Virus record (IMG/VR): IMGVR_UViG_3300017917_003521
Strand: one strand, 5' to 3'
Length of the DNA: 64,000 bases
Source of the DNA: a virus
Lineage: Duplodnaviria > Heunggongvirae > Uroviricota > Caudoviricetes
How positions within the stretch are numbered: the first letter of the stretch is position 1; the number at the start of each line of letters is the position of its first letter. A program made the translations under genes and the position numbers. Below the pieces are notes generated by a model. The model had not been told where the DNA came from. It ran no database searches and saw nothing but the letters and a program-made list of their open reading frames with translations. Positions 1-64,000 of this stretch are shown here, piece after piece.

Positions 1-1
1 T

Positions 2-943
2 TCTGGTACATCAGGATCAAGTGGTACATCGGGTCTTACTGGATCTACCGGATCTTCAGGAACATCAGGAACAAGTCCTGCCATGGGTTCTTTAAACTAC
101 AGCCAAAACAAAGGTTCAAAAGTAACTGTATTAAACGGTGCTACTGTTCCATATACTGTAATTACAACTTCTATAACTACAAATGGTGGTCCTGTTCAAG
201 TAATTGTTAGTGGTGATGCTAATCCAACCTCAACAGGTGGTTGGGGTAGATTGGCAATTTATAGAGATAATACAAAAGTTGGACAAGAAGTTCAATATGA
301 GTCAAATGGTGGAAATGAGAATAATCCTTACTGTTTGCAAGTAATAGATACACCTTCACAAGGAACTTATATTTACAGCTTAAAGGTTACAGCAATTACA
401 GGTACTGCTGAATTTGGAGAGACTGAAGGTCCGATTATTTCAGTTGTTGAATTACAAAATGTTATAGGTGCTACTGGTGGTAGTGGTAGTTCTGGTACAT
501 CTGGTACTACTCCTACTACAAGTTTATCTTTATCAGAGAATTTAACAGTTAATGGAACTTCTTCATTTAATGGTTTAACTGTTTTACAAGAAGTTACTGA
601 AGTTATAAATTCAACACCTGGTGCTACGGCATCAACAATTGTTTATGATTTCTCATCTGGATCTAATTGGTATCACTCATCCGCTACTACTAACTATACT
701 GCTAATTTTACAAATATTCCAACAACCGATAACAGAGCAACAACTGTAACGATTGTTATAAATCAAGGAGCCACAGCTTATATACCAACTGCTGTTCAAA
801 TAGGTGGTGCTGGTCAAACAATTAAATGGGCTGGTGGTACCGCATCAGGAACAGCAAATCAAGTTGATATAGTTGGATTTACATTTATCAGAAGTGGTGG
901 TTCTTGGGCTCAAGTCTTAGGACAAATAAACACTTTTGATTAA
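2..943 (+). CDS. collagen-like (GSSGTSG triplet repeat) fiber protein, 5' partial (continues upstream of window)
   Basis: The frame is open from the window edge and in frame with the ATG at 83. Translating 2-82 gives SGTSGSSGTSGLTGSTGSSGTSG triplets, with a second GSGSSGTSGTT run mid-protein. The same repeat type occurs in the minus-strand gene 58792-60444. Confidence 0.5.
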   Translation, partial: SGTSGSSGTSGLTGSTGSSGTSGTSPAMGSLNYSQNKGSKVTVLNGATVPYTVITTSITTNGGPVQVIVSGDANPTSTGGWGRLAIYRDNTKVGQEVQYESNGGNENNPYCLQVIDTPSQGTYIYSLKVTAITGTAEFGETEGPIISVVELQNVIGATGGSGSSGTSGTTPTTSLSLSENLTVNGTSSFNGLTVLQEVTEVINSTPGATASTIVYDFSSGSNWYHSSATTNYTANFTNIPTTDNRATTVTIVINQGATAYIPTAVQIGGAGQTIKWAGGTASGTANQVDIVGFTFIRSGGSWAQVLGQINTFD

Positions 944-3014
944 TATGCTAAGTAGATTGTCATCATTCTCTGGACCTTTATCACCAGCTTTTAGAATACC
1001 AATTGGTGGATTTACTACTAATGGACTTATATTGAGATATATTATTGGTGATACTAATTCTTATAATCAAGGAACAAGTTTAACGGATCTACAGGGTAAT
1101 TCTAATGGAACTTTAGTGAATGGTTCAACTTACTCATTAAATGGATATCTTAATTTTGATGGTAGTAATGATTATTTAATGACCAACACATCACTTAATT
1201 CTAAATTATCACCAAACACCTCATCAAATATAATTTCTGTCTTTACTTGGTTTTATCCAGAAGATAATGGTGTTATTGTAACTGAACAGGGAAGTTCATC
1301 TTTAAACAGTGGGTGGCACACATCTATTATTGAGGTGTTATCGAGTCAGTTAAAGTTTTGTTTATGGTCAGACTTAGGAAATCCTATTGGTCATATTATA
1401 ACATATTCAATTTCTCTCTATAATTGGTACTATGTTGGATTAACATATGATGGAACAACATTAAGGGCGTATGTTAATGGTCAAATAGTAGGAACTTCTG
1501 TTTTTACTAGATCTACACCTAATCCAACAAATGGTCTTCATTATGCTATAGCTGCTAATGATTCTACAGATTTAGACGGTCAAGTTTTTTCTGGACCTGG
1601 TGGCACTTATGCTAAAATGAAGTTTGGTGATTTTCATGTTTATAACACAGCTCTTACTCAACAACAAATTCTTAATAATTACAATTATACTAAATCCAAT
1701 TATATTTATACAGGTAGTATGTCTATTTGGATTGATGCAAATGACCCTGAGAGTTTTTCAGGTGGCTTAGTTAATGATTTAAGTGGTAATAACTATAATC
1801 ATACTTTAACATCAGGTGCTACATCATCTACAGTATTTGGTTTCAAATCTTTTGATTGTTCAACTGGTGATAAAAGAATTGTAGTGAATGGCACAGGACC
1901 TACATTACCGACAACCGGATACACATATGTTGTCTGGTCAAGACTTGTAAGTGATAATTTCTCATCATTTAGAACTTTACTTTATACAAATTCACCTAAA
2001 TACACACCTATTACTATTACTAATGGAACAAATACACTGGGATATTGGGACTCATCATTTAGAACTTCTGGATATGGTCTAACATCTTCTGTTGATGTCT
2101 GGGTTCAATATGCTGTTGTTGGAGACAATTCATCACAAACATTCTATATAAACGACACACAGGTAGGAAACACAATTTCTTATGGAGCTGGTGGAACTAC
2201 ACACTGGGGACTAGGTGGTAACGATACAGCTACTCAGCCTTTTGGTTATGTTGGAAATATGATGTTTTATAATAAAAAGCTAACACAGATTGAGATTAAA
2301 CAAAATTATGATGCTCTTAAAAATGTCTATAAGAATGGTGATTTTGTAGTCAATAATTTAAAGCTTTATTTTAATCCTGCTAGTTATCTAAGCTATCCAA
2401 ATTCTGGAACAACTGTTACTGATTTAAGTGGAAATTCTCTAAATGGTACTTTATCAAATGTCACTTTTAATAAAACATATTTTACATTTAACGGTTCTAA
2501 TTCTCAAATTGCTATTACTGACAATGCTTTACTAGAACCGGGTTCGGGAGATTGGACTATGGAGGTTTGGATTAAACCTACATCTCTCTCAGCGGCTGGA
2601 CAAGTGGTTTTAGGTAAGTTTGATCCAGGTGGTCTATCCGCTGATATATCATATGCGATTAGAATTAGTAGTAGTAATATTAGAGCGGATTTTAGTAATG
2701 GGTCTAGCGCTGTAACTACATCTAATTATACTTTATCATTAAACACTTGGATTCACCTAACTTATGTATTTAATAATGTTTTAAATAATAATATAATAAC
2801 ATATATAAATGGTGCTTCATATAGTACCACAACTCATAGCTTTGCTAGTATATTAAATACATCAGCTAATCTTTATTTAGGCTCATATAATAATGGTGAA
2901 TATCCTCAGTATTTTACTGGTCAGATGGGTATAGTAAGATTATATAGTTCTGCTTTAAGTTCTTCAGATGTTTCTAAAAACTTTGAAGCTAATAGAGGTA
3001 TTTACGGAATTTAA
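936..3014 (+). CDS. N/S/T-rich fiber or receptor-binding-like protein with repeated concanavalin A/LamG-like jelly-roll segments
   Basis: 692-aa ORF with repeated motifs 'NFDGSNDYL' and 'FNGSNSQIAITDN...WTMEVWIKP' typical of LamG/ConA-like lectin folds. It overlaps the upstream fiber gene by 8 nt. Confidence 0.5.
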   Translation: MINMLSRLSSFSGPLSPAFRIPIGGFTTNGLILRYIIGDTNSYNQGTSLTDLQGNSNGTLVNGSTYSLNGYLNFDGSNDYLMTNTSLNSKLSPNTSSNIISVFTWFYPEDNGVIVTEQGSSSLNSGWHTSIIEVLSSQLKFCLWSDLGNPIGHIITYSISLYNWYYVGLTYDGTTLRAYVNGQIVGTSVFTRSTPNPTNGLHYAIAANDSTDLDGQVFSGPGGTYAKMKFGDFHVYNTALTQQQILNNYNYTKSNYIYTGSMSIWIDANDPESFSGGLVNDLSGNNYNHTLTSGATSSTVFGFKSFDCSTGDKRIVVNGTGPTLPTTGYTYVVWSRLVSDNFSSFRTLLYTNSPKYTPITITNGTNTLGYWDSSFRTSGYGLTSSVDVWVQYAVVGDNSSQTFYINDTQVGNTISYGAGGTTHWGLGGNDTATQPFGYVGNMMFYNKKLTQIEIKQNYDALKNVYKNGDFVVNNLKLYFNPASYLSYPNSGTTVTDLSGNSLNGTLSNVTFNKTYFTFNGSNSQIAITDNALLEPGSGDWTMEVWIKPTSLSAAGQVVLGKFDPGGLSADISYAIRISSSNIRADFSNGSSAVTTSNYTLSLNTWIHLTYVFNNVLNNNIITYINGASYSTTTHSFASILNTSANLYLGSYNNGEYPQYFTGQMGIVRLYSSALSSSDVSKNFEANRGIYGI

Positions 3015-3032
3015 TAATTTAATATATAGATT

Positions 3033-3998
3033 ATGATTAAAAGATATTTAGACTTTGTAAAAGAAGATTTTAATGGATTTCATTCACTTGGTGAGTGGAT
3101 TGAATCATTGATAGATGATGAGTATGTTAGAAATATAGTAGCTCGTTATACAAAAGATTCAGATGCTTCTATTGACTTATCTAATGCTATTAATATCTTA
3201 GATGATAAGACCAAAAATGAAATTAAATATCAAATTGATAATTACTTACAAAATGGCATTGAAGAGAAAGAACCTCAATTTTTAGTATCTACTGACATTG
3301 AGCAATTAACAGAAGCATTAGCCGATGAAATTACAATTGCTGGTAAAGGTATATTTACATCTTTCTTAAAGTCATTAACCAGTTTGGGTCAGAAAGAAAG
3401 TCAACCTTCCTTTGAAAAATGTCCAGAAGACTTCTTATTATACTATCATTATCCAAATCTTCAATCTGAAGTAGTTAAACAAATATTTTCAAGATTTAAA
3501 TCACTAACAAGATATATTGATTTAGTTGATTATCAAAAAAATGAAGTTGATTTATACTTCGGTGTTAGATGTGATGGTGAGTTTGAGTATGGACTACATT
3601 ATGATAATAATCAACCAATTGGTAGATTCAAATTATCACAGTCTACAATTAAGTGGATTTGCCAATTAGATTCTAAATCAGCTTCTTCTTTAAAAAAAGA
3701 ACTAGTTAATTTAACATATGCTGATATCATAACATTTGGTAAGATTAAATCAGATATGTCTTCATTTCAACCTGGTTATTTTGAAAAGAAATTATCACCA
3801 ACTATAAAAGATAGAGTTATATCTTTTGGATATTACGGTATTGGTAGATGGGATAATGGTAAATTAGACGAAGGTGAGTTTCAGAATATTAAAAATAACT
3901 TCACTACTTGGTTACTTTCTAAGAGATGGGGTAGTAAAGTTTTAATAAGTGTTAAACCAATGTCCTTTTGGGTTTATCTACACATAAAATTAAAATAA
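3033..3998 (+). CDS. hypothetical protein (N-terminal MIKRYLDFVKE motif family)
   Basis: 321-aa ORF. Its N-terminus resembles the K-[KR]-[FY]-x-x-F-[IV]-KE motif shared with the ORFs at 8995-10500(-) and 26168-27097(-). Confidence 0.45.
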   Translation: MIKRYLDFVKEDFNGFHSLGEWIESLIDDEYVRNIVARYTKDSDASIDLSNAINILDDKTKNEIKYQIDNYLQNGIEEKEPQFLVSTDIEQLTEALADEITIAGKGIFTSFLKSLTSLGQKESQPSFEKCPEDFLLYYHYPNLQSEVVKQIFSRFKSLTRYIDLVDYQKNEVDLYFGVRCDGEFEYGLHYDNNQPIGRFKLSQSTIKWICQLDSKSASSLKKELVNLTYADIITFGKIKSDMSSFQPGYFEKKLSPTIKDRVISFGYYGIGRWDNGKLDEGEFQNIKNNFTTWLLSKRWGSKVLISVKPMSFWVYLHIKLK

Positions 3999-4000
3999 CT

Positions 4001-4462
4001 ATGAAACATTTAAAGAAATTTGAAAGTTTAGGACTTATTAAAGATTGGAATTTACTTTTATCTGATGAGGATTTCAAAAAGAATGCTGAGGAGTTTGACA
4101 GTATTGTTGAAGCTTATATTGAATATGCTCAAGAGGGTTATGAAATATCATTTGAAACTGCTTATGGTACAAGAGTAATCATTTCTTGGAATGACTATAA
4201 TAGTAAAAATGAAAAGTATCAAGAATTTATACACGGTCTTGGAGCTAGAGGTTTCTTCTTTACATCAAAGATAAAATTACCTTATGATTATAGTAAACTT
4301 CAATCTCTTTTAGAAGATGTTCAAAGTTGTGTAGATAGATTAAGTGATATGGGTTGGATTTTAGTTGAATTTAAAGTTATTGGAATATCACCTGATAATA
4401 AAATAACACATAGTGAATATAACCCGTCTCATATCAGGGTTGAACATGAATTTAAAAAGTAA
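4001..4462 (+). CDS. hypothetical protein, MKHLKKFESL N-terminal family
   Basis: The track ORF is 3968-4462. The internal ATG at 4001 gives MKHLKKFESLG, matching the N-terminal motif of at least 8 other ORFs, so the start was moved there. Confidence 0.45.
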   Translation: MKHLKKFESLGLIKDWNLLLSDEDFKKNAEEFDSIVEAYIEYAQEGYEISFETAYGTRVIISWNDYNSKNEKYQEFIHGLGARGFFFTSKIKLPYDYSKLQSLLEDVQSCVDRLSDMGWILVEFKVIGISPDNKITHSEYNPSHIRVEHEFKK

Positions 4463-4472
4463 TATATACATT

Positions 4473-4784
4473 ATGAAATACTTAAAGAAATATAATGAAA
4501 ACTCAGAACAACAAGATCCTATTTTTGCTATAACAAAGATTAAGGAAAACTTTAGCAAAGAAGAGGTTCAGGAAATGCTGAATAAAGAAATTGAACAATG
4601 GACACCGGAAGAAAAAGACTTTGATTTTTATACAAGTTCTGGTAATGGCGAAGCTGAAGATGTTATTATAAATCAAATGATTTCTTGGTTTGAGAAAAAG
4701 TATTATTCTCTATCCGATGAAAACTCAGAAGAAGTTAAACAACTGATTCTAAAAGAATATGAGTTTCTAAACTTTAACTATTAA
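4473..4784 (+). CDS. hypothetical protein, MKYLKKYNEN N-terminal family
   Basis: Internal ATG at 4473 of track ORF 4413-4784. The family motif sits at the N-terminus and an intrinsic terminator follows at 4795-4830. Confidence 0.45.
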   Translation: MKYLKKYNENSEQQDPIFAITKIKENFSKEEVQEMLNKEIEQWTPEEKDFDFYTSSGNGEAEDVIINQMISWFEKKYYSLSDENSEEVKQLILKEYEFLNFNY

Positions 4785-4794
4785 ACTATAAACA

Positions 4795-4830
4795 AAAACT
4801 TTTCTATAACAAGAAAAGTTTTTTTTGTTT
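4795..4830 (+). terminator. intrinsic terminator
   Basis: AAAACTTTTC / GAAAAGTTTT 10-bp stem, followed by TTTTTTGTTTTAT. Confidence 0.6.
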
Positions 4831-4831
4831 T

Positions 4832-5302
4832 ATGAAACAGCCAAGTAAAGAAGATTTAATAAAAAAATGGGCACCTATTTTAGGGTCTATGGGTATGACT
4901 GGTTCACAATTAGATAATTTATCACAGTTAGCCGAAAATCAGTCTAATCAAATATTAGAAGAAGAAAATAAAACTGAAGAGTTTCCAAGTTTATTTCCAA
5001 TGGCTATGAAAATCTCAGCAAAAACTATTGGAATGGATTTAGTATCCGTTCAACCAATGACTGGACCAGGTGGAATGTCTGAAGAAGAAAGAAAAAGAAT
5101 TGAAGCTGAAGTTAAACAAGAGAATCGTGATTCTAAAATTGACGCTTTAGTAGAAGGAACTGAATACAATGAAAAGAAAGTAGAAGACCATCCTGATTAT
5201 AGACCTGGTAGTGGCGGTCAATTATTTTATATGGATTATACATATGGTTCCACACATAAGAAAACAAGAAGAAGTAAAAAGAAGAAAAATGGCGGTATTT
5301 AA
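4832..5302 (+). CDS. hypothetical protein
   Basis: 156-aa ORF directly downstream of the terminator at 4795-4830. Confidence 0.4.
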   Translation: MKQPSKEDLIKKWAPILGSMGMTGSQLDNLSQLAENQSNQILEEENKTEEFPSLFPMAMKISAKTIGMDLVSVQPMTGPGGMSEEERKRIEAEVKQENRDSKIDALVEGTEYNEKKVEDHPDYRPGSGGQLFYMDYTYGSTHKKTRRSKKKKNGGI

Positions 5303-5474
5303 GAGTCCGGGCGTTTTTGTCAAAGAAGAAGATATAGATATTGTTTATCCAAGGTTTTCTAAAAGATATACAAGAAGGATAAAAATAGGTAAAATATTTT
5401 ATATAGATGTTCCTAATATTATTATAACTTCTACTCCAAAAGGAGGACCCACAAACTTTCCACAAATCTGGTAA
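5289..5474 (+). CDS. small hypothetical protein (MAVFKSPGVF...)
   Basis: Internal ATG of track ORF 5211-5474. It overlaps the stop of 4832-5302 by 14 nt and fills the gap before 5504. Confidence 0.25.
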   Translation: MAVFKSPGVFVKEEDIDIVYPRFSKRYTRRIKIGKIFYIDVPNIIITSTPKGGPTNFPQIW

Positions 5475-5503
5475 TGAAAACATGATAGAGTAATATATAC
5501 TCT

Positions 5504-5839
5504 ATGATAAATGTTTATTTGATATGCTCCGAATTTGAAGGTAGAAGATTGTACAAGATAGGTTATACGAGAAGAGATGTTTCTAAAAGAATTAAAGAGT
5601 TGAAGACTGGTAATGGTTCAGATCTTTACATAATAGATTCATTTAAGTCAAAATGGGGTACTAAAATAGAGGCTCAGTTACATAGAACATTTAAAAGTAA
5701 AAAAGTCAACGGTGAGTGGTTTGATTTAACAGATGATGATGTTAAATCATTTATGGATAAATGTAAGTCTACTCACGATGTATTAGAAATTATAACAAAC
5801 AATAATACCTACTATATGGAGACTGGACGTTTATTTTAA
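5504..5839 (+). CDS. T5orf172 / MUG113 (GIY-YIG-like) domain protein
   Basis: The segment 'YKIGYTRRDVSKRIKELKTGNGSDLYII...EAQLHRTFKSKKVNGEWFDL' matches the T5orf172 family signature. Confidence 0.5.
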   Translation: MINVYLICSEFEGRRLYKIGYTRRDVSKRIKELKTGNGSDLYIIDSFKSKWGTKIEAQLHRTFKSKKVNGEWFDLTDDDVKSFMDKCKSTHDVLEIITNNNTYYMETGRLF

Positions 5840-5884
5840 ACTAAAAACATCATTTAATATATAAATAAAAAATATTTTTCAAAT

Positions 5885-6154
5885 ATGAGTTCAATGAAAG
5901 AAATGGCAATTAGAGAGTATATCACTAAAGTTGATTTTAAAAATAGTGATTGGAAACTTTCTCAATTAAAAGAAGATATGAGAAAATTTTTAGGTGAAGA
6001 GCCTGGAGTTGATGTCATTTACAAAAAAGATGTTATGGTTAATGAATTTACAGGTGAATCTAAAGAGTTTTTAGATATTGATAAAATACAAATAGTATTT
6101 ACAGATACTGATGATAAATTTAAAAAGATAGAATTCATTTTAGGTGATATTTAA
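5885..6154 (+). CDS. hypothetical protein
   Basis: 89-aa ORF tightly packed in the + block. Confidence 0.4.
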   Translation: MSSMKEMAIREYITKVDFKNSDWKLSQLKEDMRKFLGEEPGVDVIYKKDVMVNEFTGESKEFLDIDKIQIVFTDTDDKFKKIEFILGDI

Positions 6155-6156
6155 TT

Positions 6157-6516
6157 ATGGAAAAAACTAAAATAATAGCTGATATTGTAGACTATCTTGG
6201 TAAATACGAAGATGGTATATTAGTTCTATTGTCTGTTAATTATAATGATATTAGTTTCACAGAAGGAACTTTATATTACTCTGATAAAATGTTGGCTTTA
6301 ACAGTTGACGAATCAATTGAAAATGAAATAGGAAGTCCCATTGAACTTTGGGATGGTTATAGAGAATTACTTGAATCTATACTTAAAAGAGTTGTACCAT
6401 ACAATGAAATTATCAACAGAATGGATGAGATAAATTTATCTCAATATGATATTTCTAAAATAGAATCTAAAGAAGCTGAGGACATAGATGACTCAGATAT
6501 TCAAATTTCAGAATAA
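6157..6516 (+). CDS. hypothetical acidic protein
   Basis: 119-aa ORF starting 3 nt after the previous stop. Confidence 0.4.
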   Translation: MEKTKIIADIVDYLGKYEDGILVLLSVNYNDISFTEGTLYYSDKMLALTVDESIENEIGSPIELWDGYRELLESILKRVVPYNEIINRMDEINLSQYDISKIESKEAEDIDDSDIQISE

Positions 6517-6562
6517 ACCAAACACAGATTATTTGATATAATAAAAAAATAATCTATGTTTA

Positions 6563-8311
6563 ATGCTTATTAGTGAATTAGGAATTAGAGGATTCAAATC
6601 TTATGGAAATAACGAACAAATCTTAAAATTAAATACTGAAAAAGGAGAATTAATTCTTCTTGTTGGAAATAACGGAGCTGGTAAATCTTCTTTGTTAGAT
6701 TCCTTCGATTACACACTTTATGGTAAAGTTAGAGGTCGTAAAAAGAAATGGGCTACTTTATCAACACTACCAAATAGAATTAACGGTGAACTACTTAATA
6801 GAATTAAATTCAATTCTTTAGGTACTGAAGTAGAAGTTAAAAGAGGTATTTCACCTTCTGTTTTGGAACTTATTGAAAATGGAGTTCCAAATGAAAGAGC
6901 CGGTAAAGGAAATATTGACGAAAAGATTGAAAAGTATATCGGTATGGATATCGAGACTTTTAAATCATTTATTTCAATGTCTATTAACGACTTTAAAAAC
7001 TTCATCTCACTTTCAAATGAAGAAAAACAATTACTTCTTGATAAATTATTTAACCTTGAGGTTATCAATATTTTAAATAGTATCTTAAAAGATATTGCTA
7101 AGAATAATAAAACCAAAGCCGCTTCTTTTGATGCTGAAATTAGAACCTTAGATGACTCTATTGCCTCTATTCAAAGGTCTATTGATAAAGCTATTGAAAG
7201 ACAAAAAGAAGAAGCCAGACTGGCTTTAGAACGTGAAAAAGAAGATATTCAATCTGAGATTGATAGAATCACAAATGAGATGAATTCCAGAAAAGATGAT
7301 TATAAGTCTTTGAAGGAAAAAATGGATAAAATAAAAGAAAAAGATTCTGAATTAGTTGAAGAGTTAGATAAAGAGAAAAGACAACTCATCAACTGTCAAA
7401 ATGATATTAAGAATGTTCAAAGAGAGTTAGACTTATATGATTCTGGTAAATGTCCAACTTGTAAAACAGATTTTGATTCGGTTCACTTTGCTAATTTAAG
7501 AACAGCTTTAGAAGAAAAAAAATTAGGCTTTGAAAATATTAAAGCTGAGATTGAAGCTAATGTTACTAAAGTAAGAGAAAGACAAACTAAGTTAAAATCT
7601 TTATCAGAAACTACAACAACAGCTTTTAATGATTTAAGTTATTTGTTGAAAAATTATAAATCAGAGATTGATAAATTAACTCAAAAGAAAGCTACTCAAA
7701 CAGTTCCTGTTAATACTACACCTTCAGTTAACATTCAAGAGTTTCAAGATACAATTGAAGAGCTTAAAGAAAAGAAAGTAGTTAGTACTGATAAAATTAC
7801 TGAATGTAAAGAAAAAGAACTTTATTATAAAGAGTTGAATAGAATCTTTGGTGAAGATGGTGTTAAGAAGTCAATTATTGCTGGTATTATCAAGCCAATT
7901 AATCACTTTATTGCTGAGAATATTAAAAAGATGGGATTGCCATTTGAGGTAAAACTAGACGAGACTTTTACGGCAGAGATTAAACAATTAGGTTCTCAAA
8001 TTGAACACGATTCTTTATCAACTGGTGAAACTAAGAAAGTAAACATTAGTATCTTAATTGCTTACTTGAAATTGATTAGAACTAAACGACATATCAATAT
8101 TTTGTTCTTAGACGAGGTTTTTTCATCGATAGATATCGAAGGTATAGATTCTATTTTGACACTCTTAAAATCGTTTGCAAACGATTACAACATTAATATT
8201 TTTGTTGTTCACCATGCTATTTTGAATCAAGAGATGTTTGATAGAATATTGAAGATTAATAAAGAAGTATTCTCATCAATTGAAGAAGTTAATTTAGACT
8301 ATGGATCTTGA
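6563..8311 (+). CDS. Rad50/SbcC-like ATPase (P-loop, coiled coil, CxxC zinc hook)
   Basis: N-terminal Walker A 'LLVGNNGAGKSSL', a long coiled-coil middle, 'CPTCKTDF' at the coil apex, and a C-terminal 'ILFLDEVFSSIDIEG' D-loop/Walker B. Confidence 0.6.
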   Translation: MLISELGIRGFKSYGNNEQILKLNTEKGELILLVGNNGAGKSSLLDSFDYTLYGKVRGRKKKWATLSTLPNRINGELLNRIKFNSLGTEVEVKRGISPSVLELIENGVPNERAGKGNIDEKIEKYIGMDIETFKSFISMSINDFKNFISLSNEEKQLLLDKLFNLEVINILNSILKDIAKNNKTKAASFDAEIRTLDDSIASIQRSIDKAIERQKEEARLALEREKEDIQSEIDRITNEMNSRKDDYKSLKEKMDKIKEKDSELVEELDKEKRQLINCQNDIKNVQRELDLYDSGKCPTCKTDFDSVHFANLRTALEEKKLGFENIKAEIEANVTKVRERQTKLKSLSETTTTAFNDLSYLLKNYKSEIDKLTQKKATQTVPVNTTPSVNIQEFQDTIEELKEKKVVSTDKITECKEKELYYKELNRIFGEDGVKKSIIAGIIKPINHFIAENIKKMGLPFEVKLDETFTAEIKQLGSQIEHDSLSTGETKKVNISILIAYLKLIRTKRHINILFLDEVFSSIDIEGIDSILTLLKSFANDYNINIFVVHHAILNQEMFDRILKINKEVFSSIEEVNLDYGS

Positions 8312-8591
8312 TAATTTAATAATTGAGTATTTGAATCTGAGATTAGAAAAGGTTAGGTCTGTTAAAAGGCAAAGTTGGCAAGTAGCTGCAGAGATTAGAG
8401 ATAAAGAGCGCCTGAAATCAAAAGAAATATGGCAAATCTTAGCTCCAGGTGGTGAGTTTGTTGATTGGAATACTTGTGATAAAATCATAGATGATTATTG
8501 CTTACAAGTTTATAATTGTAGTACATATGATTATTCACTTTGTGTAAAATCTATAGAAAGAGTGAAAAAGTTAAGAGAGCTAGGTATATGA
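8301..8591 (+). CDS. hypothetical protein
   Basis: 96-aa ORF overlapping the upstream stop. Confidence 0.35.
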   Translation: MDLDNLIIEYLNLRLEKVRSVKRQSWQVAAEIRDKERLKSKEIWQILAPGGEFVDWNTCDKIIDDYCLQVYNCSTYDYSLCVKSIERVKKLRELGI

Positions 8592-8998
8592 TTTTAATTA
8601 TAGATGAAAAGATTATTGGAGAAGTAAACAAGGTTTTATTAACATCAACACTTGGTGATAATTATGTTACAGTTATTGTTAGTTGTGATGATAGTAAAAA
8701 ATTTTTCCTTGATTGGTTAGATTTTTATTCTAAACAACCTGCTAATGTATTTGATGAAAAAACACTCATTATATATGATGAAGTTTATGATAACTTAATA
8801 ACAATATATGACTCTTATATTAAAGAGATTTTGAAATCTTATACAGATTGGTTTGGTAAAAAATTTGATAACATGTTTGAAATACATGTTGGTTACAAAG
8901 ACTTTGAAGAAAAAAAACCCAGAGGTGAATCTGAGTTTTATAAAAATATCTATAAATCTTATTTAAGAGATAAAAAAATCAATCAAATCATAAATTAA
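8588..8998 (+). CDS. hypothetical protein
   Basis: Internal ATG (MILIIDEK) of track ORF 8540-8998, overlapping the upstream stop by 4 nt (ATGA). Confidence 0.4.
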   Translation: MILIIDEKIIGEVNKVLLTSTLGDNYVTVIVSCDDSKKFFLDWLDFYSKQPANVFDEKTLIIYDEVYDNLITIYDSYIKEILKSYTDWFGKKFDNMFEIHVGYKDFEEKKPRGESEFYKNIYKSYLRDKKINQIIN

Positions 8999-10500
8999 CA
9001 TTCGTTACAAGAGTAATCGCCTCGACCATCGCAGCTTGAACATTCAACATCACCGTTTCCTCTACACTCACCACAAGTGACATTACCAGAACCTCCACAT
9101 TCACCACATTCAATTTCATTTCCTTCTTCGTCTTCACCTAGATTACCAGATCCATCACATTCACCACATTGAACATTACCATCACCACCACACTCGTTGC
9201 AGGAATGTTCACCACTACCATAACAGTCACTACACTCTTGTCTACCAGAACCTCCACAATATTCACAAGTACCAATGTGACCACCCCCAGTATCTTCTAG
9301 TGTAAGACCTCCATTATCTATGTTTGATAATATACCATTTCCTTCTTGAAAGTACTTTAATGTATCTAAGTAAGGATAGTTACTGTAGTATTTCTTAGTA
9401 AGAGTAACTTTTAAATTCAAATCAGCCGTAGATCCATCCGGTGCAATTGTTCTTCCACTATCAGTACTACTGTTGTGAAATTTTACATACCAACCATTTT
9501 CTTTAGCGAAGTCTCTATATAATTGAACATCTGAATCGTTTATAGTATAGATTCTATCTAAGAATTTTTTACCATCATCTAACGTCCATAATAATGCTCT
9601 TCCTACAATTTTTTCATCGTCATCTTGAGATTTGAAAATTACTAGACTAACTTGTTCTGGATTTTCTGTGTAAATTTCTAACCAAGATTCGCGAGCACTA
9701 GCCATACAAGAAGAACCTAAAGTTCCTCTTCTTTCATAGTATGTATTACTATTATACCAATAATGAATATCACTACCTTTAACAACATGAAAGTAAGAAA
9801 ACTTATCATTCAATTTATCGATAGTTGCTTTGAAAAGATTAACAAATGCTTCATAATCTTTATCTTGAACATCTGTAACACCAGCCGCTCTTAATATTGC
9901 TCTAGCTCCTCTGCCAACTTTAATATCTTGTCTGTTTTTCGACCAAACTTCTCTCATTAAAGCAGATACTGAGTCAATTAGTCTTAGTTTATCTTGATTG
10001 TAAACACCTTGTCCTATTTCAACTCCTTCTTTATCTGTACCTTGACCACCTTTCCATTTAATCCAAAAGTATGTTTTACCTGATGATTCAGATGTTACTT
10101 TAGCAACCACTTCACCTATATCTCTTGAGTTAGGTTTGTATGGTTCAGAACCTTCTTCATAAGTATAACCTAATTTACCAAAAATACTATTATTTGAGTC
10201 TTTATGTTTTAACCAACCACCACCTGATCCTGTAAATCTATATTCTTCTTTAACTTGACCTAATATTTCTTGTGCCTTTCTATCGGGAATAAAATTTAAA
10301 CTATCATTTTTATCCAATGTTATATCAAAATAATTTGACTGAACTGGAACATCTTTGTTTTCAATTTCAAGTAATTTTTTAGCTATTGGATTTTCAATCT
10401 TAGCTAATGCTCTTCTTAATTTTTCTGAATAAACTACATTAGACTCTAACAAAAGATACTCTAGTGATTCGTTTATAAAATTGGAATATTTCTTAATCAT
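8995..10500 (-). CDS. protein with C-terminal array of ~8 DnaJ-type CxxCxGxG zinc-finger repeats; N-terminal MIKKYSNFINE family motif
   Basis: The C-terminus 'CEYCGGSGRQECSDCYGSGEHSCNECGGDGNVQCGECDGSGN...CGECGGSGNVTCGECRGNGDVECSSCDGRGDYSCNEC' is a run of CxxCxGxG units. The N-terminus carries the family motif. Confidence 0.5.
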   Translation of the reverse strand: MIKKYSNFINESLEYLLLESNVVYSEKLRRALAKIENPIAKKLLEIENKDVPVQSNYFDITLDKNDSLNFIPDRKAQEILGQVKEEYRFTGSGGGWLKHKDSNNSIFGKLGYTYEEGSEPYKPNSRDIGEVVAKVTSESSGKTYFWIKWKGGQGTDKEGVEIGQGVYNQDKLRLIDSVSALMREVWSKNRQDIKVGRGARAILRAAGVTDVQDKDYEAFVNLFKATIDKLNDKFSYFHVVKGSDIHYWYNSNTYYERRGTLGSSCMASARESWLEIYTENPEQVSLVIFKSQDDDEKIVGRALLWTLDDGKKFLDRIYTINDSDVQLYRDFAKENGWYVKFHNSSTDSGRTIAPDGSTADLNLKVTLTKKYYSNYPYLDTLKYFQEGNGILSNIDNGGLTLEDTGGGHIGTCEYCGGSGRQECSDCYGSGEHSCNECGGDGNVQCGECDGSGNLGEDEEGNEIECGECGGSGNVTCGECRGNGDVECSSCDGRGDYSCNEC

Positions 10501-10571
10501 TTCAACTATGTTATATTTTACGGATATAAGTATATATTAAATATATAAAGTACAAAAAACAATTTATTATT

Positions 10572-10763
10572 ATGCTAGTAGTTAAAGTTGAAGGAAATAT
10601 GACAATTGAAAAAGCTCTTAAAACACTTAAAAGAAAGTGGGACAAAACAAAATCTATGAAAGAGCTTAGAGAAAGAAAAGAGTTCAAAAAGAGATCAGTT
10701 AAAAGACGTGATGAAATCACTAGAGCCGCTTATATTCAGAAGAAATATAGAAATAATGATTAA
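10572..10763 (+). CDS. rpsU: ribosomal protein bS21
   Basis: The sequence 'LVVKVEGNMTIEKALKTLKRKWDKTKSMKELRERKEFKKRSVKRRDE' aligns with bacterial S21 (MPVIKVRENE...FKR...ELRRREFYEKP...). Phage-encoded S21 is known from Bacteroidetes and Pelagibacter phages. Confidence 0.7.
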   Translation: MLVVKVEGNMTIEKALKTLKRKWDKTKSMKELRERKEFKKRSVKRRDEITRAAYIQKKYRNND

Positions 10764-11052
10764 AAAACTGCTTAGTTTATTTCCTAATCAAACTAATAAA
10801 ACATATGACTTAGGGAAATTACAAAAATCTGGTTTTATAAAAAATTTAGATGATTTATCTGCTTGTCCAAATTGTAAAAGTAAAGATATAATTTGGGAGT
10901 TCTTTATACCAACAGATGGTTCTAAAACAACTCAAGATAGTTTATCTATTTGTAGAGATTGTGGTTACAATGATAAAAGAGGTGCATTTGAAGAAACAAA
11001 TAAAGCCATTTTTAGACAACAAAAAATTAATCAAATATTAGATGGGATTTAA
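10708..11052 (+). CDS. zinc-ribbon protein
   Basis: Two Cys pairs, 'CPNCKSKD' and 'CRDCGYND'. Confidence 0.4.
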   Translation: MMKSLEPLIFRRNIEIMIKKLLSLFPNQTNKTYDLGKLQKSGFIKNLDDLSACPNCKSKDIIWEFFIPTDGSKTTQDSLSICRDCGYNDKRGAFEETNKAIFRQQKINQILDGI

Positions 11053-11257
11053 TAAAAGATTTATCAGTCGTAAAAATTTAGAAATAATAGCTGAACAAGG
11101 TTTAGATAGTTTGATTAATTATATAATTAAACCGGATGCTCTTATAATAGAGTCTGATGGTATTTCAGAAAAAGTTTGTGATATTGTAGGTAATACAAAA
11201 GATAAAAAAGAAATTAAGAAAAAATTAAAAGAAATAGGATTCTATGAATTTGAATAA
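11042..11257 (+). CDS. hypothetical protein
   Basis: 71-aa ORF. Confidence 0.35.
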   Translation: MGFNKRFISRKNLEIIAEQGLDSLINYIIKPDALIIESDGISEKVCDIVGNTKDKKEIKKKLKEIGFYEFE

Positions 11258-11954
11258 AAACTACTATAGTATTCTTGGTGTTAAAAATACCGATGATGAA
11301 AAGACTATTAAAAAAGCTTATTATAAATTATCATTCACTAACCACCCTGATAAAGGTGGTGATGCTATTCTTTTTAGTGAGATGACAGAAGCATACGATA
11401 TTCTTTGTAGTGATAATAGAAAAGACTATGATTTAAAAAGTAAATTTGGAAATAACTATAACGAATATTTTGAATTATTTGATGTAAATATTGATTTTGA
11501 TTTTGATAAAGAAAAGTCAAATTTTGAAAAGTTTAAAAAATATGAAGTTAATGATATATATGTAACCATTGATGACAATTTTAATGGTTCATTAGAATAT
11601 GAGAGATGGGTAAAATGTAAAACTTGTGATGGTACTGGAAAAGACTTATCTGCAAAAATTGTTATTAAAGATAATGATGGTAATATTTTAAGAACTTTTG
11701 ATGCTGATGATGGATGTGATTTTTGTGAGGGCTCTGGTAAAGACTATAAAGGAGAAACTTGTAATTTTTGTCAAGGAGCTGGCAAAGTAGGACTAACACC
11801 ATGTAAAAAGTGCAACGGTGAAAAAAGAATATTAGGTAAACAAAAATTATCTGGAATTAAGCTAACAGGTGATGAGACTAAAATAGAATCAATGGGTAAC
11901 TGTTCTAAAGATGTTGTAGGAATGGTTGGATCTCTTATTCTAAAGAGAGGTTAA
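11244..11954 (+). CDS. DnaJ-like co-chaperone (J domain with HPD plus CxxCxGxG zinc-finger repeats)
   Basis: 'YYSILGVKNTDDEKTIKKAYYKLSFTNHPDKGG' is a J-domain with the HPD motif. It is followed by 'CKTCDGTGKD', 'CDFCEGSGKD', 'CNFCQGAGK' and 'CKKCNGEKR'. Confidence 0.65.
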   Translation: MNLNKNYYSILGVKNTDDEKTIKKAYYKLSFTNHPDKGGDAILFSEMTEAYDILCSDNRKDYDLKSKFGNNYNEYFELFDVNIDFDFDKEKSNFEKFKKYEVNDIYVTIDDNFNGSLEYERWVKCKTCDGTGKDLSAKIVIKDNDGNILRTFDADDGCDFCEGSGKDYKGETCNFCQGAGKVGLTPCKKCNGEKRILGKQKLSGIKLTGDETKIESMGNCSKDVVGMVGSLILKRG

Positions 11955-12845
11955 TTCTAAAAATCTAGGAATTAAATTTTCAAATCCTCTTTTTTTACAA
12001 TTTTCAATTATATAATTTAAGAACCATTTAACATACTTTTCGTTATAAGTATCTGTATTTTTTCTTAAAAAAACCTTATCGTATCCAATATGATATATAT
12101 GATTATATGAATTTTGCCAATTCCATAAACCATCAACTTCTTCTGATTTATTCCAGCCTTTACCTGTATTAAAAGTACTTAGTAAAGTTTTCTGATTAAC
12201 ATTCATATCTATTGCTAGTTCTGCTAAGAATCTTTGTTCAATAAAATAAACACTATACTTATTTAAGTTTTTGTTTTCAACTGAACACTTTTTCATCCAA
12301 TTTATACCTATATTGGTATATTTATCTTTCAAATCTTTATTATTTAGATATACAAGACTTGCATTAAGTGGCATGTTTTTCCAATTTGAATCATAGTTTA
12401 TTTCATAGTCAGATATTATAATATCACTGTCCGTGTAACAGGATAATGATAAATCTTCTTTATATGATGTTACTAAATCATAATTAAATATATTCCAATC
12501 AGATATACTATCCCATATAAGAATATCACAATCAATAAATAAAAAAGGATTATTTAACTCTTTATAAACTCTTAGTTTAGAATTAGACCAAAATATAGAT
12601 TTATTTATACCAATATCACTTTTTAACAAGTCTGTATTTATTTCAGACCATGAATCTGATATATTATATTTATTTAATAACTCTAGTATTTTATCATCAG
12701 TGTAAAATATTAACGGTGTATTAGGATTTTTAATTTTCCATATATTAGCATTTAGCCACATTAATGCTAATTCATAACTTGTTAATTGCTGTGGATATGA
12801 ATCTTTTGTATAAGGTACACTTTCTAGAACTTGAATTCCTATCAT
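11940..12845 (-). CDS. putative glycosyltransferase (DxD-type nucleotide-sugar transferase fold)
   Basis: 'LIFYTDDKILELL' and 'FLFIDCDILIWDS' resemble the DxD motifs of GT-A-fold transferases. Assignment is weak. Confidence 0.3.
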   Translation of the reverse strand: MIGIQVLESVPYTKDSYPQQLTSYELALMWLNANIWKIKNPNTPLIFYTDDKILELLNKYNISDSWSEINTDLLKSDIGINKSIFWSNSKLRVYKELNNPFLFIDCDILIWDSISDWNIFNYDLVTSYKEDLSLSCYTDSDIIISDYEINYDSNWKNMPLNASLVYLNNKDLKDKYTNIGINWMKKCSVENKNLNKYSVYFIEQRFLAELAIDMNVNQKTLLSTFNTGKGWNKSEEVDGLWNWQNSYNHIYHIGYDKVFLRKNTDTYNEKYVKWFLNYIIENCKKRGFENLIPRFLELTSL

Positions 12846-12875
12846 TTAATTTTTATTAATAAATAATAAAAATGT

Positions 12876-15800
12876 TTAAGATTTTTCAAATTTAACATCT
12901 AAATTTGTATAATCAACCCAGTAGAATCCATCTTTAATTGATAAAGAATTTTCAAATTTAGTTCCTAACAATTCTTGTGCAATAACACCTCTAAATCTAT
13001 TTTTGTTATTAACATAATTCCACTCATAGATATTTATACCCATTAGACTTAATCCAACTTTCACAATATTTTCTTTCAATCTTATATCAGAGAAGCCGCC
13101 ACTTCCTACAGTTTCATTTGAGAAAAGAAAGTTAGTGTTATTTGTCTCATATAAAGCTGTATTACCAACACCAGCACCTACACCACCTACGCCTAATCCA
13201 ACACCACTAACTACGGTATTAGAATTTTGTGTACTTATACTGTCAAGGCCGATAGATATATTATTTATAAAACTAAAGTTTTCATTACTATAATCAATAA
13301 ATGGCGATATACCCTGGAATGGAACTTGAACTCCTTTATTTATATTATCTTCTGTGAAATATTGGAAGAAAGGAATCATATCAACTTCATAAAAATGTAA
13401 GTTATCTATGTAATACTCATTTTTAGTAGTAGTATTAGAACTTAAACCTTGGAAATTCATTGATAAGTTTCTCTTATTATAAAAATATTCCATTTTTTTC
13501 TTCTTATTAGTTGTTAAGTGATTTACGTTTTTATAAACTGGTAAATATGTAGCATCTGTTCTAAAGCTAAAAGTGAGTCCGGATAGACTTATACTTCTAT
13601 ATGTATAGTTTAAATTATCAAAATGTATAAATGGTGTATAAATAACTGCAAACTTTTTAGTAACATCAGTGTAAAGTGATGTGTTATTAGTAGAGTATGT
13701 AACTAGATCAAACTCTACTTTTGTGTATCTTAATTTTTTTATTTCCTCATTTGTTCTATTATTTACATCATCTGCAGGATTAGGAACTATATCTAATATA
13801 CCACCTCTACTCATTGATGTTACTTTTAATAGATTTCCTGTATCTTCTTCAGAGTTTGATGATACTCTCGAAAAATCTATAAATGTTGGAGAAACACTTG
13901 AGTATGTCCAACCTTGATTTAAAAATACATCACTATTAAAAGTAGATACAACTCCTGAGGTTAGTCCATAAAATGCAGTAAATACACCACCAAAATCATC
14001 TTCAAACAGACCAGCATCACCTATATAATCATCAAATATTTTATATTTTGTTCCTAATTTATATTTTCTTATAGTTGTTGAAAAACTATCTCTGAATGTT
14101 GATGAACTTTCAAGTACATCATTTGTTACATAACCATATAGGTTATTTTCAGAATAACTTCTCTTTGAAACAGAGTTTAATACACTTTGAGGTTTCCCTA
14201 TATTAGTTGCAGAGGTATTATCAAATACCACATCTAACCAAGAATTGTAAACAAATACAGCATTACTTTCAGCAGATACATTAGATGTTACTTTTGAAAT
14301 GTTATTTGATTTGAAATCTATATTTTGTATTAAACCTTTTGATAGATTAACTGTTATTTGACCACCTTCATTTAAACTATCGCTACCCCAATCTTGATCT
14401 ATTACTATTTGATACGGATTCACAACCTGTGTTACAATATGTTCACCATCATATTGTGGATTTACATCTTTGTCAGTCTTGTCAATAATTATCACATCAC
14501 CAACAGATAAACCGTGAGGTACACTATTTGTTCCAAATTGCAAACCAACAGAACCTGAACTGAATATAGTATCTACAAATGGTGGTACTGTATATTTTTG
14601 AGAATAGAAATGTCCACCATCAAATACACCATCTATCCAATGTGAGTTATACATTTCAGTTATCAAAGGATATCCTTTAAATAAACCGTAATTCCAAATA
14701 CCTTTAAAGTATCCATTTAAGAAACCACCAGATAACCAAACATTTTTTGTAACATATATTCTGTGATTATCAGAGTCTCTTTCAATTCTTCTTAAAGGAA
14801 AATTATTATCAAACTCAACAATAATACTATTTGTTGTTTTATTTATTATAGTGTAATATCCTTTTATAAGCTTTCTATCCTCATTAATATCTATTGATAC
14901 TATATTAGAAATTGAAACATTATCTCCGATATTGAATTTAGACACAGACGATTCTGGTCCAATAATTTGAACTCTCCATCTTTTAGATTTATTATAGTTA
15001 AAGAATAATGAAACATTTGTAAATTCATACATATTATCATCTACTCTCCATCCTGTATTCCAAACACCATTTTCCCATATACCTGCTTTAAATGAACCAT
15101 TTCCCATTTTTGAGTATATTTTACTAATACCTGGATTGTATAATGATGCGGTTGCATTTATAGTATTACCTGTTCCAACTAAAGTCGAGTATGCTACATT
15201 TGATAGACCGGTCGCTATTGAATATGTTGGTGCGTTACTCATAACATATTGTCTATTGTTTCCAGGATGGTATCCACCTTCTATTTTTATATTAGATAAA
15301 TATATAGAAGAATATGTAGGACTTGAAGATGTAGCACCAGCGAATCCACCAACAAATAATATGTATTTATTTCCTCTTAGACCATAAAATGCATGAGATA
15401 TAGAAGAAGTCAGAGATGTAGCACCAGTTGATGAAACACTTTGTGTTAATGTCGCTAGTAACGTAGCACCAGTTGGTGGTGTGTATACTCCAGATTGCAA
15501 AGCTACCCAGTCCGGATCAGATAAAACAGGTGCGTTTGATGTGTATATTCTCAATGGAAAGTTTCCATTATTTTGATAACCAAAAGAAATATTATAGTAT
15601 GTATAAGGTATGAATTTATATAAACCATTATTCAACCTATACCCTATTCTTGATGCTTTAGCACCGTTTGGACCACCAACAGGAAAATAACCTCTTACAC
15701 TAGCACTAGCACTAGTTGAAGGTGTTCCATAAACATAATCATACCAGTAGTATTTATCTGAGTTTTTGTCATAATACCAACCAAGTGAATTTTTAACACT

Positions 15801-16256
15801 GGGTAATAACTCTGTTCCAGTTTCTTTGTAGTATGAAAAACCTAATATATTAAAATCTAATTCATTTAGTTTAAAATCTGTTATACCTCTAATTCCACTA
15901 AATGTTCCATTAGCTTTGAATGTTGCTCTATTAGTTGATACTAAGTTTGTAGTTGGTGTTGAGTAGTGAAAAAAACTTTGAGTTCCCAATCCAGATGGTA
16001 CTGTGTTTGTAGATGTCATTCCTCTTGTATAACTCAACTCATCTGCCCAAGCTGGTGAAACAGAAAAAGATGCCGCATTTGCATACAAACCAACCGTATT
16101 AGTTACTATTTGATACGTTTTATTTGTTGAATAAGTATAAGAACCCGCATTATTATAAAGAGTGTAAATACCACCTACTATTGTACGAGTAGTATCTAAT
16201 TGTAGCCTGTTTGGTGAGGCTGTTAGTTTCCAATGATTATATCCTGACAGAGGCAT
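12876..16256 (-). CDS. tail fiber/spike protein with C-terminal intramolecular chaperone (peptidase S74-like) domain
   Basis: The 1126-aa protein ends '...FSDIRLKENIVKVGLSLMGINIYEWNY...GVIAQELL', matching the conserved SDxRxKxNI Ser-Lys dyad motif of phage fiber intramolecular chaperone domains. Confidence 0.6.
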   Translation of the reverse strand: MPLSGYNHWKLTASPNRLQLDTTRTIVGGIYTLYNNAGSYTYSTNKTYQIVTNTVGLYANAASFSVSPAWADELSYTRGMTSTNTVPSGLGTQSFFHYSTPTTNLVSTNRATFKANGTFSGIRGITDFKLNELDFNILGFSYYKETGTELLPSVKNSLGWYYDKNSDKYYWYDYVYGTPSTSASASVRGYFPVGGPNGAKASRIGYRLNNGLYKFIPYTYYNISFGYQNNGNFPLRIYTSNAPVLSDPDWVALQSGVYTPPTGATLLATLTQSVSSTGATSLTSSISHAFYGLRGNKYILFVGGFAGATSSSPTYSSIYLSNIKIEGGYHPGNNRQYVMSNAPTYSIATGLSNVAYSTLVGTGNTINATASLYNPGISKIYSKMGNGSFKAGIWENGVWNTGWRVDDNMYEFTNVSLFFNYNKSKRWRVQIIGPESSVSKFNIGDNVSISNIVSIDINEDRKLIKGYYTIINKTTNSIIVEFDNNFPLRRIERDSDNHRIYVTKNVWLSGGFLNGYFKGIWNYGLFKGYPLITEMYNSHWIDGVFDGGHFYSQKYTVPPFVDTIFSSGSVGLQFGTNSVPHGLSVGDVIIIDKTDKDVNPQYDGEHIVTQVVNPYQIVIDQDWGSDSLNEGGQITVNLSKGLIQNIDFKSNNISKVTSNVSAESNAVFVYNSWLDVVFDNTSATNIGKPQSVLNSVSKRSYSENNLYGYVTNDVLESSSTFRDSFSTTIRKYKLGTKYKIFDDYIGDAGLFEDDFGGVFTAFYGLTSGVVSTFNSDVFLNQGWTYSSVSPTFIDFSRVSSNSEEDTGNLLKVTSMSRGGILDIVPNPADDVNNRTNEEIKKLRYTKVEFDLVTYSTNNTSLYTDVTKKFAVIYTPFIHFDNLNYTYRSISLSGLTFSFRTDATYLPVYKNVNHLTTNKKKKMEYFYNKRNLSMNFQGLSSNTTTKNEYYIDNLHFYEVDMIPFFQYFTEDNINKGVQVPFQGISPFIDYSNENFSFINNISIGLDSISTQNSNTVVSGVGLGVGGVGAGVGNTALYETNNTNFLFSNETVGSGGFSDIRLKENIVKVGLSLMGINIYEWNYVNNKNRFRGVIAQELLGTKFENSLSIKDGFYWVDYTNLDVKFEKS

Positions 16257-16313
16257 CTACTTTTTTATTTTTTATTTTATATTTTATATATTTATAATTT
16301 CGTTTTACTACCT

Positions 16314-19300
16314 TTAAGCTTCTTCTACCGCTTCAAGACCTGGGTCTATAAGAGCTTCTCCAGCAACATAAGAGTATGGATTAAATCCAGAAGATGACCA
16401 TCCGTTTGTGCTTTGTGAGTTAGTTGGTATAACCTCAGCTACTGCTGACTTTATAGTAGTTTCTTCACCACCAGGAACTAAGAATATATTCCAAATATGA
16501 CATGAAGAAGTACCACTCCAAGACATACCTCTTTTTAAGATACTATAAACATAGTCACTGTCTACAATACCATCAAATTCAAATGATGATCCATACCAGT
16601 TACCGTTTCTCCATTTACCATTTTCCCAGAATACGTTAAATGCATTCATATATGATGCTATTCCGTTTTCCCATATCATACCAGTTGCCGTACCTATAAT
16701 AAAATTGCCATTTTTCCATCTTGAGATATAGAAATCACTTTGTTCAAGATCTCCATTTTGCCAATAACAAGTATTATCATTTATATTAAATGATTGAGTT
16801 GGTGATCCATTTCTTCTAACATAAGGATTAAACGAACTACTTATAAATTTACCTCTTTCGAATGCACCATCTAACCAAACAGAACTATTCATTTCACCAC
16901 TTGTGTGACTAAATGTACCTGATAACCAAAGAGCATTTGTAAATTTAGCTTTTTTAGGTGGTAAGTTAATCTTTTCTAAGGTGTTAGCTTTTACAATTTT
17001 TGTAAAAAACTTTTTATCTTTAATAAATTTATCCTTTGTATTTGTAAACATACCACTTCTCCACTTGCCCCAATAAGAATAAGTATATGAGTCTACAAAT
17101 GTATTAGCATTAGCACAAGTTAATCCTGAAACTGGATTTCCTCCACTTCCTTGAAACTCACCATATAAGAAAACACCATTATTCCAAACTCTTCCCTTGA
17201 ATATACCTCCGTTAAAGTCACCTGTGTACCATATTGAATTAGTTAAGCCATTTGCATTTCCAAATTCACCACCATTAAATGTTCCATTTTCCCAGCCATA
17301 ATCAACTTGATTTGTGCTATCACTAATAGACCAACCATATGATGATAAGAATTTACCACCATTGAATATACCATTTTTCCATTTAGCATTTGTTATAAAT
17401 TGACCACCATTAAATGTTCCATTTTCCCATATTGATGAGTGTGATAGTCCTTGATTTATATCAGAACCAAATAAACCATTTAAGAATAATCCATCTTTCC
17501 AAACTATACTTTGTGTTATATAACCTGAAGGACTTTGATTAATATCAACTGAGTAAATTGTTGCATTCTCTACTGTTGCATAACTTATTGTGCCGTTATA
17601 GAAGTGTGTATCAGTGGATGATATTTGATTACTACCAATTATACCATTTGAGTAAATACCATCATACCATTTAGAATAGTAGAATCTACCGTTAGAAAAA
17701 GTTCCTGATTCCCAATCTGATTTGAAAAACTCACCATTTAAGAATCTACCATTTTGCCAAGAATTTCTATTATTAGGTAATGTTCCTTTTCTGTAGTAAG
17801 AGTTTATATTTTCAGAATAGTAGAAAGGATTTGATGTGGTAGCCGAGCCGTTAAATGTTCTTGAATTATAGAATGTACCACCGTCAAAAATACCATCAAT
17901 CCATCTAGTATCTCTAATCGTACCTTTGCTAAATGTTGGACCATTCCATATAGAATTCTGAACTATACCTGAGTTCCAAGAGTCAGATCCTGTTACAAAG
18001 AAAGAATTTAAATATGTAGCATTTGATAAAATATTACCGTTATTTGAGAATATAGAATCAGATACTACTAGATTTCTTATTTTTTCTAAATTGTTAAAAT
18101 CTTTATCAAAGTAATCGTAATCTAAATTTTGAATTATAGAGTTACTGAAATAAGTTCTTCTTAAAAATCCAGATTTTACATTTGATTTACTTATTTTTAA
18201 TTTCTTTATATGACCATATCTATTCTCAGCTTTATCTGTATAAAAATAACCATTTGAAGCAGATAAACTTATTATCTGGCTATATGTTCCAACTTCTTGT
18301 AATTTATAAACACCATTTGTGTTAGATATAACCTTATAAGTATCAGGTATTCTATACAAATTCACACCATCATTAAAATCAACAGAATCTAAGAATACAA
18401 TATCTCCAACCTTGAATAGACTGGATTCTTTATAGTTAACATCATATGATGTAGTTGCTGTTAAATATAGATTTGAATCTATAGATAAACTATAACTACC
18501 ACCTGTTGTAAAAGGAACAGTTATATTATTATCGTTGTTTAATTCAATATGTGTTCCACCGTTCCAATCTGAATTTTCTATTAAGCCACTATCAAAGTCA
18601 GAATCAACTATAAATGCTTTTGATATATCAATTATATTAGAAACAGAATATGTAAAAGTAGAAGAATTATAATTAAAGTCTATGTTTTCACTAGTTATTA
18701 AAGAAGATGTATCAAATCTACTTACCCAAATATCTAAAGAATAGTGTGTACTATTAGGATTTTCAACATTTATTTTAGTATAAGTTCTTACTCCATTAAT
18801 TCCAAAAGATCCAGTTGCTGAATTAAATTTATATTTATTATCTTCTGGTGTAGACAAGAAAGCTGAATATTCATAACCTCTTTTACCTATTGGATTTAAT
18901 CCAAAATTCTCTTCAGTATATTCTGTCCAAGAACCAATTTTGAATTTTTTATCAAAAAAGTTAATAACATCTTTTGATAGATTATTTATTTTAAGACCCT
19001 TTAGATAAAAAACATCACCTGTTCTAAGTCTTTCATATCCAGTTTTATCAATATAAAACTTGAATACTTTTTGATCTATACTATTTGATGAACTAAATGT
19101 AAATCCATTAAGTATTGTCTCAGATGCAGTTAATTCATCATAAGCGTGTATCTTTATAAGATTATCACTATTATAACTTGAATTTTTAAAAACAGAACTA
19201 TTAAAGTATGAATTAATTGATTTTGTCTTTTCAAATTTAGAATTATTTGATTTTGTATTTTTTAACTCTGACTCTTTTAGATAAGAGTGATTAAATACAC

Positions 19301-20666
19301 AGTCATTAAAAAATGCTTTATTTATTTTATTCACATATGGTACATTATATCCTAAAATCTCATTCTCAACAACTGAAAATGTTGCTGTAGATTGAGTTCC
19401 AAATTGAGTTCTATAAAAAGATCCATTCTCAATAATGGATTGTTCAATTATTGAGTCATTAATAAAATTATAACCTCTACCAGCATTATTAGGTGAATTT
19501 ACTTTTTGATATGGTAATCCAAACTCATCAAAGCTTGAAAAGAAACTTTGAGATGCTGTATACAAAGTGTTAAAAGTTCCTTTTTTCCATATTGTATTTA
19601 TCATCGCACCAACGTTCCAAGTTGATTCCTCACCATGCCAGTTAATTCTAGTTTTATATTGACCATATAATCCTCCATTCCAAACTCCTCTGAAATTACC
19701 ATCTCTAAAATTACCTTTAGCTATGTATGGTCTGAAGTAGTTAACATCTACAACCCATTCTGAAAAAACAGGACCTACATACCACTTATAAACATATCCT
19801 TCTTTATACTCTTTACCAAAATGAGTAAAACTACCATTCATTATCTTAATTCTATCTACATTTGAATATGTAGGTGATAAAGCATACGAGTATGTTCCTG
19901 AATCAAAATATGTTGTTATGTTAGTCCAACTACCTGAGTTATCTCTTACATAGAATCCTGGTGTACCAGATACACCATTGTTTAACCCCCAGCCTTGTAC
20001 TCCTGAATAGTTGTTATCTATGTAAGCGATATTATTTTGATAATATCCAAATTTATATTCAAATAATCCACCTCTTGTTGTAATTGCTCTATTTGCTTGT
20101 AGAAATTCTTCCTCATTTCTGATATAAAAAATCTTTATAAAGTCATCATCTTTTGATGATGTATAAGGAGAAACACCAGTATAATCAATATCTAATACAA
20201 TTTTACAGTTATCTACTAAAAGTATTTTATAACCATCTCTTCCTTTTTTATATTTATTTTTCTCTATTAATAAGTCACTATCATAAGAACCATTAACTAT
20301 AAATACTCTATCACCTACTTTTAATTCAGTGTTTACTTCAGTGTAAAATAATGTTTTAGTAAAACCTTTTATTACATAAGGCTCAACCCAATTTAATAAT
20401 CTACAACTGAATGTTTTGTCTGTACTTTGAATTAAACCTGCTAGTGGATCAAAACCAACTAACTTTATATCCATTCCTAATCCATCAAGTTCGGCTTTTG
20501 TTATTAGTAAAGGCTTAGTTGCTAACTTATTATTAATAAGTTTAATACTACTATTCGTTAATGTAGGTACATTACTAATAGGCTCACTATATTGTGGTGT
20601 ATTTTTTTCTAAAGGTATATTAAATATTTTTTTTCTAATATTTGAATCAATAGATTGAGTAGCCAT
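16314..20666 (-). CDS. large structural protein (1450 aa) with many W-x-NG-x-F-x-GG-x-F repeats
   Basis: Repeats such as WENGTFNGGQF, WKNGIFNGGKF and WENGTFNGGEF recur throughout. It sits in the structural block next to the fiber gene. Confidence 0.5.
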   Translation of the reverse strand: MATQSIDSNIRKKIFNIPLEKNTPQYSEPISNVPTLTNSSIKLINNKLATKPLLITKAELDGLGMDIKLVGFDPLAGLIQSTDKTFSCRLLNWVEPYVIKGFTKTLFYTEVNTELKVGDRVFIVNGSYDSDLLIEKNKYKKGRDGYKILLVDNCKIVLDIDYTGVSPYTSSKDDDFIKIFYIRNEEEFLQANRAITTRGGLFEYKFGYYQNNIAYIDNNYSGVQGWGLNNGVSGTPGFYVRDNSGSWTNITTYFDSGTYSYALSPTYSNVDRIKIMNGSFTHFGKEYKEGYVYKWYVGPVFSEWVVDVNYFRPYIAKGNFRDGNFRGVWNGGLYGQYKTRINWHGEESTWNVGAMINTIWKKGTFNTLYTASQSFFSSFDEFGLPYQKVNSPNNAGRGYNFINDSIIEQSIIENGSFYRTQFGTQSTATFSVVENEILGYNVPYVNKINKAFFNDCVFNHSYLKESELKNTKSNNSKFEKTKSINSYFNSSVFKNSSYNSDNLIKIHAYDELTASETILNGFTFSSSNSIDQKVFKFYIDKTGYERLRTGDVFYLKGLKINNLSKDVINFFDKKFKIGSWTEYTEENFGLNPIGKRGYEYSAFLSTPEDNKYKFNSATGSFGINGVRTYTKINVENPNSTHYSLDIWVSRFDTSSLITSENIDFNYNSSTFTYSVSNIIDISKAFIVDSDFDSGLIENSDWNGGTHIELNNDNNITVPFTTGGSYSLSIDSNLYLTATTSYDVNYKESSLFKVGDIVFLDSVDFNDGVNLYRIPDTYKVISNTNGVYKLQEVGTYSQIISLSASNGYFYTDKAENRYGHIKKLKISKSNVKSGFLRRTYFSNSIIQNLDYDYFDKDFNNLEKIRNLVVSDSIFSNNGNILSNATYLNSFFVTGSDSWNSGIVQNSIWNGPTFSKGTIRDTRWIDGIFDGGTFYNSRTFNGSATTSNPFYYSENINSYYRKGTLPNNRNSWQNGRFLNGEFFKSDWESGTFSNGRFYYSKWYDGIYSNGIIGSNQISSTDTHFYNGTISYATVENATIYSVDINQSPSGYITQSIVWKDGLFLNGLFGSDINQGLSHSSIWENGTFNGGQFITNAKWKNGIFNGGKFLSSYGWSISDSTNQVDYGWENGTFNGGEFGNANGLTNSIWYTGDFNGGIFKGRVWNNGVFLYGEFQGSGGNPVSGLTCANANTFVDSYTYSYWGKWRSGMFTNTKDKFIKDKKFFTKIVKANTLEKINLPPKKAKFTNALWLSGTFSHTSGEMNSSVWLDGAFERGKFISSSFNPYVRRNGSPTQSFNINDNTCYWQNGDLEQSDFYISRWKNGNFIIGTATGMIWENGIASYMNAFNVFWENGKWRNGNWYGSSFEFDGIVDSDYVYSILKRGMSWSGTSSCHIWNIFLVPGGEETTIKSAVAEVIPTNSQSTNGWSSSGFNPYSYVAGEALIDPGLEAVEEA

Positions 20667-20713
20667 TTAAATTAGTAAAGTATTTTATGTATATATTATT
20701 TATTAAAGGTTTC

Positions 20714-20744
20714 TTTGATATTAAACTTTGATTATTTATATTTG
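20714..20744 (+). promoter_or_regulatory. Bacteroidetes-type promoter (TTTG ... TATATTTG) upstream of Sir2 gene
   Basis: TTTG at 20714-20717 and TAnnTTTG at 20737-20744 with a 19-nt spacer. ATG at 20754. Confidence 0.45.
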
Positions 20745-20753
20745 TAAAATATT

Positions 20754-21470
20754 ATGGATAAAAAGAAAGTTTTGATTTTTACTGGTGCTGGAGTATCTGC
20801 TGAAAGTGGGGTTGCTACTTTTAGAACAGGTGATGATGGTCTTTGGTATAATCATAAAGTAGAAGATGTTGCAACCCCTGATGGTTGGCGTAGAGATAAA
20901 GAAAAAGTTCTTAATTTCTACAATATGAGACGTGCTCAATTAAAAGATGTTGAGCCAAATCTGGCACATAAAATTATAGCTGAATTAGAAAAAGATTTTG
21001 ATGTTGCTGTTGTTACTCAAAACGTAGATAATTTACACGAAAGAGCAGGTTCAACAAACGTTATTCATTTACATGGTGAATTAACAAAAGTTCGTTCAAC
21101 ATTAGATCCTTCATTGGTTTATGATTGGACTGAAGATTGTAACTTAGGTGATAAATGCGAGAAAGGTTCTCAATTAAGACCTCATATTGTTTGGTTTGGT
21201 GAAAATTTAGATGAAAAAAATACCGACTTAGCTACAGAAGTTGCTATGGATTGTGATTTTTGTGTAATTGTTGGTACTTCAATGCAAGTAGCTCCAGCTA
21301 ATCAAATTCCATTCTTAACAAAAAGTAATACTCTTATCTATATTATTGATCCATCTGATATGGATTTTTATATCGATAAACAAAGAAAACCATTTTTAAA
21401 TCATATTAAAGATGTTGCTTCTGTTGGTATGGAAAAAGTAAGAAAAGATTTATTAGAAATTATTAAATAA
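20754..21470 (+). CDS. cobB: NAD-dependent protein deacylase, Sir2/CobB family
   Basis: Motifs 'FTGAGVSAESGVATFR' and 'TQNVDNLHERAGS', the catalytic 'HLHGEL', and a Zn module with two Cys pairs. Confidence 0.7.
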   Translation: MDKKKVLIFTGAGVSAESGVATFRTGDDGLWYNHKVEDVATPDGWRRDKEKVLNFYNMRRAQLKDVEPNLAHKIIAELEKDFDVAVVTQNVDNLHERAGSTNVIHLHGELTKVRSTLDPSLVYDWTEDCNLGDKCEKGSQLRPHIVWFGENLDEKNTDLATEVAMDCDFCVIVGTSMQVAPANQIPFLTKSNTLIYIIDPSDMDFYIDKQRKPFLNHIKDVASVGMEKVRKDLLEIIK

Positions 21471-21473
21471 AAT

Positions 21474-21704
21474 ATGAAAAAAGAATATTACAACGAATTA
21501 TTCGGTGGTAAAAAATACGGTGACTATATGGTTTATGGTTTAGATAAATCAGAATCTAAATATGAGGATTTAATAAATCTATTTGGTGATTACTATAACT
21601 CAGATACCTTTCAAGAAGAATCAGAAGAACAAAAGGCTATTCGTGAAGCTAAAGAAAAAGCTGAAAAAAGAAATAATAAGATTGACCAAATTTTAGGAGA
21701 ATAA
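21474..21704 (+). CDS. hypothetical protein
   Basis: 76-aa ORF. Confidence 0.35.
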   Translation: MKKEYYNELFGGKKYGDYMVYGLDKSESKYEDLINLFGDYYNSDTFQEESEEQKAIREAKEKAEKRNNKIDQILGE

Positions 21705-22264
21705 TGTCACAGATATCAATTTTTGATTGGCTTACGGCTTTACTAATAGTCTTGCCTTTATTTGGATTGTTTATATCAATTCCAAGTTTTGTATCTATGT
21801 ATAAACTTGGATTCAAAGCTTATAGACAACAATTGAGACTTTTAAAGATTATGATTAGAAAAGTATCAACAGGTTATAAAATTACACATAATCAGTTATA
21901 TACATACACTGGTATGAGTAGTGGACCTCAAACTGTAACTAAATCAGAAACTAGCCACTTCTTTCCAATTTTTGTTGATAAAGAGCATTTATTAATTTTA
22001 ACAAAGAAAGAAGGCCCTTTCAATACTCTTTATATTCAATACTCTGAACATAAAAATGATCAATGGTCAAATGATAATGTTGAAATAAAAACATCAAGTT
22101 GTTTACTTACTCAACTTCTTAATGATAGATTTCAGAAAAAAGTTGATAATCTTATGAAAGAATCTATTCAACTTGATGATGTTAAAAATCTAAATGATTT
22201 ACTAAATAGTCAAATAACTTCTATCAAAAGAGAAGAAGTATTAAACTCTATATTAAATGGATAA
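21704..22264 (+). CDS. membrane protein (N-terminal transmembrane helix)
   Basis: 'LTALLIVLPLFGLFISIPSFV' is a hydrophobic helix. Confidence 0.4.
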   Translation: MSQISIFDWLTALLIVLPLFGLFISIPSFVSMYKLGFKAYRQQLRLLKIMIRKVSTGYKITHNQLYTYTGMSSGPQTVTKSETSHFFPIFVDKEHLLILTKKEGPFNTLYIQYSEHKNDQWSNDNVEIKTSSCLLTQLLNDRFQKKVDNLMKESIQLDDVKNLNDLLNSQITSIKREEVLNSILNG

Positions 22265-22413
22265 GAAAGATATTATTATAGTTGACCATATTAGTATGAT
22301 AAGTTCTACTAAAGTGGATGAAAGTTTATTAGAAAAACTTAACATTCGTGTAAAGAATATTCGCAAGTATAGAGGTAGGATTGAAAGACGAAAAGAAAAA
22401 ATAAAAAGAATTT

Positions 22414-22605
22414 ATGAATAATAGAGACGTTATTGATATCTTTGGACAGTTACTTAATAGTAATAAAGAAATTATGATGTTGAAAGCTAGACAAACTGGT
22501 AAGTCAAATGTTGCCTCACATTTAATGGATTGGAAAAAACTATATGATAAACATGAAAGAGTAAGATTAAGAAAAGAAACCATAAAACGACTTTTTAATA
22601 TATAA
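22414..22605 (+). CDS. small basic hypothetical protein
   Basis: 63-aa ORF. Confidence 0.3.
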   Translation: MNNRDVIDIFGQLLNSNKEIMMLKARQTGKSNVASHLMDWKKLYDKHERVRLRKETIKRLFNI

Positions 22606-22620
22606 TCTTAACAAAAAGAA

Positions 22621-23187
22621 ATGAATATTATGAATTTACAAGAATTATTGAATAAATGGAGTATTAAATGTGATGTTAATACATTACTTGCTATGTGGAA
22701 CGAATCTCACAGAGCATATCACACTCTAACTCACTTAAATGATTTAATTGACCAAATCAATGAGAATAAATCAAAATATTCTGAAAAAGAATATGAGAAA
22801 CTAATCATCGCTTCTCTTTTTCATGATTGTGTTTATGACCCAATGAAAAATGATAATGAGGAAAAATCAGCTGAGTTCTTTGAGTCTTGTTGCGTTGATA
22901 AAAATAATTCAGATGTTCAAGAAATTAAACAAATAATTCTTGATACAAAAACACATGAATCTACTACACCACTTTCTGAATCATTCAACTACTATGATAT
23001 GAGTATTGTTGAGAGAGATTTTGACCAATTATTGGAGTGGGAAAATGGTATTCACGAAGAATATAAAGTATATGGTGATGCTTATAAAGAAGGTAGATTA
23101 AAATTCCTAGAATCTCTTTTGGATAAATATCCACATAATACTGATAATTTGATTAAATTAATTGATTGGGTAAAAAATAACTATTAA
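22621..23187 (+). CDS. HD-domain phosphohydrolase-like protein
   Basis: 'HRAYHTLTHL...ASLFHDCVYDP' gives an H...HD metal-binding pattern. Confidence 0.4.
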   Translation: MNIMNLQELLNKWSIKCDVNTLLAMWNESHRAYHTLTHLNDLIDQINENKSKYSEKEYEKLIIASLFHDCVYDPMKNDNEEKSAEFFESCCVDKNNSDVQEIKQIILDTKTHESTTPLSESFNYYDMSIVERDFDQLLEWENGIHEEYKVYGDAYKEGRLKFLESLLDKYPHNTDNLIKLIDWVKNNY

Positions 23188-23188
23188 A

Positions 23189-23656
23189 ATGAAAGAATAT
23201 GGTATCTTATATGCTAAGGTTGTTTTTCCAAGAACTCATAAATTGGAATGGCTAGCTCATTGTCATTTAACTAATATACTACCAAAAGATTTACAAACCG
23301 AAATACGAAGATTATCTAATGATATTAATCAGAAATGGAAAGATTCAATTGTAATACCTATGGACAATTCCATTATGCCTGGTTGCACAACTGAACCGGA
23401 AGTAATTGAAGAGGTTGCTAATGATATTTACAAAGGAATGTTAGATATTTTTAAAAGACTATCTGGTGATGAAAATTGTATCAGATTAGTTTACGGTACT
23501 GGTGAGTTAGATGAAGAACATATAAAAACAGTTGTATCAACACATGAGATTGGTTCTTTTCCAATAATGGTTAAAATTGGTCACTTTTTAGATTATGGTG
23601 AATCCGGTAAGAGTTACGGTAGATTCACTTACGAACCAGGTATATTTAAAGTATAA
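23189..23656 (+). CDS. hypothetical protein
   Basis: 155-aa ORF, 1 nt after the previous stop. Confidence 0.4.
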   Translation: MKEYGILYAKVVFPRTHKLEWLAHCHLTNILPKDLQTEIRRLSNDINQKWKDSIVIPMDNSIMPGCTTEPEVIEEVANDIYKGMLDIFKRLSGDENCIRLVYGTGELDEEHIKTVVSTHEIGSFPIMVKIGHFLDYGESGKSYGRFTYEPGIFKV

Positions 23657-23682
23657 AAACCTCTCAATGAGAGGTTTTTTAA
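23657..23682. terminator. bidirectional intrinsic terminator between convergent genes
   Basis: AACCTCTC...GAGAGGTT stem flanked by A-run and T-run. Confidence 0.55.
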
Positions 23683-23952
23683 TTAGTTAGACCAGTTAGG
23701 ATTAGCTATGATTAGTTTACCACGTTCAACTCTAGGAATTTCTCCTAAATCTTGATTATCAGCATACTCAATATCTTCATCATAGAATTTTTTACCATTG
23801 AACATAATATAATTAGCTTCATCTTTACCTCTATGTGAAAAACCTTGACCTCTTAATGAGTCATGAGCAGCATCAGAAACCTTATCTCCTGATAACCAAG
23901 AAAATAAACCTTCCTTTACTGAAAAACTTTCAAATTTTTTAATGTGTTTCAT
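23683..23952 (-). CDS. hypothetical protein, MKHIKKFESF N-terminal family
   Basis: N-terminal family motif. Confidence 0.4.
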   Translation of the reverse strand: MKHIKKFESFSVKEGLFSWLSGDKVSDAAHDSLRGQGFSHRGKDEANYIMFNGKKFYDEDIEYADNQDLGEIPRVERGKLIIANPNWSN

Positions 23953-23981
23953 GTTAGTATTATTTTTTATTAATGTATATA

Positions 23982-24704
23982 TTAATAATTCATAATCAAA
24001 AATTCAGTTCCCATTATTGTCATTCTAGAGTCAAACTTACAATTAGAGTAAAGATCCTCAATTCCATCAAAATAGTAATAACTTAAAAGAAACTTACCTT
24101 TAATATTATTTAATACATTTGCTAATTCTTTGTGAGTTTCTTTTCCAAAATCGTGATTAATATAATATTCTTCTTTGCCAAAGTATGGTGGATCCACATA
24201 AAAAAATGCAGATTCTGAATCATATTTACTAATTACTTCTTTATAATCTAGATTCTCAATAGATGTTATCTTTTCTAAATGGTATTTATATGCCTGATAC
24301 TTCATTTTGAAAATCTTAAATTCAGTATCACCTCTCCAAGAATCTTTTCCTATTTCATATGGTGATGAGCAACAAAGTATAACTAACCAATAAAGCGAAA
24401 TTAAAAACTCATCTTTTTCTTTTAACAAACTTTTTAAGCAAAATTTATAGTAATTTTCATCTACTTTAGTTTCATTAACAAGATTAATGAATTCGGTATT
24501 ATTCAGATTTTTAAATAAAATATGATTTAGATAGTTTTTATCATTATAGATAAAATTTATATTCTTGAACTTAGTAAAATCAAGTGCAAAAAAAACACCA
24601 AACATTCCACCGAATGGTTCTACATAAGTAGAAATATCCTTTGGAATATTTGGCGTGATAAAATTAGCGAATTTAGATTTTTCTCCTAGATAGGGTATTA
24701 ACAT
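23982..24704 (-). CDS. DNA N6-adenine methyltransferase (Dam / D12 class)
   Basis: Motif I 'YVEPFGGMFGVFF' and motif IV 'DPPY' ('FFYVDPPYFG'). Confidence 0.75.
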   Translation of the reverse strand: MLIPYLGEKSKFANFITPNIPKDISTYVEPFGGMFGVFFALDFTKFKNINFIYNDKNYLNHILFKNLNNTEFINLVNETKVDENYYKFCLKSLLKEKDEFLISLYWLVILCCSSPYEIGKDSWRGDTEFKIFKMKYQAYKYHLEKITSIENLDYKEVISKYDSESAFFYVDPPYFGKEEYYINHDFGKETHKELANVLNNIKGKFLLSYYYFDGIEDLYSNCKFDSRMTIMGTEFLIMNY

Positions 24705-24713
24705 CTAAATTGA

Positions 24714-24956
24714 TTAATTTTTTGACTTCACAGATTTTTTAATTTCTTTGTGAAGTTGTTTGAAGATGGATTTAACTTTTCCAAACTTCATTTCACCGCT
24801 GATAGCAGACATATAAGCAGATTCTAATCTAGCCATTCTTTCTTGAATTGGTGAATTAGTTACTTCAGTCTTATTTTCAGCTTTTTTTCTTCTTGTAGTA
24901 GTAGTTTTAGCCGCTGTTGACATTTTCTCTACTTTGTTTTTGTTTGTTGTTGACAT
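24714..24956 (-). CDS. small lysine-rich basic protein
   Basis: 80 aa, K/T-rich. It may bind nucleic acid. Confidence 0.35.
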   Translation of the reverse strand: MSTTNKNKVEKMSTAAKTTTTRRKKAENKTEVTNSPIQERMARLESAYMSAISGEMKFGKVKSIFKQLHKEIKKSVKSKN

Positions 24957-25007
24957 AAAAATTATTATTGTAGGTATTATACAATTGAAATAATAATTTG
25001 TTTATTA

Positions 25008-26117
25008 TTATTTTTTAAATTCTTTTTTGTCATTAGAAATATAGAAATTATCAAAGTTGTAGTATTTTTCATACACCTCTTTAACTTTTTTCATATTAAC
25101 CTCATCTAAAATGTCATACACAGACCAACCTTTAGGATTGATATATTGATTAACATTTTTATATCTTAGAATTTCATCTTTTTCCATTCTTACTTTATAG
25201 TAGTCTTTTACAAGATTAAATCTGTCTTTAGTCAGATACTTTTCAGGTTTTGTAATAACTTCTTTTACTGAATCAACAACAGCATTAAAGTTCTTGTTAG
25301 ATGTTTGAGTAGCAATAGTGTTGATACCTTGTTCATTCATTCTACTTTGATAACAATGAACATAGTATACTAAACCTTTCTTTTCACGAATATCTTGATA
25401 AAGAGGTGACATCAAACCAAGTGATAACATAGCATTAATGTAATGAACATAAGCAAAATCTTCTTCAATAACTGGTGAAAGAATAGCAATAGACGTTTTA
25501 TCTTTGAAATCATTATTTAATTCTAATGGAACTTTATGGTCACCAAAAGCTATATTTTTAACAATTTTTCTTTCTGCAAAGTCTAAAGAATTATTTTTAT
25601 ACTTTTTATTTTTTGAAACATTGATAATTTTTGTTGGCTTAGCATATTGAAGTTCAAAGAAGTTAAGACAATCCATGAACTTCATAGACTCTAAATCTTG
25701 TTTTAATCCAATTGGATCGTAATCTCCAAATAGTTTACGACTAAGATTTAACATATGTGACTGTGATTGGTCATTGAAACAATCCATATATTCTTCAAGA
25801 ACAATATTTCTTTCATTTTCAAACTGTTCTTTAGTAACATTGAATTCACCAAGTAAGTCCATAAACTCACCTTTCCACTTATTTACTTTTTCATCAAGTC
25901 CTGTTAAATAAAAAACGATTTCGTTATTTGAAGTGTAGGCATTCCAGTCAATACCATCTCTATCAAAATCTTCTTGAAGATGATCAAAGTTTTTACACAT
26001 TAAATGTTCCATTAAATGGCTAATGCCATACCAACCTTTTTTCTCAAGGTTTGTTGAACCTTCATAAACTACATAAAAACCAGAAAGGTCTGTTTGAGAT
26101 TTTAAATTTACTATCAT
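25008..26117 (-). CDS. M16 (pitrilysin/insulinase)-family metallopeptidase-like protein
   Basis: Inverted zinc motif HxxEH in 'GISHLMEHLMCK', with a downstream Glu in 'ENERNIVLEEY' about 70 residues later. Confidence 0.55.
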   Translation of the reverse strand: MIVNLKSQTDLSGFYVVYEGSTNLEKKGWYGISHLMEHLMCKNFDHLQEDFDRDGIDWNAYTSNNEIVFYLTGLDEKVNKWKGEFMDLLGEFNVTKEQFENERNIVLEEYMDCFNDQSQSHMLNLSRKLFGDYDPIGLKQDLESMKFMDCLNFFELQYAKPTKIINVSKNKKYKNNSLDFAERKIVKNIAFGDHKVPLELNNDFKDKTSIAILSPVIEEDFAYVHYINAMLSLGLMSPLYQDIREKKGLVYYVHCYQSRMNEQGINTIATQTSNKNFNAVVDSVKEVITKPEKYLTKDRFNLVKDYYKVRMEKDEILRYKNVNQYINPKGWSVYDILDEVNMKKVKEVYEKYYNFDNFYISNDKKEFKK

Positions 26118-26167
26118 TTATATACACTTTTATTTAGTGTTATATATTTAATAAATAAGAATGTTTA

Positions 26168-27097
26168 TTACTTATTAATGTCAAATTGAGACCAAATGAT
26201 AAGATCACCATCTATATATTGTGTCTCGGTAGGAATCCACTTTAAGTAAGCAATGAATCTAGAAGATATTTCTTCACCGGTAATCTTAGTTCCAAATTTT
26301 GAATTTATTTTATCAGCAATACCTTGACAGAAAATAATTAATCTATCCTCTTCAACTACTGAAAATTCATTAATTGTTACAAATTGTTCAATATAGCTTT
26401 GTACAACTTTATTATAGTTTGCGGTTGTTGGATTATCTGTTAAGTTTTTAGTAATTATCTCTGACCAATTTTCCTTTAAATCATCTTGTAAATAAGTAAG
26501 AGCTACCTCATAATACTTCTCCATTAGACCAGGAATCTCATTGATATAAAGTTGACCATAAGGTGTTTGATGATATCCGTATTTATATCTAATTATAATC
26601 TCATCATCTTCATCAAAGTTAGCCCAACCATCACCACCAAGAGCAATTTGATTTTTATCAAGTCCTAATTTATCAGCAGTGAAGTAAAGATAAATATCAC
26701 AATAACCATTTTTACTATCTAATCTTGTTGACTTATACCACTCAAAGAAATCTTTACCAACTATTTTATTTGCTTCTTCTGAAAAAATAAGTTTAATCAT
26801 TTCAAAAGACCAACCTTTTTTTGTTTCAAGTTCAGATTGCATATTTTTATAATCATGCTCAGGATTAGCATTTGCTCTTTTACAAAGATCTGAAAAATAA
26901 CCTGTGTATTCATCTGAAGTTAATTCATCTATATCTTCAGTAAAAGTATCTCTTAACTCATTGATATCTTTTGAATTATTATCATCAATCATCTTTTTAA
27001 CATCTGACTCTGTAATAACAATAAGATTCTTGTCTAAGTCAAAAACCTGAACTGATTCTTTAATAAAATCACTGTACTTCTTCAGCTTGTTCTTCAT
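26168..27097 (-). CDS. hypothetical protein (MKNKLKKYSDFIKES N-terminal family)
   Basis: 309-aa ORF with the N-terminal family motif. Confidence 0.45.
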   Translation of the reverse strand: MKNKLKKYSDFIKESVQVFDLDKNLIVITESDVKKMIDDNNSKDINELRDTFTEDIDELTSDEYTGYFSDLCKRANANPEHDYKNMQSELETKKGWSFEMIKLIFSEEANKIVGKDFFEWYKSTRLDSKNGYCDIYLYFTADKLGLDKNQIALGGDGWANFDEDDEIIIRYKYGYHQTPYGQLYINEIPGLMEKYYEVALTYLQDDLKENWSEIITKNLTDNPTTANYNKVVQSYIEQFVTINEFSVVEEDRLIIFCQGIADKINSKFGTKITGEEISSRFIAYLKWIPTETQYIDGDLIIWSQFDINK

Positions 27098-27215
27098 TTA
27101 ACTCTTTTTTGATTTCTTCTTTTTCCTCTTTTAATTCAGGAATATAGTTTATCCATTCTTCATCCATATAACCAATGTCGCTGTTGTTGCAATATGCAAA
27201 TGGCTTATTTTTCAT
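27069..27215 (-). CDS. small ORF (48 aa) overlapping start of 26168-27097
   Basis: Minus-strand ATG at 27215. It fills the gap 27098-27226 and is acidic. Confidence 0.2.
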   Translation of the reverse strand: MKNKPFAYCNNSDIGYMDEEWINYIPELKEEKEEIKKELNEEQAEEVQ

Positions 27216-27226
27216 AAAAGTATATA

Positions 27227-28210
27227 TTAATAAAAATTTCTATTTTTTAAGTAGTTTAAAAAATTAAACGACTCATCTTCATAAGTTTTTAATATTTCTT
27301 TTGTTATATGTATTTCTAAAAGATCATCAAGGTATTTATTTTTTTGAAAATAATGTTCAGCTGGATCTTTTGCGATTTTACTTATAAGTGTTTTAGTCGG
27401 AATGCTATTCATTTCAAAGAATTCTTTGAGAATAGCAGAACTTCTTAGACCAACTTCATCTTTGTCTGAAAAAATAACAATACTGCTGGGTTTCTTTTTT
27501 AGTAATTGATAAAGTTGAACTCCTGACCACATAGCACTTGAACAACTAACTGAATTTTTACTTAGATTTGAAAGTGCCATTGTATCGAAAATACCTTCAG
27601 TTATCCAAATTTCTTTATTCTCACTTATCTGATTTAATCCCCATACTGGAATATCTGGACAAGCTAATGAATACTTTAATGTTCTTGTTGAACCATTACT
27701 TTCAATTCCTATTTTTCTAACTGCGCAATTTACTAATCTATTATTCTCATCAAATAATGGTATAACTATACCACCATTTTCTACCTTATCTTCTAATACT
27801 CTACTCAAAACAGGATGTACACTAGCACCAATTATCTTTAATTGTTCTTTATCCTTAAAGTTTGACAATCCTAAAATATCCCAATTAAGTATTGTTTTTT
27901 CACCTAGACCTCTTTTTTCTAAATAATTATATTCTTCTTGACTAAGCATTCCAGAATTTTCTATGAAAAAATCAGTTAAGCTATCAATATCCTTTTTATG
28001 AATGATAACATCTTCCTCATTTACATTTAACTCATTTACATTTATTTCAACCATTCTATCATCATCCGACCAATTAGACTTACATTCTTTTAATTGATTT
28101 TCGATCCTAACTAAAGTAATAGGATTTAACTCTGGTAGAAAATTTGAAACAACGCCTTTAACAGATCGGTTATTGTATAAAATAAATCCGAGTTCTTCTT
28201 GAGTGTACAT
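27227..28210 (-). CDS. Toprim-domain protein (primase/topoisomerase-like)
   Basis: 'EIWITEGIFDTMAL' is a Toprim glutamate motif and 'IVIFSDKDEVG' a DxD motif. Confidence 0.4.
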   Translation of the reverse strand: MYTQEELGFILYNNRSVKGVVSNFLPELNPITLVRIENQLKECKSNWSDDDRMVEINVNELNVNEEDVIIHKKDIDSLTDFFIENSGMLSQEEYNYLEKRGLGEKTILNWDILGLSNFKDKEQLKIIGASVHPVLSRVLEDKVENGGIVIPLFDENNRLVNCAVRKIGIESNGSTRTLKYSLACPDIPVWGLNQISENKEIWITEGIFDTMALSNLSKNSVSCSSAMWSGVQLYQLLKKKPSSIVIFSDKDEVGLRSSAILKEFFEMNSIPTKTLISKIAKDPAEHYFQKNKYLDDLLEIHITKEILKTYEDESFNFLNYLKNRNFY

Positions 28211-28287
28211 AATTTATATATTTAGAAAAATTAGTTGTCGAATTGAAATATATTTTCTATATTTGTAGAAATAATATATTCAAATAA

Positions 28288-28926
28288 ATGATAAAAGTTG
28301 GTCTCTCAGGTAATAGATATTCAGGAAAAGATGAAGTTTGTAATCAATTCCGCAGGATTTCTATTCCTGTATTTGAAGCTGATGTAGTTTTAAGATTTAT
28401 TATACATCATAATTTTGAAGTAAATAAAGAAATTAAATCTAGATTGAGTGAATTGTATGGTACATATGAAACTTATATTTCACCAGAGTTTGCAAAATCA
28501 AAAGAAGAAATTGACATTATTATACAATGTGCTCAAGATGAATTATTCAGAGCATATGAACAATTCTCAATAAAAAATAAATCATCAATTTATACAATAT
28601 TTAATTCATCTATACTTTATGAAACTAAATGGAATAAAGTTATGAATTATAATATCTCTGTCTTTGCTCCAAAGATTACAAGAATGGAGAGATTTCAAGA
28701 ACTTACTAAAAAGAAAGTATCAGATATTGCTTTCTTATTAAGAAATGAAATTGATGATTTAGATAAGAACAAAATGGCTAACTTTGTATTACATAGTTAT
28801 AGCGGCAGAGACGTAAAAAGACAAGTTCATGAAATAGACCAGTTTGTGATAGATTCATATCTTAGAATGGAACAAACAGACAAATTAACTCCAGATGGTA
28901 AAGGTATAATTTTAACACATTTTTAA
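28288..28926 (+). CDS. P-loop kinase, T4 gp1 dNMP-kinase-like
   Basis: N-terminal 'VGLSGNRYSGKDEV' resembles the 'G.KRSGKDT' loop of phage deoxynucleoside monophosphate kinases. Confidence 0.35.
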   Translation: MIKVGLSGNRYSGKDEVCNQFRRISIPVFEADVVLRFIIHHNFEVNKEIKSRLSELYGTYETYISPEFAKSKEEIDIIIQCAQDELFRAYEQFSIKNKSSIYTIFNSSILYETKWNKVMNYNISVFAPKITRMERFQELTKKKVSDIAFLLRNEIDDLDKNKMANFVLHSYSGRDVKRQVHEIDQFVIDSYLRMEQTDKLTPDGKGIILTHF

Positions 28927-29369
28927 TGAAAAATAAAATTAGAATTAAGTTAGTTTCACCAACTTCCAATAAGTTAGCATTTGTTAAACTTATTAAAGAT
29001 TGTAGTGATATGGGTTTGAAAGAGGCAAAAGATATTTGTGACTTTTTACATGCGAATCCTGGTGTTGTTAAAGAATTCGAAACTAGAAAAGTTGACTCTA
29101 ATGGTAATCATATAGACTTTAGAAAAAAGTTTGCTAATGATATCAAAAGTATTGATGGTAAATTTATTGTAAATGGTGGTTCTCAATGGGAGAGAGATGT
29201 AAAAATGCTAAAGCTTGGTATTGGTGACACATCTGACTATTGTGAGGTTATCAAAGAAAATATTTTAAATAGTTTGGATAATTCAGAAGAGCTACTTAAC
29301 TTTGTACTCTCGAAACTTTCTAAAAAAGAATTAGAAGAAGTTTTTAATAAAATCAATATAGAATTATAA
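28926..29369 (+). CDS. protein with N-terminal ribosomal protein bL12 C-terminal-domain-like module
   Basis: 'IKLVSPTSNKLAFVKLIKDCSDMGLKEAKDICDFLHANPGVVKEFETRKV' aligns with the bL12 CTD (FDVIL..[21 protein letters not shown]..VKE), including the hallmark GLKEAKD. Confidence 0.5.
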   Translation: MKNKIRIKLVSPTSNKLAFVKLIKDCSDMGLKEAKDICDFLHANPGVVKEFETRKVDSNGNHIDFRKKFANDIKSIDGKFIVNGGSQWERDVKMLKLGIGDTSDYCEVIKENILNSLDNSEELLNFVLSKLSKKELEEVFNKINIEL

Positions 29370-29765
29370 ATGGCAAACGCTTGGATACATTCAAAATCTT
29401 CTGCTCGTAAATACGGAGGAGAACCAGAAGATTATCTTAATATTCATATAAAAATGGATTGTTCAAAGGCTTATGTTGCTGATAACAGACACAGAGCATT
29501 AACACACACTAATTTTTGGATTCATGAGGTAATGATACCTATTTTTGGTTATACAATGACCAATTCGGCTGGAAGAGTCGTATCTGTCAAAGATATTTGT
29601 GAACAACACATACTTGAAGACTTTGGTATGAAGTTTATTCCTACCGCACAAGATTACATTGAAAACATGGAATTTAAAGACTGGATGCAAAATGGTATCA
29701 AAGGACATCCAACATCCTTTGACAAACTAGCAGAAAAAGGTAATATTAAAGTAAATTTAGACTAA
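29370..29765 (+). CDS. hypothetical protein
   Basis: 131-aa ORF whose start abuts the previous stop. Confidence 0.4.
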   Translation: MANAWIHSKSSARKYGGEPEDYLNIHIKMDCSKAYVADNRHRALTHTNFWIHEVMIPIFGYTMTNSAGRVVSVKDICEQHILEDFGMKFIPTAQDYIENMEFKDWMQNGIKGHPTSFDKLAEKGNIKVNLD

Positions 29766-29768
29766 TAT

Positions 29769-30494
29769 ATGATAGTAGTTTGTAAAAGACCAACTAAAAG
29801 ACTTGTCAAAGGAGTTCAATATGAAGTCGTTAACTTATGGAATTCCGGTAATAATCAAAGATGGCAAGAAGGAAAAGTTCAAATATTAGGAATTGGAACA
29901 TTCATAGTTGATAACTTCACTGATGTCAATGGAAATCCTCTTCCGAAGACAGATATTATTACTCCTCTTCAACCGCTTCAAACATTAAAATTTGAAGATT
30001 TGAAAAAAGGTGATATTTTAGTTTGTACATCAGATAGTTATAAAACCTTGGGTAAGGGTTGCATGTATCAAATTGAAATATTAAACCAAAAATCTAGTCA
30101 GAGAATAGGTTGGAATAAACAACCCTATACACACACTGAACAAAAAATTAAATTTGTTGGTATACCTCGTACAATTAAATTTAGTAGTTGGAGGTTTAGA
30201 AAACTCACACCACAAGAATCTCGTGAGATTTCTTTAAATTCTGTTTTACATGGTGAAGAACCTGTAATTGTAAAATCAAAAGATATTCGTAAGATTGAAA
30301 TGGCTGCTAACAAAGAGTTAGAATTAATGACAGCTCTTTCAAAATCAATAATTGATCCTAATAGACATCACCTATCTATTTTAGATTGGGCTTGTCAGAA
30401 ATCAGGTGATAATCTTGGTATTAATACTGAAGACTATTCATCAATGATGAATATGAGTCTAAAAGATATTCTTGAAAAAATCGAAACAAAATAA
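29769..30494 (+). CDS. hypothetical protein
   Basis: 241-aa ORF. Confidence 0.4.
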   Translation: MIVVCKRPTKRLVKGVQYEVVNLWNSGNNQRWQEGKVQILGIGTFIVDNFTDVNGNPLPKTDIITPLQPLQTLKFEDLKKGDILVCTSDSYKTLGKGCMYQIEILNQKSSQRIGWNKQPYTHTEQKIKFVGIPRTIKFSSWRFRKLTPQESREISLNSVLHGEEPVIVKSKDIRKIEMAANKELELMTALSKSIIDPNRHHLSILDWACQKSGDNLGINTEDYSSMMNMSLKDILEKIETK

Positions 30495-30516
30495 AAATAA
30501 ATTATATACAATAACT

Positions 30517-31005
30517 ATGACAAATGACAAGTTCGCAGTTTTGAAAGAAAAACAAGCAGAAATTGAAAAACTGAAAAAAGAAATGTTAGAAGCGTCTAAC
30601 AAGATTTTTACAGACCTCACAAAAACAATTTTTGAAGATCATCCTAAGGTTGAATCTTTTGGATGGACACAGTATACTCCATATTTTAATGATGGTGACA
30701 CATGTACGTTCTCTGCACACACAGACTATATTTATTTAAATGGAGAAAGTGTAGATGAGGCTAAATGGTTAAGTCCTGTTAATGTTAAAACTTGGGGTAC
30801 TTGGAACCGTGAAAAAAGAGTTTATGAAGGACGAGAAGAAGTTCCTAATCTGGATTACGATAAAGAATTAGCTGATGCGGTTGAAGAGATTAAAGAGTTT
30901 CTTCATCACTTTGATAATGACTTTTTCTTATCCCAATTTGGAGACCACGCTGAGGTAACAATAACAAGAGAAGGTGTTGATATTAATGAATGTGAACACG
31001 ATTAA
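30517..31005 (+). CDS. hypothetical protein
   Basis: Internal ATG (MTNDKFAVLKEK) of track ORF 30472-31005, which avoids overlap with 29769-30494. Confidence 0.4.
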   Translation: MTNDKFAVLKEKQAEIEKLKKEMLEASNKIFTDLTKTIFEDHPKVESFGWTQYTPYFNDGDTCTFSAHTDYIYLNGESVDEAKWLSPVNVKTWGTWNREKRVYEGREEVPNLDYDKELADAVEEIKEFLHHFDNDFFLSQFGDHAEVTITREGVDINECEHD

Positions 31006-31055
31006 TAAGTAACAATTAAAATAGTAAATAATAAATTAAATTAAAAAAAAAGAAA

Positions 31056-32969
31056 ATGAGTAACATTTTAGATTTTATGTCAAATTATTGGTGGATTGGT
31101 GTAATCCTCCTTTGTGTAGTAATGTATCGATTCATTCTACGAGTATTCTTCGGTCTTGTGATTGTACCAGAAGATAAAATTGGTTTAGTAACCAAAAAGT
31201 TTGTTCTTTGGGGTGAAAACATGGAGTTAACAGGTGACCGAATCATCGCAACTAAAGGTGAAGCTGGTTATCAAGCAGAAACACTATCACCTGGTTTACA
31301 TTGGTTTATGTGGCCTTGGCAGTATTCAGTGGATATGCAATCATTCATTGTTATCCCTGAGGGTCATATTGGTCTAGTATCTGCTAAAGATGGTTCTGTT
31401 CCAAAAACAGGTCGAATCTTGGGTCGTAGTGTTGAGTGTGAAAACTTCCAAGATGCAATGGCTTTCTTAAACAACGGTGGTCAAAAAGGTAGACAAGCCG
31501 CATTTATTCCAAATGGTGTTTATAAGATTAATACACACTTATTTGAAGTATCTGCTGTTAAACAGGCAACTATTCAAGAGAATATGGTTGGTATTGTTAC
31601 TACTCTTGATGGTGAGCCACTTGAGAATGGACAAATTGCTGGTAAAAACGTAGAGGCTCATAACAACTTCCAAAACTTTGACCAATTCTTAGAGTCTGGT
31701 GGTAACCGTGGTCTACAACAACAAGTTATCTTGGCTGGTTCTTATAACTTAAACCCTTGGGCTGTTCAAGTTGAAGAAGTTCAAATGACTGAAATTCCTA
31801 TTGGTCACGTTGGTGTTGTTATTTCTTATGTTGGTGAAGATGGTGTTGACGTAACTGGTGCTAACTTCAAACACGGTAACTTAGTTGGTAAAGGACAAAA
31901 AGGTGTTTGGGCTGAGCCGCTTGGACCTGGTAAATACCCTGTTAATAAATACACTAACAGAGTTGAGTTAGTTCCAACTACTAACCTTGTATTGAATTGG
32001 GCATCTGCTCGTACAGAGTCTCACAACTTAGATAAGAACTTGAATACAATCACAGTTCGTTCTAAAGATGGTTTCCCATTCAACTTAGACGTGTCTCAAA
32101 TTATTCACATTCCAATGACAGAAGCACCAAAAGTAATCGCTCGATTTGGTAATATGAATAACCTTGTATCTCAAGTACTTGAGCCTACAATTGGTAACTA
32201 CTTCCGTAACTCAGCTCAAGACTCTGATGTTATTGCTTTCTTAACAACTCGTAAAGAACGTCAAGACTCAGCAAAACAACATATCTCTAAAGTATTAGAT
32301 GAATATAACGTTTATGCTGTTGATACTTTGATTGGTGATATTGTTCCACCACAAGAGTTGATGAAAACTTTGACTGACCGTAAAATTGCTCAAGAGCAAG
32401 AGGTGACTTTTGAAACTCAAAAGAAAGCCGCTATGTCACGTCAAACATACGAGAAAGAGACAGCTATTGCTGATATGCAAGCAGAGGTTGTTAAAGCTGA
32501 CCAAGGTGTTCAAATTGCTGAAAGACACGCTGACGCTTCTGTTAAGAAAGCAACTGGTGATGCTCGTTCAGTTAAAATTAACGCTGAAGCACAAGCAGAA
32601 GCTACCAAGTTGAAAGCTGAAGCAGATGCTACAAGAACATCACTTATTGGTAATGCTGAGGCTGAAGCTATCCTTTCTAAGGGTAAATCTACAGCAGAAG
32701 CTTACAAACTAGCCGTTGAGGCGATGGGTAAAGAAAACTTTACAACATTTAAGGTTACCGAAGAGATTGGTAAGAACGGTGTGAAAATCATGCCTGACTT
32801 GTTAATCAATGGAGGTGGACAAAGCGGGAACGGTGCAATAGATGGATTATTGGGAGTTCAAATTCTTAATATGATGGGAAACCAAGTTAAGACTTTGAAC
32901 GACACAACAGTGAAGTCGGTAGAAAATTCTGATGAGCCTGTTGAAGACTCTAAAAAGAGTAAGAAGTAA
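31056..32969 (+). CDS. SPFH/band-7 (flotillin-like) membrane protein with C-terminal coiled coil
   Basis: N-terminal TM 'WWIGVILLCVVMY' and an SPFH core '...LIGDIVPPQELMKTLTDRKIAQEQ'. The C-terminus is a long A/E/K-rich coiled coil, followed by an intrinsic terminator at 32985-33018. Confidence 0.65.
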   Translation: MSNILDFMSNYWWIGVILLCVVMYRFILRVFFGLVIVPEDKIGLVTKKFVLWGENMELTGDRIIATKGEAGYQAETLSPGLHWFMWPWQYSVDMQSFIVIPEGHIGLVSAKDGSVPKTGRILGRSVECENFQDAMAFLNNGGQKGRQAAFIPNGVYKINTHLFEVSAVKQATIQENMVGIVTTLDGEPLENGQIAGKNVEAHNNFQNFDQFLESGGNRGLQQQVILAGSYNLNPWAVQVEEVQMTEIPIGHVGVVISYVGEDGVDVTGANFKHGNLVGKGQKGVWAEPLGPGKYPVNKYTNRVELVPTTNLVLNWASARTESHNLDKNLNTITVRSKDGFPFNLDVSQIIHIPMTEAPKVIARFGNMNNLVSQVLEPTIGNYFRNSAQDSDVIAFLTTRKERQDSAKQHISKVLDEYNVYAVDTLIGDIVPPQELMKTLTDRKIAQEQEVTFETQKKAAMSRQTYEKETAIADMQAEVVKADQGVQIAERHADASVKKATGDARSVKINAEAQAEATKLKAEADATRTSLIGNAEAEAILSKGKSTAEAYKLAVEAMGKENFTTFKVTEEIGKNGVKIMPDLLINGGGQSGNGAIDGLLGVQILNMMGNQVKTLNDTTVKSVENSDEPVEDSKKSKK

Positions 32970-32984
32970 TCTTCATACTATTCA

Positions 32985-33018
32985 AAAACCCTCTGATTAA
33001 TTTCAGAGGGTTTTTTTA
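32985..33018 (+). terminator. intrinsic terminator after SPFH gene
   Basis: CCCTCTGA / TCAGAGGG stem followed by TTTTTTTATTTT. Confidence 0.65.
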
Positions 33019-33031
33019 TTTTAAAATATTT

Positions 33032-33286
33032 GTGTATATTTGCCTTATGTCAAGAACTCAAAAAGGTGATATATTGATTTGCTCAACAAATAAGCTTTAT
33101 GGAATGAAGCAGCTATTAGTTGTTGGTGAACAATATAAAGTTGTTGATATATATGAAATGACTGAAAAGAAAATAGTTGATGTGATTCGTGTAAATACAA
33201 ACGAAAGGCTAGGTCTATTTGATGATAGACATTTTATACCAATAGATGTTTGGCGAGAATTTCAACTAAGAAAGATATTAGAATAA
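33032..33286 (+). CDS. hypothetical protein
   Basis: 84-aa ORF. Confidence 0.35.
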   Translation: MYICLMSRTQKGDILICSTNKLYGMKQLLVVGEQYKVVDIYEMTEKKIVDVIRVNTNERLGLFDDRHFIPIDVWREFQLRKILE

Positions 33287-33798
33287 TGTTAAAAGGTAAA
33301 GACATATTTACATTTGTAAGATTTGGTGGTCTTGATTTGAAGAATCAAAAAGGATTCTCTCAAAATCCAGAGACTTATCATCAACCACCTGCAACTCGTG
33401 GTTTTTATGCTATGCCTAAAATTGCTCAAGAGTTCTTTCTTATTGGTTCTTTAGATTCTACTCAACCTGGAACTTTTGCTAAAAAGACTGAAGATCCTAA
33501 CTATCAAAAAAATAAACTTCGTCAAATTCGTAAAGAGTTTAGAAAAACAGATGGTGAAATCTGGCATCATCTTGAAGAATATACTGATATAAAAGATGTT
33601 CTTCAAAGACATGGTTCTTGGGTTAAAACTGATATCAAAACTTGGGCTAAAGCCTTTTCTAAAATGTCTACTATTATGAGATATGGTAGAGCCAAATATG
33701 ATTTAGATTATGGTATCAATCAACATGGTGATGGTAAAGGAGTTGTTGGTTGGTACTCTAAAGACCACTGTGAAGTTTTCTTTGATGAAAAAGTGTAA
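33286..33798 (+). CDS. hypothetical protein
   Basis: Internal ATG (MLKGKDIF) of track ORF 33250-33798. Its start overlaps the previous stop in a TAATG arrangement. Confidence 0.4.
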   Translation: MLKGKDIFTFVRFGGLDLKNQKGFSQNPETYHQPPATRGFYAMPKIAQEFFLIGSLDSTQPGTFAKKTEDPNYQKNKLRQIRKEFRKTDGEIWHHLEEYTDIKDVLQRHGSWVKTDIKTWAKAFSKMSTIMRYGRAKYDLDYGINQHGDGKGVVGWYSKDHCEVFFDEKV

Positions 33799-33800
33799 TT

Positions 33801-34544
33801 ATGTATAACAAGATATATGACTTTTGTAAAGTAAGAAACCTTGGTAGTGTTTATTCTAATACAGATGAGCCTACACCAAGGGTTAAATTCATTACTGATT
33901 TATTAGAGTCAGAAGGAATTGACTATGAATTAGATATTTTTAAGTCAAGAAATATTTCTTGTTACAACATTATCATGAAAGGCAATTCAACTAAAATGGT
34001 TGTTGCTCATCACGATATTAGTAATCCTAATATTGATAATGCTAATGATAACTCAGCTTCTGTTATCAATGCTATTATGATTAAGAAGTTATTACCAGAA
34101 ACTAATGTTGTTCTATTAGATGGTGAGGAATGTGGTGGACTTGGTTCTCAAAGATGTTCAGAACAAATTAATGAAGGATATTTCGGTAAAATTGATTGGG
34201 TTCTTAATTTAGAACTAACAGGTAAGGGTGGTAAATACTTCTTTATTGGTAACTATCCAGGTGTTTTATCAAATCATATTAAATCAATTTTTGATTGTCC
34301 TATTACAAATACTCCTTTTAACGATTCTGTTACTTTTAGAAAGAATGGAATTGACTCTTGTGTTATTAATCCTATTCCACCTTTAAATGAGGGTAAAACA
34401 TCTTGTGTTAAATGGGATGATAATACTTATTTAGATTACTCAATGCTATATAATTGTCATTCTAAAAAGGATTCTATTGATACAATAGACATTCTTGATA
34501 TGAAAGAGTTTGTAGAAGATGTTGTGTTAAAAATTCTAGCATAA
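33801..34544 (+). CDS. clan-MH zinc peptidase-like protein (M20/M28/M42-type)
   Basis: 'VVAHHD' and 'LLDGEECGGLGS' resemble the His/Asp and Glu-Glu metal-ligand motifs. Assignment is weak. Confidence 0.35.
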   Translation: MYNKIYDFCKVRNLGSVYSNTDEPTPRVKFITDLLESEGIDYELDIFKSRNISCYNIIMKGNSTKMVVAHHDISNPNIDNANDNSASVINAIMIKKLLPETNVVLLDGEECGGLGSQRCSEQINEGYFGKIDWVLNLELTGKGGKYFFIGNYPGVLSNHIKSIFDCPITNTPFNDSVTFRKNGIDSCVINPIPPLNEGKTSCVKWDDNTYLDYSMLYNCHSKKDSIDTIDILDMKEFVEDVVLKILA

Positions 34545-34584
34545 AAAATTAATATATACTGATATAAAAAATTCAGTTTTATTA

Positions 34585-35046
34585 ATGAAACATTTACAAA
34601 AATTTGAGGCATTTAGAAATCCCTACATTGATAGAAGAGTTCCTTCTAAGCCTAAAGAAATAGCTTATCTAAAAGAACCTGTTGAAATCAGAATTGATGT
34701 TGAGAAAATAACACACGCTGGTGATAGACAGTGGAGACACGGTCTTGATGAGAAAATAACAGATGAAGATATTATTGATACAATTGAATTAGCAATTGAA
34801 GAATTAACAATTGCACTAATGCAAGATAAATTTAACATCACTCAATTAGAGGATGATTATCCGACTAAAGGTGTAAGAGCTGGTCAACCAAACAGATTTG
34901 TAATTAGAAATAAAACAAATGACTTAAATGTTGTTTGTCAGTTGACACCAGGTGATAATGAATTTAAATTAACTGTAATCACAGTTATGAAAAAGCCAGA
35001 TTTTAGAGCATACTCTGGTCAATATGTAATTGAAGTAAAATCATGA
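34585..35046 (+). CDS. hypothetical protein, MKHLQKFEAF N-terminal family
   Basis: N-terminal family motif. Confidence 0.45.
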   Translation: MKHLQKFEAFRNPYIDRRVPSKPKEIAYLKEPVEIRIDVEKITHAGDRQWRHGLDEKITDEDIIDTIELAIEELTIALMQDKFNITQLEDDYPTKGVRAGQPNRFVIRNKTNDLNVVCQLTPGDNEFKLTVITVMKKPDFRAYSGQYVIEVKS

Positions 35047-35522
35047 AACACTTAAATAGATTTAATGAAAGTTGGACACCTGATGAAAGTCGTCTAATGA
35101 AGGATTTTACAGAATCTGATAAAAAATTCTTTGATGAAGTATTTGCTGAGTTTATTGATTTAGGTGCCAAATCCGAATTATATGAGAGTAAAGTGACTCA
35201 CTTTGAAGGTCGTGGTGGTTCTGGTAGATACGAACAAATGGTTAAAAGATATAGAATATATGTGGATTTAGCAAATATGGCTTCTAAAGGTAGATCAATT
35301 GGTAGTAGATTAGTTGACTTGGTTAGATATACAGAATCTTTGAATGAGTTATTATTAGAGTTGTACTCTTGTATTAGTAAGATTAAAGAAGAAGAAGATT
35401 ATAAGTATGTTGGTACACACAGTTATAGTAATAAAAATTCAAAAGTTAAGTTAAATCATGAAGGATATGATGAAAGTGAAGTACCTGATAGATTTAATAT
35501 CGTATTAGAATTATATAAATAA
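35043..35522 (+). CDS. hypothetical protein, MKHLNRFNES N-terminal family
   Basis: N-terminal family motif, 4-nt overlap with the previous gene, and a terminator downstream at 35526-35552. Confidence 0.45.
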   Translation: MKHLNRFNESWTPDESRLMKDFTESDKKFFDEVFAEFIDLGAKSELYESKVTHFEGRGGSGRYEQMVKRYRIYVDLANMASKGRSIGSRLVDLVRYTESLNELLLELYSCISKIKEEEDYKYVGTHSYSNKNSKVKLNHEGYDESEVPDRFNIVLELYK

Positions 35523-35525
35523 AAA

Positions 35526-35552
35526 AACCTCAGATTTCTCTGAGGTTTTTTC
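35526..35552. terminator. bidirectional intrinsic terminator between convergent genes
   Basis: AACCTCAGA / TCTGAGGTT stem, A7 upstream and T6 downstream. Confidence 0.65.
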
Positions 35553-35568
35553 TTTCTGTAAAAATCTA

Positions 35569-36666
35569 TTAACCAACGGTCAAGAAGATTTTACGGGACA
35601 TTCTATCCACTGAAAGAACTTTCACTTTGATATCTTGTCCTTGTGAGAACCTTTTACCAAGTTTTTCCATTTCTGAAGTGTGGATAAGACCAACAGTTTC
35701 GTCATCAAGGTTCACTAAAGTGCCAAATGCTTTGGTGTCTTTAACAGTACCTTCAATGATTTGACCATTTTTAATTGTGTCCCACAGGGTCTCTCTCAAG
35801 ATTTGAGTAAGGATAATTTTATCCTTAATAACCTCTTTAATGTAGAATTCAATTTGGAATCCTGGTGAGATTGAAGATAACTTCTCAGCCCAGTCTGGAT
35901 TAACATTTGCTTTATGGATCATTCCAGTTAAGCACTCATTGAACTCAACAAAGACACCAAATGGAGTTGTACCGGTAACGTGACCACTGTACACTTTGTT
36001 GTACTCCAATTCCTTAATTGCTTCAGGAATTAAAGTTTGAAGATACTTACGTCTTGAAACGATATAAGTTCCTTCGTTTTGGGCATAAGATTCAATCATA
36101 ACATTGAATGTTTGTCCAACAATTGAGTTAGGATCGTGAAGCTTGTTAATACCAGCAAGTGTATTTGGCATAAAGCCTGGTAATGTTACACCACCGTGTG
36201 TTAACTCAACATCATAGCCAGCTGGGTTAAGACTCTTAACCGTAACCATTACTGATTGACCTTCTTCTAAGGATTTTAAGTTAGCGTGTGCTCTTGACTC
36301 ATATAGAGAAGAAACACTTCCTTTAATCATAAAATTATCTTGATTAATATCAGTGATTAATACATCAATTAAGTCACCTAAATTAAGGTTCTTGAAGTAC
36401 TTAGATTCACTAACTCTATCCTCTATTCTAACGTCATCTTTGTATCCTGGTACACTAAATATAAATTGGCCTGCTGACTTACCAACATATTTAGCAGATA
36501 CAACTTGACCTTTCTCAGGGATTGCAATTTCATCAAGGTTATAAAGCTTTAGCATTTCTTGATACTCTTTTGTGTTTTTGTTTCGAGTACCTTTTTTTGA
36601 AAATTTAACTTCTTCAAAGACGTCCATTAAATCTTCATTACCGATTGTGTTTTTTATCATATTCAT
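35569..36666 (-). CDS. ribosomal protein S1-like protein (four S1 RNA-binding domains)
   Basis: Repeated S1-type OB folds, e.g. 'GQVVSAKYVGKSAGQFIFSV' and 'GQIIEGTVKDTKAFGTLVNLDDETVGLIHTSEM...GQDIKVKVLSVDRMSRKIFLTV', parallel the S1 repeats (G.v.G.V....GaFV.l.....GLvH.Se). Confidence 0.55.
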   Translation of the reverse strand: MNMIKNTIGNEDLMDVFEEVKFSKKGTRNKNTKEYQEMLKLYNLDEIAIPEKGQVVSAKYVGKSAGQFIFSVPGYKDDVRIEDRVSESKYFKNLNLGDLIDVLITDINQDNFMIKGSVSSLYESRAHANLKSLEEGQSVMVTVKSLNPAGYDVELTHGGVTLPGFMPNTLAGINKLHDPNSIVGQTFNVMIESYAQNEGTYIVSRRKYLQTLIPEAIKELEYNKVYSGHVTGTTPFGVFVEFNECLTGMIHKANVNPDWAEKLSSISPGFQIEFYIKEVIKDKIILTQILRETLWDTIKNGQIIEGTVKDTKAFGTLVNLDDETVGLIHTSEMEKLGKRFSQGQDIKVKVLSVDRMSRKIFLTVG

Positions 36667-36723
36667 ATTTTTTACAAGTTACAAGTTAGTATATTGATTA
36701 CATGTTTAATTGTTTAGATAATA

Positions 36724-37137
36724 TTAAAAATTTCTTTTGATATTATTTCTAGTCATATAATCTCGAACTCTTGCTGCCTCTTCATACTTTTCTTTTTTGA
36801 TTAGGTCATCAAGCTTACTATTAAGTTCTTTAGTTATTTCTTCTATATTTTTTTCTTTTGAAAGTTGTTTTATATCATCAATAAATGAATTATAGAAGTT
36901 TTCCATTTGTGATATATCCATAAAATAAACTGGAACAGGCATAGGTAACATCTTTTGTTCAGATGATTTATCCTCTTCTAATTCTTTTAGTTTATCACTA
37001 TTTTTGATTTTTTTAATAAAATCTTCAGTTAATGCAGAATTCTCAACTAAATACTTAGCCAAGTGATAAGGTCTGTTTTTAAACATTTTTAAAAGTATTA
37101 CTAAACTACGATATAATTCCTCATTTTCCATATTCAT
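36724..37137 (-). CDS. hypothetical protein with C-terminal UVR-like motif
   Basis: 'KYEEAARVRDYM' resembles the UvrB/UvrC UVR motif (EEAAxxRDxI). Confidence 0.35.
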   Translation of the reverse strand: MNMENEELYRSLVILLKMFKNRPYHLAKYLVENSALTEDFIKKIKNSDKLKELEEDKSSEQKMLPMPVPVYFMDISQMENFYNSFIDDIKQLSKEKNIEEITKELNSKLDDLIKKEKYEEAARVRDYMTRNNIKRNF

Positions 37138-37161
37138 TTTATATGATTATGGTTAACTTGT

Positions 37162-37851
37162 TTAGATCTTTTCAAATAAAATGCTAAAATAATAATCAAA
37201 GTTATATGAACTTGATGGTTTTTCCTGAGTGAATAAAACCTTTATCTCTGATTCATCATAAGATAAATCAACTTGTCTTTTTTTCAATAGATTAGAATCT
37301 GATATTATTGTAGAATTCCAATTATTTTTATATCTTAAAACATTCTGACTTCTTAAATCTGTGTAAGATACATACATATCTAGTCTACTAAATTTATATC
37401 TATTTAATACATTTTTATCAACGTACTCTCTTATTGCAGTATTTATGTCATTTGTTTTTGTTAAAGAATTACTTATTCCTTCAAATGTTCTATATCTTTT
37501 AAGAGTTGAAAATAAATAATCAGTTAATATATTTTTGACGTTAATATTTAATATCCACTTTGTATTGGTTTCTCTTTGAGAATCAAATTGAGAATCATCA
37601 ATACTCAAATTGTGATTAAGTTTCATATTATCTGATGCTGAATAAACCATTGTTTGTAAAGATGATTCTGCTGCTAAATCAATTTGTTCACCATTACTTC
37701 TTTGATAATAGATAATATTTTGATTAGATATGTAAACATTATCTTCTACATCAAGCATTTTAGAACCAAAGAAATTACTTTCCTCTACCATATTAAAAGT
37801 ACCATATATTGGTGTGTTGTTGTATTCTGGTGATATATAACTTCTTCTCAT
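37162..37851 (-). CDS. hypothetical (structural-block) protein
   Basis: 229-aa ORF abutting the 1370-aa gene. Confidence 0.4.
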   Translation of the reverse strand: MRRSYISPEYNNTPIYGTFNMVEESNFFGSKMLDVEDNVYISNQNIIYYQRSNGEQIDLAAESSLQTMVYSASDNMKLNHNLSIDDSQFDSQRETNTKWILNINVKNILTDYLFSTLKRYRTFEGISNSLTKTNDINTAIREYVDKNVLNRYKFSRLDMYVSYTDLRSQNVLRYKNNWNSTIISDSNLLKKRQVDLSYDESEIKVLFTQEKPSSSYNFDYYFSILFEKI

Positions 37852-40800
37852 TATAGATTTATATTTTTTATAGCATCTTGTATTCCTATATTTACAATAT
37901 TCTTTATAATAGCTTGGTCTGACTCAAACTTTAAAGTATTTTCAACTTTATTAGATGTTAAATAATGATAATAATTATCCCAAGTTGACTTAAATATAAA
38001 AGTATCTACAGTCGTATATCCAAACTCATCTATCATTGGATAAATTGATTTTAAATCTTTAACATTGTATAATTTAAGTATACTTTCTTTATGATTAACT
38101 TTTCTTATTTTTCTTTCTTTGATTAAACCAAAATTTGTTAATGTTGTATCAAACTTGTAGTTACTTTCTATTACATTATAATTTGAATCAATTTTAGGAG
38201 ATTCAAATAAATCTATTGAGTAGAAAATAGGCATATAAAAACCGCTAAACCTATAGATAATATCATCTGTTATATTAACAGCACCACTGTAGTTTATAGT
38301 AGGTTTAGGTGTATCTTTATTAGATGTTATATCTGCCGCAATAGGTACATTATTATAATAATTCAAATTGTCTAAATTATTATTTATAGATTTTAATACT
38401 TTAGTTGGCTTCAAATCTTTTGGAGTTTCTAATGGTTTATAATTAATTGAATTATACTTCATTACAACTTCATCCGGTGTTTCACATGTTATAAAATAAG
38501 GAAGTCCTTCTATATTATTATAGTTGTACTTTTTAATTGTTCCGTCCTCATTTATTATTATGTAGTTAACATAATCAGTAAATCCGTTCTTACTTGATAA
38601 ATCATTTATAGATTGAATGAAATTATAAGCTGTTAGTTTAGAATTTAACTCATTGTATAAAATATCTCTATCCGATTCAGATAAATTACCAATTGTATTA
38701 TCAGCAATATCTATATTTATGAGTATATTTTTCCATTTTTTATTAATATAAATATTTATACCATTTTGTAACGTTGATTTTGATGTGTTACTATTTATCA
38801 TATAATATGAGTTGTTCATCTCTATTATAGGATTTGTAGATTGATTATAAATAATTGAAGTGTCCGGCACAAGAGAATAAACTCTAATCCAGTCAGATGA
38901 AACACCTGGCTCATTTCCAGTAGACGAACCAGAAGGTATACTTTGATATACTATATCTTCATGTACTACATAAGTAGAACTAGCATAAGATAAACTTGGA
39001 TTCCAAATTTGAATCTCTGACCATTTTTTACTAACTGATTGTGTTGCTACCCAATAATATTGACCAACATTATCAAATACATCTTTTTTATCTAAAGAAC
39101 TTCTAAATGCATTATAAACTTTTGAAACATTATAAGGCATTTGATAATCAGGTCGGTGATTATTGCTTGATGTCATAGACATATAATATTGACCTTTAAA
39201 TAGAACAACACTACCTAATGAATAACCAGTTGAATCAGAAGTTACAGGGTTCCATAAATCATCTGTTCCACCTGTATAATAATAGTAGTCTCCATTATTA
39301 TAAATCACATCTCCATTTTGACCAACTCCATTACCTGGGTAAGTACCAGTAGGATTCCAAAATATAGAATTAAACCCTGGTGTATAAACAGTCCAACCAG
39401 TTTGATTATATGGTGCTGATATTGCATTTTTTATTAAACTATACTCTTTTATCGGATTTGTTGTTATAGATATAATTGAAGATTGGTATAAAATATCATC
39501 TTTAACAACTATATCACCTGGTTGATAAGTTTTATCCATCTTCCAATCATCAAATATAGTCCAACTCATTAGATTCTGAGATTGAGTAAGTGAGCCAAAA
39601 TTATCACCAGATGGTGAATCAATAACAGCCCAATCATTATCTGATAGAAGAATTGAGAATTTATATCCATCAAAACTATTTGATGTTTTTAAGTTAAATA
39701 CTTCTACTTTTCCAGTCTCATCTTTTCTAGCATTCTCAATATCATAAATTAAAAACTTTAATCCCCTAAATAATGTTATATTAGGTATAGATTTATCACC
39801 TTTATTAAATAGTGAATATTTTTTTGAATTTTTCTTTATTTTATAGTTATCAAAGATAGAATTCATTTCAAAGAAATGAGAAAAGTAATCAAAGATATAT
39901 GTAGCAGATGATGTAGCAGATGATGAATAAGTTCCTAAATTTAAATATTTATTTAACTCAAATTTAAATGATGTGTCTATTCCAGACTTATTTTGTTTTT
40001 CAACATGTAAACTATGGTGTACATAAGAATATGTAGATGAGTTTATAGTATAGAAGTAGTCTAAATTTCTTTCTATTCTTTTAGGATTAGGATCAAACGG
40101 ATTAGTAGTTCTATTGTAATCTTCAAATAACAAAGAGTTATTAAGTAAATAAGGTACATCATTAGCTGATATAGAGTTTTGAAATCCCCATCTACAATAC
40201 ACATCATTCTTTCTCCATATCTCTGATAAATCACCATTATCTATTTTAAATGTTTCATAATTTGCTGTATACTCAGATGATACTGGTATATTAATAACTT
40301 CTCCTTTATATACAAAATCATCATAGTTTCTAGGAATTGATTTACTAGAAAGATCAATCATATACATTTTACTTTCATCTGTTTCTGTAAGATCATACTT
40401 TTTCTCATATTCAAATTTTGAATATTCAGTATCTACTATTCTAGTATCAAAATCTTTTATATCAGTGAATTTTAACTTATAGATATTAAACTTTTTTGGT
40501 GGATTATTAGCATCAACAATAAAGCTAACTTTTTTAGTATAACTAGGATCTGATTTATTTACAAAATAAGTATAATCATTCTCATTAATTTTAAATGAAT
40601 AGTCACTGTTTATTCTAATTCTAGTTGTTTCAGTAACTACACCATTTACTAATTCTGGTCCTTTCTCTCTTACTAAATTATGAAAAACACCATCTATTTC
40701 AATTAACCAAACATCAGCGGTGTCCCAATCTGAGATTTCATAATTAGTGTTATCATACTTTAATAATCTATTAGGATAAGTTGTTTCATCACCTATCAAT

Positions 40801-41963
40801 CCAGTGTTTTTATTTAACATTGATTGTTTTCCAGATAAATTAATATCTGATATTATTCTATACTTAGTGACTTTTTTAGTAGAATACTCTTGTGAAATAA
40901 CCTGACCACTTTTAATTGGTTGTAAAACTGAAGGTATTTCTTCAACAAATTTTTCAACTTTATAATACTCACTATTATATTCGACATAATATATCTTATG
41001 ATCAAGAAAGCCTTCCATAAAAGGATCTTCACTTGTTGGTGATTGTAATATATTACCATCTAAAATAACAACATCATTTTTAAGAAATGGTGTTATGTAA
41101 GGTGATATACTTGTTACTTTAACCATATCATCTATATAAAACCCGTAGTATCTATTTATTGACCATTTTCTAAGTGTATCTGAGTTTGCTGGTGTATCAT
41201 CAAAAAGAAAAGACATGTTTAGTATATTTGGAAAGACAATTTTATTATTTTTGTATCCATCAAATATAAATCTCTCAAACTCAAATATTTCTTTTTCTTC
41301 TCTATATACAGATTCTAAGAACATAGATTTGCTAGTATAACCACCTGTTTCATAATCAATACCATTCCATTTAGAAAACTCTAAATTGTCAAAACTCATC
41401 TCAAATGGTGTTAAAGGAAAAAAAGAGTTACTACTAAAGTTTGTATCAAGCCACTCACCTAAAACTGACTTTTTTGTCAAATCAAAAATCTTAACAGTTT
41501 TAAGGTTGTTTAATATTTTTGATTTAAAGTTTTCTTTTTTAACCTCATCAACTCCAGGCCCATCAACTCTAAATATTATAAAGTTTTTTGGTAATCCTAA
41601 TGTTGATATGTATAATGGTGCAAAATATTCAAACTCTTCTTTATAGTTTTTATTGTTAATAATATTTCTAGCACCATATTGATATATCTCGTCATATTGT
41701 AAAGAGTAGTCTTTACTAGAAGAGTCAACATCTTTTTCATATTTTATAAAAAATGCAGTTTCAGATGGAAGTTTATCATAGAAATAAGGAATCAACTCAT
41801 CATAATAATTATTCTTAATAAAAGAAACTTTCTTAAACTTTGAGTTTGAGAGTTCTTCTTTAGACTCAATGCTATTAAGTGATAGATTATAATTACTATC
41901 TACCATTACTTTAACATTTGTTGTTAATCCTACATTAGTTCTTAATATTGCAAAACTTTTCAC
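37851..41963 (-). CDS. large virion structural protein (1370 aa)
   Basis: Long N/Y/S-rich ORF in the structural block. No motif recognised. Confidence 0.5.
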   Translation of the reverse strand: MKSFAILRTNVGLTTNVKVMVDSNYNLSLNSIESKEELSNSKFKKVSFIKNNYYDELIPYFYDKLPSETAFFIKYEKDVDSSSKDYSLQYDEIYQYGARNIINNKNYKEEFEYFAPLYISTLGLPKNFIIFRVDGPGVDEVKKENFKSKILNNLKTVKIFDLTKKSVLGEWLDTNFSSNSFFPLTPFEMSFDNLEFSKWNGIDYETGGYTSKSMFLESVYREEKEIFEFERFIFDGYKNNKIVFPNILNMSFLFDDTPANSDTLRKWSINRYYGFYIDDMVKVTSISPYITPFLKNDVVILDGNILQSPTSEDPFMEGFLDHKIYYVEYNSEYYKVEKFVEEIPSVLQPIKSGQVISQEYSTKKVTKYRIISDINLSGKQSMLNKNTGLIGDETTYPNRLLKYDNTNYEISDWDTADVWLIEIDGVFHNLVREKGPELVNGVVTETTRIRINSDYSFKINENDYTYFVNKSDPSYTKKVSFIVDANNPPKKFNIYKLKFTDIKDFDTRIVDTEYSKFEYEKKYDLTETDESKMYMIDLSSKSIPRNYDDFVYKGEVINIPVSSEYTANYETFKIDNGDLSEIWRKNDVYCRWGFQNSISANDVPYLLNNSLLFEDYNRTTNPFDPNPKRIERNLDYFYTINSSTYSYVHHSLHVEKQNKSGIDTSFKFELNKYLNLGTYSSSATSSATYIFDYFSHFFEMNSIFDNYKIKKNSKKYSLFNKGDKSIPNITLFRGLKFLIYDIENARKDETGKVEVFNLKTSNSFDGYKFSILLSDNDWAVIDSPSGDNFGSLTQSQNLMSWTIFDDWKMDKTYQPGDIVVKDDILYQSSIISITTNPIKEYSLIKNAISAPYNQTGWTVYTPGFNSIFWNPTGTYPGNGVGQNGDVIYNNGDYYYYTGGTDDLWNPVTSDSTGYSLGSVVLFKGQYYMSMTSSNNHRPDYQMPYNVSKVYNAFRSSLDKKDVFDNVGQYYWVATQSVSKKWSEIQIWNPSLSYASSTYVVHEDIVYQSIPSGSSTGNEPGVSSDWIRVYSLVPDTSIIYNQSTNPIIEMNNSYYMINSNTSKSTLQNGINIYINKKWKNILINIDIADNTIGNLSESDRDILYNELNSKLTAYNFIQSINDLSSKNGFTDYVNYIIINEDGTIKKYNYNNIEGLPYFITCETPDEVVMKYNSINYKPLETPKDLKPTKVLKSINNNLDNLNYYNNVPIAADITSNKDTPKPTINYSGAVNITDDIIYRFSGFYMPIFYSIDLFESPKIDSNYNVIESNYKFDTTLTNFGLIKERKIRKVNHKESILKLYNVKDLKSIYPMIDEFGYTTVDTFIFKSTWDNYYHYLTSNKVENTLKFESDQAIIKNIVNIGIQDAIKNINL

Positions 41964-41977
41964 CTAATAAAATTATT

Positions 41978-44900
41978 TTATCTTACAGAAACATTTATAG
42001 CCTGTGTAGCCTTTTTAACTATTACTTTACTTCTATTTATGTTAAATTTAATACTAAAAGTAAACGGTCTATTTTCAGCTTCATTTTCTAAGAAAAACTT
42101 AACTTTCTTAATATGCTTAACAGTTTGTTTACTTGAGTTTAAGTTTACATATTTATAGTTTAATCCATTTTGATTAATATCAAGTGAATTTAATTTAAAG
42201 TAAATATTAATAGGTATAATAATTGAATTATTATCACCAGTATTAACTGTTTTAACCTTTTCTGAATTTGTTTCTACTATAGTTTCTAAGTTAGGAACAA
42301 CAGGATGAATAGTTGTTAATAATTTAGAAGTTGAAGAGACAGATGGATTTGTATCTACCCATTTCGAAGGATCTAATAAAGATTTATTGTTACCAACAAA
42401 TGATAATATAGAAGATTCATTAAATCCAACATTATACTCACTAGAGGATAATACATTTGTTATTGAGTTAGAAACATTTGTTGTAAATAAATTACCAATA
42501 TTCTCTGATAGTTTAGTAACACTTGTTTCTAAAACAGAATCGTAGTTAACCATCCAGATAAATTGATTATCTAATTGGCTTCTAGTTTGACCACTTGTAT
42601 CTGATGTTATTAACTCATCCTGGTCATTAACCCAGAAAGTTTGTGGTGCCGCTGTATTATAGTAGCTAGGATTTTGTAAATATGTTCTATTTGATAATAA
42701 TCCTAATGCAGAACTTGTTGATTTATTTCTAATCTTAACAACAAAATCTTTTATAACATAGATATTGTTAGCATATACTCTACCTGTTGGTATTCCTGCT
42801 CCACTGTAAGAGTCTAAATAATCTTCACATTCAACATTGAATGTTGTTTCACTTCCATTAGATATAACAAACTCTTGGTTATTTCTAAGAATAACAACTT
42901 CAAGTTCACCTTTAACTCTTTTAATTCTTTCTTCTAGTGATGATATTCTATCTTGAAGACTCTTTAAATATGTAAATAAATCTAAGGCTACACCGTTTTC
43001 ATCTTTGAAACCTGATAATATCTTATCACTATCATGATGATATGTTAAATTATTAACAACTACTGTATCAGATAAGTGATCATCTAAACCTTTAGCTGAT
43101 AGCTCTTGGTTCATTTTAATCTTTAAATCTTCTGATGTTGCTTCTTTTAATATGAAATCACTTTCATTTAATACATTATTTAAATCATCCGGAAACTCAA
43201 CTGTTAAAATCTCAGACCAGTCTGATTCAGTAGGTGACTCAGGCCAACCAACTTCAGAAATTGATTTAATTCTTATTTCTATTTTTTCATTTGCTTGAAT
43301 ACTAAGATCTAATTGGTTTATATTTGGTGTATCAGCGTTTTCAATATCTTCAATTTCCCAAGTATATTCACCATTTGCTGGATTATAGTTTCTTTTTCTA
43401 GCATCTGTCTTAAACTCATTCCAATTAGAGAATGCAGCTTTTGATTGTGTGTTATCAACTGTAAATGTTTCTACAGGTGGCTCAGCACCATCTTTAGATA
43501 CATATCTATATTGAACTCTAAATTGAACAATTTCTTGTGGTCTAGTTCCTCTTGTAATAACAGGTGATGGAATAGTCCAGAAACCTCTAACTCTAAACTT
43601 AGGTTCTACTTTTGTTTTAGGGTTATTAGATAATGTTAATATTTCTTGTGTAGTTGTTGCTAATAACTTACTTCTACTATCTTTTTTTCTAATAAGTTCT
43701 TCTATTTCAAGAGCTACTTGTTTTTTCTCTGCTTCAGATTTAAATTTAACAAATTTAGATTTAGCATTTTTATCAACTATAGCATCTTGTATTTGTTGAA
43801 CCTCTGATTTTAAAGTTAACTGATAGTTATGCTTTTGTTTAATTAAATTAGAATCTGGTGTATCTGTTAAGTGTCTATTTATCTGAACAACTTTGAAATT
43901 ATCTAAATTTAATGTTGGTGATATTGGTGTACCTGATAGTGAATTAGGTGTTTTCTTAGCAACTAAATCCTTTAATACTGTACCATAGTCATATACATAG
44001 TCTGTATAGAATTGTTCCATAGTAAGACCATTTTGAGGAGCTGTTGAATCTAATGTTAAGTCATTAGACCAAAAACCAGTACCTAAACTCCAGTTTCTAG
44101 CTAACAAGTGATTATCAGCATTAATTGGTTTAACAAATATCACGTTTCTTTCATTATAGCCAATACTAATTTTAACTGTCTTATTGTAAATAACAGGTGA
44201 ATATATTTTAAGACTTCCTAAAGCAACAGGTATAGGTTCCATTCCTTCAACTCTTTCAAGTCTAACTCTTGGTCTGGATTCAGCAGTAGAAACTTCAATA
44301 ACTTTATACCTTGTAGAAGTTTTTTCTGAATTAACAATAACCTCACTATCAATAGATAATTGAGCTGTTTCATTTGTTGACCTAACTAAATAAGTTAATG
44401 TGTCTAGTACATACCAAAGTTTTCTATTGATTCTATCTTCTTGTATTTCTAAAACACTAAACTGACCATCATATAATAAATCATGTGGATCTAAATCAAA
44501 TACCTCTTCATCAAATTTTGGATTAGTTGGATCAATAACACCGGGTGTTGTTGTATGCCAGTTTTCAAAATCTGTTATTAAAATACTAGAGTTACCTCTA
44601 AATAAAGTGTTAAAACTATTTAATGCAGATTGACCTAAATTAGTCAATGCACCAGAAGCATCTTTAGCAAAATCAACAATATACCTTCTAGATTGAATTT
44701 TTCTAACATTATTTTCTACTTTGCCTGTTAAATCTAACTCAACTGATATTATTGGACTCATTAAACCATCAAAGAACCAATTGTTTACAGCCTTAAATTT
44801 ATTTATAGTTCCTAATGCTCCGACCGCACTTGGTTCTCTGTTTAAGTCAACTGTGATTATCTTTTTATACTTGTTTTGATTTGAGGTTGCTATCATAGCA

Positions 44901-45145
44901 CCTGCTGCATCAATACTGTATAAAGAATTAATATTATTATTTAATCTATCAATTTCACCTTTTAGTGAGTTGAAAGAAGGTATTGCGAATGTTCTTAGAA
45001 CACCGTTTTCATCATATACTCTTATATTTACTGAGTTGTCTTGTGTAGTAGCAAGTGAATTAATTTGACTTAGAATTTCTATAATATTTTTATTAGAAGA
45101 AATTACCTGGTCTGCTACTGTCGGAAATGAACTTTGAATAGGCAT
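41978..45145 (-). CDS. large virion structural protein (1055 aa)
   Basis: Long ORF, first gene of the minus structural block. No motif recognised. Confidence 0.5.
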   Translation of the reverse strand: MPIQSSFPTVADQVISSNKNIIEILSQINSLATTQDNSVNIRVYDENGVLRTFAIPSFNSLKGEIDRLNNNINSLYSIDAAGAMIATSNQNKYKKIITVDLNREPSAVGALGTINKFKAVNNWFFDGLMSPIISVELDLTGKVENNVRKIQSRRYIVDFAKDASGALTNLGQSALNSFNTLFRGNSSILITDFENWHTTTPGVIDPTNPKFDEEVFDLDPHDLLYDGQFSVLEIQEDRINRKLWYVLDTLTYLVRSTNETAQLSIDSEVIVNSEKTSTRYKVIEVSTAESRPRVRLERVEGMEPIPVALGSLKIYSPVIYNKTVKISIGYNERNVIFVKPINADNHLLARNWSLGTGFWSNDLTLDSTAPQNGLTMEQFYTDYVYDYGTVLKDLVAKKTPNSLSGTPISPTLNLDNFKVVQINRHLTDTPDSNLIKQKHNYQLTLKSEVQQIQDAIVDKNAKSKFVKFKSEAEKKQVALEIEELIRKKDSRSKLLATTTQEILTLSNNPKTKVEPKFRVRGFWTIPSPVITRGTRPQEIVQFRVQYRYVSKDGAEPPVETFTVDNTQSKAAFSNWNEFKTDARKRNYNPANGEYTWEIEDIENADTPNINQLDLSIQANEKIEIRIKSISEVGWPESPTESDWSEILTVEFPDDLNNVLNESDFILKEATSEDLKIKMNQELSAKGLDDHLSDTVVVNNLTYHHDSDKILSGFKDENGVALDLFTYLKSLQDRISSLEERIKRVKGELEVVILRNNQEFVISNGSETTFNVECEDYLDSYSGAGIPTGRVYANNIYVIKDFVVKIRNKSTSSALGLLSNRTYLQNPSYYNTAAPQTFWVNDQDELITSDTSGQTRSQLDNQFIWMVNYDSVLETSVTKLSENIGNLFTTNVSNSITNVLSSSEYNVGFNESSILSFVGNNKSLLDPSKWVDTNPSVSSTSKLLTTIHPVVPNLETIVETNSEKVKTVNTGDNNSIIIPINIYFKLNSLDINQNGLNYKYVNLNSSKQTVKHIKKVKFFLENEAENRPFTFSIKFNINRSKVIVKKATQAINVSVR

Positions 45146-45235
45146 GTTTTTAATCTGTTGATTTTTTATTATATATTAAATTCTACTCATTTCTTTAATA
45201 TTTGTTTTTAGTAAATTATTTCTTATATTTGCTAC

Positions 45236-45475
45236 ATGATGAAAATTTATAAGATTACATTTAACGATGGTGGTTGGCATAGTGGTTCACTACCCAGTAT
45301 AACAATAGTTGCTAAGTCTAGTGATGATGCAAAAGAAAAAGCATTATCTGAAAATCCAAGATATAAGCAAGGATATGATGTTTGGGTTTCTGAGTTCAAG
45401 ATTGAGGGTTATGTAATTGAGGTGTATGACGAGAAGACATACAATCGTGATAAAAATATTGAAAAAATTCTTTAA
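45236..45475 (+). CDS. hypothetical protein
   Basis: 79-aa ORF. Confidence 0.35.
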   Translation: MMKIYKITFNDGGWHSGSLPSITIVAKSSDDAKEKALSENPRYKQGYDVWVSEFKIEGYVIEVYDEKTYNRDKNIEKIL

Positions 45476-45502
45476 TTAGTAAAAATTGATTATCTTTGTA
45501 AA

Positions 45503-47326
45503 ATGATTGAACAACTAAAAGCGCAAATTATTAAGGCGAATGATGCCTATAGATTGGGTGAACCAATTATATCAGATGCTAAATACGACCAATTGGTTGA
45601 GGAATTAGCACTATTATCTCCAAATGATGAGCTATTAACCAAAGTCGGTCACGTTGTAGCAGACGAATCTCGTAAAAGTAAACTTCCTATTGAGATGGCT
45701 TCAATGAATAAGATTAAGTCAATGGAAGATGTTGAAGATTGGTGCCGTCTTAAAGGTATTTCTAAGTCTGAATATGTAGTTATTACACCAAAATTTGATG
45801 GTCTCTCATTATGTGTTAATGAGACTACATCAGAGGCTTGGACTCGTGGTGATGGTGAGTATGGTCAAAAATCAAGCGAACATTATTCTTTGATTCAAAA
45901 TCATCTTAATTTAGATGAACAATCATTTTCTTTTACTTATGGTGAGGTAATGATGCCTAAGCAGGTATTTGTTGATAAATATTCAGCAGACTTTGCTAAT
46001 CCTCGTAACTTAGTGGCTGGTCTTTTGAATTCAAAAGAACCTAGTCAATCTTTGAAAGATTGTCAATATATTAAATATGGTGCAATCTGTAATAAGAACT
46101 TTTCAACTAAACAAGAATTATTAAACGAACTTAATATTGGTCAGAGTGTTAAAGTTCAATATCATATCTGTAAACTATCTGACCTTGATGAAGATTTACT
46201 AATTCAATTGTTTCATCAGTACTCAACTGATTATGAAATCGATGGATTAATTATAGAGTTAAATGATCTTAGTTTACAAAAGCAATTAGGTCGTGAAACT
46301 TCATCTAATAACCCTTGCTATGCAAGAGCATTCAAACATCCAAGTTTTGAACAGTCCGCTGAAACTGAAATCATCGGTATTTCTTGGAATATTTCTAAGC
46401 AAGGCTATCTAAAACCAACACTACATATTAACCCTGTTCGTTTAGATGGTGTTACTGTGTCTAATGTAACTGGTAACAATGCTCGTTTTGTAAAAGACCT
46501 AGGAATTGGAGTTGGTGCAAAAGTTGTAGTAAAGAGAAGTGGTATGGTTATTCCCATTATTGCTGATGTTATTACACCTGTTGAGTTTCAAATGCCTAAC
46601 GTTGATAATATCGACTGGAATGAGAATGGTGTTGAGTTAGTAACTCTTGTTGAAACTGACGACCAAAAACTTAAAAAGATTGTTGCCTTCTTTGAAATCC
46701 TAGAAGCAGACAATGTGTCAGAAGGCGTTATCACTCAACTTTGGGAAGCTGGTCACAAAACAATCAAAGATATTCTTAATCTTAAAAAAGAAGATTTAGA
46801 AAAGATTGACCGTTTTGGAAAACGTAAAGCCGAAATCGTCTATAACTCAATTCAAAAATCTATTACTGGTGTTCAACTTTCTAAAGTTCAACACGCTACC
46901 GGTATCTTTAAAGGTCTTGGTAGTAAGAAACTGGCTTTACTTGAACATTTCACAACTAAACCAAGTTTAGACCAAGTGATGTCTATTGAGGGATTTGCTG
47001 AAGTTTCTGCTAAATCATATATTGATAGTTATGATGTGTACTTTGACTTTGTTAAAGACTTACCAATCACTATTGAAGAAAAAGTAAAAGCTGTTGCTGT
47101 TGGAACCGACCTAGAAGGTAAACAATTTGTATTCACCGGTGTTCGTAGAGCTGACTTGGAATCAGTTATCGAATCTCGTGGTGGTAAGATTGGTTCTGGT
47201 GTTAGTAAAAATACAACACACCTTGTGATGAAATCTGTTGGTTCTGGCTCTTCTAAAGAAAAGAAAGCAATTGAATTAGGAGTTGAAGTTATTACTGTTG
47301 AACAATTAGAAAATTTATTAGCATAA
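45503..47326 (+). CDS. ligA: NAD-dependent DNA ligase
   Basis: Adenylation motif KxDG in 'VITPKFDGLSL', LigA-type N-terminus 'AYRLGEPIISDAKYDQL', and a C-terminal BRCT 'KQFVFTGVRRADLESVIESRGGKIGSGVSKNTTHLV'. Confidence 0.85.
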   Translation: MIEQLKAQIIKANDAYRLGEPIISDAKYDQLVEELALLSPNDELLTKVGHVVADESRKSKLPIEMASMNKIKSMEDVEDWCRLKGISKSEYVVITPKFDGLSLCVNETTSEAWTRGDGEYGQKSSEHYSLIQNHLNLDEQSFSFTYGEVMMPKQVFVDKYSADFANPRNLVAGLLNSKEPSQSLKDCQYIKYGAICNKNFSTKQELLNELNIGQSVKVQYHICKLSDLDEDLLIQLFHQYSTDYEIDGLIIELNDLSLQKQLGRETSSNNPCYARAFKHPSFEQSAETEIIGISWNISKQGYLKPTLHINPVRLDGVTVSNVTGNNARFVKDLGIGVGAKVVVKRSGMVIPIIADVITPVEFQMPNVDNIDWNENGVELVTLVETDDQKLKKIVAFFEILEADNVSEGVITQLWEAGHKTIKDILNLKKEDLEKIDRFGKRKAEIVYNSIQKSITGVQLSKVQHATGIFKGLGSKKLALLEHFTTKPSLDQVMSIEGFAEVSAKSYIDSYDVYFDFVKDLPITIEEKVKAVAVGTDLEGKQFVFTGVRRADLESVIESRGGKIGSGVSKNTTHLVMKSVGSGSSKEKKAIELGVEVITVEQLENLLA

Positions 47327-47329
47327 TTT

Positions 47330-47671
47330 ATGTCACTAATACATCATTTAGGAAAAGCGGAGACCTCTCAAGAAGGCGTGAATGATTTAGTAAAAGATTT
47401 AGAAACTTGTGTACAAACACTTGAGAATATCAATAGTATTCTAAAAGGTTCAAAATCAAGTGGAAGATCATATGTAGAAACTGAAGTCAATAAAAAAATT
47501 GAAGATGGTATATTAGATTCAATTCATAATGCTAATAATCACCAATTAAGTGTTATATTAAATGGTGGCTATAGATTCAGATTTTATACTGAATTGAATA
47601 ATAAAGAAACATTAAGAAACGAAATACAAAAAAGATTAAGAGATAACAAATTAAAAGAATTAGGACTATGA
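47330..47671 (+). CDS. hypothetical protein
   Basis: 113-aa ORF. Confidence 0.4.
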   Translation: MSLIHHLGKAETSQEGVNDLVKDLETCVQTLENINSILKGSKSSGRSYVETEVNKKIEDGILDSIHNANNHQLSVILNGGYRFRFYTELNNKETLRNEIQKRLRDNKLKELGL

Positions 47672-48051
47672 TATTTTTAGGAATTTTAATAGGATTTATT
47701 TTAGGTCTTCCAATTGGATTTATTAAGTGGAAGAAAAAACAAGAACCTGTTGTTGAGAAATATACAAGACGAGGTTTATTAGGTAAAGAATTTAGCGTAA
47801 CTGATGGTATAACCGGTAGAAAAAGCACAGTTGAGTGTAACTTTGAAATTGGTGAATTAGAATCAACAGATACTCTTTCAAAAATTGAAGTAATATTTGT
47901 TAAATCAAATCAATCTGAATATAACACAGACTCTAATAAAAAGAGATTGATTGATATGATTGACAATACTTGGGTTAACTCCAAGGATATTATGTGGATT
48001 ACAACTACGGCTGATGTTAGAAACAAAAAAATAGACCAAGTTTTAAATTAA
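47668..48051 (+). CDS. membrane-anchored hypothetical protein with conserved C-terminal ADVRNKKIDQVLN tail
   Basis: N-terminal TM 'IFLGILIGFILGLPIGFI'. The C-terminal 13 residues match the end of the ORF at 48502-48807. Confidence 0.4.
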   Translation: MIFLGILIGFILGLPIGFIKWKKKQEPVVEKYTRRGLLGKEFSVTDGITGRKSTVECNFEIGELESTDTLSKIEVIFVKSNQSEYNTDSNKKRLIDMIDNTWVNSKDIMWITTTADVRNKKIDQVLN

Positions 48052-48052
48052 T

Positions 48053-48505
48053 ATGGACAAACAAAAACTAGATAATATATTTAGTTATCTACCACCCTCA
48101 CTTGATAAGGTTAAAGATAAACTATATGAGAATGGTGATGAAGTTGGTCTTAAAACTGGTTATGAGCCTTATATTCAACACACACCAGAAGTGGTAGAAG
48201 AAGTACAGGCGACATTTATAGAACTATGTGTAAAAGAAGGTGTTTTACCTGAGAAGTTTTTAGAAGGTAAAATTCATCGTCAAGGTATTATCGGTAGATA
48301 TTTAGATGATTCTGGTTCTGGTACTTATAAATATTGGCATAGATTTATGTGTATTGATGAAAAGTATCGTGAGTGGGAACAGCCTTATTATGCAATAAAC
48401 ATTGAGAAAGAAGGAAAAAATTTTACTGGAGTTTGTATTAACACTTTATCACCAGATTTAGTGACATTCTTTAGAGACCAAAAAATTAAAGAGTTACTAT
48501 CATGA
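48053..48505 (+). CDS. hypothetical protein
   Basis: 150-aa ORF. Confidence 0.4.
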   Translation: MDKQKLDNIFSYLPPSLDKVKDKLYENGDEVGLKTGYEPYIQHTPEVVEEVQATFIELCVKEGVLPEKFLEGKIHRQGIIGRYLDDSGSGTYKYWHRFMCIDEKYREWEQPYYAINIEKEGKNFTGVCINTLSPDLVTFFRDQKIKELLS

Positions 48506-48807
48506 AATTTGAAGAAGTTAAATTTCCACATATAAAGTATATTTCTGAAATCCAAGATAAACCTGAAACAGAAAGTACTCTTTATTATCTTGGTGGTGAA
48601 CCTGAAGAAAACCATTCAAGATTGACTATAGGTAAAAAATATATTGTCAGAACTGCATCATACTCACCCACATCTGATGTTGAGAGAGTTAGTGTGTGGA
48701 CATGTTCTGATGATGAAAATAAAGGAAAATTATGTAGGATAAATCTAGATAATTTTGGTACCTTTGCAGATGTTCGTAATAATAAAATCAATCAAATAAT
48801 CAATTAG
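48502..48807 (+). CDS. hypothetical protein with conserved C-terminal ADVRNNKINQIIN tail
   Basis: The C-terminal tail is paralogous to that of 47668-48051. Confidence 0.4.
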   Translation: MKFEEVKFPHIKYISEIQDKPETESTLYYLGGEPEENHSRLTIGKKYIVRTASYSPTSDVERVSVWTCSDDENKGKLCRINLDNFGTFADVRNNKINQIIN

Positions 48808-48841
48808 TGAATTAAAATTAAAATACCTATAAACAATAAAC

Positions 48842-49618
48842 ATGAATTACAATCCGGTCAAACAAACAAAAAATTATGAAAAAAACAACACAACAGAGCC
48901 AACTTTTGCTGATATATATAATATAAATTATTCGGGTGAGCAATCACCATTAAAGGCAAAAAACGGCAATATTGAGGATGAACTAATGACTCCTCAACCA
49001 AAAAATGAACGGCAAATTATGGAATCGAAGGCGATTTTATTTAGCGAACAAGAAAAAATCTTTAGAGAAAGAACGGGTAAGGATTTCTCTACACTTTACA
49101 CAAAGTATTACCCAAAATTAGTTTATTTTACTTCAAAAATTACTAATGACCCTCAAAAAGCCGAAGACATCTCAACAGACTCATTCATGGCGGCTTTTGA
49201 AAAAATTGAGAAATATGAAAAAGAAAAATCTCAATTTTCTACCTGGCTATTTACAATAGCAAAAAACTTAGCACTTCAAGATCTTAAAAGCGAAAAGAAA
49301 ACTATGTCTCTTGACATTGAGTTTGATGATGAAGGTACAACTATGAAAGACTTTATCCAAGAAGAGGATAATGACAATCATTTACATGAAATTCATGCTA
49401 AAAAGGCTGAGATCATGAAAAGACACATATCAAACCTGAAAAGTCCATATCGTGATGTTATTGAAATGAGAGAGCTTAAAAGAATGTCATATAAAGATAT
49501 TTCTGATAAATTAAATCTTAACCTATCAACTGTAAAATCTCAAATTAGAAATGGAAGAGCTATATTAGTTCGTGAAACTAAGAAAGAGTTTGATGCAATT
49601 GATGAAATGCTAATGTAA
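48842..49618 (+). CDS. sigma-70 family (ECF-like) RNA polymerase sigma factor
   Basis: Region-2-like 'AEDISTDSFMAAFEKIEKY...FSTWLFTIAKN' and region-4 HTH 'MRELKRMSYKDISDKLNLNLSTVKSQIRNGRAIL'. Confidence 0.65.
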   Translation: MNYNPVKQTKNYEKNNTTEPTFADIYNINYSGEQSPLKAKNGNIEDELMTPQPKNERQIMESKAILFSEQEKIFRERTGKDFSTLYTKYYPKLVYFTSKITNDPQKAEDISTDSFMAAFEKIEKYEKEKSQFSTWLFTIAKNLALQDLKSEKKTMSLDIEFDDEGTTMKDFIQEEDNDNHLHEIHAKKAEIMKRHISNLKSPYRDVIEMRELKRMSYKDISDKLNLNLSTVKSQIRNGRAILVRETKKEFDAIDEMLM

Positions 49619-50932
49619 ATGAACATAGAATCTTTAGGAAGACAGGCTATAGAAAGAATCAAATCTGAATGGGGTTTACCACTACATGGATTTGTTGCTG
49701 GTGGTGCCATAGCAAACATTGTTTGGGAATTGGTATCCGGCAATAAAGCAATTGTAAATGATATTGATATCTTTGTATTTGATGGTTTTGAAGAAAAACT
49801 AGACACTGAAAAGAAGTCGTTATTCAACTATCAAGAAAAAGAAACAAAGTATTATGAGGATTATGGTGGAATGAATTTTAGTAATTACACCAAAGATTTT
49901 TATTCTATAGTCGAGTCTGAAAGAGATGAAATGTTTAACACTATTAGATACAAGTCAAATACATCAGACCCATCTTTAATCATTAAGTCATTTGACATTA
50001 ACGCAACTAGAATTGGCTATGATATTGATAATGATAAATTATACTGGACTTCTGAGTTTGAAGAGTTTTTAAAGACTGGTGAACTAATGGTTTCTAATTT
50101 AATGACACCATCACATACAGCTGTTCGTATAGCTAAAAAATCTAAAGAGTTAAAAGCTAAACTCGATGAGTTTGAATTTAAATTGCTTCAATATGCTCTT
50201 TCTTATCGTTTTATAGACAGAATTAAACTAAGATTCAGAGAAAGATATTTAGAAATGTGTAGAGAACACAAAGATATATTATCTAACTATTTTCAACTTT
50301 CAAGAGATTTAGAAGCCGAAGATTTTGTAAAACAAAAAACTGGAGAAGATGTGGAACTTTATTATCTAGTCTCAATTGATAGTGAAAAAGAAGTAAAAGA
50401 GGTTTCTTTAGTTGGTGATTTTGAAAAACTTGTTTACAATAGTTTACCAAAGATTTTTCAAGATGATAATCTTAATAGAATATTTAAGTCAACTGATTTT
50501 CTTTTTTATATGAGGAACATCTATAATAAAGAAAAAAATATTAAAGACTTATGGTCTAAGCTATACTATTTCTTTGATAATGTTCATTATATAGACAGAG
50601 AGATAAGTAACGAAGATATGGAATTACTTGAAAGGTTTTCTAAATATGCTCCTGACTCTATTGAAAATCTAAAAGGATTAAAGATGTCAGAACAAATTGA
50701 TATTATCAAAAAGTTTTTAGACACTTTTAAAGAGGATCCACTTATAGCAATTTCAATCTTAGAAAGTGTTAAAGTAGATAAAGATATTATACTCGATGAG
50801 CAAACAATGTTATTACTAGAGCTCTCTGTTAGAAAAAAGATTATTAATGATACAAGAGGTAAAGTTAATAAAATACTTAACATTGAAGAAGTTGTAGATA
50901 AAAACAATAGTAATAATATTTGGGAATTCTAA
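49619..50932 (+). CDS. hypothetical protein (437 aa)
   Basis: ORF whose start abuts the sigma-factor stop (TAAATG). Confidence 0.45.
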   Translation: MNIESLGRQAIERIKSEWGLPLHGFVAGGAIANIVWELVSGNKAIVNDIDIFVFDGFEEKLDTEKKSLFNYQEKETKYYEDYGGMNFSNYTKDFYSIVESERDEMFNTIRYKSNTSDPSLIIKSFDINATRIGYDIDNDKLYWTSEFEEFLKTGELMVSNLMTPSHTAVRIAKKSKELKAKLDEFEFKLLQYALSYRFIDRIKLRFRERYLEMCREHKDILSNYFQLSRDLEAEDFVKQKTGEDVELYYLVSIDSEKEVKEVSLVGDFEKLVYNSLPKIFQDDNLNRIFKSTDFLFYMRNIYNKEKNIKDLWSKLYYFFDNVHYIDREISNEDMELLERFSKYAPDSIENLKGLKMSEQIDIIKKFLDTFKEDPLIAISILESVKVDKDIILDEQTMLLLELSVRKKIINDTRGKVNKILNIEEVVDKNNSNNIWEF

Positions 50933-50976
50933 ACATTTATAGAAAAAGTTAATATAAAATAAAAAATAAAAAGAAT

Positions 50977-51300
50977 ATGGTATCATATATTACTGAATTG
51001 AATGAGAACAACTATGATGAATTTGTAAGTGAAGGCATTGTTCTTGTTGACGTTTGGGCCACATGGTGTGGACCTTGTAAGGCAATCGCTCCGATAATCG
51101 ATCAAATATCTAATGAATATTTAGGTAAAATTAAAGTTGGTAAATGCGATGCTGATGCTAACAGAGATAAAGTTATGTCATTAGGTGTTAGAAACATTCC
51201 AACTTTATTCCTTTACAAAGATGGTCAAATAGTTGACCAAATGAGCGGTGGTGGCGCTAAGTCTAAATTTACTGATTTTATTGATAAACATTTAGCTTAA
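50977..51300 (+). CDS. trxA: thioredoxin
   Basis: Active site 'WATWCGPCK' and a thioredoxin-fold cis-Pro motif. Confidence 0.85.
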   Translation: MVSYITELNENNYDEFVSEGIVLVDVWATWCGPCKAIAPIIDQISNEYLGKIKVGKCDADANRDKVMSLGVRNIPTLFLYKDGQIVDQMSGGGAKSKFTDFIDKHLA

Positions 51301-51872
51301 TGTTATCTTACCAAGATATTTTAAATCTTATTAAAGAATCTGATTTCACACTTGTTGGTTATACCTTCAAGGATGAAAGAATTAAAGATGAATTACTTTC
51401 TAATTTTAACTATGTTGAGATTGAAAAAGTCAATTCGTCTTTTTCTTTTAAATCATTTTTAAGAGACCTTAAACTAGAATCTTTATTAGAAAATAAGTCT
51501 GTAAAAAATCCAGAGTATATTCTTTTAGATATTAATAATATAAGATTTGAAGAAAAGGATAGTTTAGGTGGTAGACAAAGAGTTATTAGAAGTTTTGTTG
51601 AAAATCTTAGAAGTCAATTATATACAGATTATTCTGAATTTCCTGGAAGTTCTCAATTTAAAGTTATTCTAACATCTTCTTTATATAGAAGTGGTGTAAA
51701 TTCTAATAATGATGGTATTAATAATTTCAGTGGGGGAAGTGGTCCAATTTATTCTTCTGATTTAGCTTTGACTATAATTGATAATAAGATTACAATAATC
51801 AAGAATAGATTTGGCAACAATGGTGATGAAATAGTATATAAATTTCAAGAAAATTTAACTACATTTGCATAA
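51300..51872 (+). CDS. hypothetical protein
   Basis: 190-aa ORF. Confidence 0.4.
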   Translation: MLSYQDILNLIKESDFTLVGYTFKDERIKDELLSNFNYVEIEKVNSSFSFKSFLRDLKLESLLENKSVKNPEYILLDINNIRFEEKDSLGGRQRVIRSFVENLRSQLYTDYSEFPGSSQFKVILTSSLYRSGVNSNNDGINNFSGGSGPIYSSDLALTIIDNKITIIKNRFGNNGDEIVYKFQENLTTFA

Positions 51873-52306
51873 TGAAAATTACAACAAATAGAAAAGCATA
51901 TTACGAGTATTTTGTGTTGGAAGAATTCAACGCAGGAATTATGCTATTAGGTAGTGAAGTTAAATCTATTCGTGATGGTAACGTAACCATTACAGACTGT
52001 TTTGCTTATATTTCAAATGGTGAAATTTTCGTAAAGAATATGAAAGTTGCTAAATACAAACAAACTCATATTTTTGAAAAGCATGATGAAAATCGTGATA
52101 AAAAAATTCTTCTTAATAGAAAAGAGATAGATAAAATAGAAAAACTTTTACAAGATAAAGGTACAACTATGGTTCCTTTAGAAATATTTACCTCACATAA
52201 TAGAATCAAAGTTAAGATTGGTGTTGTAAAAGGCAAGAAGCTATACGATAAAAGAGAAACTATTAAAAAGAGAGATATCGAAAGAGAAATCCGCCGTAGC
52301 GTCTAA
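51872..52306 (+). CDS. smpB: SsrA-binding protein SmpB
   Basis: 'NRKAYYEYFVLEEFNAGIMLLGSEVKSIRDGNVTITDCFAYISNGEIFVKNMKVAKY' matches the SmpB N-terminal core, and the C-terminal basic tail is present. Confidence 0.75.
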   Translation: MKITTNRKAYYEYFVLEEFNAGIMLLGSEVKSIRDGNVTITDCFAYISNGEIFVKNMKVAKYKQTHIFEKHDENRDKKILLNRKEIDKIEKLLQDKGTTMVPLEIFTSHNRIKVKIGVVKGKKLYDKRETIKKRDIEREIRRSV

Positions 52307-52309
52307 TAT

Positions 52310-52678
52310 ATGCCTCGTAAACCAAAAGATATTGGTCCTTTATTGGATAAGTTAAGTAACTCATTTACTGAAGAAGATATACTCAGTTGTCTTATAGAAC
52401 TTGTAAAAGGTTACGAACCATATAAATATAGAGAGATTATTTATAATAATCCATATTATAAATCTTTAATACCTGATATACAGATTGATATAATTAATAA
52501 TTTAGAAGACGTTAAAAAATCAATAGTTAAAGAAATTGATCAGATTGAGTCAGAACTTAAAAAGATTGGAAACAAAGATTCATCTGAGCAACTAAAAAAT
52601 CTTAAAAAAGATTGTTTATCATTGATATATGAAATAGATGAAAGGAAAAAAGAAATAGAAATGTTATCTAAGTATTGA
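52310..52678 (+). CDS. hypothetical protein
   Basis: 122-aa ORF. Confidence 0.4.
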   Translation: MPRKPKDIGPLLDKLSNSFTEEDILSCLIELVKGYEPYKYREIIYNNPYYKSLIPDIQIDIINNLEDVKKSIVKEIDQIESELKKIGNKDSSEQLKNLKKDCLSLIYEIDERKKEIEMLSKY

Positions 52679-54292
52679 ATCTACATATCTTTCTAAGTCT
52701 TTAAGTTTTACCATATTCTCAGCTGTTCTCTTATCACCTTCCTCATATGAGTTAATATAGTATTGAATATCCTCTGGATAATGAAATTCATTTATAATAC
52801 TTCTTAAAGTTCCTGAAATTTCAAACTCATTAGTTCTTGATATTTTAAGAATAGACTCTAATTTTATAAGAATCATTCTTAAATCTTGAATTGTTTCAAT
52901 TTTCTGATTTTTTAAGTATGTTAATATTTTTTCACTTATTTTATTTACAGATTTAAATTGTTCTTTTATCTCAGGCGAATCACACTTTTCAATTAAAGAA
53001 ATACACTTTTGATATCTATTCGTGTAATCCATACTATTAGAATATAATCTTTTATATCTACTCTTAGCTTGTTCTAGATAGTACTTTTTATCTTCTATTA
53101 ATTCACTTCTAATAGAATTATATAAATTACCTAATATATACTCAGTTTCTTCTAAATTAGGTCTTGATTTGAATATAGAGATAAAGGCAAACTTACCACA
53201 AACATTCTTTATAATAATATTTTGCAAATCTTTAATTTCAGCAGTATCTATATTTATAGTTTTAGAAACAACTTGTGTTAAATATCTTTCTATATTTTGA
53301 CTCTTTATTTGCTCATCAGACATTAAACCTAAGGCGCCTTCCTTAGACTCTTCTCTTCCTTTTTTTGTCAAAGAAACAGGAGTTAATCCGGATTTTAATA
53401 AATCATCTATAGTTAAAACAACAGCAAAATCGGCTTTATCTATATCTTCGCTACTGCTAATTGACCAATCATAATCACTCCAACTTCCATAAGTAAATCT
53501 TGAATTTGATGGTAAGTTATAGTCTAAAGGATTTTCTGAATTTTCTTTTTTAACTTCTAAACCTTCTACCTCAATTGGCTCATCGGATGGTATATAGATG
53601 TGTAATTTATGATGGTCGCTACCTGGTGAATGAACACTATCAAGTGACCAAGAATATCTAAACTTATCACCATCTAACCACTCTCTCCAATTTACATTAT
53701 CTACATCATAATCTGGTTCTCCTCCACCTGCAACATTTTGAATAGCAAATATTTGACTTCCATCTCTCCAAAGTTTAGCCATTGCTAATCTACTCATATC
53801 ATCTGAATCATCTGAAAAAATACCAAAAATAATTTGACCGTGTCTTAAATCTTCGTAATTCTTTAATGGTTTTAATAAACCTGTTTTGACACCTAAATCA
53901 TTCTTAATATAATCTAACTCTTGTGAACTGAAAATATCACCACCACTTCTCCTTCTTCTATCCATTGACTCTCTGTAGTTTATAACTTTATTACCAGTGA
54001 CAGTGAATCCTAAATATCCTTTCTCTATTGAAAACCAAAATTTAAGACAGTATATACCTTTTGAGTTATTCACTTCTTCGGTATTTTTAAGTTTTAATGC
54101 CTTGAATCTATTTACATACTTAACATTTTCATCTTTTATATCACTGATAGGTATATCAAGTTCCTGTTGCATCTTTAATAGTTTATTCTTAAATCTATCA
54201 ACCGATTGTTTATCTACTTTAGTTTTAAGATACTTAATAACTTTAGAAATTGTAGATGACTCAAAAGCCTCGTATAATTTTAGATATTTCAT
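52664..54292 (-). CDS. hypothetical protein (542 aa), MKYLKLYEAFESS N-terminal family
   Basis: N-terminal family motif on a long ORF. Confidence 0.45.
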   Translation of the reverse strand: MKYLKLYEAFESSTISKVIKYLKTKVDKQSVDRFKNKLLKMQQELDIPISDIKDENVKYVNRFKALKLKNTEEVNNSKGIYCLKFWFSIEKGYLGFTVTGNKVINYRESMDRRRRSGGDIFSSQELDYIKNDLGVKTGLLKPLKNYEDLRHGQIIFGIFSDDSDDMSRLAMAKLWRDGSQIFAIQNVAGGGEPDYDVDNVNWREWLDGDKFRYSWSLDSVHSPGSDHHKLHIYIPSDEPIEVEGLEVKKENSENPLDYNLPSNSRFTYGSWSDYDWSISSSEDIDKADFAVVLTIDDLLKSGLTPVSLTKKGREESKEGALGLMSDEQIKSQNIERYLTQVVSKTINIDTAEIKDLQNIIIKNVCGKFAFISIFKSRPNLEETEYILGNLYNSIRSELIEDKKYYLEQAKSRYKRLYSNSMDYTNRYQKCISLIEKCDSPEIKEQFKSVNKISEKILTYLKNQKIETIQDLRMILIKLESILKISRTNEFEISGTLRSIINEFHYPEDIQYYINSYEEGDKRTAENMVKLKDLERYVDSILR

Positions 54293-54311
54293 ATCATATA
54301 TATTAAAAATT

Positions 54312-54344
54312 ATTTGGTAAAATAAAACTTTATTACTACTTTTG
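54312..54344 (+). promoter_or_regulatory. Bacteroidetes-type promoter, copy of conserved ~42-bp element ATTTGGTAAA...TACTTTTGTATAA
   Basis: TTTG 54313-54316 and TACTTTTG 54337-54344 with a 20-nt spacer. The first downstream CDS is about 450 nt away. Confidence 0.5.
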
Positions 54345-54797
54345 TATAAGAATTAACCAAGTCATTAAGATAAGAGTCTTCAAAAGACAAGCTTTTTGCT
54401 TCACAGTTATGATATAATGAATAAAGTGTGAGTCTTAATGAAATTATGGTAGTAAGTAGGTGACAAATAAGTTAACACCCTTGTTAAAAATCACTGAACT
54501 ACCTCGTATTAATATACTATGATAAAAATGAAGGGTGTAGATATGAAATCGAGTTGGTGATAAATATCTCAATAACTAATGAATAAACCCAACTCAAAGA
54601 AGATTTTACCGAGCAGAATGGTAACACTGCTCAACCAAGGCGATGAGCCATTAAAAGGTAATCCTAAGTGATGAGGTCACTAAAAGTCAAGTTCCAGGTT
54701 ACACATTGTAATTTGGGTAGAGGTTCTCGGATTCCGACCATTCTTGACAGAAGTTCCAAACTCTTCTTTTTAATTGAAATTTATTAAAAAACAAAAT

Positions 54798-55202
54798 ATG
54801 ACACTGAAAGAAAAAATTAATGCTGACTTTATGACAGCATTTAAGTCAAAGAACATGGTAGCAAAGAGTATCCTTTCTGTTGTAAAGGGTGAGATTCAAA
54901 CTGTTGAGAAAAACACTGGTTCAGATAATCTTTCAGATGCTGAGGTAACTAAGATCCTAACAAAAACTGTTAAGTCTCTTAAAGAAACTATTGCTCTGGC
55001 AAATGATGAAAAATCTAAACTTGAATTAGAAGTTCTTGAGGTATATCTACCAAAACAAATGTCCAAGGAAGAAGTTACTTCTAAGGTAAATGAGTTAGTT
55101 GGTTTAGGTATCACTCAAATCGGTGCTATTATGAAGGAGTTTGCTTCATTACCAGCTGATAAAAAAATGGTTTCAGAAGTTATCAAAGAAGTTATCAAAT
55201 AA
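54798..55202 (+). CDS. GatB/YqeY-domain protein
   Basis: 'MTLKEKINADFMTAFKSKNMVAKSILSVVKGEIQ' matches the YqeY N-terminus. The start is set at the internal ATG of track ORF 54774-55202. Confidence 0.55.
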   Translation: MTLKEKINADFMTAFKSKNMVAKSILSVVKGEIQTVEKNTGSDNLSDAEVTKILTKTVKSLKETIALANDEKSKLELEVLEVYLPKQMSKEEVTSKVNELVGLGITQIGAIMKEFASLPADKKMVSEVIKEVIK

Positions 55203-55238
55203 TTTGGTAACTTCTGATTTTATCCTTATATTTGATAT

Positions 55239-55490
55239 ATGGAAGAGAACAAAATCAAGAAGATATTAGTAGGAGTTTTAATTGTAATCTCTGCCTTTGC
55301 ATTTTACAATCTTTACTCAACAAGAGATTATAAACTAACTGTTTGTAATGGTTCAGGTATAACTTATATGGAAACTTTCATCTATTGTGATTCATTTGAA
55401 ATGGTTTCTACTAAAGAAGTTAAATTCTGGATTGACGGTAAAGAACAAACAGTTTTAGCAACTGATTGCGTTAGAGTTGAAACAAATTAA
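55239..55490 (+). CDS. small membrane protein
   Basis: TM helix 'ILVGVLIVISAFAFY'. Confidence 0.35.
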   Translation: MEENKIKKILVGVLIVISAFAFYNLYSTRDYKLTVCNGSGITYMETFIYCDSFEMVSTKEVKFWIDGKEQTVLATDCVRVETN

Positions 55491-55525
55491 GATATATTTT
55501 ATATAATATAAAAAAATTATAAAAT

Positions 55526-55738
55526 ATGCCTTATTTAAGAAACAATGGTGTGTACTCAAAAGAAGAGTATGTAGGTAAATCAATTGACGAAGCTAAAAAA
55601 TATGCCGAACAAGGCGGATTTACAATTAGAATAGTTGAAGAAGATGGTAAATCATTTATGTTAACAGCTGATGTTAAATCTGATAGACTGAACTTCAGAG
55701 TAACAGGTGGATATGTAACTGATGTCTACGGAGGATAA
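55526..55738 (+). CDS. small protein, possible I78-family peptidase-inhibitor-like
   Basis: 'GKSIDEAKKYAEQGGFTIRIVEEDGKSFMLTADVKSDRLNFRVTGGYVTDV' fits a weak I78 pattern. Confidence 0.3.
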   Translation: MPYLRNNGVYSKEEYVGKSIDEAKKYAEQGGFTIRIVEEDGKSFMLTADVKSDRLNFRVTGGYVTDVYGG

Positions 55739-55751
55739 AAAAAATAAAAAT

Positions 55752-55784
55752 ATTTGGTGAATTAAAAAAGACACCGTATATTTG
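55752..55784 (+). promoter_or_regulatory. Bacteroidetes-type promoter (TTTG ... TATATTTG)
   Basis: TTTG 55753-55756 and TATATTTG 55777-55784 with a 20-nt spacer. Same framework as the elements at 54312 and 55822. Confidence 0.45.
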
Positions 55785-55821
55785 TATAACAAAACAAGAA
55801 AATAAAAAAAATTCATATAAA

Positions 55822-55854
55822 ATTTGGTAAATTTAAAACTTTTTACTAATTTTG
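55822..55854 (+). promoter_or_regulatory. Bacteroidetes-type promoter (TTTG ... TAATTTTG), near-identical to element at 54312
   Basis: ATTTGGTAAATTTAAAACTTTTTACTAATTTTGTATAAA compared with ATTTGGTAAAATAAAACTTTATTACTACTTTTGTATAAG at 54312. Confidence 0.5.
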
Positions 55855-56028
55855 TATAAAATAAATCAAAAGAGACAAAAACTTTTTAATATATAAACAA
55901 ATGAGAACATTTAATACACATAAACATTTTAGTAAATCGAATAAGTGGTTTAGCAACCAGTTCGGTACTGAAAGTGTATTGCTCTCAAATAAGATGTAAC
56001 AAATCTATTTATACAAGACAATATTCAA

Positions 56029-56067
56029 AAGTCCGAACTTAACAAAAAGTTCGGACTTTTTTGTTTT
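56029..56067 (+). terminator. strong hairpin plus T-tract immediately upstream of first tRNA array
   Basis: AAGTCCGAACTT / AAGTTCGGACTT perfect 12-bp stem, 7-nt loop, then TTTTTTGTTTTATATGG. Confidence 0.55.
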
Positions 56068-56071
56068 ATAT

Positions 56072-56158
56072 GGTGTCGTTATTGTTAACGGAGAGTCGCA
56101 AGACGAGCATCTGGCTCTGTGAAAGCCAGGGTACGGGTTCGAATCCCGTACGACACCC
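56072..56158 (+). tRNA. aberrant tRNA-like gene (87 nt) with His-type GUG anticodon arm, encoded G-1:C73 and extra nucleotides in the D-region
   Basis: Hand fold. G-1 sits on the GTGTCGT/ACGACAC acceptor with discriminator C. The 3' two-thirds are perfect: TGGCT-CTGTGAA-AGCCA, then GGGT, then ACGGG-TTCGAAT-CCCGT. About 30 nt lie between the acceptor and anticodon stem, against about 20 in a canonical tRNA. Confidence 0.4.
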
Positions 56159-56164
56159 AAACAA

Positions 56165-56237
56165 GGAACCTAAGCTAATCAGGTGAAAGCACTGGACTGA
56201 AAATCCAGGGAGCCCGGATCGTTACCGGGAGGTTCCA
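56165..56237 (+). tRNA. tRNA-Phe(GAA)
   Basis: GGAACCT/AGGTTCC acceptor. Anticodon arm CTGGA-CTGAAAA-TCCAG, T-arm CCCGG-ATCGTTA-CCGGG. 73 nt. Confidence 0.65.
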
Positions 56238-56244
56238 CTAAAAT

Positions 56245-56318
56245 GGTGAATGTAGCTCAATCGGTAGAGCGTTGGTTTGTGGAGCCAAAGGCAGCGGGAT
56301 CGTAACCCGTCATTCACC
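56245..56318 (+). tRNA. tRNA-His(GUG) with encoded G-1
   Basis: G-1 then GTGAATG/CATTCAC, discriminator C. D-arm GCTC-AATCGGTA-GAGC. Anticodon arm TTGGT-TTGTGGA-GCCAA. Confidence 0.7.
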
Positions 56319-56323
56319 CAAAA

Positions 56324-56395
56324 GGAGACTTAGCTGAGACGGTTTAGCGTCTGGTTGAAGCCCAGAAGAGGTCGGTTCGATTCCGGCAGTCTCCA
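56324..56395 (+). tRNA. tRNA, anticodon GAA by hand fold (second Phe-like; G37)
   Basis: GGAGACT/AGTCTCC acceptor. Anticodon arm TCTGG-TTGAAGC-CCAGA, T-arm GTCGG-TTCGATT-CCGGC. 72 nt. Confidence 0.5.
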
Positions 56396-56401
56396 CAAAA
56401 T

Positions 56402-56483
56402 ACAGGTACTCATTGGTGTGACCAGCCGGTTCCAACCCGGTAATTCGTAAGAGTGGCTGTAGGTTCGAGTCCTACTACCTGTG
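56402..56483 (+). tRNA. aberrant tRNA-like gene (82 nt) with Trp-type CCA anticodon loop and 17-nt variable region
   Basis: ACAGGTA/TACCTGT acceptor. Anticodon arm CCGG-TTCCAAC-CCGG, T-arm GTAGG-TTCGAGT-CCTAC. The D-region is non-canonical. Confidence 0.4.
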
Positions 56484-56498
56484 CTAAAAGACAAACCT

Positions 56499-56569
56499 AC
56501 GGGTGTGGTGAAATGGTATCATGACGGTCTCCAAAACCGTTGTTCTTGGTTCGAGTCCAGGCACCCGTG
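56499..56569 (+). tRNA. tRNA-Trp(CCA)
   Basis: ACGGGTG/CACCCGT acceptor. Anticodon arm ACGGT-CTCCAAA-ACCGT, T-arm CTTGG-TTCGAGT-CCAGG. Confidence 0.65.
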
Positions 56570-56614
56570 CAAAATGATTAAGATGATGAAAACTAAGTTG
56601 AAATATAAACGCTA

Positions 56615-56645
56615 GGCAACGACCAAATGAATACGGGTCGTTGCC
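56615..56645 (+). repeat. perfect 10-bp-stem hairpin (GGCAACGACC / GGTCGTTGCC, 11-nt loop) inside tRNA array spacer
   Basis: Inverted repeat read directly from the sequence. It lies between tRNA-Trp and tRNA-Lys and has no T-tract on the + strand. Confidence 0.5.
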
Positions 56646-56657
56646 ATTAAAAACAAT

Positions 56658-56730
56658 GATTCCGTAGCTCAATTGGTGGAGCTTCCGGCTTTTAACCGGA
56701 AGGATGTGGGTTCGAGTCCCACCGGGATCA
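56658..56730 (+). tRNA. tRNA-Lys(UUU), canonical type I
   Basis: GATTCCG/CGGGATC acceptor, A73. D-arm GCTC-AATTGGTG-GAGC. Anticodon arm TCCGG-CTTTTAA-CCGGA, the same loop as E. coli tRNA-Lys. T-arm GTGGG-TTCGAGT-CCCAC. 73 nt. Confidence 0.8.
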
Positions 56731-56739
56731 CTAAATATT

Positions 56740-56826
56740 GATTCTGTCGCTTAGTGGCTATAGCAACTGGCTTTTAACCAGTAGAGATAATGTTCTCAAC
56801 CGTGGGTTCGAGTCCCACCAGGATCA
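56740..56826 (+). tRNA. type-II-like tRNA (87 nt) with Lys anticodon UUU, A73 and 19-nt variable arm
   Basis: GATTCTG/CAGGATC acceptor. Anticodon arm ACTGG-CTTTTAA-CCAGT. Variable arm A-GAGA-TAATGT-TCTC-AACC. T-arm identical to the canonical Lys gene. Confidence 0.55.
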
Positions 56827-56832
56827 CAAAAC

Positions 56833-56916
56833 ACTCCTGTCGCTCAGAGGCCGAGAGCAACTGGCTTTTAACCAGTAGACGAAAGTCCATCGTAGGTTCG
56901 AATCCTACCAGGGGTA
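56833..56916 (+). tRNA. type-II-like tRNA (84 nt) with Lys anticodon UUU, A73 and 15-nt variable arm (GAC-GAAA-GTC)
   Basis: ACTCCTG/CAGGGGT acceptor. D-arm GCTC-AGAGGCCGA-GAGC. Anticodon arm ACTGG-CTTTTAA-CCAGT. Variable AGACGAAAGTCCATC. T-arm GTAGG-TTCGAAT-CCTAC. Confidence 0.55.
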
Positions 56917-56921
56917 CAAAT

Positions 56922-57006
56922 GACTCCGTTTCCGTAGAGGCCGAACGGTTCTGACTCTTAATCAGATGACGAAAGTCCACCGTGGGTTCGAATCCCACCG
57001 GGGTCA
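56922..57006 (+). tRNA. type-II-like tRNA (85 nt) with Lys anticodon CUU, A73 and 15-nt variable arm (GAC-GAAA-GTC)
   Basis: GACTCCG/CGGGGTC acceptor. Anticodon arm TCTGA-CTCTTAA-TCAGA. Variable TGACGAAAGTCCACC. T-arm GTGGG-TTCGAAT-CCCAC. Confidence 0.55.
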
Positions 57007-57009
57007 CAA

Positions 57010-57068
57010 ATTGAAACTAAAAACTAAAAAGTAATTTTTTAGATAATTTTATAGTTTTTAGTTTTAAT
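57010..57068 (+). repeat. AT-rich nested inverted repeat downstream of tRNA array
   Basis: AAACTAAAAACTAAAAAG pairs with AGTTTTTAGTTTT, and an inner CTAAAAAG / TTTTTTAG pairing lies inside it. Confidence 0.4.
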
Positions 57069-57092
57069 ATATACATGAAATAAAATATATTT

Positions 57093-57641
57093 TTGTGTAT
57101 GAAAGAAGAAATAATTAAACTAATAAATGAGGGTTTTACATATGATGATATTACTAAAAAATTAGGTTGTTCTAAAAGTACAATATCTTATCATTGTAAT
57201 AAATTAAATTTAAAAAGTAAAAGTAAAAATATAGATGTAAATAGTGAACTTGTAAATAAAATTAACGAATTGTATAAATGTGGAAATAGCTCTTATACAA
57301 TATCAAAAATTTTAGGAATTTCAAAAAGTACAGCTCTTAAATATATTAGTAAAGAAAATATAAGGACTAAGAAAAAAACTAAAACTAAAAAGGATAAGTC
57401 CGAATACATAATGAGATGGAAGAAAAATCTTAAAAAGAGTTTAGTTGAATACAAAGGATCTAAATGTGAAATTTGTGGATATGATAGATGTATAGAGGCT
57501 TTAGAATTTCATCACTCTGATCCAAGTAAAAAGGATTTTTCAATATCTACAAAATTATTTGGAATTGAAAAAATGAAAAAAGAAGTAGATAAATGTTTAC
57601 TGTTATGTTCTAATTGCCATAGAGAAAAACATTATTTATAA
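57093..57641 (+). CDS. HNH homing endonuclease with N-terminal HTH repeats
   Basis: C-terminal 'CEICGYDRCIEALEFHHSDPSKKDF...LLCSNCHREKH' is an HNH motif. It lies between the two tRNA arrays. Confidence 0.6.
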   Translation: MCMKEEIIKLINEGFTYDDITKKLGCSKSTISYHCNKLNLKSKSKNIDVNSELVNKINELYKCGNSSYTISKILGISKSTALKYISKENIRTKKKTKTKKDKSEYIMRWKKNLKKSLVEYKGSKCEICGYDRCIEALEFHHSDPSKKDFSISTKLFGIEKMKKEVDKCLLLCSNCHREKHYL

Positions 57642-57649
57642 TAAAATTA

Positions 57650-57779
57650 GGGGATGTAGCTCAGTGGTAGAGTTTAAAATATCTCTTTTGAGGTTTTACC
57701 TTGAAAAAGTGTTGATTAAAAGAGTTACTTCGTTTGAATTGAAATCAAAAGGTCGTTGGTTCGAATCCAACCATCCCCG
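57650..57779 (+). tRNA. tRNA-like gene with 59-nt insertion between D-arm and anticodon stem; type-I scaffold, anticodon UGA, G73
   Basis: 5' part GGGGATG-TA-GCTCAGTGGTAGAGT. 3' part TTTGA-ATTGAAA-TCAAA, AGGTC, GTTGG-TTCGAAT-CCAAC, CATCCCC-G. The acceptor pairs perfectly. The 59 nt at 57674-57732 form their own hairpin (CTCTTTT...AAAAGAG). Confidence 0.4.
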
Positions 57780-57790
57780 CTAAAAAAATA

Positions 57791-57822
57791 TTTGTAAATC
57801 TCAGAAAAAAGATTTACTTTTG
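57791..57822 (+). promoter_or_regulatory. Bacteroidetes-type promoter (TTTG ... TACTTTTG) upstream of second tRNA array
   Basis: TTTG 57791-57794 and TACTTTTG 57815-57822 with a 20-nt spacer. Confidence 0.45.
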
Positions 57823-57964
57823 TAGAAACAAAGAATAAAAAATTAATATATAATAAAGTTATGAAAACAATTATGCTTACATCGAAGTCGTCAAGTAGTC
57901 GCTCGTCAAAAACGAGTGAGGTTCGATCGTATTCATAATAGTCGTATAAATAAGATATTATGTA

Positions 57965-58000
57965 AACCCTTCGAACCAAAAGTTTGAAGGGTTTTTTGTT
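57965..58000 (+). terminator. strong hairpin plus T-tract immediately upstream of second tRNA array
   Basis: AACCCTTCGAAC...GTTTGAAGGGTT stem, then the same trailing motif TTTTTTGTTTTATATGG as at 56056. Confidence 0.55.
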
Positions 58001-58006
58001 TTATAT

Positions 58007-58079
58007 GGTTCCATCGTCCAATTGGACAGGACACTCCGCTACGAACGGAGAAATGAGGGTTCGAATCCTTCTGGAACTA
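58007..58079 (+). tRNA. tRNA-Arg(ACG)
   Basis: Acceptor GGTTCCA/TGGAACT (G1-U72). D-arm GTCC-AATTGGACA-GGAC. Anticodon arm CTCCG-CTACGAA-CGGAG. T-arm GAGGG-TTCGAAT-CCTTC. Confidence 0.65.
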
Positions 58080-58084
58080 CAAAT

Positions 58085-58168
58085 GGAGAAGTAATTTGGC
58101 CGGCGCCAAACACAGTCTTGAAAACTGCTGGTACCTTCGGGTATGGGGATCGACACCTCACTTCTCCG
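58085..58168 (+). tRNA. tRNA-Ser(UGA), type II, G73
   Basis: GGAGAAG/CTTCTCC acceptor. Anticodon arm ACAGT-CTTGAAA-ACTGC, the same loop as E. coli Ser UGA. Variable arm TGG-TACC-TTCG-GGTA. T-arm TGGGG-ATCGACA-CCTCA. Confidence 0.6.
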
Positions 58169-58173
58169 CAACC

Positions 58174-58256
58174 GGAAGGAGTCCGAATGGACGAGGACAC
58201 CGCCTTGAAAGCGGCTGGGTCGAAAGGCTTTGGGGGTTCGATTCCCTCTTCTTCCG
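58174..58256 (+). tRNA. tRNA-Ser(UGA), second copy, type II, G73
   Basis: GGAAGGA/TTCTTCC acceptor. Ser-like D-arm TCC-GAATGGACGA-GGA. Anticodon arm ACCGC-CTTGAAA-GCGGC. Variable arm with GAAA loop. T-arm GGGGG-TTCGATT-CCCTC. Confidence 0.55.
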
Positions 58257-58261
58257 CAACT

Positions 58262-58347
58262 GGAGAGTAAACTAGTCAGGGTACTAGCACCGCCTGCTAA
58301 GCGAGTGGCACGGTAAAACGTGTGAGTTTCGAATACTCTGCTCTCCG
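58262..58347 (+). tRNA. tRNA-Ser(GCU), type II, G73
   Basis: GGAGAGT/GCTCTCC acceptor. D-arm CTAG-TCAGGGTA-CTAG. Anticodon loop CTGCTAA. Variable arm CACG-GTAAAA-CGTG. Confidence 0.55.
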
Positions 58348-58354
58348 CTAAATT

Positions 58355-58440
58355 GGAGAATAAACTGATGAGGTCATCAGCCACGCCTGGAAAGCGTCGG
58401 GTACGTTCAATCGTATGGGTTTCGAGTACTCTGTTCTCCG
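58355..58440 (+). tRNA. tRNA-Ser(GGA), type II, G73
   Basis: GGAGAAT/GTTCTCC acceptor. D-arm CTGA-TGAGGTCA-TCAG. Anticodon loop CTGGAAA. Variable arm TACG-TTCAAT-CGTA. Confidence 0.6.
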
Positions 58441-58458
58441 CAACAAATAATAAATAAT

Positions 58459-58767
58459 ATGGAAGCAATTTACACAAGATTCTCAAGAAGAGAGACATCG
58501 TTTGAAAACACATTAATTCTTTTACAAGAATTGTTAAATGAAAGATTGTTACCAGATTACAAAAGAATTTGGGTTCAAGCTTCTAATTCCGGTAGAACAA
58601 GATTCTGCTTTACTATATTTCCTAATACAGGACAATATACTATGAGATTCCTAGATGCTGGCTCTTTTAGACAATTCAGAACAGATGGTAATTTAGAGGA
58701 AGAAATAGACTTAATAGAGAGGTTTATAGATTCTTTAAGATCTAATACACTAAATGGTGTTATATAA
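58459..58767 (+). CDS. hypothetical protein
   Basis: 102-aa ORF followed by a bidirectional terminator. Confidence 0.4.
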   Translation: MEAIYTRFSRRETSFENTLILLQELLNERLLPDYKRIWVQASNSGRTRFCFTIFPNTGQYTMRFLDAGSFRQFRTDGNLEEEIDLIERFIDSLRSNTLNGVI

Positions 58768-58794
58768 AAAAGAGGCATTTGCCTCTTTTTTTTA
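58766..58794. terminator. bidirectional intrinsic terminator
   Basis: AAGAGGC / GCCTCTT stem flanked by A6 and T8. Confidence 0.6.
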
Positions 58795-60444
58795 ATATAC
58801 TTTTCTTAAAACAAACATAGTGGAATATATTATGTTACTTGTACTTGCTGTGTTCCACTCTGCTGTGATACTTAATGTATTAGATATTGTTGTATCAAAT
58901 GTTGTACTATTTATAGTACTAAAATCAGAACCCTCAAGTGTTACACCTGAGTCCTTAATATAAGTAAATGCACCTGAAGATGCTATAACTGCTATACCAG
59001 CCGGACCTACATTTCTTATTGTAAATAAAACCTCGACATTCCAGTTTCTATCTGTTGATGTATCTAAGTCTATAGCTCCCGTATCTGCAAATAAAACACC
59101 AGCGATTGTTTTTATTCTAATAGTAAGAGTAGCTGTACCTAAACATGATATTTTACCAGCCATTCTCAAGAAATAACTATCACCTATAGCAAAATTATTT
59201 GCCGGAACTGTATAAGCCCCAACTCCTGTACCAATTAAACTTGTTTCAACTACTGTGTTTGTTATGGTATTTCCATTTGATGTTTGAGCAAATAATCCAA
59301 CTGGTGGTGTTGATCCTGATGTACCTGATGAACCGGATGTTCCACTTGTTCCTGATGAACCGCTAGTTCCTGATGAACCGCTAGTTCCTGATGAACCTGA
59401 TGAACCATCAGCTCCAAAAAGTGAATAACTAATTGAATATGTTTTTGTATCTTGATAATTACCTACTGAACCAGATATAAATGAAACATTTAGTTGAATA
59501 TATGTTGTGTTATCGACCGATGAAGTAACAGAATATAAGCCAAAACGAGATGTATCTTCAATATCTGTTATTTTTATATGAGCCTTTGAGTTATAAGAAT
59601 TTACATAATCATTAAGAGATAACAACCAATTATATACATTTGTTGAATTTAAATCATTTATATTAATATAAATTACTGTAGATGAATTTATAACTGGAGT
59701 ATCTGTGTCAAATCCTTGACTTGAAGAACCCACACTACCTAACGAATATATCCATCTTAAACTATTAGACCCATCTAAACCACTAGATCCTTGAGATCCT
59801 TGAGCACCACTTGTACCAGAAGATCCAGATGTACCACTAGACCCTGAAGTACCAGAAGATCCAGCCGAACCAACAGTACCTGATGTTATCCATCCTATAG
59901 AATAACTACTACCACTGGTTACTGAACCATTATATGATATCATCGTACAACTAAAATCCCAGAAAGTTCCTAGGTCATTAGAAGTCATTACTTGAAATAT
60001 AGCGTAATTGTTAGGTGAACCAGCCTCTGATATTTGTAAATATCCTTGTCCTGAATATAGTGATATATAAGTACCTAATGATGATAACCAGTTCTGAGCA
60101 TTACCATTTGCTGATGTATAGTTTATTTTGACATTATTAGAGGGTGATGATAAAGGTCCTGTTAAACTAAACTGACCATTTACTGTTTCAAGTCCATTTA
60201 CCCATCTTAAATTATTAGATCCATCTGCACCTTGTGCACCATTAACACCTGAAGTTCCACTGGATCCTGAAGTTCCACTTGATCCACTTGATCCTGTTCC
60301 TGCACCTGAACCTACTTCAGATACGGTTCCTGTGTCTGTTTTTATTCTAAGTTTTCCATCTAGGTCTAGTGCTAATAAAATACCAGATGATGGAGTTGGT
60401 GCTCCTGTAACATCGATATATGTCGAAAATAAAATTGAACTCAT
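58792..60444 (-). CDS. collagen-like repeat (GSSGTSG) fiber protein
   Basis: Three blocks of 'GSSGTSGSSGTSG' triplets within a 550-aa S/T/N-rich protein, paralogous to the repeats in 2-943. Confidence 0.55.
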   Translation of the reverse strand: MSSILFSTYIDVTGAPTPSSGILLALDLDGKLRIKTDTGTVSEVGSGAGTGSSGSSGTSGSSGTSGVNGAQGADGSNNLRWVNGLETVNGQFSLTGPLSSPSNNVKINYTSANGNAQNWLSSLGTYISLYSGQGYLQISEAGSPNNYAIFQVMTSNDLGTFWDFSCTMISYNGSVTSGSSYSIGWITSGTVGSAGSSGTSGSSGTSGSSGTSGAQGSQGSSGLDGSNSLRWIYSLGSVGSSSQGFDTDTPVINSSTVIYININDLNSTNVYNWLLSLNDYVNSYNSKAHIKITDIEDTSRFGLYSVTSSVDNTTYIQLNVSFISGSVGNYQDTKTYSISYSLFGADGSSGSSGTSGSSGTSGSSGTSGTSGSSGTSGSTPPVGLFAQTSNGNTITNTVVETSLIGTGVGAYTVPANNFAIGDSYFLRMAGKISCLGTATLTIRIKTIAGVLFADTGAIDLDTSTDRNWNVEVLFTIRNVGPAGIAVIASSGAFTYIKDSGVTLEGSDFSTINSTTFDTTISNTLSITAEWNTASTSNIIYSTMFVLRKVY

Positions 60445-60524
60445 CTATATTGGTTTATTTTTAATAATCTATATATTTATTTTGATAAATGCCATTTATT
60501 TTTTATTTTTGTTAAAATTTTAAT

Positions 60525-60917
60525 ATGGGACATTGTATATCAATATATCTAATGAATAAGTCAGAATTAAGAGATCATAAAATTAATTCTGTGCTAGAAG
60601 ACAAGAATTCTAAAGAAATAAAATGGGTTGAGCTTGATTCAGGTGTAGTAGCAACAACTCACATTCCAAACATCAGAGACTACGGAAAAGACAAAACAAT
60701 TGCTAAAATATCAACCGATTATTTTGGTGGTGCCGGACACCAAGAAGCAAAACTATTTATTAATAACAAAAAAGAATACGACCAATCAAGTGAGTTTGAT
60801 TGGTCTACTAGACCTATTAATGATGTTTTAAAATTAATGGGTATTAATAAAAAAGACGGAATGGATGAATTTGATACCATTGGTCTAAGTAGGTATCGTT
60901 CAAATGGAGACTTTTAA
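60525..60917 (+). CDS. hypothetical protein
   Basis: 130-aa ORF. Confidence 0.35.
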   Translation: MGHCISIYLMNKSELRDHKINSVLEDKNSKEIKWVELDSGVVATTHIPNIRDYGKDKTIAKISTDYFGGAGHQEAKLFINNKKEYDQSSEFDWSTRPINDVLKLMGINKKDGMDEFDTIGLSRYRSNGDF

Positions 60918-60918
60918 T

Positions 60919-61095
60919 ATGAGTGAGTCAAAGATTATAAAACTAATATTAGTAATTTCTATGCTTTCTTTAGCTTTTTTTACAGGCAAAGAATGTATCT
61001 TATCTACATTAATATACTATAAGATACTAATGGGATCATTCTTCTTATTTTTTATATACGAAGCAATGAGAATTTATTCAATAAAAACAAAATAA
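60919..61095 (+). CDS. small membrane protein
   Basis: Internal ATG (MSESK) of track ORF 60904-61095, with two hydrophobic helices. Confidence 0.3.
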   Translation: MSESKIIKLILVISMLSLAFFTGKECILSTLIYYKILMGSFFLFFIYEAMRIYSIKTK

Positions 61096-61098
61096 TAT

Positions 61099-62169
61099 AT
61101 GAAGATAAACGAAAAATTTCTAGAAAGCTATTTAAATAGCAATTCACCAACCGGTTTTGAGTATGAACTAGGTGGTCAAAAAGTTTGGATGGATTATATC
61201 TCCAAGTTTGTAAACAAGGTAGACATTGATAACTATGGCACTGCATATGGTGTTATGGGTAATATGAACTCTGATTTCAAAGTGGTAATTGAAGCACACT
61301 CTGATGAAATCTCTTGGTTTGTAAATCACATTGATTCAAATGGCTACATTAAAGTAATTAAAAACGGTGGTTCTGATGCTCAGATTGCTCCTTCAATGAG
61401 AGTAACACTTTGGGGTGAAAAAGGACCAGTAGATGGTATCTTTGGTCATCCAGCAATTCACATTCACTATCGTAAAGATAAAGTAGACTTAGATTCTATT
61501 TTTATTGATGTTGGTGCTGCTAATAAAGATGAAGTAATTGAAATAGGTATTAAAGTAGGAACTGTAGTTACTTTCAAAGATGGTTTTATGAAGTTGAATA
61601 AAAACTACTACACTGGTCGTGCTTTAGATAACCGTATTGGTGGTTTTATGATTGCTGAAGTTGCTCGTAGATTAAAAGAAAAAGGCAAAGAACTTCCTTA
61701 TCAATTGTATATTGTTAACTCAGTTCAAGAAGAAATTGGTCTTCGTGGTGCTGAAATGATTGCTCAAACAATTAAACCAAATGTGGCAATTATTACTGAT
61801 GTTTGTCATGAAACATCTGCTCCTTGTTACACTGCTTCTAAAGAAGGTGAATCGGTTGCTGGTCAAGGTGGTGTTATTACAAGAGCTCCGGCCGTTCATA
61901 ATAAACTAAGAAAGTTAGTACTTGATGTTGCTAATGATAAAGAAATTCCTTTTCAATTGTCGGCTTCTTCTCGTTCAACAGGAACAGACACAGAATCATT
62001 TGCTTATTCAAATGGTGGTGTTCCTTCGGTTTTGGTTTCACTTCCTTTGAAGTATATGCACACAACTTGTGAAACTTGTCATAAAGACGATGTTGAAAAT
62101 GTTATTAAGTTAATCTATCACACACTCTTGAGTATACAAGAAAATCATAATTTTAAGTATAACTCTTAA
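61099..62169 (+). CDS. M42-family (TET/FrvX-like) aminopeptidase
   Basis: 'FKVVIEAHSDEISWFVNHI' is the M42 H.DE.G-type motif. The length fits, and a terminator follows at 62176-62201. Confidence 0.55.
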   Translation: MKINEKFLESYLNSNSPTGFEYELGGQKVWMDYISKFVNKVDIDNYGTAYGVMGNMNSDFKVVIEAHSDEISWFVNHIDSNGYIKVIKNGGSDAQIAPSMRVTLWGEKGPVDGIFGHPAIHIHYRKDKVDLDSIFIDVGAANKDEVIEIGIKVGTVVTFKDGFMKLNKNYYTGRALDNRIGGFMIAEVARRLKEKGKELPYQLYIVNSVQEEIGLRGAEMIAQTIKPNVAIITDVCHETSAPCYTASKEGESVAGQGGVITRAPAVHNKLRKLVLDVANDKEIPFQLSASSRSTGTDTESFAYSNGGVPSVLVSLPLKYMHTTCETCHKDDVENVIKLIYHTLLSIQENHNFKYNS

Positions 62170-62175
62170 AAAGAA

Positions 62176-62201
62176 AACCCACTCATTTGAGTGGGTTTTT
62201 T
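62176..62201. terminator. bidirectional intrinsic terminator
   Basis: AACCCACTCA / TGAGTGGGTT stem flanked by A-run and T6. Confidence 0.6.
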
Positions 62202-62202
62202 A

Positions 62203-62565
62203 TTAATATTTAGGTATTTTCATATCTGTTGTTATTTCAATTTTGAAATTGAAACCAGTATCATCATCTGTACTATATTTAACTTCAGAGTCATAGTCAC
62301 CACCAAATGTTGTTGGTTTTGGTCCATACATTCTAGCTCTTCTTCTTTCTTCTTCATCTCTTAATTTGGCTTCATGTTTAGCAACCAACTCTTCAAATGT
62401 TAAGTTCATATCAGGATTCTCAACAGGTTGTTCTCCTCTTGTTGAGAATTGTTGAGGTTGATGTCCGTACTTTCTAAGAAGTTGTTCAGCTTCCCAACTA
62501 TCGATATTAGCTGGTTGTGTTGTTTCTTCTTGATTCTGTATAATTCTTACTTCTGGTCTATTCAT
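62203..62565 (-). CDS. hypothetical protein
   Basis: 120-aa ORF. Confidence 0.4.
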   Translation of the reverse strand: MNRPEVRIIQNQEETTQPANIDSWEAEQLLRKYGHQPQQFSTRGEQPVENPDMNLTFEELVAKHEAKLRDEEERRRARMYGPKPTTFGGDYDSEVKYSTDDDTGFNFKIEITTDMKIPKY

Positions 62566-62569
62566 AAGA

Positions 62570-63001
62570 TTAGTTTATTTTATCTAAATATATTTCATTT
62601 CCATATCTATCTAATTCCCAACCTTCTATTGGATTATTTTTTAGATATCTGTAATATATTTTGGTTCTTTTTGTTATTGGTTCACTTTCAGTTCCTTTAC
62701 CAAGACCCTTAATTGTAATCATTTCACACCAAGGATTTTTCTGAATAAAGTCAGGTATAATTAAACCAAAGATAGTTTTTAACAATCTATATATGTTTGT
62801 TTGTACAATATCAAAAGTCCAATCTGAACCACTTTTAACACGATAAAGTATTTCTACTTCGCCTTGAGGTTTTCTGTCTATTTCAACTCTAAATTCATTT
62901 TGACCATCTGAAAAAAAATAGTAATAGGTAGCCTCTTGTAGACCACCATATTCAAATGAATAAGACTCAACAAATTCAAATATTTGTTTTATAAACTTCA
63001 T
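62570..63001 (-). CDS. hypothetical protein
   Basis: 143-aa ORF. Confidence 0.4.
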   Translation of the reverse strand: MKFIKQIFEFVESYSFEYGGLQEATYYYFFSDGQNEFRVEIDRKPQGEVEILYRVKSGSDWTFDIVQTNIYRLLKTIFGLIIPDFIQKNPWCEMITIKGLGKGTESEPITKRTKIYYRYLKNNPIEGWELDRYGNEIYLDKIN

Positions 63002-63065
63002 ATCATATATATTAATAAACTTAGTTGATAATAGTAATATAATAATAAAAAAAACAAAGTTATAA

Positions 63066-63695
63066 ATGGCAAATGGTGTCTATAAAATAACAGAAGACTT
63101 TGAAAAAGCTTTGTCCGATTATACAGGTGCTCCCTATGTAGTAACAGTTGACAATCAAAGTAATGCACTTTTTCTTGCTCTAATGTATGAAAAAGTATGC
63201 GGTATGGAAATTACTATACCATCAAGAACTTATCCTTCAGTTCCTTGTGAAATTATTCATGCTGGGGCAAAAGTAAAATTTGAACCAGTTGAAGGAAAAA
63301 CAATTAAAGGCGCTTATCAGTTATCACCAACAAATGTTTGGGACTCTGCTTTAAGTTTTACTGCTGATATGTATAAACCGGGAACTCATATGTGTATATC
63401 ATTTACTGGGCCTTACAAGCACTTTAAATTGAGTAAAGGCGGTGCTATTCTTACTGATAGTCTAGAAGCATATCATTGGTTCAAAAGAGCAAGATATTCT
63501 GGTAGAAGAGAATGTTCATATCACGATGATCATTTTGATATGTTAGGTTGGAACTTTTATATGATGCCAGAATTGGCAACAAGAGGTTTATTATTAATGA
63601 ATCAGTTTTATAATACGGATGGTACTAAAAAACACAATGATGATTTAGAGTTACCATATCCTGATTTATCAAAATTTGAAATTTATACAAAGTGA
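63066..63695 (+). CDS. short DegT/DnrJ/EryC1-like (sugar aminotransferase-fold) protein
   Basis: 'FEKALSDYTGAPYVVTVDNQSNALFLAL' resembles the DegT N-terminal motif. 'SFTGPYKHFKLSKGGAILTD' resembles the PLP-lysine region. At 209 aa it is far shorter than canonical enzymes. Confidence 0.35.
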   Translation: MANGVYKITEDFEKALSDYTGAPYVVTVDNQSNALFLALMYEKVCGMEITIPSRTYPSVPCEIIHAGAKVKFEPVEGKTIKGAYQLSPTNVWDSALSFTADMYKPGTHMCISFTGPYKHFKLSKGGAILTDSLEAYHWFKRARYSGRRECSYHDDHFDMLGWNFYMMPELATRGLLLMNQFYNTDGTKKHNDDLELPYPDLSKFEIYTK

Positions 63696-64000
63696 TAAAA
63701 GCATTAATTGGTAATGGTGGACATGCTCGTGAGGTTATGTCACAAATGGGTATTGAATTAACGAGATTTGTAGATGATGAATATTGGATTAAAGGTGATA
63801 GTAAATTACTACCATTATCTAAGTTTAATCCAGAAAAATATGCTATTATGATAGCAATTGGTGATTCTAAAGATAGATTTGAAATGTCTAAAAAACTACC
63901 AAAAGAAACCATTTATTTCTCATTTGTACATCCAACTGCTTTAATAATGGATTCTAAAATAGAAATAGGTGATGGATCTTTTATTGGTGCTTATTCTATT
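63692..64000 (+). CDS. NeuD/PglD-like hexapeptide acyltransferase, 3' partial (runs off window)
   Basis: GTG start overlaps the previous stop (GTGA). 'VIKALIGNGGHAREV' matches the NeuD/PglD N-terminal GAGGHA motif. It is absent from the track because of the GTG start. Confidence 0.4.
   Translation, partial: MIKALIGNGGHAREVMSQMGIELTRFVDDEYWIKGDSKLLPLSKFNPEKYAIMIAIGDSKDRFEMSKKLPKETIYFSFVHPTALIMDSKIEIGDGSFIGAYSI

Follow-up and report, generated by a model that had tools for sequence, protein, structure and literature searches.

The array described here raises the question of why a huge phage should encode tRNA-His, tRNA-Phe and tRNA-Trp twice each, with one His and one Trp copy of unusual length. 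It lies in a 64,000-nt stretch of DNA from a Caudoviricetes virus (IMG/VR record IMGVR_UViG_3300017917_003521), hereafter referred to as the window. We favour a three-part reading, to which we assign a probability of roughly 0.5, in which the six genes form a regulated battery of working phage tRNAs that are made on demand and insured by their differing shapes. The array comprises:

56072-56157, plus strand: long tRNA-His(GUG), recognised from its conserved pairing and called by ARAGORN once its hairpin is deleted
56165-56237, plus strand: first tRNA-Phe(GAA), or Phe1 (ARAGORN; Rfam, 52.7 bits)
56245-56318, plus strand: tRNA-His(GUG) of normal length with an encoded G-1:C73 (ARAGORN; Rfam, 60.3 bits; sequence read)
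56324-56395, plus strand: second tRNA-Phe(GAA), or Phe2 (ARAGORN; Rfam, 60.4 bits)
56402-56483, plus strand: long tRNA-Trp(CCA) of 82 nt, 'Trp-A' (ARAGORN; family covariance)
56499-56569, plus strand: tRNA-Trp(CCA) of normal shape with A1:U72, C2:G71 and G73 (ARAGORN; Rfam, 61.8 bits)

Using ARAGORN, Rfam and direct reading of the sequence, we found all six genes to within one nucleotide of where the initial annotation had placed them, and the duplication of the His(GUG), Phe(GAA) and Trp(CCA) anticodons that it described was borne out. ARAGORN assigned the expected anticodons to Phe (56165-56238), His (56246-56319), Phe (56324-56396), Trp (56402-56484; 83 nt as called) and Trp (56499-56570), and together with Rfam confirmed every gene except the long tRNA-His, which is absent from the ARAGORN calls. 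The Rfam cut-off of 29 bits for tRNA (RF00005; that for tRNA-Sec, RF01852, is 47 bits) was reached by Phe1, the normal-length tRNA-His, Phe2 and the short tRNA-Trp, while the long tRNA-Trp is an ARAGORN call. His, Phe and Trp are thus each encoded twice, and as identity within each pair is 55-64%, the partners are old paralogues with the same anticodon and not recent duplicates.

The shorter His and Trp copies had been described as canonical. They and the two Phe genes are called by the standard tools, but Phe1, the 74-nt tRNA-His and Phe2 each have odd loops. Phe1 has A8, a D stem of 3 bp, the T loop ATCGTTA (A54/U58), the anticodon loop CUGAAAA and A73; its sequence does not change across 11 of the 13 related loci and differs slightly in L004 and L011. 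The normal-length tRNA-His combines the T loop ATCGTAA with the anticodon loop UUGUGGA, and its G-1 and C73 are bases 56245 and 56318. Phe2 has a standard body with A73 and the anticodon loop UUGAAGC (U32, G37, C38), and its orthologue in L003 and L008 carries a D-loop hairpin, GGC-GTAA-GCC. The relatives also contain an additional structured RNA of approximately 75 nt, devoid of tRNA features, between Phe1 and His. A search of a phage database yielded a single record with a relative, LR745206.1 (634,780 bp, unannotated), and scans of IMG/VR with the long-His motif and with the leader motif described below returned close relatives only.

The long tRNA-His spans 86 nt, rather than the 87 nt ending at 56158 that had been proposed, and its extra nucleotides do not separate the D region from the anticodon stem, as had been thought, but form a 10-nt hairpin (GTC-GCAA-GAC, 56095-56104) inserted into an enlarged D loop of 19 nt. 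Along with this insertion, the gene encodes G-1:C73, 7/5 acceptor and T arms, an anticodon stem of 7 bp and a variable loop of 2 nt. Rfam matched it only partially (22.3 bits over 56095-56155, below the 29-bit cut-off), and removal of the 10-nt hairpin in silico was sufficient for ARAGORN to call a tRNA-His(gtg). Across four distinct sequences, all 27 of its 27 pairs are retained, four of them with compensatory changes that include one in the inserted hairpin (G:C to A:U) and one in the sixth pair of the anticodon stem. The loop of the inserted hairpin is GCAA, GAAA or UUCG among these relatives, and the hairpin itself has been gained and lost among close relatives.

Trp-A has 7/5 arms, one linker base, a 4-bp D stem with a 4-nt D loop, and a 3-nt linker. 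Its variable region counts 17 nt, as previously noted, with a variable arm of ATTC-GTAA-GAGT (56443-56454), and its acceptor end carries A1:U72, C2:G71 and G73. We assembled a family of 17 distinct members of this type, in which pairing holds in 98.6% of cells and compensatory changes affect 14 of 25 pairs, a level reached by none of 500 shuffles. A covariance model of the family scores Trp-A at 101.7 bits and every tRNA outside the family at 42 bits or less, and the long tRNA-Trp is therefore a discrete structural class. Both long genes retain a four-arm cloverleaf, a 7-nt anticodon loop with U33, G18G19 and a TTCRANY T loop.

Several known classes were considered for these genes and rejected. 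The Rfam model that fits the long tRNA-Trp best is tRNA-Sec, at 29.7 bits against a cut-off of 47 bits; the likeness is confined to the 4-nt D loop and the extra arm, and the anticodon is CCA rather than UCA, the arms 7/5 rather than 8/5 and the D stem 4 bp rather than 6. Membership of the allo-tRNAs, or of any 8/4 (or 9/3) type, was dismissed since both long genes are 7/5 in every relative. A class II Ser, Leu or Tyr identity was likewise rejected for the long tRNA-Trp, which has a variable arm but also the acceptor pairs A1:U72 and C2:G71. Finally, an alternative fold pairing ACCA (bases 20-23) with TGGY (53-56) is mismatched in the window and in L003, and RNAalifold prefers the D hairpin.

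Extra hairpins are not restricted to the six-gene array. Immediately downstream, the window contains a small Lys-rich unit and four tRNA-Lys genes:

56574/56586-56615, plus strand: Lys-rich small ORF, (M)IKMMKTKLKYKR followed by a stop codon, kept in relatives
56615-56645, plus strand: 10-bp hairpin starting at the stop codon of this ORF, with a fold of -19 kcal/mol
56658-56730, plus strand: tRNA-Lys of normal length (ARAGORN, Rfam)
56740-56826 and 56833-56916, plus strand: two long tRNA-Lys(UUU) with an extra variable arm (ARAGORN, Rfam)
56922-57006, plus strand: long tRNA-Lys(CUU) with an extra variable arm (ARAGORN, Rfam)

The variable arms of the long tRNA-Lys genes consist of 3-4 bp and a short loop, mostly a GNRA tetraloop (GAAA, GCAA, GTAA), and covary among relatives. 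All four tRNA-Lys genes have A73, and the anticodon loop is the standard CTTTTAA or CTCTTAA throughout, so any protection that the long forms might confer would have to reside in the shape of the body. A generic Lys anticodon-arm pattern mostly matched ordinary tRNA-Lys but provided a wide cross-section of phage arrays. In 56 of 124 sources, one or more tRNAs that are normally short had a long form. Lys is by far the most commonly tagged species, with 54 long forms among 213 tRNA-Lys genes, and 33 of these 54 have an untagged partner with the same anticodon in the same locus. The added elements are always thermodynamically stable mini-hairpins, often with a GNRA cap, and the tag loops of His and Lys vary in both sequence and length (GCAA, GAAA, UUCG, TAAA and loops of 5-7 nt). 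The proposal that the long genes reflect a systematic pattern thus stands, the extra hairpin recurring on tRNA-Lys in the window, on Phe2 of two relatives and on many phage tRNA species. In literature searches that mostly lay outside subscription journals, no account of phage tRNA-Lys, tRNA-Trp or tRNA-His with hairpin tags came to light.

The stability of the added hairpins suggests that they could simply be folding aids, with GNRA- or UUCG-capped hairpins and lengthened anticodon stems stabilising tRNAs that are made quickly and are perhaps under-modified, and with no target being evaded. The 7-bp anticodon stem of the long tRNA-His, which recurs in a 72-nt Trp variant of relatives, is in keeping with this idea, as is the 140-fold poorer charging of unmodified E. 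coli tRNA-Lys relative to the native molecule (PMC9976931), given that Lys is the species tagged most often. We consider it quite unlikely, as it leaves unexplained both why an untagged partner should be retained beside the tagged gene and why the D-loop hairpin of tRNA-His should come and go between close relatives.

A second possibility is that the long genes are decaying copies, or that they are charged by SerRS, LeuRS or TyrRS through the extra arm and so misread UGG or AAA. The tRNA-Sec match of the long tRNA-Trp, its G73 and its variable arm could be taken to favour recoding, as could the class II-like D arms that some long tRNA-Lys display by eye, and class II tRNAs with non-cognate anticodons do exist in nematodes (PMC3333845) and as allo-tRNAs (PMC5389517). 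However, compensatory evolution in every helix rules out decay, and the suggestion that these are not random pseudogenes is upheld by the helices of both long genes and by the retention of their amino acid identity elements; on the evidence of these alignments, the long copies are conserved genes. Charging by SerRS is opposed by the acceptor stem of the long tRNA-Trp, which has A1:U72 and C2:G71 in place of the C72 and G2:C71 of bacterial SerRS substrates, C2:G71 being an anti-determinant against SerRS in the bacterial His, Trp and Lys identity sets that we used (PMC9976931). By eye, the variable stem of the long tRNA-Trp is also shorter (4 bp) than the approximately 6 bp of the phage's own tRNA-Ser. 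The long tRNA-Lys genes combine A73 with UUU or CUU, which is the LysRS set and led us to reject a class II Ser, Leu or Tyr identity for them as well. In addition, the long ORFs of the window read normally in the standard code. Given these acceptor features and the normal reading of the ORFs, we regard recoding or decay as extremely improbable.

The pattern of conservation within the long-Trp family raises a further alternative. Among its 17 members, the D arm, the linkers, the anticodon stem and the variable arm are nearly invariant, whereas the acceptor and T stems have turned over fully, and the anticodon stem of normal tRNA-Trp varies even between close relatives. This constancy suggests a specific partner or fold over a generic bump, or at the least makes such a partner or fold as likely as simple steric hindrance. 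A phage protein, such as a synthetase, a modification enzyme or a tRNA-binding factor, might read the remodelled core or hairpin, in which case the long tRNAs would constitute a private codon supply line rather than nuclease protection. In agreement with such a partner, the family occurs on viral or phage-like contigs, with no convincing cellular genome among its sources; hairpins engineered into the variable arm are able to bring proteins to active tRNAs (PMC7590224); and other translation-related proteins, SmpB and YqeY, are encoded in the window. The 20 ORFs scanned in the 64-kb window, however, included no synthetase or tRNA-modifying enzyme, yielding SmpB, YqeY, a sigma factor, an NAD ligase, an S1-domain protein, peptidases and similar proteins, and the freedom with which the His and Lys tag loops change argues against sequence-specific reading of those tags. 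A dedicated partner is accordingly an explanation that we hold to be unlikely.

The bacterial His identity set (G-1:C73 and GUG) is present in both genes (G56072/C56157 and G56245/C56318), with the anticodon loops CTGTGAA and TTGTGGA, and the bacterial Trp identity set (CCA, G73 and A1:U72) is complete in both Trp genes of the window; within the long-Trp family, G73 occurs in 14 of the 17 members and A1:U72 also in 14. The acceptor/T arm, to which EF-Tu binds, stays 7/5 in both long genes. As these identity elements are kept, we infer that HisRS and TrpRS charge the long forms, which would then decode CAY and UGG. The D loop and the variable region are the two places where the L-shaped tRNA can carry extra RNA, and both are used: the hairpin of tRNA-His emerges from the D loop on its exposed 20a/20b side, and that of tRNA-Trp is a GNRA-capped variable arm set in a remodelled core. 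LysRS and HisRS belong to class II, and TrpRS engages its tRNA in a class II-like manner; all three approach the variable-arm side of the tRNA, and an extra arm could therefore hinder charging. A D-loop hairpin close to the elbow, for its part, might not be tolerated by the ribosome.

These RNAs could instead be tRNA-like molecules that do not decode, acting as decoys for nucleases or regulators, as punctuation for polycistron processing or as regulatory RNAs. There is precedent in irregular G-1 tRNAs from metatranscriptomes, which are charged by HisRS but unused in E. coli translation (PMC5389517), and the structured RNA without tRNA features found beside these genes in relatives would fit this idea too. 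Yet selection maintains the anticodon and its loop, U33, the G18G19/T-loop elbow, the 7/5 arms and also the discriminator, which is more than a decoy or punctuation mark would require. Moreover, in five relatives (L005, L009, L010, L012 and L013) the non-canonical 72-nt Trp(CCA) is the sole Trp gene in the fetched array stretch, and the leaders of these arrays still carry a Trp codon. A non-decoding role is, in our judgement, very unlikely, and we return to the reading of the six genes as working tRNAs.

The region upstream of the array, an element that the initial annotation had overlooked, bears on when these tRNAs would be made. It contains the following features:

55753-55784 and 55823-55854, plus strand: two tandem promoter-like sites, TTTG-N18-21-TAnnTTTG, upstream of the leader ORF
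55901-55999, plus strand: leader ORF, MRTFNTHKHFSKSNKWFSNQFGTESVLLSNKM followed by a stop codon, 32 codons with 2 His, 4 Phe and 1 Trp, conserved in relatives
56027-56066, plus strand: intrinsic terminator formed by regions 3 and 4, with a stem of 14 bp and a T run after it (terminator scan)

We take the promoter-like sites to be a Bacteroidetes-type motif. The window contains 12 copies of the pattern where 3.4 would be expected, none of 100 shuffles reaching 12, and a TAnnTTTG-type motif is also visible by eye upstream of the leader in L001. The leader ORF is present in 10 of the 13 related loci with the core THK(H/N)FSKSxKWFS, the two His residues being retained at shifting positions. Both region 1 (TTTTAGTAAATCGAAT, 55927-55942) and region 2 (AGTTCGGTACTGAAA, 55959-55973) lie inside this ORF, and the terminator ends a few bases 5' of the first tRNA gene (56072), with no promoter-like site between the terminator and the tRNA genes.

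Region 3 can alternatively pair with region 2 to form an antiterminator, and the three alternative pairings, 1:2, 2:3 and 3:4, are found in all eight distinct leaders. By folding, the 1:2 helix has a stability of -10 to -15 kcal/mol, and across the eight leaders the long-range 2:3 structure has -16 to -25 kcal/mol against -12 to -19 kcal/mol for the terminator alone. In some leaders, the terminator is at least as stable as the antiterminator at equilibrium, and the switch would thus depend on co-transcriptional kinetics. From its anatomy, the leader and terminator together look like an attenuator switch.

Such leaders recur beside other tRNA genes. Of the 13 related loci, 12 keep the Lys-rich ORF and its hairpin, the ORF appearing in forms such as MKSKLKYKR and MKTIKMKYKQKYKR; no U tract follows this hairpin, which therefore does not qualify as a U-tract terminator. 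A second leader unit precedes a set of Arg and Ser genes:

57791-57822, plus strand: promoter-like site (motif pattern)
57861-57938, plus strand: leader ORF, MKTIMLTSKSSSSRSSKTSEVRSYS followed by a stop codon, with 10 Ser and 2 Arg in 25 codons
57964-57994, plus strand: terminator (terminator scan)
58007-58440, plus strand: tRNA-Arg(ACG) followed by four tRNA-Ser, two UGA, one GCU and one GGA (ARAGORN for Arg only; Rfam; by eye)

The codons of this leader (TCG, TCA, AGT, CGC and CGA) are decoded by the downstream Ser(UGA), Ser(GCU) and Arg(ACG). The four tRNA-Ser genes (58085-58440) are Sec-like and apparently of the 8/4 type; the Rfam tRNA and tRNA-Sec models match the first two (43.4 and 36.8 bits for tRNA-Sec), and the other two were identified by eye. 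An interrupted tRNA-like gene at 57650-57779 and similar ones in L002, L009 and L010 were interpreted inconsistently by the intron mode of ARAGORN, as Glu, Leu or Ser, and we assign no identity to the gene of the window. In L004, an unrelated Ser/Arg leader (TCA CGA TCA CGC TCG CGT TCA) stands before Arg(GCG), Ser(UGA) and Arg(UCG), and in L082 a leader beginning MTTMMKQIKQHCIRWF precedes tRNAs for Trp, Ile, Lys, Gln, Cys, Met, Arg, His and Phe. Over 28 leader families, drawn from loci picked by their tRNA patterns and including some spurious ORFs, we counted 211 residues cognate to downstream tRNAs against 141.5 expected, a match equalled in none of 20,000 permutations. On the basis of these families, the correspondence between leader and array appears to be general. 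We found no description of leader-peptide control of tRNA arrays in literature searches from which subscription journals were mostly absent.

These leaders share with the trpL, hisL, pheL and thrL attenuators a short codon-enriched ORF, mutually exclusive 1:2, 2:3 and 3:4 pairings, a terminator directly before the genes, and conservation. Here, however, the regulated genes are the very tRNAs that read the regulatory codons rather than biosynthetic enzymes, each leader mixes amino acids (His/Phe/Trp, Ser/Arg, or up to nine in L082), and the setting is a phage genome. Read in this manner, host-type promoters would drive transcription of the 32-codon leader with its His, Phe and Trp codons. When these codons are read quickly, regions 1 and 2 would pair, the 3:4 terminator would form, and transcription would halt a few bases before the tRNA genes. 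When charged tRNA-His, tRNA-Phe or tRNA-Trp is scarce, a ribosome stalled over region 1 would allow 2:3 to pair, blocking the terminator so that the array could be transcribed. The net result would be the production of tRNAs on demand, and the element would be in keeping with a role in replacing tRNAs when decoding fails.

Phage tRNAs are known to rescue infection from tRNA-cleaving defences, as exemplified by the T5-like tRNA-Tyr against retron-Eco7, a phage tRNA-Lys against PrrC170 and the anticodon-loop variant tRNAs of T5 (PMC11555353, PMC10264068), and tRNA-Lys is a known cleavage target of such defences (PMC11555353). The genes described here resemble these anti-defence tRNAs in being phage-encoded and clustered, in including Lys, in having paralogues that differ at positions 32, 37 and 38, and in a proposed role of replacing or outlasting host tRNAs. 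They differ in that same-anticodon sets here vary in body architecture, with the Lys loops unchanged, whereas T5 takes the route of loop mutation. In contrast to the strong dedicated promoter of the T5-like tRNA-Tyr, expression here is apparently conditional, through the putative leader-peptide attenuator.

Other unusual tRNAs offer partial parallels. Like the allo-tRNAs and the 8/4 tRNA-Ser and tRNA-His (Mukai et al. 2017, PMC5389517), our genes include non-canonical cloverleaves in phage clusters, in which the D loop is small and the variable arm long, and the four tRNA-Ser of the window are apparently of this very 8/4 kind. The long tRNA-His and tRNA-Trp, by comparison, are 7/5, the former has G-1:C73 where the described 8/4 tRNA-His (PMC5389517) lacks G-1, and the acceptor features of the latter are of the Trp rather than the Ser type. 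Class II tRNAs (Leu, Ser and bacterial Tyr) and the nematode nev-tRNAs (PMC3333845) similarly carry an extra stem-loop between the anticodon and T arms, often with a GNRA cap, although the anticodons here are those of Trp and Lys and the extra stems are just 3-4 bp. Because the discriminator and the first acceptor pairs agree with the amino acid that the anticodon specifies, no change of code is implied. Engineered aptamer-tagged tRNAs likewise establish that a translationally active tRNA can bear a small variable-arm hairpin (PMC7590224); those constructs are synthetic and built on an allo-tRNA chassis, whereas the phage tags are of natural origin, are found in the D loop as well and have been maintained in evolution.

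The final part of our reading concerns insurance. Isoacceptors that differ in shape, and also at positions 32, 37 and 38 of the anticodon loop, would act as a safeguard in that an anticodon nuclease, or any other tRNA-inactivating host factor that reads the loop context or the shape of its target, could not eliminate every decoder of a given codon simultaneously. Evasion of host tRNA nucleases, the purpose suggested in the initial annotation, is plausible. More tentatively, we can imagine these as armoured isoacceptors, with added hairpins that make them invisible to host tRNA-cleaving immunity while leaving them usable by synthetases, EF-Tu and the ribosome, and with self-regulating arrays of this kind in many environmental phages, in which a leader peptide written in the array's own codons would detect faltering decoding, open the terminator and so supply every codon with a standard tRNA plus one or more armoured ones; this stronger version is possible but doubtful.

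It has long been asked why phages carry tRNA genes, and this locus makes two parts of the question testable. If an attenuator does precede the tRNA genes, the phage would gauge decoding capacity codon by codon and make tRNAs only when they are needed. The pairs of normal and tagged isoacceptors, for their part, are conserved natural experiments on how far selection tolerates departure from the cloverleaf, and provide ready substrates with which to ask if body shape, beyond the anticodon loop, sets sensitivity to tRNA-targeting defences. The tagged tRNAs may also serve as orthogonal or tag-bearing tRNA scaffolds. Were the armour reading true, these arrays would represent an inducible, shape-based counter-defence together with a natural catalogue of the tRNA body plans that translation tolerates.

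ARAGORN identified ten tRNA genes in the window, all within 56165-58080, among them the following:

56165-56238, tRNA-Phe(gaa), Phe1
56246-56319, tRNA-His(gtg), of normal length
56324-56396, tRNA-Phe(gaa), Phe2
56402-56484, tRNA-Trp(cca), 83 nt as called, the long Trp gene
56499-56570, tRNA-Trp(cca), 72 nt as called

The four genes of ordinary length scored 52.7-61.8 bits on the Rfam tRNA model. The best Rfam match of the long Trp gene was to the tRNA-Sec model (29.7 bits, under that model's cut-off), and a long tRNA-His gene at 56072-56157 received no ARAGORN call and a partial Rfam match of 22.3 bits. Read by hand, the long His gene has a G-1:C73 pair; its acceptor and anticodon stems are each 7 bp long, the anticodon loop reads CTGTGAA, the variable loop measures 2 nt, and the T stem is 5 bp with the loop TTCGAAT. 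Its surplus length, initially annotated as about 10 extra nt between the D-region and the anticodon stem, is instead a GTC-GCAA-GAC hairpin (56095-56104) within a 19-nt D loop that retains GG; deleting these 10 nt in silico leads ARAGORN to call a tRNA-His(gtg). In the 74-nt His gene, an encoded G-1 (56245) faces C73 (56318). For all six genes, ARAGORN, Rfam and hand reading confirmed the anticodons of the initial annotation, and its coordinates to within one base. Same-anticodon partners are 55-64% identical within each pair and are therefore old paralogues. The T loops of Phe1 (ATCGTTA) and the 74-nt His gene (ATCGTAA) have positions 54 and 58 swapped to A54/U58, and Phe1, whose sequence is identical in 11 of 13 related loci, has A8 in place of U8.

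In bacteria, His identity resides in G-1, C73 and GUG, and Trp identity in CCA, G73 and A1:U72 (PMC9976931). Both His genes and both Trp genes carry all of their respective elements, the latter also having C2:G71, and we infer from these that each would be charged with its cognate amino acid. A non-decoding role for the long forms appears improbable, and their recoding or decay highly improbable. Bacterial SerRS uses G73, C72, G2:C71 and a large variable region, with C2:G71 as an anti-determinant (PMC9976931); because of its Trp-type acceptor with C2:G71, the long Trp gene does not appear Ser-like, despite its extra arm and weak tRNA-Sec match. As tRNA-Sec or 8/4 or 9/3 allo-tRNAs (PMC5389517), the long genes fail by their 7/5 branch, anticodon and score. 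While the long forms look like class II and allo-tRNAs, they lack the defining features of tRNA-Sec, allo-tRNAs and the Ser/Leu/Tyr class II.

Exact-match scans with the invariant Phe1 gene yielded two IMG/VR and ten metagenome contigs, in addition to LR745206.1 (L001; related and compared loci are designated L001 to L127). The array order is conserved: leader, (long His), Phe1, His, Phe2, (variant Trp), (Trp), Lys leader, Lys, long Lys. The long His gene is present in the window, L002, L007, L009/L010 and L127; its slot holds a normal 75-nt His gene in LR745206.1 and L006 and is empty in three loci, and its hairpin tag is therefore a recent, lineage-specific addition. Across four distinct sequences, 27 of 27 proposed pairs are standard and four are altered on both sides; among these, the pair that closes the inserted hairpin goes from G:C to A:U, and the sixth pair of the anticodon stem from C:G to U:A. 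The hairpin is capped by GCAA, GAAA or UUCG. Between Phe1 and His, where the window has a 7-nt spacer, L005 (626-699), L008, L009, L010, L012 and L013 contain a conserved, structured RNA of ~75 nt (GGAGTCCTGATAACAGGAGACCCCCACTCC...AGTGGGG) whose helices covary and from which tRNA features are absent.

A degenerate pattern for the long Trp core retrieved 16 IMG/VR contigs of 10-508 kb. The 17 distinct sequences align without gaps and share one structure, comprising a 7-bp acceptor, one linker base, a 4-bp D stem with a 4-nt loop, a 3-nt linker, a 5-bp anticodon stem, a GYRA-capped 4-bp variable arm and a 5-bp T stem. Pairs form in 98.6% of cells, and 14 of the 25 pairs show compensatory changes, values reached by 0 of 500 shuffles; together with the intact pairing of the long His gene, this upholds the earlier view that the long copies are not random pseudogenes. 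The core is nearly invariant, in contrast to the acceptor and T stems, which are completely turned over. A phage partner protein dedicated to the long forms is a possible, if unlikely, explanation. A covariance model built from the alignment scored the window gene at 101.7 bits and all non-family tRNAs, from 108 other sources, at 42 bits or less. When 185,579 species-representative genomes were scanned, three matches emerged, one of them on a 4-kb contig with a phage-like tRNA array binned to an uncultured Dehalococcoidales MAG. The long Trp gene is a member of a discrete tRNA-Trp class, encountered on viral or phage-like contigs only. The 4-kb contig (L124; CAYHBE010000180.1, 4,172 bp) has the same kind of array with two His, two Phe, long Lys and long Trp genes and is probably a mis-binned phage fragment; the other two matches, in Kitasatospora, look like chance and contain no tRNA.

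A second non-canonical Trp(CCA) type of 72 nt (ACGTCAT...ATGGCGTG), missed by ARAGORN, occurs in L002, L005, L007, L009, L010, L012 and L013, with a variant in L001 and L006. Its D arm is tiny, its 7-bp anticodon stem has a bulged C and its variable loop measures 2 nt, a compaction that recalls tRNA-Pyl. It is the only Trp gene within the fetched array stretch of L005, L009, L010, L012 and L013.

The extra-hairpin device is general across tRNAs. Three of the four tRNA-Lys genes of the window, all with A73, carry an extra arm of 3-4 bp, capped in two by a GAAA tetraloop, and the first long Lys has its acceptor and T arm in common with the normal Lys. Phe2 of the related loci L003 and L008 has a GGC-GTAA-GCC hairpin within its D loop. 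We surveyed 1,254 ARAGORN tRNAs from 124 sources for long forms (at least 80 nt) of normally short tRNAs and found at least one in 56 sources. Among these forms are 54 of 213 Lys genes, as well as 8 Ile, 5 Asn, 5 Thr, 4 Pro, 4 Trp, 3 His and 3 Met genes; the counts are not prevalence estimates, as the sample is biased by locus retrieval. Of the 54 long Lys genes, 33 share their locus with a same-anticodon partner of at most 78 nt. In Lys, Asn, Thr, Cys and Trp long forms, the usual insert is a short stem closed by a GAAA, GTAA or GCAA loop; certain other long forms, Ile(TAT) and Pro among them, have longer and more varied inserts. That such hairpins serve as a folding aid is doubtful.

Four tRNA-Ser genes of the window (58085-58167, 58174-58255, 58262-58347 and 58355-58440; two UGA, one GCU, one GGA) were missed by ARAGORN. 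Their D stems are long and end in loops of 4-6 nt, their variable arms are of the UUCG/GAAA type, and their acceptor and T stems are apparently 8 bp and 4 bp, resembling the 8/4 tRNA-Ser reported from phages (PMC5389517). A tRNA-like gene at 57650-57779 has normal acceptor, D and T arms and ~50-65 surplus bases in the anticodon region. Similarly interrupted genes occur in L002 (12966-13120), L009 and L010; none matched a group I intron, and ARAGORN's intron mode gave inconsistent identities (Glu, Leu, Ser). Past the Ser genes of LR745206.1, a tRNA-like gene (5843-5915) with a CTTCGAA loop (anticodon UCG, Arg) has a long stretch ahead of its T arm and no recognisable D arm.

We propose that the long forms would be charged and decode, and that differently shaped paralogues may be retained so that no single host factor disables every decoder of a codon. 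The latter step draws on how rapidly close relatives gain and lose tags, and on two published precedents: infection is rescued from retron-Eco7 and PrrC170 by phage-encoded tRNAs (PMC11555353), and variants of the anticodon loop were put forward as forms that escape (PMC10264068). The window's tRNAs may work like such anti-defence or supplementary tRNAs. Against insurance of this kind, the Lys anticodon loops are unchanged, the long Trp core is conserved too strongly for a mere bump, and extra arms could be costly where class II-type synthetases bind from the variable-arm side.

The phage genome is AT-rich around the tRNA region, and its sole similar phage-database record is LR745206.1, an unannotated, uncultured phage of 634,780 bp with 78% identity across the tRNA array. 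The promoter-like pattern TTTG-N18-21-TAnnTTTG, which we take to be the Bacteroidetes promoter consensus, occurs 12 times in the window versus 3.4 expected. The products of nearby genes are SmpB, a YqeY-like protein, a sigma-70-family factor, an NAD-dependent ligase and an S1-domain protein, and the 20 window ORFs scanned yielded no aminoacyl-tRNA synthetase. SmpB (tmRNA partner; 178 bits), the YqeY/GatB-like protein and the sigma factor lie close to the tRNAs (51872-52306, 54774-55202 and 48842-49618, respectively), and an ARAGORN search of the window detected no tmRNA gene. Homing-endonuclease-like ORFs with HTH domains and Cys/His motifs sit between tRNA sub-arrays (window 57093-57641; L002 11870-12430; L003 4265-4935 and 5335 onward) at places that differ among relatives, which suggests mobile insertions within the arrays.

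Two units of the window begin with a small ORF and a terminator:

55901-55999, 32-codon leader ORF, MRTFNTHKHFSKSNKWFSNQFGTESVLLSNKM
56027-56060, 14-bp intrinsic terminator
57861-57938, Arg/Ser leader ORF, MKTIMLTSKSSSSRSSKTSEVRSYS
57964-57994, Arg/Ser terminator

The first tRNA gene begins a few bases past the T run of the 14-bp terminator. Our scan found no promoter-like site between them, and two such sites lie 5' of the terminator. Ten related loci preserve the leader core THK(H/N)FSKSxKWFS; leaders without His9 have His at position 14 instead. The leader RNA shows all four regions of a classic attenuator. Region 1, directly 3' of CAT AAA CAT TTT, pairs with region 2 (AGTTCGGTACTGAAA), placing TGG TTT in the loop, and region 2 alternatively pairs with the 5' half of the terminator, a pairing extended by a conserved GTATTG/CAATAT helix. 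The terminator alone folds at -12 to -19 kcal/mol, and in eight of eight distinct leaders this 2:3 structure rivals it, at -16 to -25 kcal/mol. The Arg/Ser unit also has a promoter-like site and alternative pairings, and its Ser and Arg leader codons TCG, TCA, AGT, CGC and CGA, set in an AT-rich genome, are those decoded by the Ser(UGA), Ser(GCU) and Arg(ACG) tRNAs encoded downstream. In L004, an unrelated leader, MKTTTTYSRSRSRSPLILV (TCA CGA TCA CGC TCG CGT TCA), precedes Arg(GCG), Ser(UGA) and Arg(UCG).

A scripted survey identified 63 tRNA clusters preceded by a hairpin and T run; in 52 of these a small ORF ended at the hairpin, and the ORFs form 28 leader families. In these families, residues cognate to downstream tRNAs numbered 211 against 141.5 expected, and 0 of 20,000 permutations of the amino-acid sets reached the match statistic. 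For example, MTTMMKQIKQHCIRWF... precedes Trp, Ile, Lys, Gln, Cys, Met, Arg, His and Phe genes in L082, and ...TKKKKKP... precedes five tRNA-Lys genes in L073. Cognate-rich ORFs with alternative-pairing terminators were seen in the window (55901-56066 and 57861-57994), L001, L002, L004-L007, L009, L010, L012, L013, L073, L082, L101, L108, L112 and L118. In the window, the tRNA-Lys genes follow a Lys-rich leader, MKTKLKYKR*, that 12 of 13 related loci retain; leader and hairpin together span 56574-56645. The hairpin, of 10 bp, begins at the stop codon but lacks a U tract and is thus not an ordinary terminator.

These small ORFs and terminators look like leader-peptide attenuators controlling phage tRNA arrays. 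They have the structure that defines such attenuators, with tRNAs that read the leader's own codons as the regulated genes; in an incomplete coverage of the literature, we found no published description of leader-peptide attenuation of tRNA genes. A ribosome stalling at His, Phe or Trp codons would open the terminator, and the array would be made when these codons are hard to read. Phage tRNA arrays would then be tied to a sensing circuit, and their natural tagged tRNAs are open to direct tests.

Follow-up and report, generated by a model that had tools for sequence, protein, structure and literature searches.

Lysine tRNAs with a class-II-like long variable arm form a widespread, largely phage-restricted family

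Leucine, serine, bacterial tyrosine and selenocysteine tRNAs are the isotypes to which reviews assign a long variable arm, with nev-tRNAs and allo-tRNAs as the few exceptions. The nematode nev-tRNAs combine a class-II shape with anticodons of class-I amino acids, keep leucine identity and are charged with leucine, so that GGG is read as Leu, and they are weakly expressed and read rare codons (PMC3333845, PMC4033280). Allo-tRNAs, which are tRNA-Sec-like and come from metagenomes and some phages, are also long-armed and carry varied non-Ser/Leu anticodons, with an 8/4 or 9/3 acceptor/T geometry, Ser or Ala identity, and a Lys anticodon seen once (Mukai et al., PMC5389517). Class switches within an isotype that leave the amino acid unchanged are represented by the type-I tRNA-Leu of Streptomyces (PMC6614811) and by the class-I tRNA-Tyr of archaea and eukaryotes; in both the arm was lost, and in cells. 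A different precedent is offered by phage T5, whose array encodes isoacceptors of the tRNAs preferred by the PARIS nuclease AriB, namely tRNA-Lys(UUU) and Thr/Asn tRNAs (PMC10802454, PMC12409363, PMC10264068). These are proposed to sustain translation after cleavage of the host tRNA-Lys, and they are ordinary class-I molecules that owe their resistance to substitutions at positions 39 and 41.

The locus analyzed here lies in a 64,000-nucleotide stretch of Caudoviricetes DNA (IMG/VR record IMGVR_UViG_3300017917_003521), hereafter the window. An original prediction made from its letters alone had placed three genes of 84-87 nt with long variable arms after one ordinary tRNA-Lys(UUU), and ARAGORN, the Rfam model RF00005 and free-energy folding with RNAfold agree on this arrangement, with the coordinates, the anticodons UUU, UUU and CUU, A73 and the variable-arm sequences all as predicted (Table 1). 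ARAGORN reported tRNA-Lys(ttt) at 56658-56731, 56740-56827 and 56833-56917 and tRNA-Lys(ctt) at 56922-57007. The RF00005 scores were, in array order, 71.8 bits for the ordinary gene and 61.2, 59.7 and 34.9 bits for the long-arm genes, all four above the gathering score of 29, and in the alignment to this model the extra 10-15 nt appear as an insertion in the variable region. Both the ARAGORN cloverleaf and the unconstrained RNAfold structure of each long-arm gene contain five arms (acceptor, D, anticodon, V hairpin and T), with acceptor, anticodon and T stems of 7, 5 and 5 bp, and anticodon loops CUUUUAA, CUUUUAA and CUCUUAA. Agreement among three independent methods, together with the covarying stems, led to the rejection of a boundary or folding artefact.

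Table 1. Position and structure of the tRNA genes and variable (V) hairpins in the window.
Feature	Coordinates	Strand	Details
Long-arm tRNA, anticodon CCA	56402..56484	+	ARAGORN + RNAfold; A1-U72, G73
Ordinary class-I tRNA-Lys(UUU)	56658..56730	+	73 nt; variable loop AGGAU (5 nt); A73; U4.G69
Long-arm tRNA, anticodon UUU	56740..56826	+	87 nt; D loop alpha2/beta2
V hairpin of the first long-arm Lys tRNA	56784..56797	+	GAGA-UAAUGU-UCUC; A56783 before; unpaired AACC (56798-56801) after
Long-arm tRNA, anticodon UUU	56833..56916	+	84 nt; A1-U72; U3.G70; class-II-type D loop AGAGGCCGA (alpha2/beta3)
V hairpin of the 56833-56916 gene	56878..56887	+	GAC-GAAA-GUC, GNRA loop; A56877 before; unpaired CAUC (56888-56891) after
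Long-arm tRNA, anticodon CUU	56922..57006	+	85 nt; U4.G69; D loop AGAGGCCGA, same as in the 56833 gene (ARAGORN drawing)
V hairpin of the 56922-57006 gene	56968..56977	+	GAC-GAAA-GUC; U56967 before; unpaired CACC (56978-56981) after

The variable regions of the three genes measure 19, 15 and 15 nt, each with a hairpin, in place of the 4-5 nt loop of class-I tRNAs, and their V stems of 3-4 bp form the paired arm typical of class II. The D loops point the same way, with alpha2/beta3 geometry in the 56833 gene and alpha2/beta2 in the 56740 gene, whereas the canonical Lys gene is alpha3/beta1; in the 56922-57006 tRNA the acceptor and D stems are separated by 3 nt. The acceptor strand of the first long-arm gene is GAUUCUG versus GAUUCCG in the ordinary one, and their T arms are identical. 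The predicted likeness of the last two variable arms held, while two other details stood only in part. A G-U pair at 4:69, attributed to all four genes, is found in three of them as U4.G69, the 56833-56916 gene having U3.G70 instead; and the first two long-arm genes, described as near-identical through the D and anticodon arms, have identical anticodon arms but merely similar D arms, with 77% identity overall.

The array contains a further long-arm gene, with a CCA anticodon, whose V region consists of 1 nt, a 4-bp stem, a GUAA loop and 4 nt. Its A1-U72 pair and G73 are also those of the adjoining ordinary tRNA-Trp (56499-56570), and its sole Rfam match was the tRNA-Sec model, at 29.7 bits, below the threshold of that model. 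Terminator-like hairpins were observed at 56027-56060 and 57964-57994, each upstream of one half of the array.

Compared with the systems described above, the window genes stand apart in several ways. They are not allo-tRNAs, as all three have the standard 7/5 acceptor/T geometry, together with A73 and short arms. Nor do they belong with nev-tRNAs: the Leu and Ser elements are absent, the identity elements of the phage long-arm tRNAs match their anticodons, the arm is unlike those of Leu or Ser, and the codon read, AAA, is the second commonest of the window rather than a rare one. Bacterial tRNA-Tyr has A73, U35, a Ser/Tyr-type D loop and a 3-bp V stem with an unpaired tail in common with them, and differs by its GUA anticodon, by a tail typically of 3 rather than 4 nt, and by acceptor stems dissimilar to those of long-arm Lys tRNAs. 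The loss of the arm in Streptomyces tRNA-Leu and archaeal/eukaryotic tRNA-Tyr runs the other way from what is seen in the phage Lys tRNAs. Like the T5 tRNAs, the window genes are phage-array isoacceptors (Lys UUU/CUU) of a nuclease-targeted tRNA, are proposed to sustain translation after host tRNA-Lys cleavage, and belong to an overlapping set of isotypes (Lys UUU, Thr UGU, Asn GUU); however, they have an extra arm and a class-II D loop in place of point substitutions, and their resistance is only putative.

IMG/VR and cellular genomes were then searched by structural pattern for long-arm Lys tRNAs. Among the matches listed, 92 of 120 pattern loci from IMG/VR carried such a tRNA, compared to 12 of 120 from cellular genomes. 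Several of these 12 lie in dense, phage-like tRNA arrays and two are probably archaeal intron-containing genes, so the arm is not a common trait of cellular tRNA-Lys. Three Actinomycetota MAGs have in common one single-copy long-arm Lys tRNA. The design was also found in the cultured phages Xanthomonas X1, Caulobacter CcrColossus and Ruegeria V10, and the long-arm gene of a Cellulophaga phage is entered as 'tRNA-Pseudo' in its record. The IMG/VR scan and the cultured phages rule out a trait peculiar to the megaphage clade of the window, and what had been proposed as a device of this array turned out to belong to a class of tRNA that is widespread in phages. Among the matches listed, an ordinary Lys tRNA accompanies the long-arm one in 60 of the 92 loci, and in the other 32 the fetched stretch holds the long-arm version without an ordinary one; in the CcrColossus tRNA cluster, too, it is the only Lys tRNA. 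Long-arm Lys tRNAs are thus a widespread, largely phage-restricted family, and the recurrence of one design in many unrelated phages, together with its rarity in cells, suggests a class of phage tRNA that is undescribed and under selection. The word undescribed, already used in the original prediction, holds for the literature searched, which took in few subscription journals and yielded no description of long-arm phage Lys tRNAs, although GenBank annotates members from cultured phages as tRNA-Lys without comment.

The arm follows a recurrent plan of 1 nt, a covarying stem of 3-5 bp, usually a GNRA loop, and then 3-4 nt. Among the matches listed, a hairpin of at least 3 bp can be formed by 98 of 106 unique long-arm Lys tRNAs versus 39 after shuffling; in the 15-nt class all three fixed-position pairs are present in 32 of 35 sequences (shuffled mean 0.9), with compensatory changes at every one of these V-stem positions; and the loop is GNRA in 62 of 108 cases. 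The 3' tail of the arm is conserved as CAUC, CAAC or CACC, and the UAAUGU loop of the first window arm recurs in 5 other phage tRNAs among the matches listed. This architecture is unlike that of Ser or Leu arms, its nearest geometry being that of the co-resident tRNA-Tyr (1 nt, 3 bp, 3 nt). A second structural class, in which the hairpin is inserted into a tRNA with an ordinary Lys D arm, arrived independently at the same long-arm outcome. Stem covariation, a mostly GNRA loop and fixed flanks across very distant phages therefore point to purifying selection acting on the hairpin.

Closer relatives of the window provide a second measure of constraint. LR745206 and LR756502, its two nearest relatives among huge phages, with 75-79% DNA identity, contain all three long-arm genes in an unchanged order. 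Orthologs of the canonical tRNA-Lys are 92% identical in locus L008 and 85% in L001; those of the 56740-56826 gene are 95% identical in L008, 91% in L055 and 85-86% in L001 and L002; that of 56833-56916 is 95% identical in L008; and those of 56922-57006 are 90% identical in L001 and 76-79% in L031, L070, L087 and L055. Each long-arm gene of the window thus has its own ortholog at 90-95% identity, whereas the window paralogs are mutually only 70-78% alike, and therefore the paralog lineages are old and maintained. When compared with about 1200 tRNAs among the matches listed, the nearest neighbours of the window genes were all long-arm Lys tRNAs, and none was a Tyr, Ser or Leu tRNA. The conservation of the array together with the covariation of the V stem puts the feature far beyond chance.

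As for the amino acid carried, the lysine identity set consists of the anticodon, with U35 and U36 as determinants, and A73 (PMC9976931). Among the matches listed, 101 of 115 long-arm Lys tRNAs combine a Lys anticodon with A73, and the remaining 14 have U73, a misfit with the E. coli rules. The acceptor strand is closest to that of the co-resident canonical Lys tRNA, with 3.5 of 7 nt in common versus 2.95 for Leu, 2.7 for Tyr and 1.7 for Ser. Judged by these identity elements, the long-arm Lys genes are probably genuine lysine acceptors in a class-II-like body, and of the two readings first proposed for them, structurally disguised Lys isoacceptors are favoured over tRNAs mischarged with Leu or Ser. 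Class II synthetases, LysRS included, approach the tRNA from its variable-loop side, and the extra arm could therefore hinder charging by LysRS.

Lysine is not the only isotype concerned, as phage contigs bearing long-arm Lys tRNAs also encode long-arm tRNAs for Asn, Thr, Met, Trp, Cys, His and Asp. Among the matches listed, the discriminator of these tRNAs is without exception G73 in Asn and Trp, U73 in Cys and C73 in His. Abundance differs markedly: at least 120 pattern loci were obtained for Lys, with Lys UUU among the most abundant long-arm types, whereas the whole of IMG/VR yielded no more than 25 genuine long-arm Asp tRNAs, against counts for Lys and Asn that are lower bounds, so the arm is not a uniform trait of all isotypes. 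It is not a genome-wide trait of a given phage either, since among the matches listed the loci chosen for long-arm Asn contained 50 normal and 3 long Lys-UUU tRNAs; within each phage lineage the arm is isotype-specific.

To account for these features we favour, at a little under even confidence, working lysine isoacceptors with a class-II-like body whose arm is kept for evading proteins directed at tRNA-Lys. The body combines a Ser/Tyr-type D loop with a short hairpin that emerges after nucleotide 44, and four unpaired nucleotides fill positions 45-48. By the known identity rules, the host LysRS would charge these tRNAs through the UUU or CUU anticodon and A73, and they would read AAA and AAG as lysine alongside the ordinary copy. 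The arm may be kept because it makes them poor substrates for proteins that recognize ordinary class-I tRNA-Lys, the likeliest candidates being defence RNases that cut its anticodon stem-loop (PrrC/RloC, PARIS AriB, OLD-type Toprim and Schlafen-type enzymes). The lysine-rich, AAA-rich genes of the phage could then still be translated once the host tRNA-Lys had been destroyed, and several diverged paralogs might broaden the protection.

That nuclease evasion is the reason for which the arm is selected is put forward more tentatively, as a possible cause, and the evidence that bears on it points both ways. Nucleases described as cleaving tRNA-Lys(UUU) are PrrC, RloC, a bacterial Schlafen and AriB; the last acts on Thr(UGU) and Asn(GUU) as well (PMC12409363, PMC13056530), and both of these isotypes have frequent long-arm phage versions. 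AriB and OLD cleave within the anticodon stem, AriB at 40/41 (PMC12409363), a few nucleotides away from the point at which the arm emerges. The presence of an ordinary Lys tRNA in most of the loci with a long-arm one fits a backup role. A host-like U39-C40 is found in 58% of long-arm Lys-UUU tRNAs versus 23% of normal-length phage Lys-UUU tRNAs among the matches listed, a difference confounded by phylogeny and by the E. coli-specific nature of the motif. On the other hand, the documented escapes of phage tRNAs are all point changes in the anticodon stem-loop, none of them through an extra arm. Some isotypes for which no dedicated nuclease is known have long-arm versions too, and since most isotypes have some attacker, the long-arm isotypes overlap only loosely with the targets of nucleases. 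In addition, PrrC is able to cut isolated anticodon stem-loops, and therefore the arm might not hinder it.

Two alternatives deny these tRNAs an ordinary role in lysine decoding. Charging by a synthetase that recognizes class-II tRNAs, most plausibly TyrRS and otherwise LeuRS or SerRS, would cause AAA and AAG to be read partly as Tyr, Leu or Ser. In favour of this are a class-II body, an A73 that belongs to both Leu and Tyr identity, a Tyr-like arm geometry and the nev-tRNA precedent, and since A73 and U35 are the main tyrosine determinants (PMC9976931), their presence on a Tyr-like body makes some charging by TyrRS possible. In the window genes, however, G34 and A36 of tRNA-Tyr are absent and the Lys arm tail is usually 4 nt versus 3 in Tyr. 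E. coli LeuRS needs an A15-U48 Levitt pair, A20a, A73 and properly placed G18G19 (PMC9976931), and of these the window genes have A73 but G15:C48 and C/G or U at 20a/20b, although the rules are those of E. coli and the host's may differ. For SerRS they have A73 instead of G73, A-U or C-G at 2:71, a stem of 3-4 bp and a 3' tail of 4 nt, whereas Ser tRNAs combine an arm with a 4-7 bp stem and about 1 unpaired 3' nt with G73, G1-C72 and G2-C71. The codon concerned is, unlike that of nev-tRNAs, very common: AAA makes up 6.1% of codons, AAA and AAG together 7.9%, and the Walker-A lysine and the ligase KxDG lysine are encoded by AAA. Recoding of AAA/AAG is therefore very unlikely, and as the separate discriminators of long-arm Asn, Trp, Cys and His tRNAs would make no sense if the arm dictated charging, we consider mischarging highly improbable. 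Hardly better placed is a lack of any role in translation, the genes being either decoys that bind nucleases directed at tRNA-Lys, or other defence proteins with affinity for tRNA, and so block them, or pseudogenes in decay. Overexpressed viral tRNAs were raised as possible inhibitors in the AriB study (PMC12409363), and the label given to the Cellulophaga phage gene would fit a pseudogene. Nevertheless, the long-arm Lys tRNAs have intact stems with compensatory changes, canonical T and anticodon loops and a conserved A73; they are the only Lys tRNA of the CcrColossus cluster and of about a third of the loci (fetched stretch, among the matches listed); and an identity of 90-95% is not expected for pseudogenes of phages that are about 75% identical overall.

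The other two alternatives accept functional tRNAs and differ in what they make of the arm. It may be a legacy with no special role, left when a class-II tRNA, likely Tyr-like, was duplicated and its anticodon mutated, the arm being tolerated. The Ser/Tyr-type D loop (alpha2/beta3, G9/C9) and the proximity of the arm to that of the co-resident tRNA-Tyr agree with such an origin, as does the fact that the frequent long-arm isotypes are mostly one anticodon mutation away from class II (GUA to GUU, GUG or GCA; UGA to UGU; CAA to CAU or CCA; UAA to UAU). Yet Lys UUU, one of the most abundant types, lies two mutations from any class-II anticodon, and Asp, one step from Tyr, is rare. A merely tolerated arm also sits poorly with the covarying stem and fixed flanks seen across very distant phages, with the independent convergence of the second structural class, and with nearest neighbours that are long-arm Lys rather than Tyr, Ser or Leu tRNAs, and we judge this origin unlikely as a full account. 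Somewhat more doubtful still is a positive handle for a phage partner, such as a YqeY/GatB-tail-like binder or a modification or repair enzyme, or a mark that protects phage tRNAs while the phage itself degrades those of the host. GNRA tetraloops, the commonest loop here, frequently act as recognition elements; close upstream of the array, at 54774-55202, is a YqeY-like gene (PF09424, phrog_1460), with homologs near the arrays of L008, L002 and L070 and at five unrelated long-arm loci. These amount, however, to only 8 of about 290 viral loci among the matches listed, all of them loci with long-arm tRNAs and thus without comparison arrays; the cultured carriers are very different phages with no common candidate partner identified; and an arm that is isotype-specific in each lineage is hard to square with a general tag for phage tRNAs.

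Extended beyond lysine, evasion would mean that phages have repeatedly turned class-I tRNAs (Lys, Asn, Thr, Met, Ile, Trp, Cys, His and Asp) into class-II-like molecules, with a short GNRA-capped hairpin after nucleotide 44 and usually a D loop of the Ser/Tyr type, as a disguise, keeping cognate charging and use by the ribosome and becoming refractory to immune nucleases, toxins or the phage's own attack on tRNAs. We regard this generalization as rather unlikely as it stands; if true, these tRNAs would be a class of their own in structural terms, new to the field, and counter-defence would have a new mode that operates at the level of architecture. It would be directly testable in the cultured phages CcrColossus, X1 and V10, and the finding bears on tRNA-cleaving phage defence, where escape by point mutation alone is known. 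It also raises the questions of how LysRS and AsnRS, facing the variable-loop side, accommodate the arm, and of what selects it. As annotation pipelines sometimes label long-arm genes as pseudogenes, phage tRNA repertoires and analyses of codon compensation may be miscounted. The long-arm scaffold could serve in the engineering of orthogonal or nuclease-resistant tRNAs. The known exceptions to the long-arm rule would be extended substantially by a family of tRNAs with class-II shape that is large, conserved and biased towards phages and that serves lysine and several other class-I amino acids.

Four tRNA genes lie at 56658-57006 with spacings of 5-9 nt, and ARAGORN, the Rfam tRNA covariance model and RNAfold agreed with the coordinates, anticodons and arm sequences of the original prediction. 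The check by ARAGORN and covariance model recovered both the UUU, UUU and CUU anticodons and the variable-region hairpin of the three genes that follow the ordinary tRNA-Lys, and alignment to the Rfam tRNA model placed their extra nucleotides as an insertion in the variable region. The five-arm cloverleaf drawn by ARAGORN is the same as that obtained by unconstrained RNAfold, with an acceptor stem of 7 bp, a D arm, 7-nt anticodon loops (CUUUUAA, CUUUUAA and CUCUUAA) on stems of 5 bp, variable-region hairpins (in gene order, GAGA-UAAUGU-UCUC, GAC-GAAA-GUC and GAC-GAAA-GUC), and a 5-bp T stem with the loop GGUUCGA, followed by A73. The presence of long-arm tRNAs with Lys anticodons is confirmed. 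Two details were amended: the G.U pair at 4:69, attributed to all copies, is at 3:70 in gene 56833, and the D arms of the first two long-arm genes, described as near-identical, are similar, with 77% identity over the whole genes.

Features of the tRNA array and other genes of the window (bits, Rfam tRNA covariance model; threshold, 29 bits)
Feature	Position	Call	Bits	Remarks
SPFH/Band-7 protein	31056-32969 (+)			cargo unusual for a phage
S1 RNA-binding domain protein	35569-36666 (-)			cargo unusual for a phage
YqeY-like protein, 142 aa	54774-55202 (+)	PF09424, E=4.5e-16; phrog_1460 'tRNA amidotransferase'		just upstream of the array
Terminator-like hairpin	56027-56060			upstream of first array half
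His-like tRNA-like gene, 86 nt	56073-56158	ARAGORN, relaxed stringency only	22	heads the array
Long-arm CCA tRNA, 83 nt	56402-56484			sole Rfam match tRNA-Sec, sub-threshold
tRNA-Trp, ordinary	56499-56570			directly downstream of CCA tRNA
tRNA-Lys(ttt)	56658-56731	ARAGORN	71.8	
tRNA-Lys(ttt), long-arm	56740-56827	ARAGORN	61.2	
tRNA-Lys(ttt), long-arm	56833-56917	ARAGORN	59.7	
tRNA-Lys(ctt), long-arm	56922-57007	ARAGORN	34.9	
HTH-HNH homing-endonuclease gene	57093-57641 (+)			divides the array in two
Weak tRNA-like sequence, 70 nt	57709-57778		30	after the HNH gene
Terminator-like hairpin	57964-57994			upstream of second array half
Three class-II tRNA-Ser (UGA, UGA, GCU)	58085-58348	none in ARAGORN default run		two on Rfam tRNA-Sec model, just sub-threshold
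M42 aminopeptidase	61099-62169 (+)			cargo unusual for a phage

Across 50,697 phage records, nucleotide-level relatives of the window were restricted to LR745206 (635 kb) and LR756502 (642 kb), uncultured huge phages with 73-79% identity, which we take to be Lak-related 'huge phage' genomes with hosts assigned to Bacteroidota. LR745206 has the arrangement of the window (canonical Lys, then long-arm UUU, UUU and CUU), and LR756502 carries three long-arm Lys genes (UUU, UUU, CUU), with no canonical Lys tRNA called in the stretch covered. Each Lys paralog of the window has its own closest ortholog in other contigs (L008, 95% identity; L055, 91%; L001, 85-90%), while the long-arm paralogs share 70-78% identity among themselves and 64-68% with the canonical gene, and their nearest neighbours among ~1200 tRNAs are all long-arm Lys tRNAs. 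As identity between orthologs exceeds that between paralogs, and as these neighbours are all of the same kind, the paralogs are old, maintained lineages and not recent accidents.

The array, in a window of ~29% GC, opens with the odd His-like gene, followed in turn by Phe, His and Phe, the long-arm CCA tRNA and Trp, the four Lys genes, the homing-endonuclease gene, Arg(ACG) and three Ser. The 3' part of the endonuclease gene shows ~70% DNA identity to HNH endonuclease genes of many unrelated phages (Lak, Yersinia, Klebsiella and Hafnia phages), and the terminator-like hairpins suggest that each half of the array is a separate transcription unit starting past a terminator. The arm of the CCA tRNA (1 nt, a 4-bp stem, a GUAA loop and 4 nt) shares the design of the Lys arms, and no long version exists at the corresponding position of LR745206. 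The gene heading the array looks His-like because of its GUG anticodon, on a 5-bp stem, and its C73; ~12 additional D-region nucleotides form a GUC-GCAA-GAC hairpin, also with a GNRA cap but on an arm other than the variable one, and its LR745206 homolog is of normal length. The YqeY-like protein is akin to the tRNA-binding tail of GatB, and its homologs are encoded close to the tRNA arrays of L008, L002 and L070, as well as in five unrelated viral loci (L051, L059, L073, L067 and L388).

A structural pattern (UUU anticodon loop, a gap over-long for a class-I tRNA, and T loop) matched at least 120 loci in IMG/VR. Of the 120 matches listed, 92 hold a Lys-anticodon tRNA of 81 nt or more by ARAGORN (108 genes in all); the contigs span 5.8 kb to 619 kb. 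In 596 Gb of cellular genomes the same pattern yielded such a tRNA in 12 of 120 matches listed, four of them within dense arrays (8-34 tRNAs in 8 kb or less) that look phage-derived, and two resembling archaeal intron-containing genes. Three actinobacterial loci (L212, L230 and L231; Actinomycetota, Frankiales and Mycobacteriales MAGs) hold a closely alike UUU-anticodon long-arm tRNA (gcccctgtcgtctagcggccgatgac...) outside any tRNA array, alone or, in L230, with one distant tRNA-Glu; it could be the cellular lineage's own or belong to an integrated element. Among cultured phages, Xanthomonas phage X1, Caulobacter phage CcrColossus and Ruegeria phage V10 carry long-arm Lys tRNAs with the arm design of the window; from records alone, matches annotated tRNA-Lys were found in XacN1 and RcXuper, and a matching stretch lacking annotation in DSS3P8. 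GenBank enters the cultured-phage genes as 82-88 nt 'tRNA-Lys' with no remark, and labels a long-arm Asn gene of Cellulophaga phage phi4:1 'tRNA-Pseudo'. Long-arm Lys tRNAs are widespread in phages, and the single-array scope first proposed was too narrow.

The arms of 115 parsed long-arm Lys tRNAs (106 unique) follow one design. The variable region spans 15-19 nt in nearly all, and consists of 1 unpaired nt, a stem of 3-5 bp, a loop, GNRA in 62/108 (GAAA 44, GUAA 11, GCAA 7), and an unpaired 3' tail of four nt in 69 and three in 28, most commonly CAUC, CAAC or CACC. The 1 + 4 unpaired nucleotides add up to the 5 nt found in class-I variable loops, so the hairpin can be read as inserted after nucleotide 44. 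In a fixed-position pairing test on every unique tRNA of a given length, and so with no selection on fold, all three pairs formed in 32/35 of the 15-nt regions (shuffled mean 0.9, maximum 5) and all four in 18/25 of the 17-nt regions (shuffled mean 0.25); hairpins of at least 3 bp occurred in 98/106 unique tRNAs (shuffled, 39). In an alignment of 25 sequences both sides vary at every V-stem pair (GC, CG, AU and UA types), and 98.4% of cells pair over the whole structure, compared to 32-50% with partners slid 1-3 columns, although these sequences were picked by fold and the unbiased figure is that of the fixed-position test. Most long-arm Lys tRNAs have a D loop of class-II geometry like that of tRNA-Ser (alpha2/beta3, G9 or C9), in contrast to the alpha3/beta1 loop and A9 of canonical phage Lys tRNAs. 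Roughly one sixth combine a class-I D arm with the inserted hairpin, indicating at least two routes to the same arm.

The arm is not confined to Lys, and among the matches listed for Lys-selected IMG/VR loci its frequency differs sharply between isotypes.

Normal-length and long-arm tRNAs in the Lys-selected IMG/VR loci, among matches listed
Isotype	Normal	Long
Asn	35	9
Thr-UGU	22	7
Met/CAU	47	11
Trp	34	9
Cys	13	6
His	37	5
Ile-UAU	8	4
Asp	43	0
Ala	32	0
Thr-GGU	23	0
Arg	79	2
Gln	61	2
Glu	46	2
Phe	50	2

Independent scans bear this out: with the Asp pattern there were only 60 matches in all IMG/VR (25 real long-arm tRNA-Asp), and with the Asn pattern at least 111 genes proved real, spread over 106 of the 115 loci among matches listed. 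Since Lys-UUU is normal in 50 and long in 3 cases in the Asn-selected loci listed, the arm belongs to certain isotypes in certain phage lineages and is not a whole-genome trait. Viral loci (L096 1253-1333, L111 1517-1597; L067, L076, L083, L089) also gave CUA-anticodon (amber suppressor-like) tRNAs, and a 92-94 nt tRNA-Ile(UAU) whose long arm (…CGCCAGAUUAGCG…) is conserved recurs across several unrelated contigs.

The original prediction left two readings, disguised Lys isoacceptors or tRNAs mischarged with Leu or Ser that recode AAA/AAG. In bacteria, A73 and the anticodon triplet determine lysine identity (PMC9976931). The window genes have both, and 101/115 family members carry A73. Within contigs, the acceptor strand is most like that of canonical Lys (3.5/7 nt; Leu 2.95, Tyr 2.7, other class-I 2.5, Ser 1.7), and gene 56740 has almost exactly the acceptor stem and T arm of the canonical gene. 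The arm resembles neither that of tRNA-Ser (stem of 4-7 bp, 3' tail of ~1 nt, mostly G73) nor that of tRNA-Leu (1-2 nt tail) in the same contigs. E. coli LeuRS requires, besides A73, A15-U48, correctly placed G18G19 and A20a (PMC9976931); by this E. coli rule the window genes, with G15:C48 and without A20a, differ. The strongest argument, by analogy, is that isotype-specific ends are maintained across long-arm isotypes, so that the arm would not dictate charging: in the phage contigs listed, G73 ends 9/9 long-arm Asn, 8/8 Trp and all 25 Asp listed, U73 6/6 Cys and C73 5/5 His, and the ends of the window CCA tRNA (A1-U72, G73) match those of the neighbouring tRNA-Trp. AAA ranks second in codon usage (6.1%; 7.9% with AAG) and encodes the Walker-A lysine of an SbcC-like ATPase and the KxDG lysine of an NAD-dependent ligase, so that AAA/AAG mean lysine and substantial misreading would harm every protein. 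Recoding is thus disfavoured, and the window genes are predicted to be disguised lysine isoacceptors, the favoured reading. The sole mischarging route left may be partial charging by TyrRS, whose main determinants, A73 and U35, are both present (PMC9976931); the nearest arm is also that of tRNA-Tyr (3 bp stem, 3 nt tail). A U73 subclass (14/115; L003, L006, L017, L038, L052, L077, L094, L103, L116, L118, L121 and CcrColossus, L124 2991-3080), usually with a GGA... acceptor stem and encoded CCA, is at odds with E. coli lysine identity rules.

tRNA-Lys(UUU) is a recurrent target of the defence ribonucleases PrrC, RloC, PARIS AriB and a bacterial Schlafen (PMC12409363, PMC13056530). AriB, for which Thr(UGU) and Asn(GUU) are further substrates, cleaves at 40/41 (PMC12409363), within a few nucleotides of the base of the arm, and P2 OLD removes the anticodon arm through cuts in both anticodon-stem strands. 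Known phage tRNA escapes from such nucleases involve anticodon stem-loop substitutions only; the added arm could be a different answer to the same problem. In 60/92 loci listed, as in the window, the long-arm tRNA has an ordinary Lys tRNA alongside, and the host-like U39-C40 is retained in 58% of long-arm versus 23% of normal-length phage Lys-UUU, a comparison confounded by phylogeny. The companion gene, the several diverged paralogs and U39-C40 retention are compatible with evasion, but no proof of it. On the other hand, PrrC accepts anticodon stem-loop fragments, the arm might hinder charging because LysRS approaches from the variable-loop side, and long-arm isotypes overlap only loosely with known nuclease targets. 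A counter-defence function is a plausible candidate; alternatively, the arm might be a neutral remnant from the remodelling of a Tyr-like tRNA or a handle for a phage factor, or the long-arm tRNA a decoy.

In reviews, long arms are a feature of Leu, Ser, bacterial Tyr and Sec tRNAs only, with nev-tRNAs (PMC3333845, PMC4033280) as the listed exception. The geometry of allo-tRNAs is 8/4 or 9/3, their identity is Ser or Ala, and a Lys anticodon was found among them just once (PMC5389517), whereas the window genes are 7/5. No description of 7/5 long-arm Lys tRNAs, or of other long-arm class-I isotypes, in phages was found in full-text searches of a collection that leaves out most subscription journals, so that a prior description may exist. 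The window genes exemplify a class of class-II-like tRNAs for class-I amino acids that is widespread, under selection and phage-biased; the finding is larger than first supposed and extends beyond one array and beyond Lys alone.

Follow-up and report, generated by a model that had tools for sequence, protein, structure and literature searches.

Bacterial tRNA introns belong to group I or group II and lie in the anticodon loop, with the exception of one group II intron in a D loop (PMC13011429, a 2026 survey). Annotation tools often overlook these introns, which are known from tRNA genes of bacteria and phages and in some cases come with HNH or other homing endonucleases (PMC13011429). For bacteria and their phages, the accepted view admits self-splicing group I introns and, rarely, group II introns, both in the anticodon loop. 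Archaeal tRNA introns are found at 22/23, 25/26, 29/30 and comparable sites, and different isoacceptors can share nearly identical introns (PMC4090602). They are recognised by a bulge-helix-bulge (BHB) motif, a 4-bp helix between two 3-nt bulges that bear the splice sites, with a further helix on either side (PMC4090602). We found no description in the literature of short non-group-I insertions in phage tRNA genes.

The tRNA gene described here lies in a window of 64,000 nucleotides (the whole stretch of DNA analysed) from a Caudoviricetes record in IMG/VR (IMGVR_UViG_3300017917_003521), and is interrupted by a structured insert of 58 nt. Group I introns self-splice, occupy the anticodon loop and possess a P1-P9 core, whereas this insert occupies a stem and has no P1-P9 core. 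Like the archaeal BHB introns, including the transposed ones of Thermoproteales, it is tens of nucleotides long, lies in stems and occurs in several isoacceptors; by analogy, these introns are its closest functional analogue. Their removal is protein-dependent (PMC4090602), whereas for the insert we infer removal. In contrast to them, the insert is hosted by bacteriophages and shows no consistent BHB, and its conserved part is a hairpin of two helices (P1 and P2) with a UUACUU tail, not a splice-site motif.

Type II tRNAs and other extra-arm tRNAs (allo-tRNA or tRNA-Sec-like forms) resemble the gene in carrying an added helix on a tRNA core. Their arm lies between 44 and 48 and is retained, whereas the module is on the opposite strand and inside a helix; the variable loop is 5 nt, so the module is not a long variable arm. 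A type II or bacterial tRNA-Ser identity was rejected, as the AGGUC loop of 5 nt stands in place of the long arm that is the SerRS determinant and G73 is not constant. The T4 species 1 and 2 RNAs (rnaC and rnaD), which are stable, 119-139 nt long and in part tRNA-like, are likewise encoded inside a phage tRNA cluster and beside a homing endonuclease gene, segB. They differ from the window gene in having no sequence similarity to it and a much less complete cloverleaf.

The gene and its genomic setting

The window has a G+C content of 30%, and its proteins, of kinds usual in huge phages, include a sigma-70 factor, SmpB, YqeY, an S1-domain protein, an NAD-dependent DNA ligase, Sir2, DnaJ and an SbcC-like ATPase. 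Its tRNA cluster (+ strand, 56165-58255) shows 70-77% nucleotide identity to the uncultured megaphages LR745206 and LR756502 (634-642 kb). The same cluster also contains tRNA-Lys genes with long, GNRA-capped variable arms and 8/4 Sec-like tRNAs.

The features of the interrupted gene are listed in order in Table 1. The gene was tested for a 7-bp acceptor stem, a D arm, a 5-bp anticodon stem, a 7-nt anticodon loop having U33 and a purine in position 37, and the GTTCRANYC motif in the T arm. All were present, and the helices covary; the anticodon stem, for instance, is UUUGA/UCAAA or UAUAU/AUAUA among relatives. The anticodon is UGA, the variable loop has 5 nt, position 73 is G and CCA is not encoded. 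Approximately 58 nt, containing the hairpin CTCTTTTGA/TTAAAAGAG, separate the D arm from the anticodon stem.

Table 1. Features of the interrupted tRNA gene and the adjacent HNH gene (window positions).
Feature	Coordinates	Strand	Sequence	Basis or remark
HNH endonuclease gene, free-standing, outside the element	57099..57641	+		Pfam HTH matches; relatives
5' exon	57650..57672	+		sequence; acceptor-stem covariation in alignment A2; ARAGORN on in-silico spliced gene up to -ps118
Acceptor stem, 5' strand	57650..57656	+	GGGGATG	pairs 7/7 with CATCCCC
U8, A9	57657..57658	+	TA	
D stem, 5' strand	57659..57662	+	GCTC	sequence
D loop	57663..57669	+	AGTGGTA	sequence
D stem, 3' strand (G22-G24)	57670..57672	+	GAG	sequence
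Conserved insertion (intervening module), 58 nt	57673..57730	+		comparison (favoured placement); window alone allows a shift of up to 2 nt
A/U-rich 5' linker	57673..57682	+		sequence and length (8-11 nt) variable among relatives, alignment A2
P1, 5' strand	57683..57691	+	CUCUUUUGA	pairs with 57716-57724
Internal loop, 5' side	57692..57697	+	RRYUUU	conserved in A2; unpaired in RNAalifold
P2 hairpin	57698..57712	+	ACCUU, GAAA, AAG-U-GU	strand 57698-57702; tetraloop 57703-57706; strand 57707-57712 with U57710 bulged
Internal loop, 3' side	57713..57715	+	UGA	invariant in A2, partly demanded by the search pattern
P1, 3' strand	57716..57724	+	UUAAAAGAG	pairing analysis on A2
Conserved 3' tail	57725..57730	+	UUACUU	in all members, including five homologues found without insert sequence
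3' exon	57731..57779	+		sequence; anticodon stem covaries among relatives; Rfam tRNA match 57708-57779
C25, G26 (favoured assignment)	57731..57732	+	CG	
Anticodon stem	57733..57737 with 57745..57749	+	TTTGA/TCAAA	sequence
Anticodon loop	57738..57744	+	ATTGAAA	sequence; UGA at 57740-57742
Variable loop	57750..57754	+	AGGTC	sequence
T arm	57755..57771	+	GTTGG/TTCGAAT/CCAAC	sequence
Acceptor stem, 3' strand	57772..57778	+	CATCCCC	
Discriminator	57779	+	G	sequence

The gene was not called by ARAGORN at default settings, and the Rfam tRNA model (RF00005) aligned to its 3' part alone, with 30 bits against a gathering score of 29. End-to-end alignments to this model, with the insert treated as an insertion, were obtained for a related gene of 129 nt (L100, 39.5 bits) and for an Erwinia phage gene (46.5 bits). 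After in-silico splicing, the window gene was reported by ARAGORN up to -ps118, compared with 114-122 for the neighbouring tRNAs. Because default ARAGORN and Rfam at the gathering score miss or truncate such genes, phage tRNA repertoires are under-counted, and the gaps left in phage tRNA clusters become mis-annotated.

The minimum-energy structure given by RNAfold was a cloverleaf with an extra arm (-32.3 kcal/mol, z = -2.2). Folded alone, the insert did not differ significantly from shuffled sequence (z = -0.6), so its significance rests on comparison and not on energy. An identical contig of 1173 bp was found in an independent assembly (Logan SRR5831666), which together with the homologues rules out chance or an assembly artefact.

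The initial annotation had described a real tRNA gene split by a structured insertion. All the parts that it listed were found in the sequence, homologues were recovered at 70 loci, and the acceptor stem covaries in the alignment and was recovered by RNAalifold. Its remark that a UGA anticodon on a type-I scaffold is odd was borne out by relatives in which the same scaffold also carries UGG and UGC. The sequence at 57650-57779 is almost certainly a genuine phage tRNA gene with an insert under RNA-level selection.

Structure and conservation of the module

Pairing was analysed on an alignment of 26 sequences (A2). With the proposed structure, 95.5% of cells were paired, compared with 45-52% when partners were slid by 1-3 columns, and the covariation score was reached by none of 500 shuffles. 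P1 comprises nine pairs (94% of cells paired); three show compensatory changes, and G-U pairs are numerous. The abundance of G-U pairs means that the P1/P2 fold can form on the tRNA-sense strand only. Within P2, the pair 55/64 of the alignment was found as CG, UA and GC, and the loop is of the GNRA type in most relatives (GAAA, GUAA, GCAA or GUGA). RNAalifold, given no structure, recovered the acceptor stem, D stem, P1, P2 and T stem.

The insert is conserved at least as strongly as the anticodon arm. The constancy of RRYUUU/UGA and UUACUU is partly an effect of retrieval, and it holds too in the five homologues that were found by an insert-agnostic search. The UUACUU tail can pair with GGUAG of the D loop in all members; both segments are invariant, so this pairing gives no covariation signal. 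A conserved helix between the 5' linker and the UUACUU tail (P0) could be drawn in some Lys and Asn members and was rejected as a family-wide feature. A K-turn in the internal loop was also rejected, as no consistent fit was seen when it was compared with the alignment by eye.

A covariance-model search, which had been suggested with the initial annotation, gave no convincing match of the insert to any Rfam family. In an Rfam cmscan of 55900-58800 at E values up to 10, the one match apart from tRNA was a chance snoRNA hit of 18.8 bits, with no intron and no ribozyme. A cmscan of five related loci at E values up to 0.5 gave no ribozyme match. The self-cleaving ribozyme models (hammerhead, twister, twister-sister, pistol, hatchet and HDV-like/theta) matched neither the window nor these five loci.

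Occurrence in phage tRNA genes

IMG/VR was searched with a pattern comprising the D arm, UUGAAA, the T loop and a gap of 45-75 nt, in which no insert sequence was used. Five contigs (134-476 kb) were recovered, all with a homologous insert and some with a different but compensating anticodon stem. Patterns built on the insert core then gave 59 metagenome contigs, marine metagenome assemblies included, and 10 viral contigs. Comparison of homologous loci, also proposed at the outset, thus gave a family of 58 distinct sequences at 70 phage and metagenome loci, and every true match lay inside a tRNA gene.

The core pattern had no match in cellular genomes (one genome for each of 185,579 bacterial and archaeal species), and no copy was found by BLAST of the insert among 50,697 GenBank phage records. 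That the insertion is a phage-specific family is firmly supported.

All insert loci lie in a syntenic tRNA cluster. The main gene order is Phe-His-Trp-Lys-Lys-Lys(CUU), the interrupted tRNA, Arg(ACG) and Ser. Other orders are Asp-Pro(UGG), an interrupted UGG or UGC tRNA and Gln, and Cys-Asn, an interrupted tRNA-Gln and His.

In most relatives the window scaffold (beginning GGGGAUG) has the anticodon UGA, and in the rest it has UGG or UGC. Three further tRNAs are interrupted by the module: tRNA-Lys(UUU), tRNA-Asn(GUU) and tRNA-Gln(UUG). The anticodons UGA, UUU, GUU, UUG, UGG and UGC read codons ending in A or U, as expected at 30% G+C. Many members with the window scaffold have an irregular anticodon arm, with a 4-bp stem and a loop of 8-9 nt, and the identity elements to be expected of a Ser, Pro or Ala tRNA are missing from this scaffold. 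Members in tRNA-Lys, -Asn, -Gln, -Cys and -Arg have a canonical 7-nt loop with U33, a purine at 37 and sensible anticodons. Position 73, which is G in the window, is A in many relatives, and the Lys and Asn members have G-1:C73.

A covariance model (R1) was built from P1, the RRYUUU/UGA loop, the GNRA-type P2 and UUACUU. The window scored 150 bits with this model, of which it is a training sequence. Independent, divergent members also scored well: the two copies at L146 gave 78 and 62.6 bits, and L138 gave 69.8 bits. The adjacent copies at L146 (in Cys and Asn tRNAs) and the copy at L138 (Arg) keep the architecture and a GUUACUU tail.

Position of the junctions

From the window alone, junctions at 24/25, 25/26 and 26/27 are equally good, all being reported by ARAGORN up to -ps118 after in-silico splicing. 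The initial annotation had placed 59 nt after nucleotide 26. The insertion itself was upheld, with a length of 58 nt; its exact junction was not, as comparison favours 24/25 here and 28/29 in the Lys, Asn and Gln members.

Sequence comparison favours a placement of the insert within the D stem, at 24/25. With C25 and G26 assigned to the CG behind UUACUU, the pair G10-C25 is restored and the usual G26 is present. In most relatives GAG is followed by an A that cannot pair with G10, which points to the same position. In tRNA tertiary structure, C25 and G26 are the canonical partners of G10/G45 and A44, respectively, and the conserved CG after the tail suits the AGGUC variable loop as a source of C25 and G26. 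The spliced junction would read GGUAGAG joined to CGUUUGAAUUGAAA (GGUAGAG before and CGUUUGA after the junction).

In the Lys, Asn and Gln members the insert lies between 28 and 29, and 27:43 and 28:42 pair across it. Exon ends are CACG and GAU in tRNA-Lys(UUU), CACG and CGG in tRNA-Asn(GUU), and GCU and CGU in tRNA-Gln(UUG). The position of the 3' junction relative to the tail also varies: it follows UUACUU in Asn, Gln and the window scaffold, UUACUUC in Lys and UUACU in L138. Two scans of IMG/VR for insert-free alleles of either scaffold returned unrelated tRNAs only. The site had been noted at first as unusual for a tRNA intron, and no intron is on record there for a bacterial or phage tRNA (survey PMC13011429).

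Removal or retention of the module

There is about an even chance that the locus is an interrupted tRNA gene from whose transcript the module is cut by a protein endonuclease, with ligation of the exons. After transcription, an endonuclease of phage or host origin would recognise the module together with the flanking A/U-rich single strands and would cut at both of its ends. The acceptor stem and the remaining stem pairs would keep the exons together until an RNA ligase joins them. This would yield a type-I tRNA of 72 nt, reading UCA/UCN, and the hairpin that is cut out may serve some function itself. Besides removal, we infer the enzymes and the amino acid carried.

Removal is favoured because the exons make an excellent tRNA and pairing is kept across the insert, because the insert breaks helices contacted by the ribosome, and because many isoacceptors with proper anticodon loops are hit. 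Established ribosome structures show contacts with tRNA at the D stem and anticodon stem, and an insert within such a stem argues for removal before decoding. Several observations count against removal. The insertion site differs by scaffold (24/25 or 28/29), the 3' junction is not fixed with respect to the tail, and no RNA ligase or splicing endonuclease was found among the 31 window ORFs scanned with Pfam. We know of no bacterial or phage enzyme that splices such inserts.

Other points against removal speak for the main rival, a less likely but possible outcome in which the module stays in the RNA and the tRNA body serves as a scaffold (for folding, RNase P/Z processing and stability) for a small functional RNA. 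Under retention the module might be a protein-binding hairpin, a decoy, a sponge or an extra arm recognised by a synthetase, without ordinary decoding; these variants share that limited probability between them. Conservation of the insert equals or exceeds that of the anticodon arm, many members combine 4-bp stems with anticodon loops of 8-9 nt, and insert-free alleles were not found in IMG/VR. One scaffold carries UGA, UGG and UGC without the matching Ser, Pro or Ala identity elements, and Lys and Asn members have G-1:C73. Retention is further favoured by the GNRA-capped arms in the tRNA-Lys variable region of the same phage clade and by the stable tRNA-like RNAs rnaC and rnaD encoded in the T4 tRNA cluster.

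Against retention, the module sits at different helical positions (24/25 and 28/29) and would project in different ways, which is hard to reconcile with one three-dimensional role in a mature tRNA. The canonical loops and sensible anticodons of the Lys, Asn, Gln, Cys and Arg members also argue against it. Irregularity of the loop is weak evidence, since tRNAs with 4-bp anticodon stems are functional in bacteria (PMC13092985). Either an RNA cut-and-join pathway operates in phage infection, or phages use tRNA bodies as scaffolds for small RNAs.

The neighbouring HNH gene

The gene that ends 8 nt before the tRNA encodes a protein of 180 aa whose N-terminal part has two HTH domains and whose C-terminus is of the HNH type. 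It is a free-standing homing endonuclease gene of the T4 (segB) and T5 kind. Like the T4 segB and T5 HNH genes, it lies between tRNA genes, and its type is sporadic among relatives; the parallel concerns the neighbouring gene and not the insertion.

The initial annotation had implied a link between this gene and the insertion. Free-standing endonucleases can sit beside ORF-less group I introns, and the insertion and the HNH gene might accordingly form one mobile unit, in which the enzyme cuts insert-free alleles and the insertion protects its own gene. In favour of such collaborative homing are the spacing of 8 nt, the absence of both the HNH gene and the interrupted tRNA from LR745206 (which lacks the stretch of ~57010-57800) and the HNH gene that also adjoins an interrupted tRNA-Lys in an Erwinia phage. 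However, direct adjacency was seen at one of the 70 insert loci, that of the window itself, with a homologue 0.8-2.8 kb away at five more, so the HNH neighbourhood is incidental. In most relatives the interrupted tRNA directly follows tRNA-Lys(CUU), with no HNH gene. The 47 IMG/VR relatives of the HNH gene were located mostly between tRNA genes, usually uninterrupted ones, with the tRNA starting ~20 nt downstream; the family thus also occurs at tRNA clusters without the insertion. Collaborative homing is largely refuted by the lack of co-occurrence and is very unlikely, the proposed link was not sustained, and independence of the insertion from the HNH gene is firmly supported.

Comparison with other kinds of element

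The initial annotation had judged the insert too short for a group I intron. This was confirmed by its 58 nt (compared with at least ~200 nt) and the lack of a match to an Rfam intron, and a group I intron was further excluded by an end in U and not G, by a 5' exon that ends in G, where a group I intron calls for U, and by the stem position. A group II intron was excluded by incompatible size and ends (GUGYG...AY, hundreds of nucleotides) and, again, by the lack of an Rfam match.

An archaeal-type intron, cut at a BHB by a splicing endonuclease, would account for the similar stem positions and for the sharing between isoacceptors (PMC4090602). A 4-bp helix, GUAG (19-22) with UUAC, can be drawn in the window with 3-nt flanks cut between AG and U and between UU and C. 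The flanking helices are missing from this drawing, and the Lys, Asn and Gln members, with a 5' junction 4 nt further on, do not allow the motif at all. Bacterial-type features (sigma-70 factor, SmpB) mark the relatives, which are megaphages, and no match was found in archaeal or bacterial genomes. Such an intron is highly improbable.

Equally improbable is a dead gene, that is, a pseudogene broken by junk DNA or by a hairpin of the IS200/IS605 or REP type. The insert contains TTGAT and TTAC, target motifs of IS200/IS605 elements, and alone it folds no better than shuffled sequence. Against this, compensatory changes were seen in both exons and insert, the bias towards GNRA loops points to a role at the RNA level, and there is no constant flanking target (exon ends GAG, CACG and GCT). 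The insert is also present once in the window and elsewhere in tRNA genes only. A repeat or mobile DNA copy within the window was rejected, as BLAST of the insert against the window recovered that single site.

The parse reported by ARAGORN with -i treats the gene as tRNA-Glu(UUC), in which a variable region of 16 nt is combined with an anticodon-loop intron of 48 nt (57681-57728) at 33/34. It is scarcely credible, as it has an A.G mismatch in the anticodon stem and no nucleotide 26, scores -ps106 compared with -ps118, has an anticodon stem that cannot form in homologues such as L052, L054 and L055, and conflicts with covariation of the UGA arm.

Other stem insertions in phage tRNA genes

IMG/VR was also searched with a more general insert-agnostic pattern (TAGCTCAGTNGGTAGAGC, a gap of 50-80 nt, GGTTCGA), which gave at least 120 loci. 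Among the matches listed, 93 had intact acceptor and T stems, most of the inserts that a simple parser could interpret fell at 28/29 or 29/30, and the host tRNA anticodons were those of Ser(GCU), Ile, Pro, Arg, Asn, Cys, Gly and Thr. A second large insert family was recognised by an A-rich start, a hairpin and the motif ACAGCAA, and in this family position 29 covaries with 41 (L143 compared with L149). tRNA-like matches of 115-170 nt were also obtained with the covariance model in the gaps of several HNH-derived loci.

The module family belongs to a broader set of phage tRNA insertions, 40-65 nt long and located at 28/29, that is apparently undescribed. At a little under an even chance, phages carry an unrecognised class of short (40-65 nt), structured, non-group-I tRNA introns, located in stems (24/25 here, mostly 28/29), which would spread between tRNA genes and be removed by a phage- or host-encoded cut-and-ligate pathway. 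Such a pathway would be the earliest known case of tRNA splicing by proteins among bacteria and their phages, and the hairpin that it releases may act as a small RNA.

A cultured example was found in the Erwinia jumbo phage pEa_SNUABM_50 (MT939488, 295747-295868), in which a gene of 122 nt is annotated as tRNA-Lys(ttt). The record says simply tRNA-Lys, and no published analysis of its interruption was found in the literature. The gene contains a 46-nt insert at 28/29 that belongs to the second (ACAGCAA) family, and it adjoins an HNH gene. Like the window gene, it and its IMG/VR relatives combine a canonical tRNA with a short insert that has a hairpin, in a phage tRNA cluster. Inserts of this type are 40-55 nt long, lie in the 5' strand of the anticodon stem (28/29) and have an A-rich 5' end and a conserved single-stranded 3' part. 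They differ from the module in the window in belonging to another sequence family, with a hairpin followed by ACAGCAA. The spliced junction of the pEa_SNUABM_50 tRNA-Lys would read GAGCAGG joined to GCACUUUUAA. A second interrupted tRNA, unannotated, lies 1.2 kb upstream of tRNA-Lys(ttt) in the same phage.

Short inserts in phage tRNA genes

Inserts of 25 to 65 nt, placed after the D arm and before the T arm, were common in phage tRNA genes, as seen among IMG/VR loci L122-L241 from an insert-agnostic pattern scan that matched at least 120 loci. Among the IMG/VR matches listed, a large insert family was located at position 28/29 and comprised an A-rich start, a hairpin, and the motif ACAGCAA. 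Erwinia phage pEa_SNUABM_50 (L242, MT939488) contains two interrupted genes (see table).

In other phage tRNA clusters bearing relatives of the HNH gene of the window (L003-L007, L027), ARAGORN called genes for tRNA-Asn, Gln, Met, Phe, and His that were 86 to 91 nt long. Extra sequence was present in these genes, and tRNAs of these five types normally lack a long arm.

Anticodon loops, T loops, and acceptor ends

The tRNA-like genes of six IMG/VR loci (L201, L234, L198, L145, L218, and L219) formed a separate group with an altered anticodon loop, in which a conserved stretch of approximately 33 nt, CCUCCCUCAUGG...AAGGGCCAAAACGCCGGGA, stands in for that loop.

G-1 facing C73 was conserved in the Lys/Asn members of the insert family to which the window insertion belongs (L064, L073, L056, L070, and similar loci). 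The acceptor stem of these tRNAs is 8 bp long because G-1 opposes C73. This arrangement, with its 8-bp stem, is the hallmark of tRNA-His identity and was here carried by tRNAs with Lys or Asn anticodons. Several tRNAs of the phage clade of the window had the T loop GGAUCGUAACC instead of GGUUCGAAUCC; this non-canonical loop was seen at window 56165-56319 and in the L073 and L056 clusters.

tRNAs resembling tRNA-Sec and tRNA-Lys genes with long variable arms

Three window tRNAs matched the Rfam tRNA-Sec model below its gathering score, and ARAGORN made no call for any of the three. The highest-scoring one (58085-58168) was predicted to fold with acceptor, D, and T stems of 8, 6, and 4 bp, a 4-nt D loop, and a variable arm of 5 bp. 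With this fold it has an 8/4 architecture resembling allo-tRNA or tRNA-Sec but carries the anticodon UGA (Ser).

A long variable arm is unusual for tRNA-Lys. The arm measured 11 to 14 nt in each of three Lys-anticodon tRNAs of the window (56740-57007) and was capped by a GAAA loop in two of them. All three long-armed tRNAs were also kept by two uncultured megaphage relatives of the window, LR756502 (L001) and LR745206 (L002). The long arm may have to do with phage-specific charging or with escape from nucleases that target tRNAs.

Protein genes and non-coding element

The window carries a gene for SmpB, but its 64 kb yielded no tmRNA gene. The synthetase-like ORF of LR756502 resembles TrpRS or TyrRS and occupies the matching gap among the clustered tRNA genes of that megaphage.

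The non-coding element has a counterpart at 4143-4275 of L002, the megaphage without the interrupted tRNA. It comprised a nested hairpin of approximately 90 nt with paired ends (UUAUGAA/UUCAUAA; z = -3.6), after which comes a second hairpin that has a U run and resembles a terminator. The element is possibly a small RNA. Directly after the window's tRNA cluster comes the GSSGTSG-repeat ORF, which probably encodes a fibre protein.

Coordinates of tRNA genes, protein genes, and the non-coding element
Feature	Sequence	Position	Strand	Details
SmpB, phage-encoded	window	51872-52306		Pfam E = 9.5e-53
tRNA-Sec-like tRNA	window	56401-56483		Rfam tRNA-Sec, 29.7 bits
tRNA-Lys (UUU)	window	56740-56827		type-II-like variable arm
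tRNA-Lys (UUU)	window	56833-56917		type-II-like variable arm
tRNA-Lys (CUU)	window	56922-57007		type-II-like variable arm
Conserved non-coding element	window	57859-57996		between interrupted tRNA and tRNA-Arg
tRNA-Sec-like tRNA	window	58085-58168		Rfam tRNA-Sec, 43.4 bits
tRNA-Sec-like tRNA	window	58174-58255		Rfam tRNA-Sec, 36.8 bits
550-aa ORF	window	58792-60444	-	long collagen-like GSSGTSG repeats
Class-I aminoacyl-tRNA-synthetase-like ORF	L001	2036-2755		239 aa (short); HIGN and KMSKS motifs
Interrupted tRNA copy	L242	295-420		unannotated
Interrupted tRNA-Lys, 122 nt	L242	1498-1619		annotated; ACAGCAA insert family
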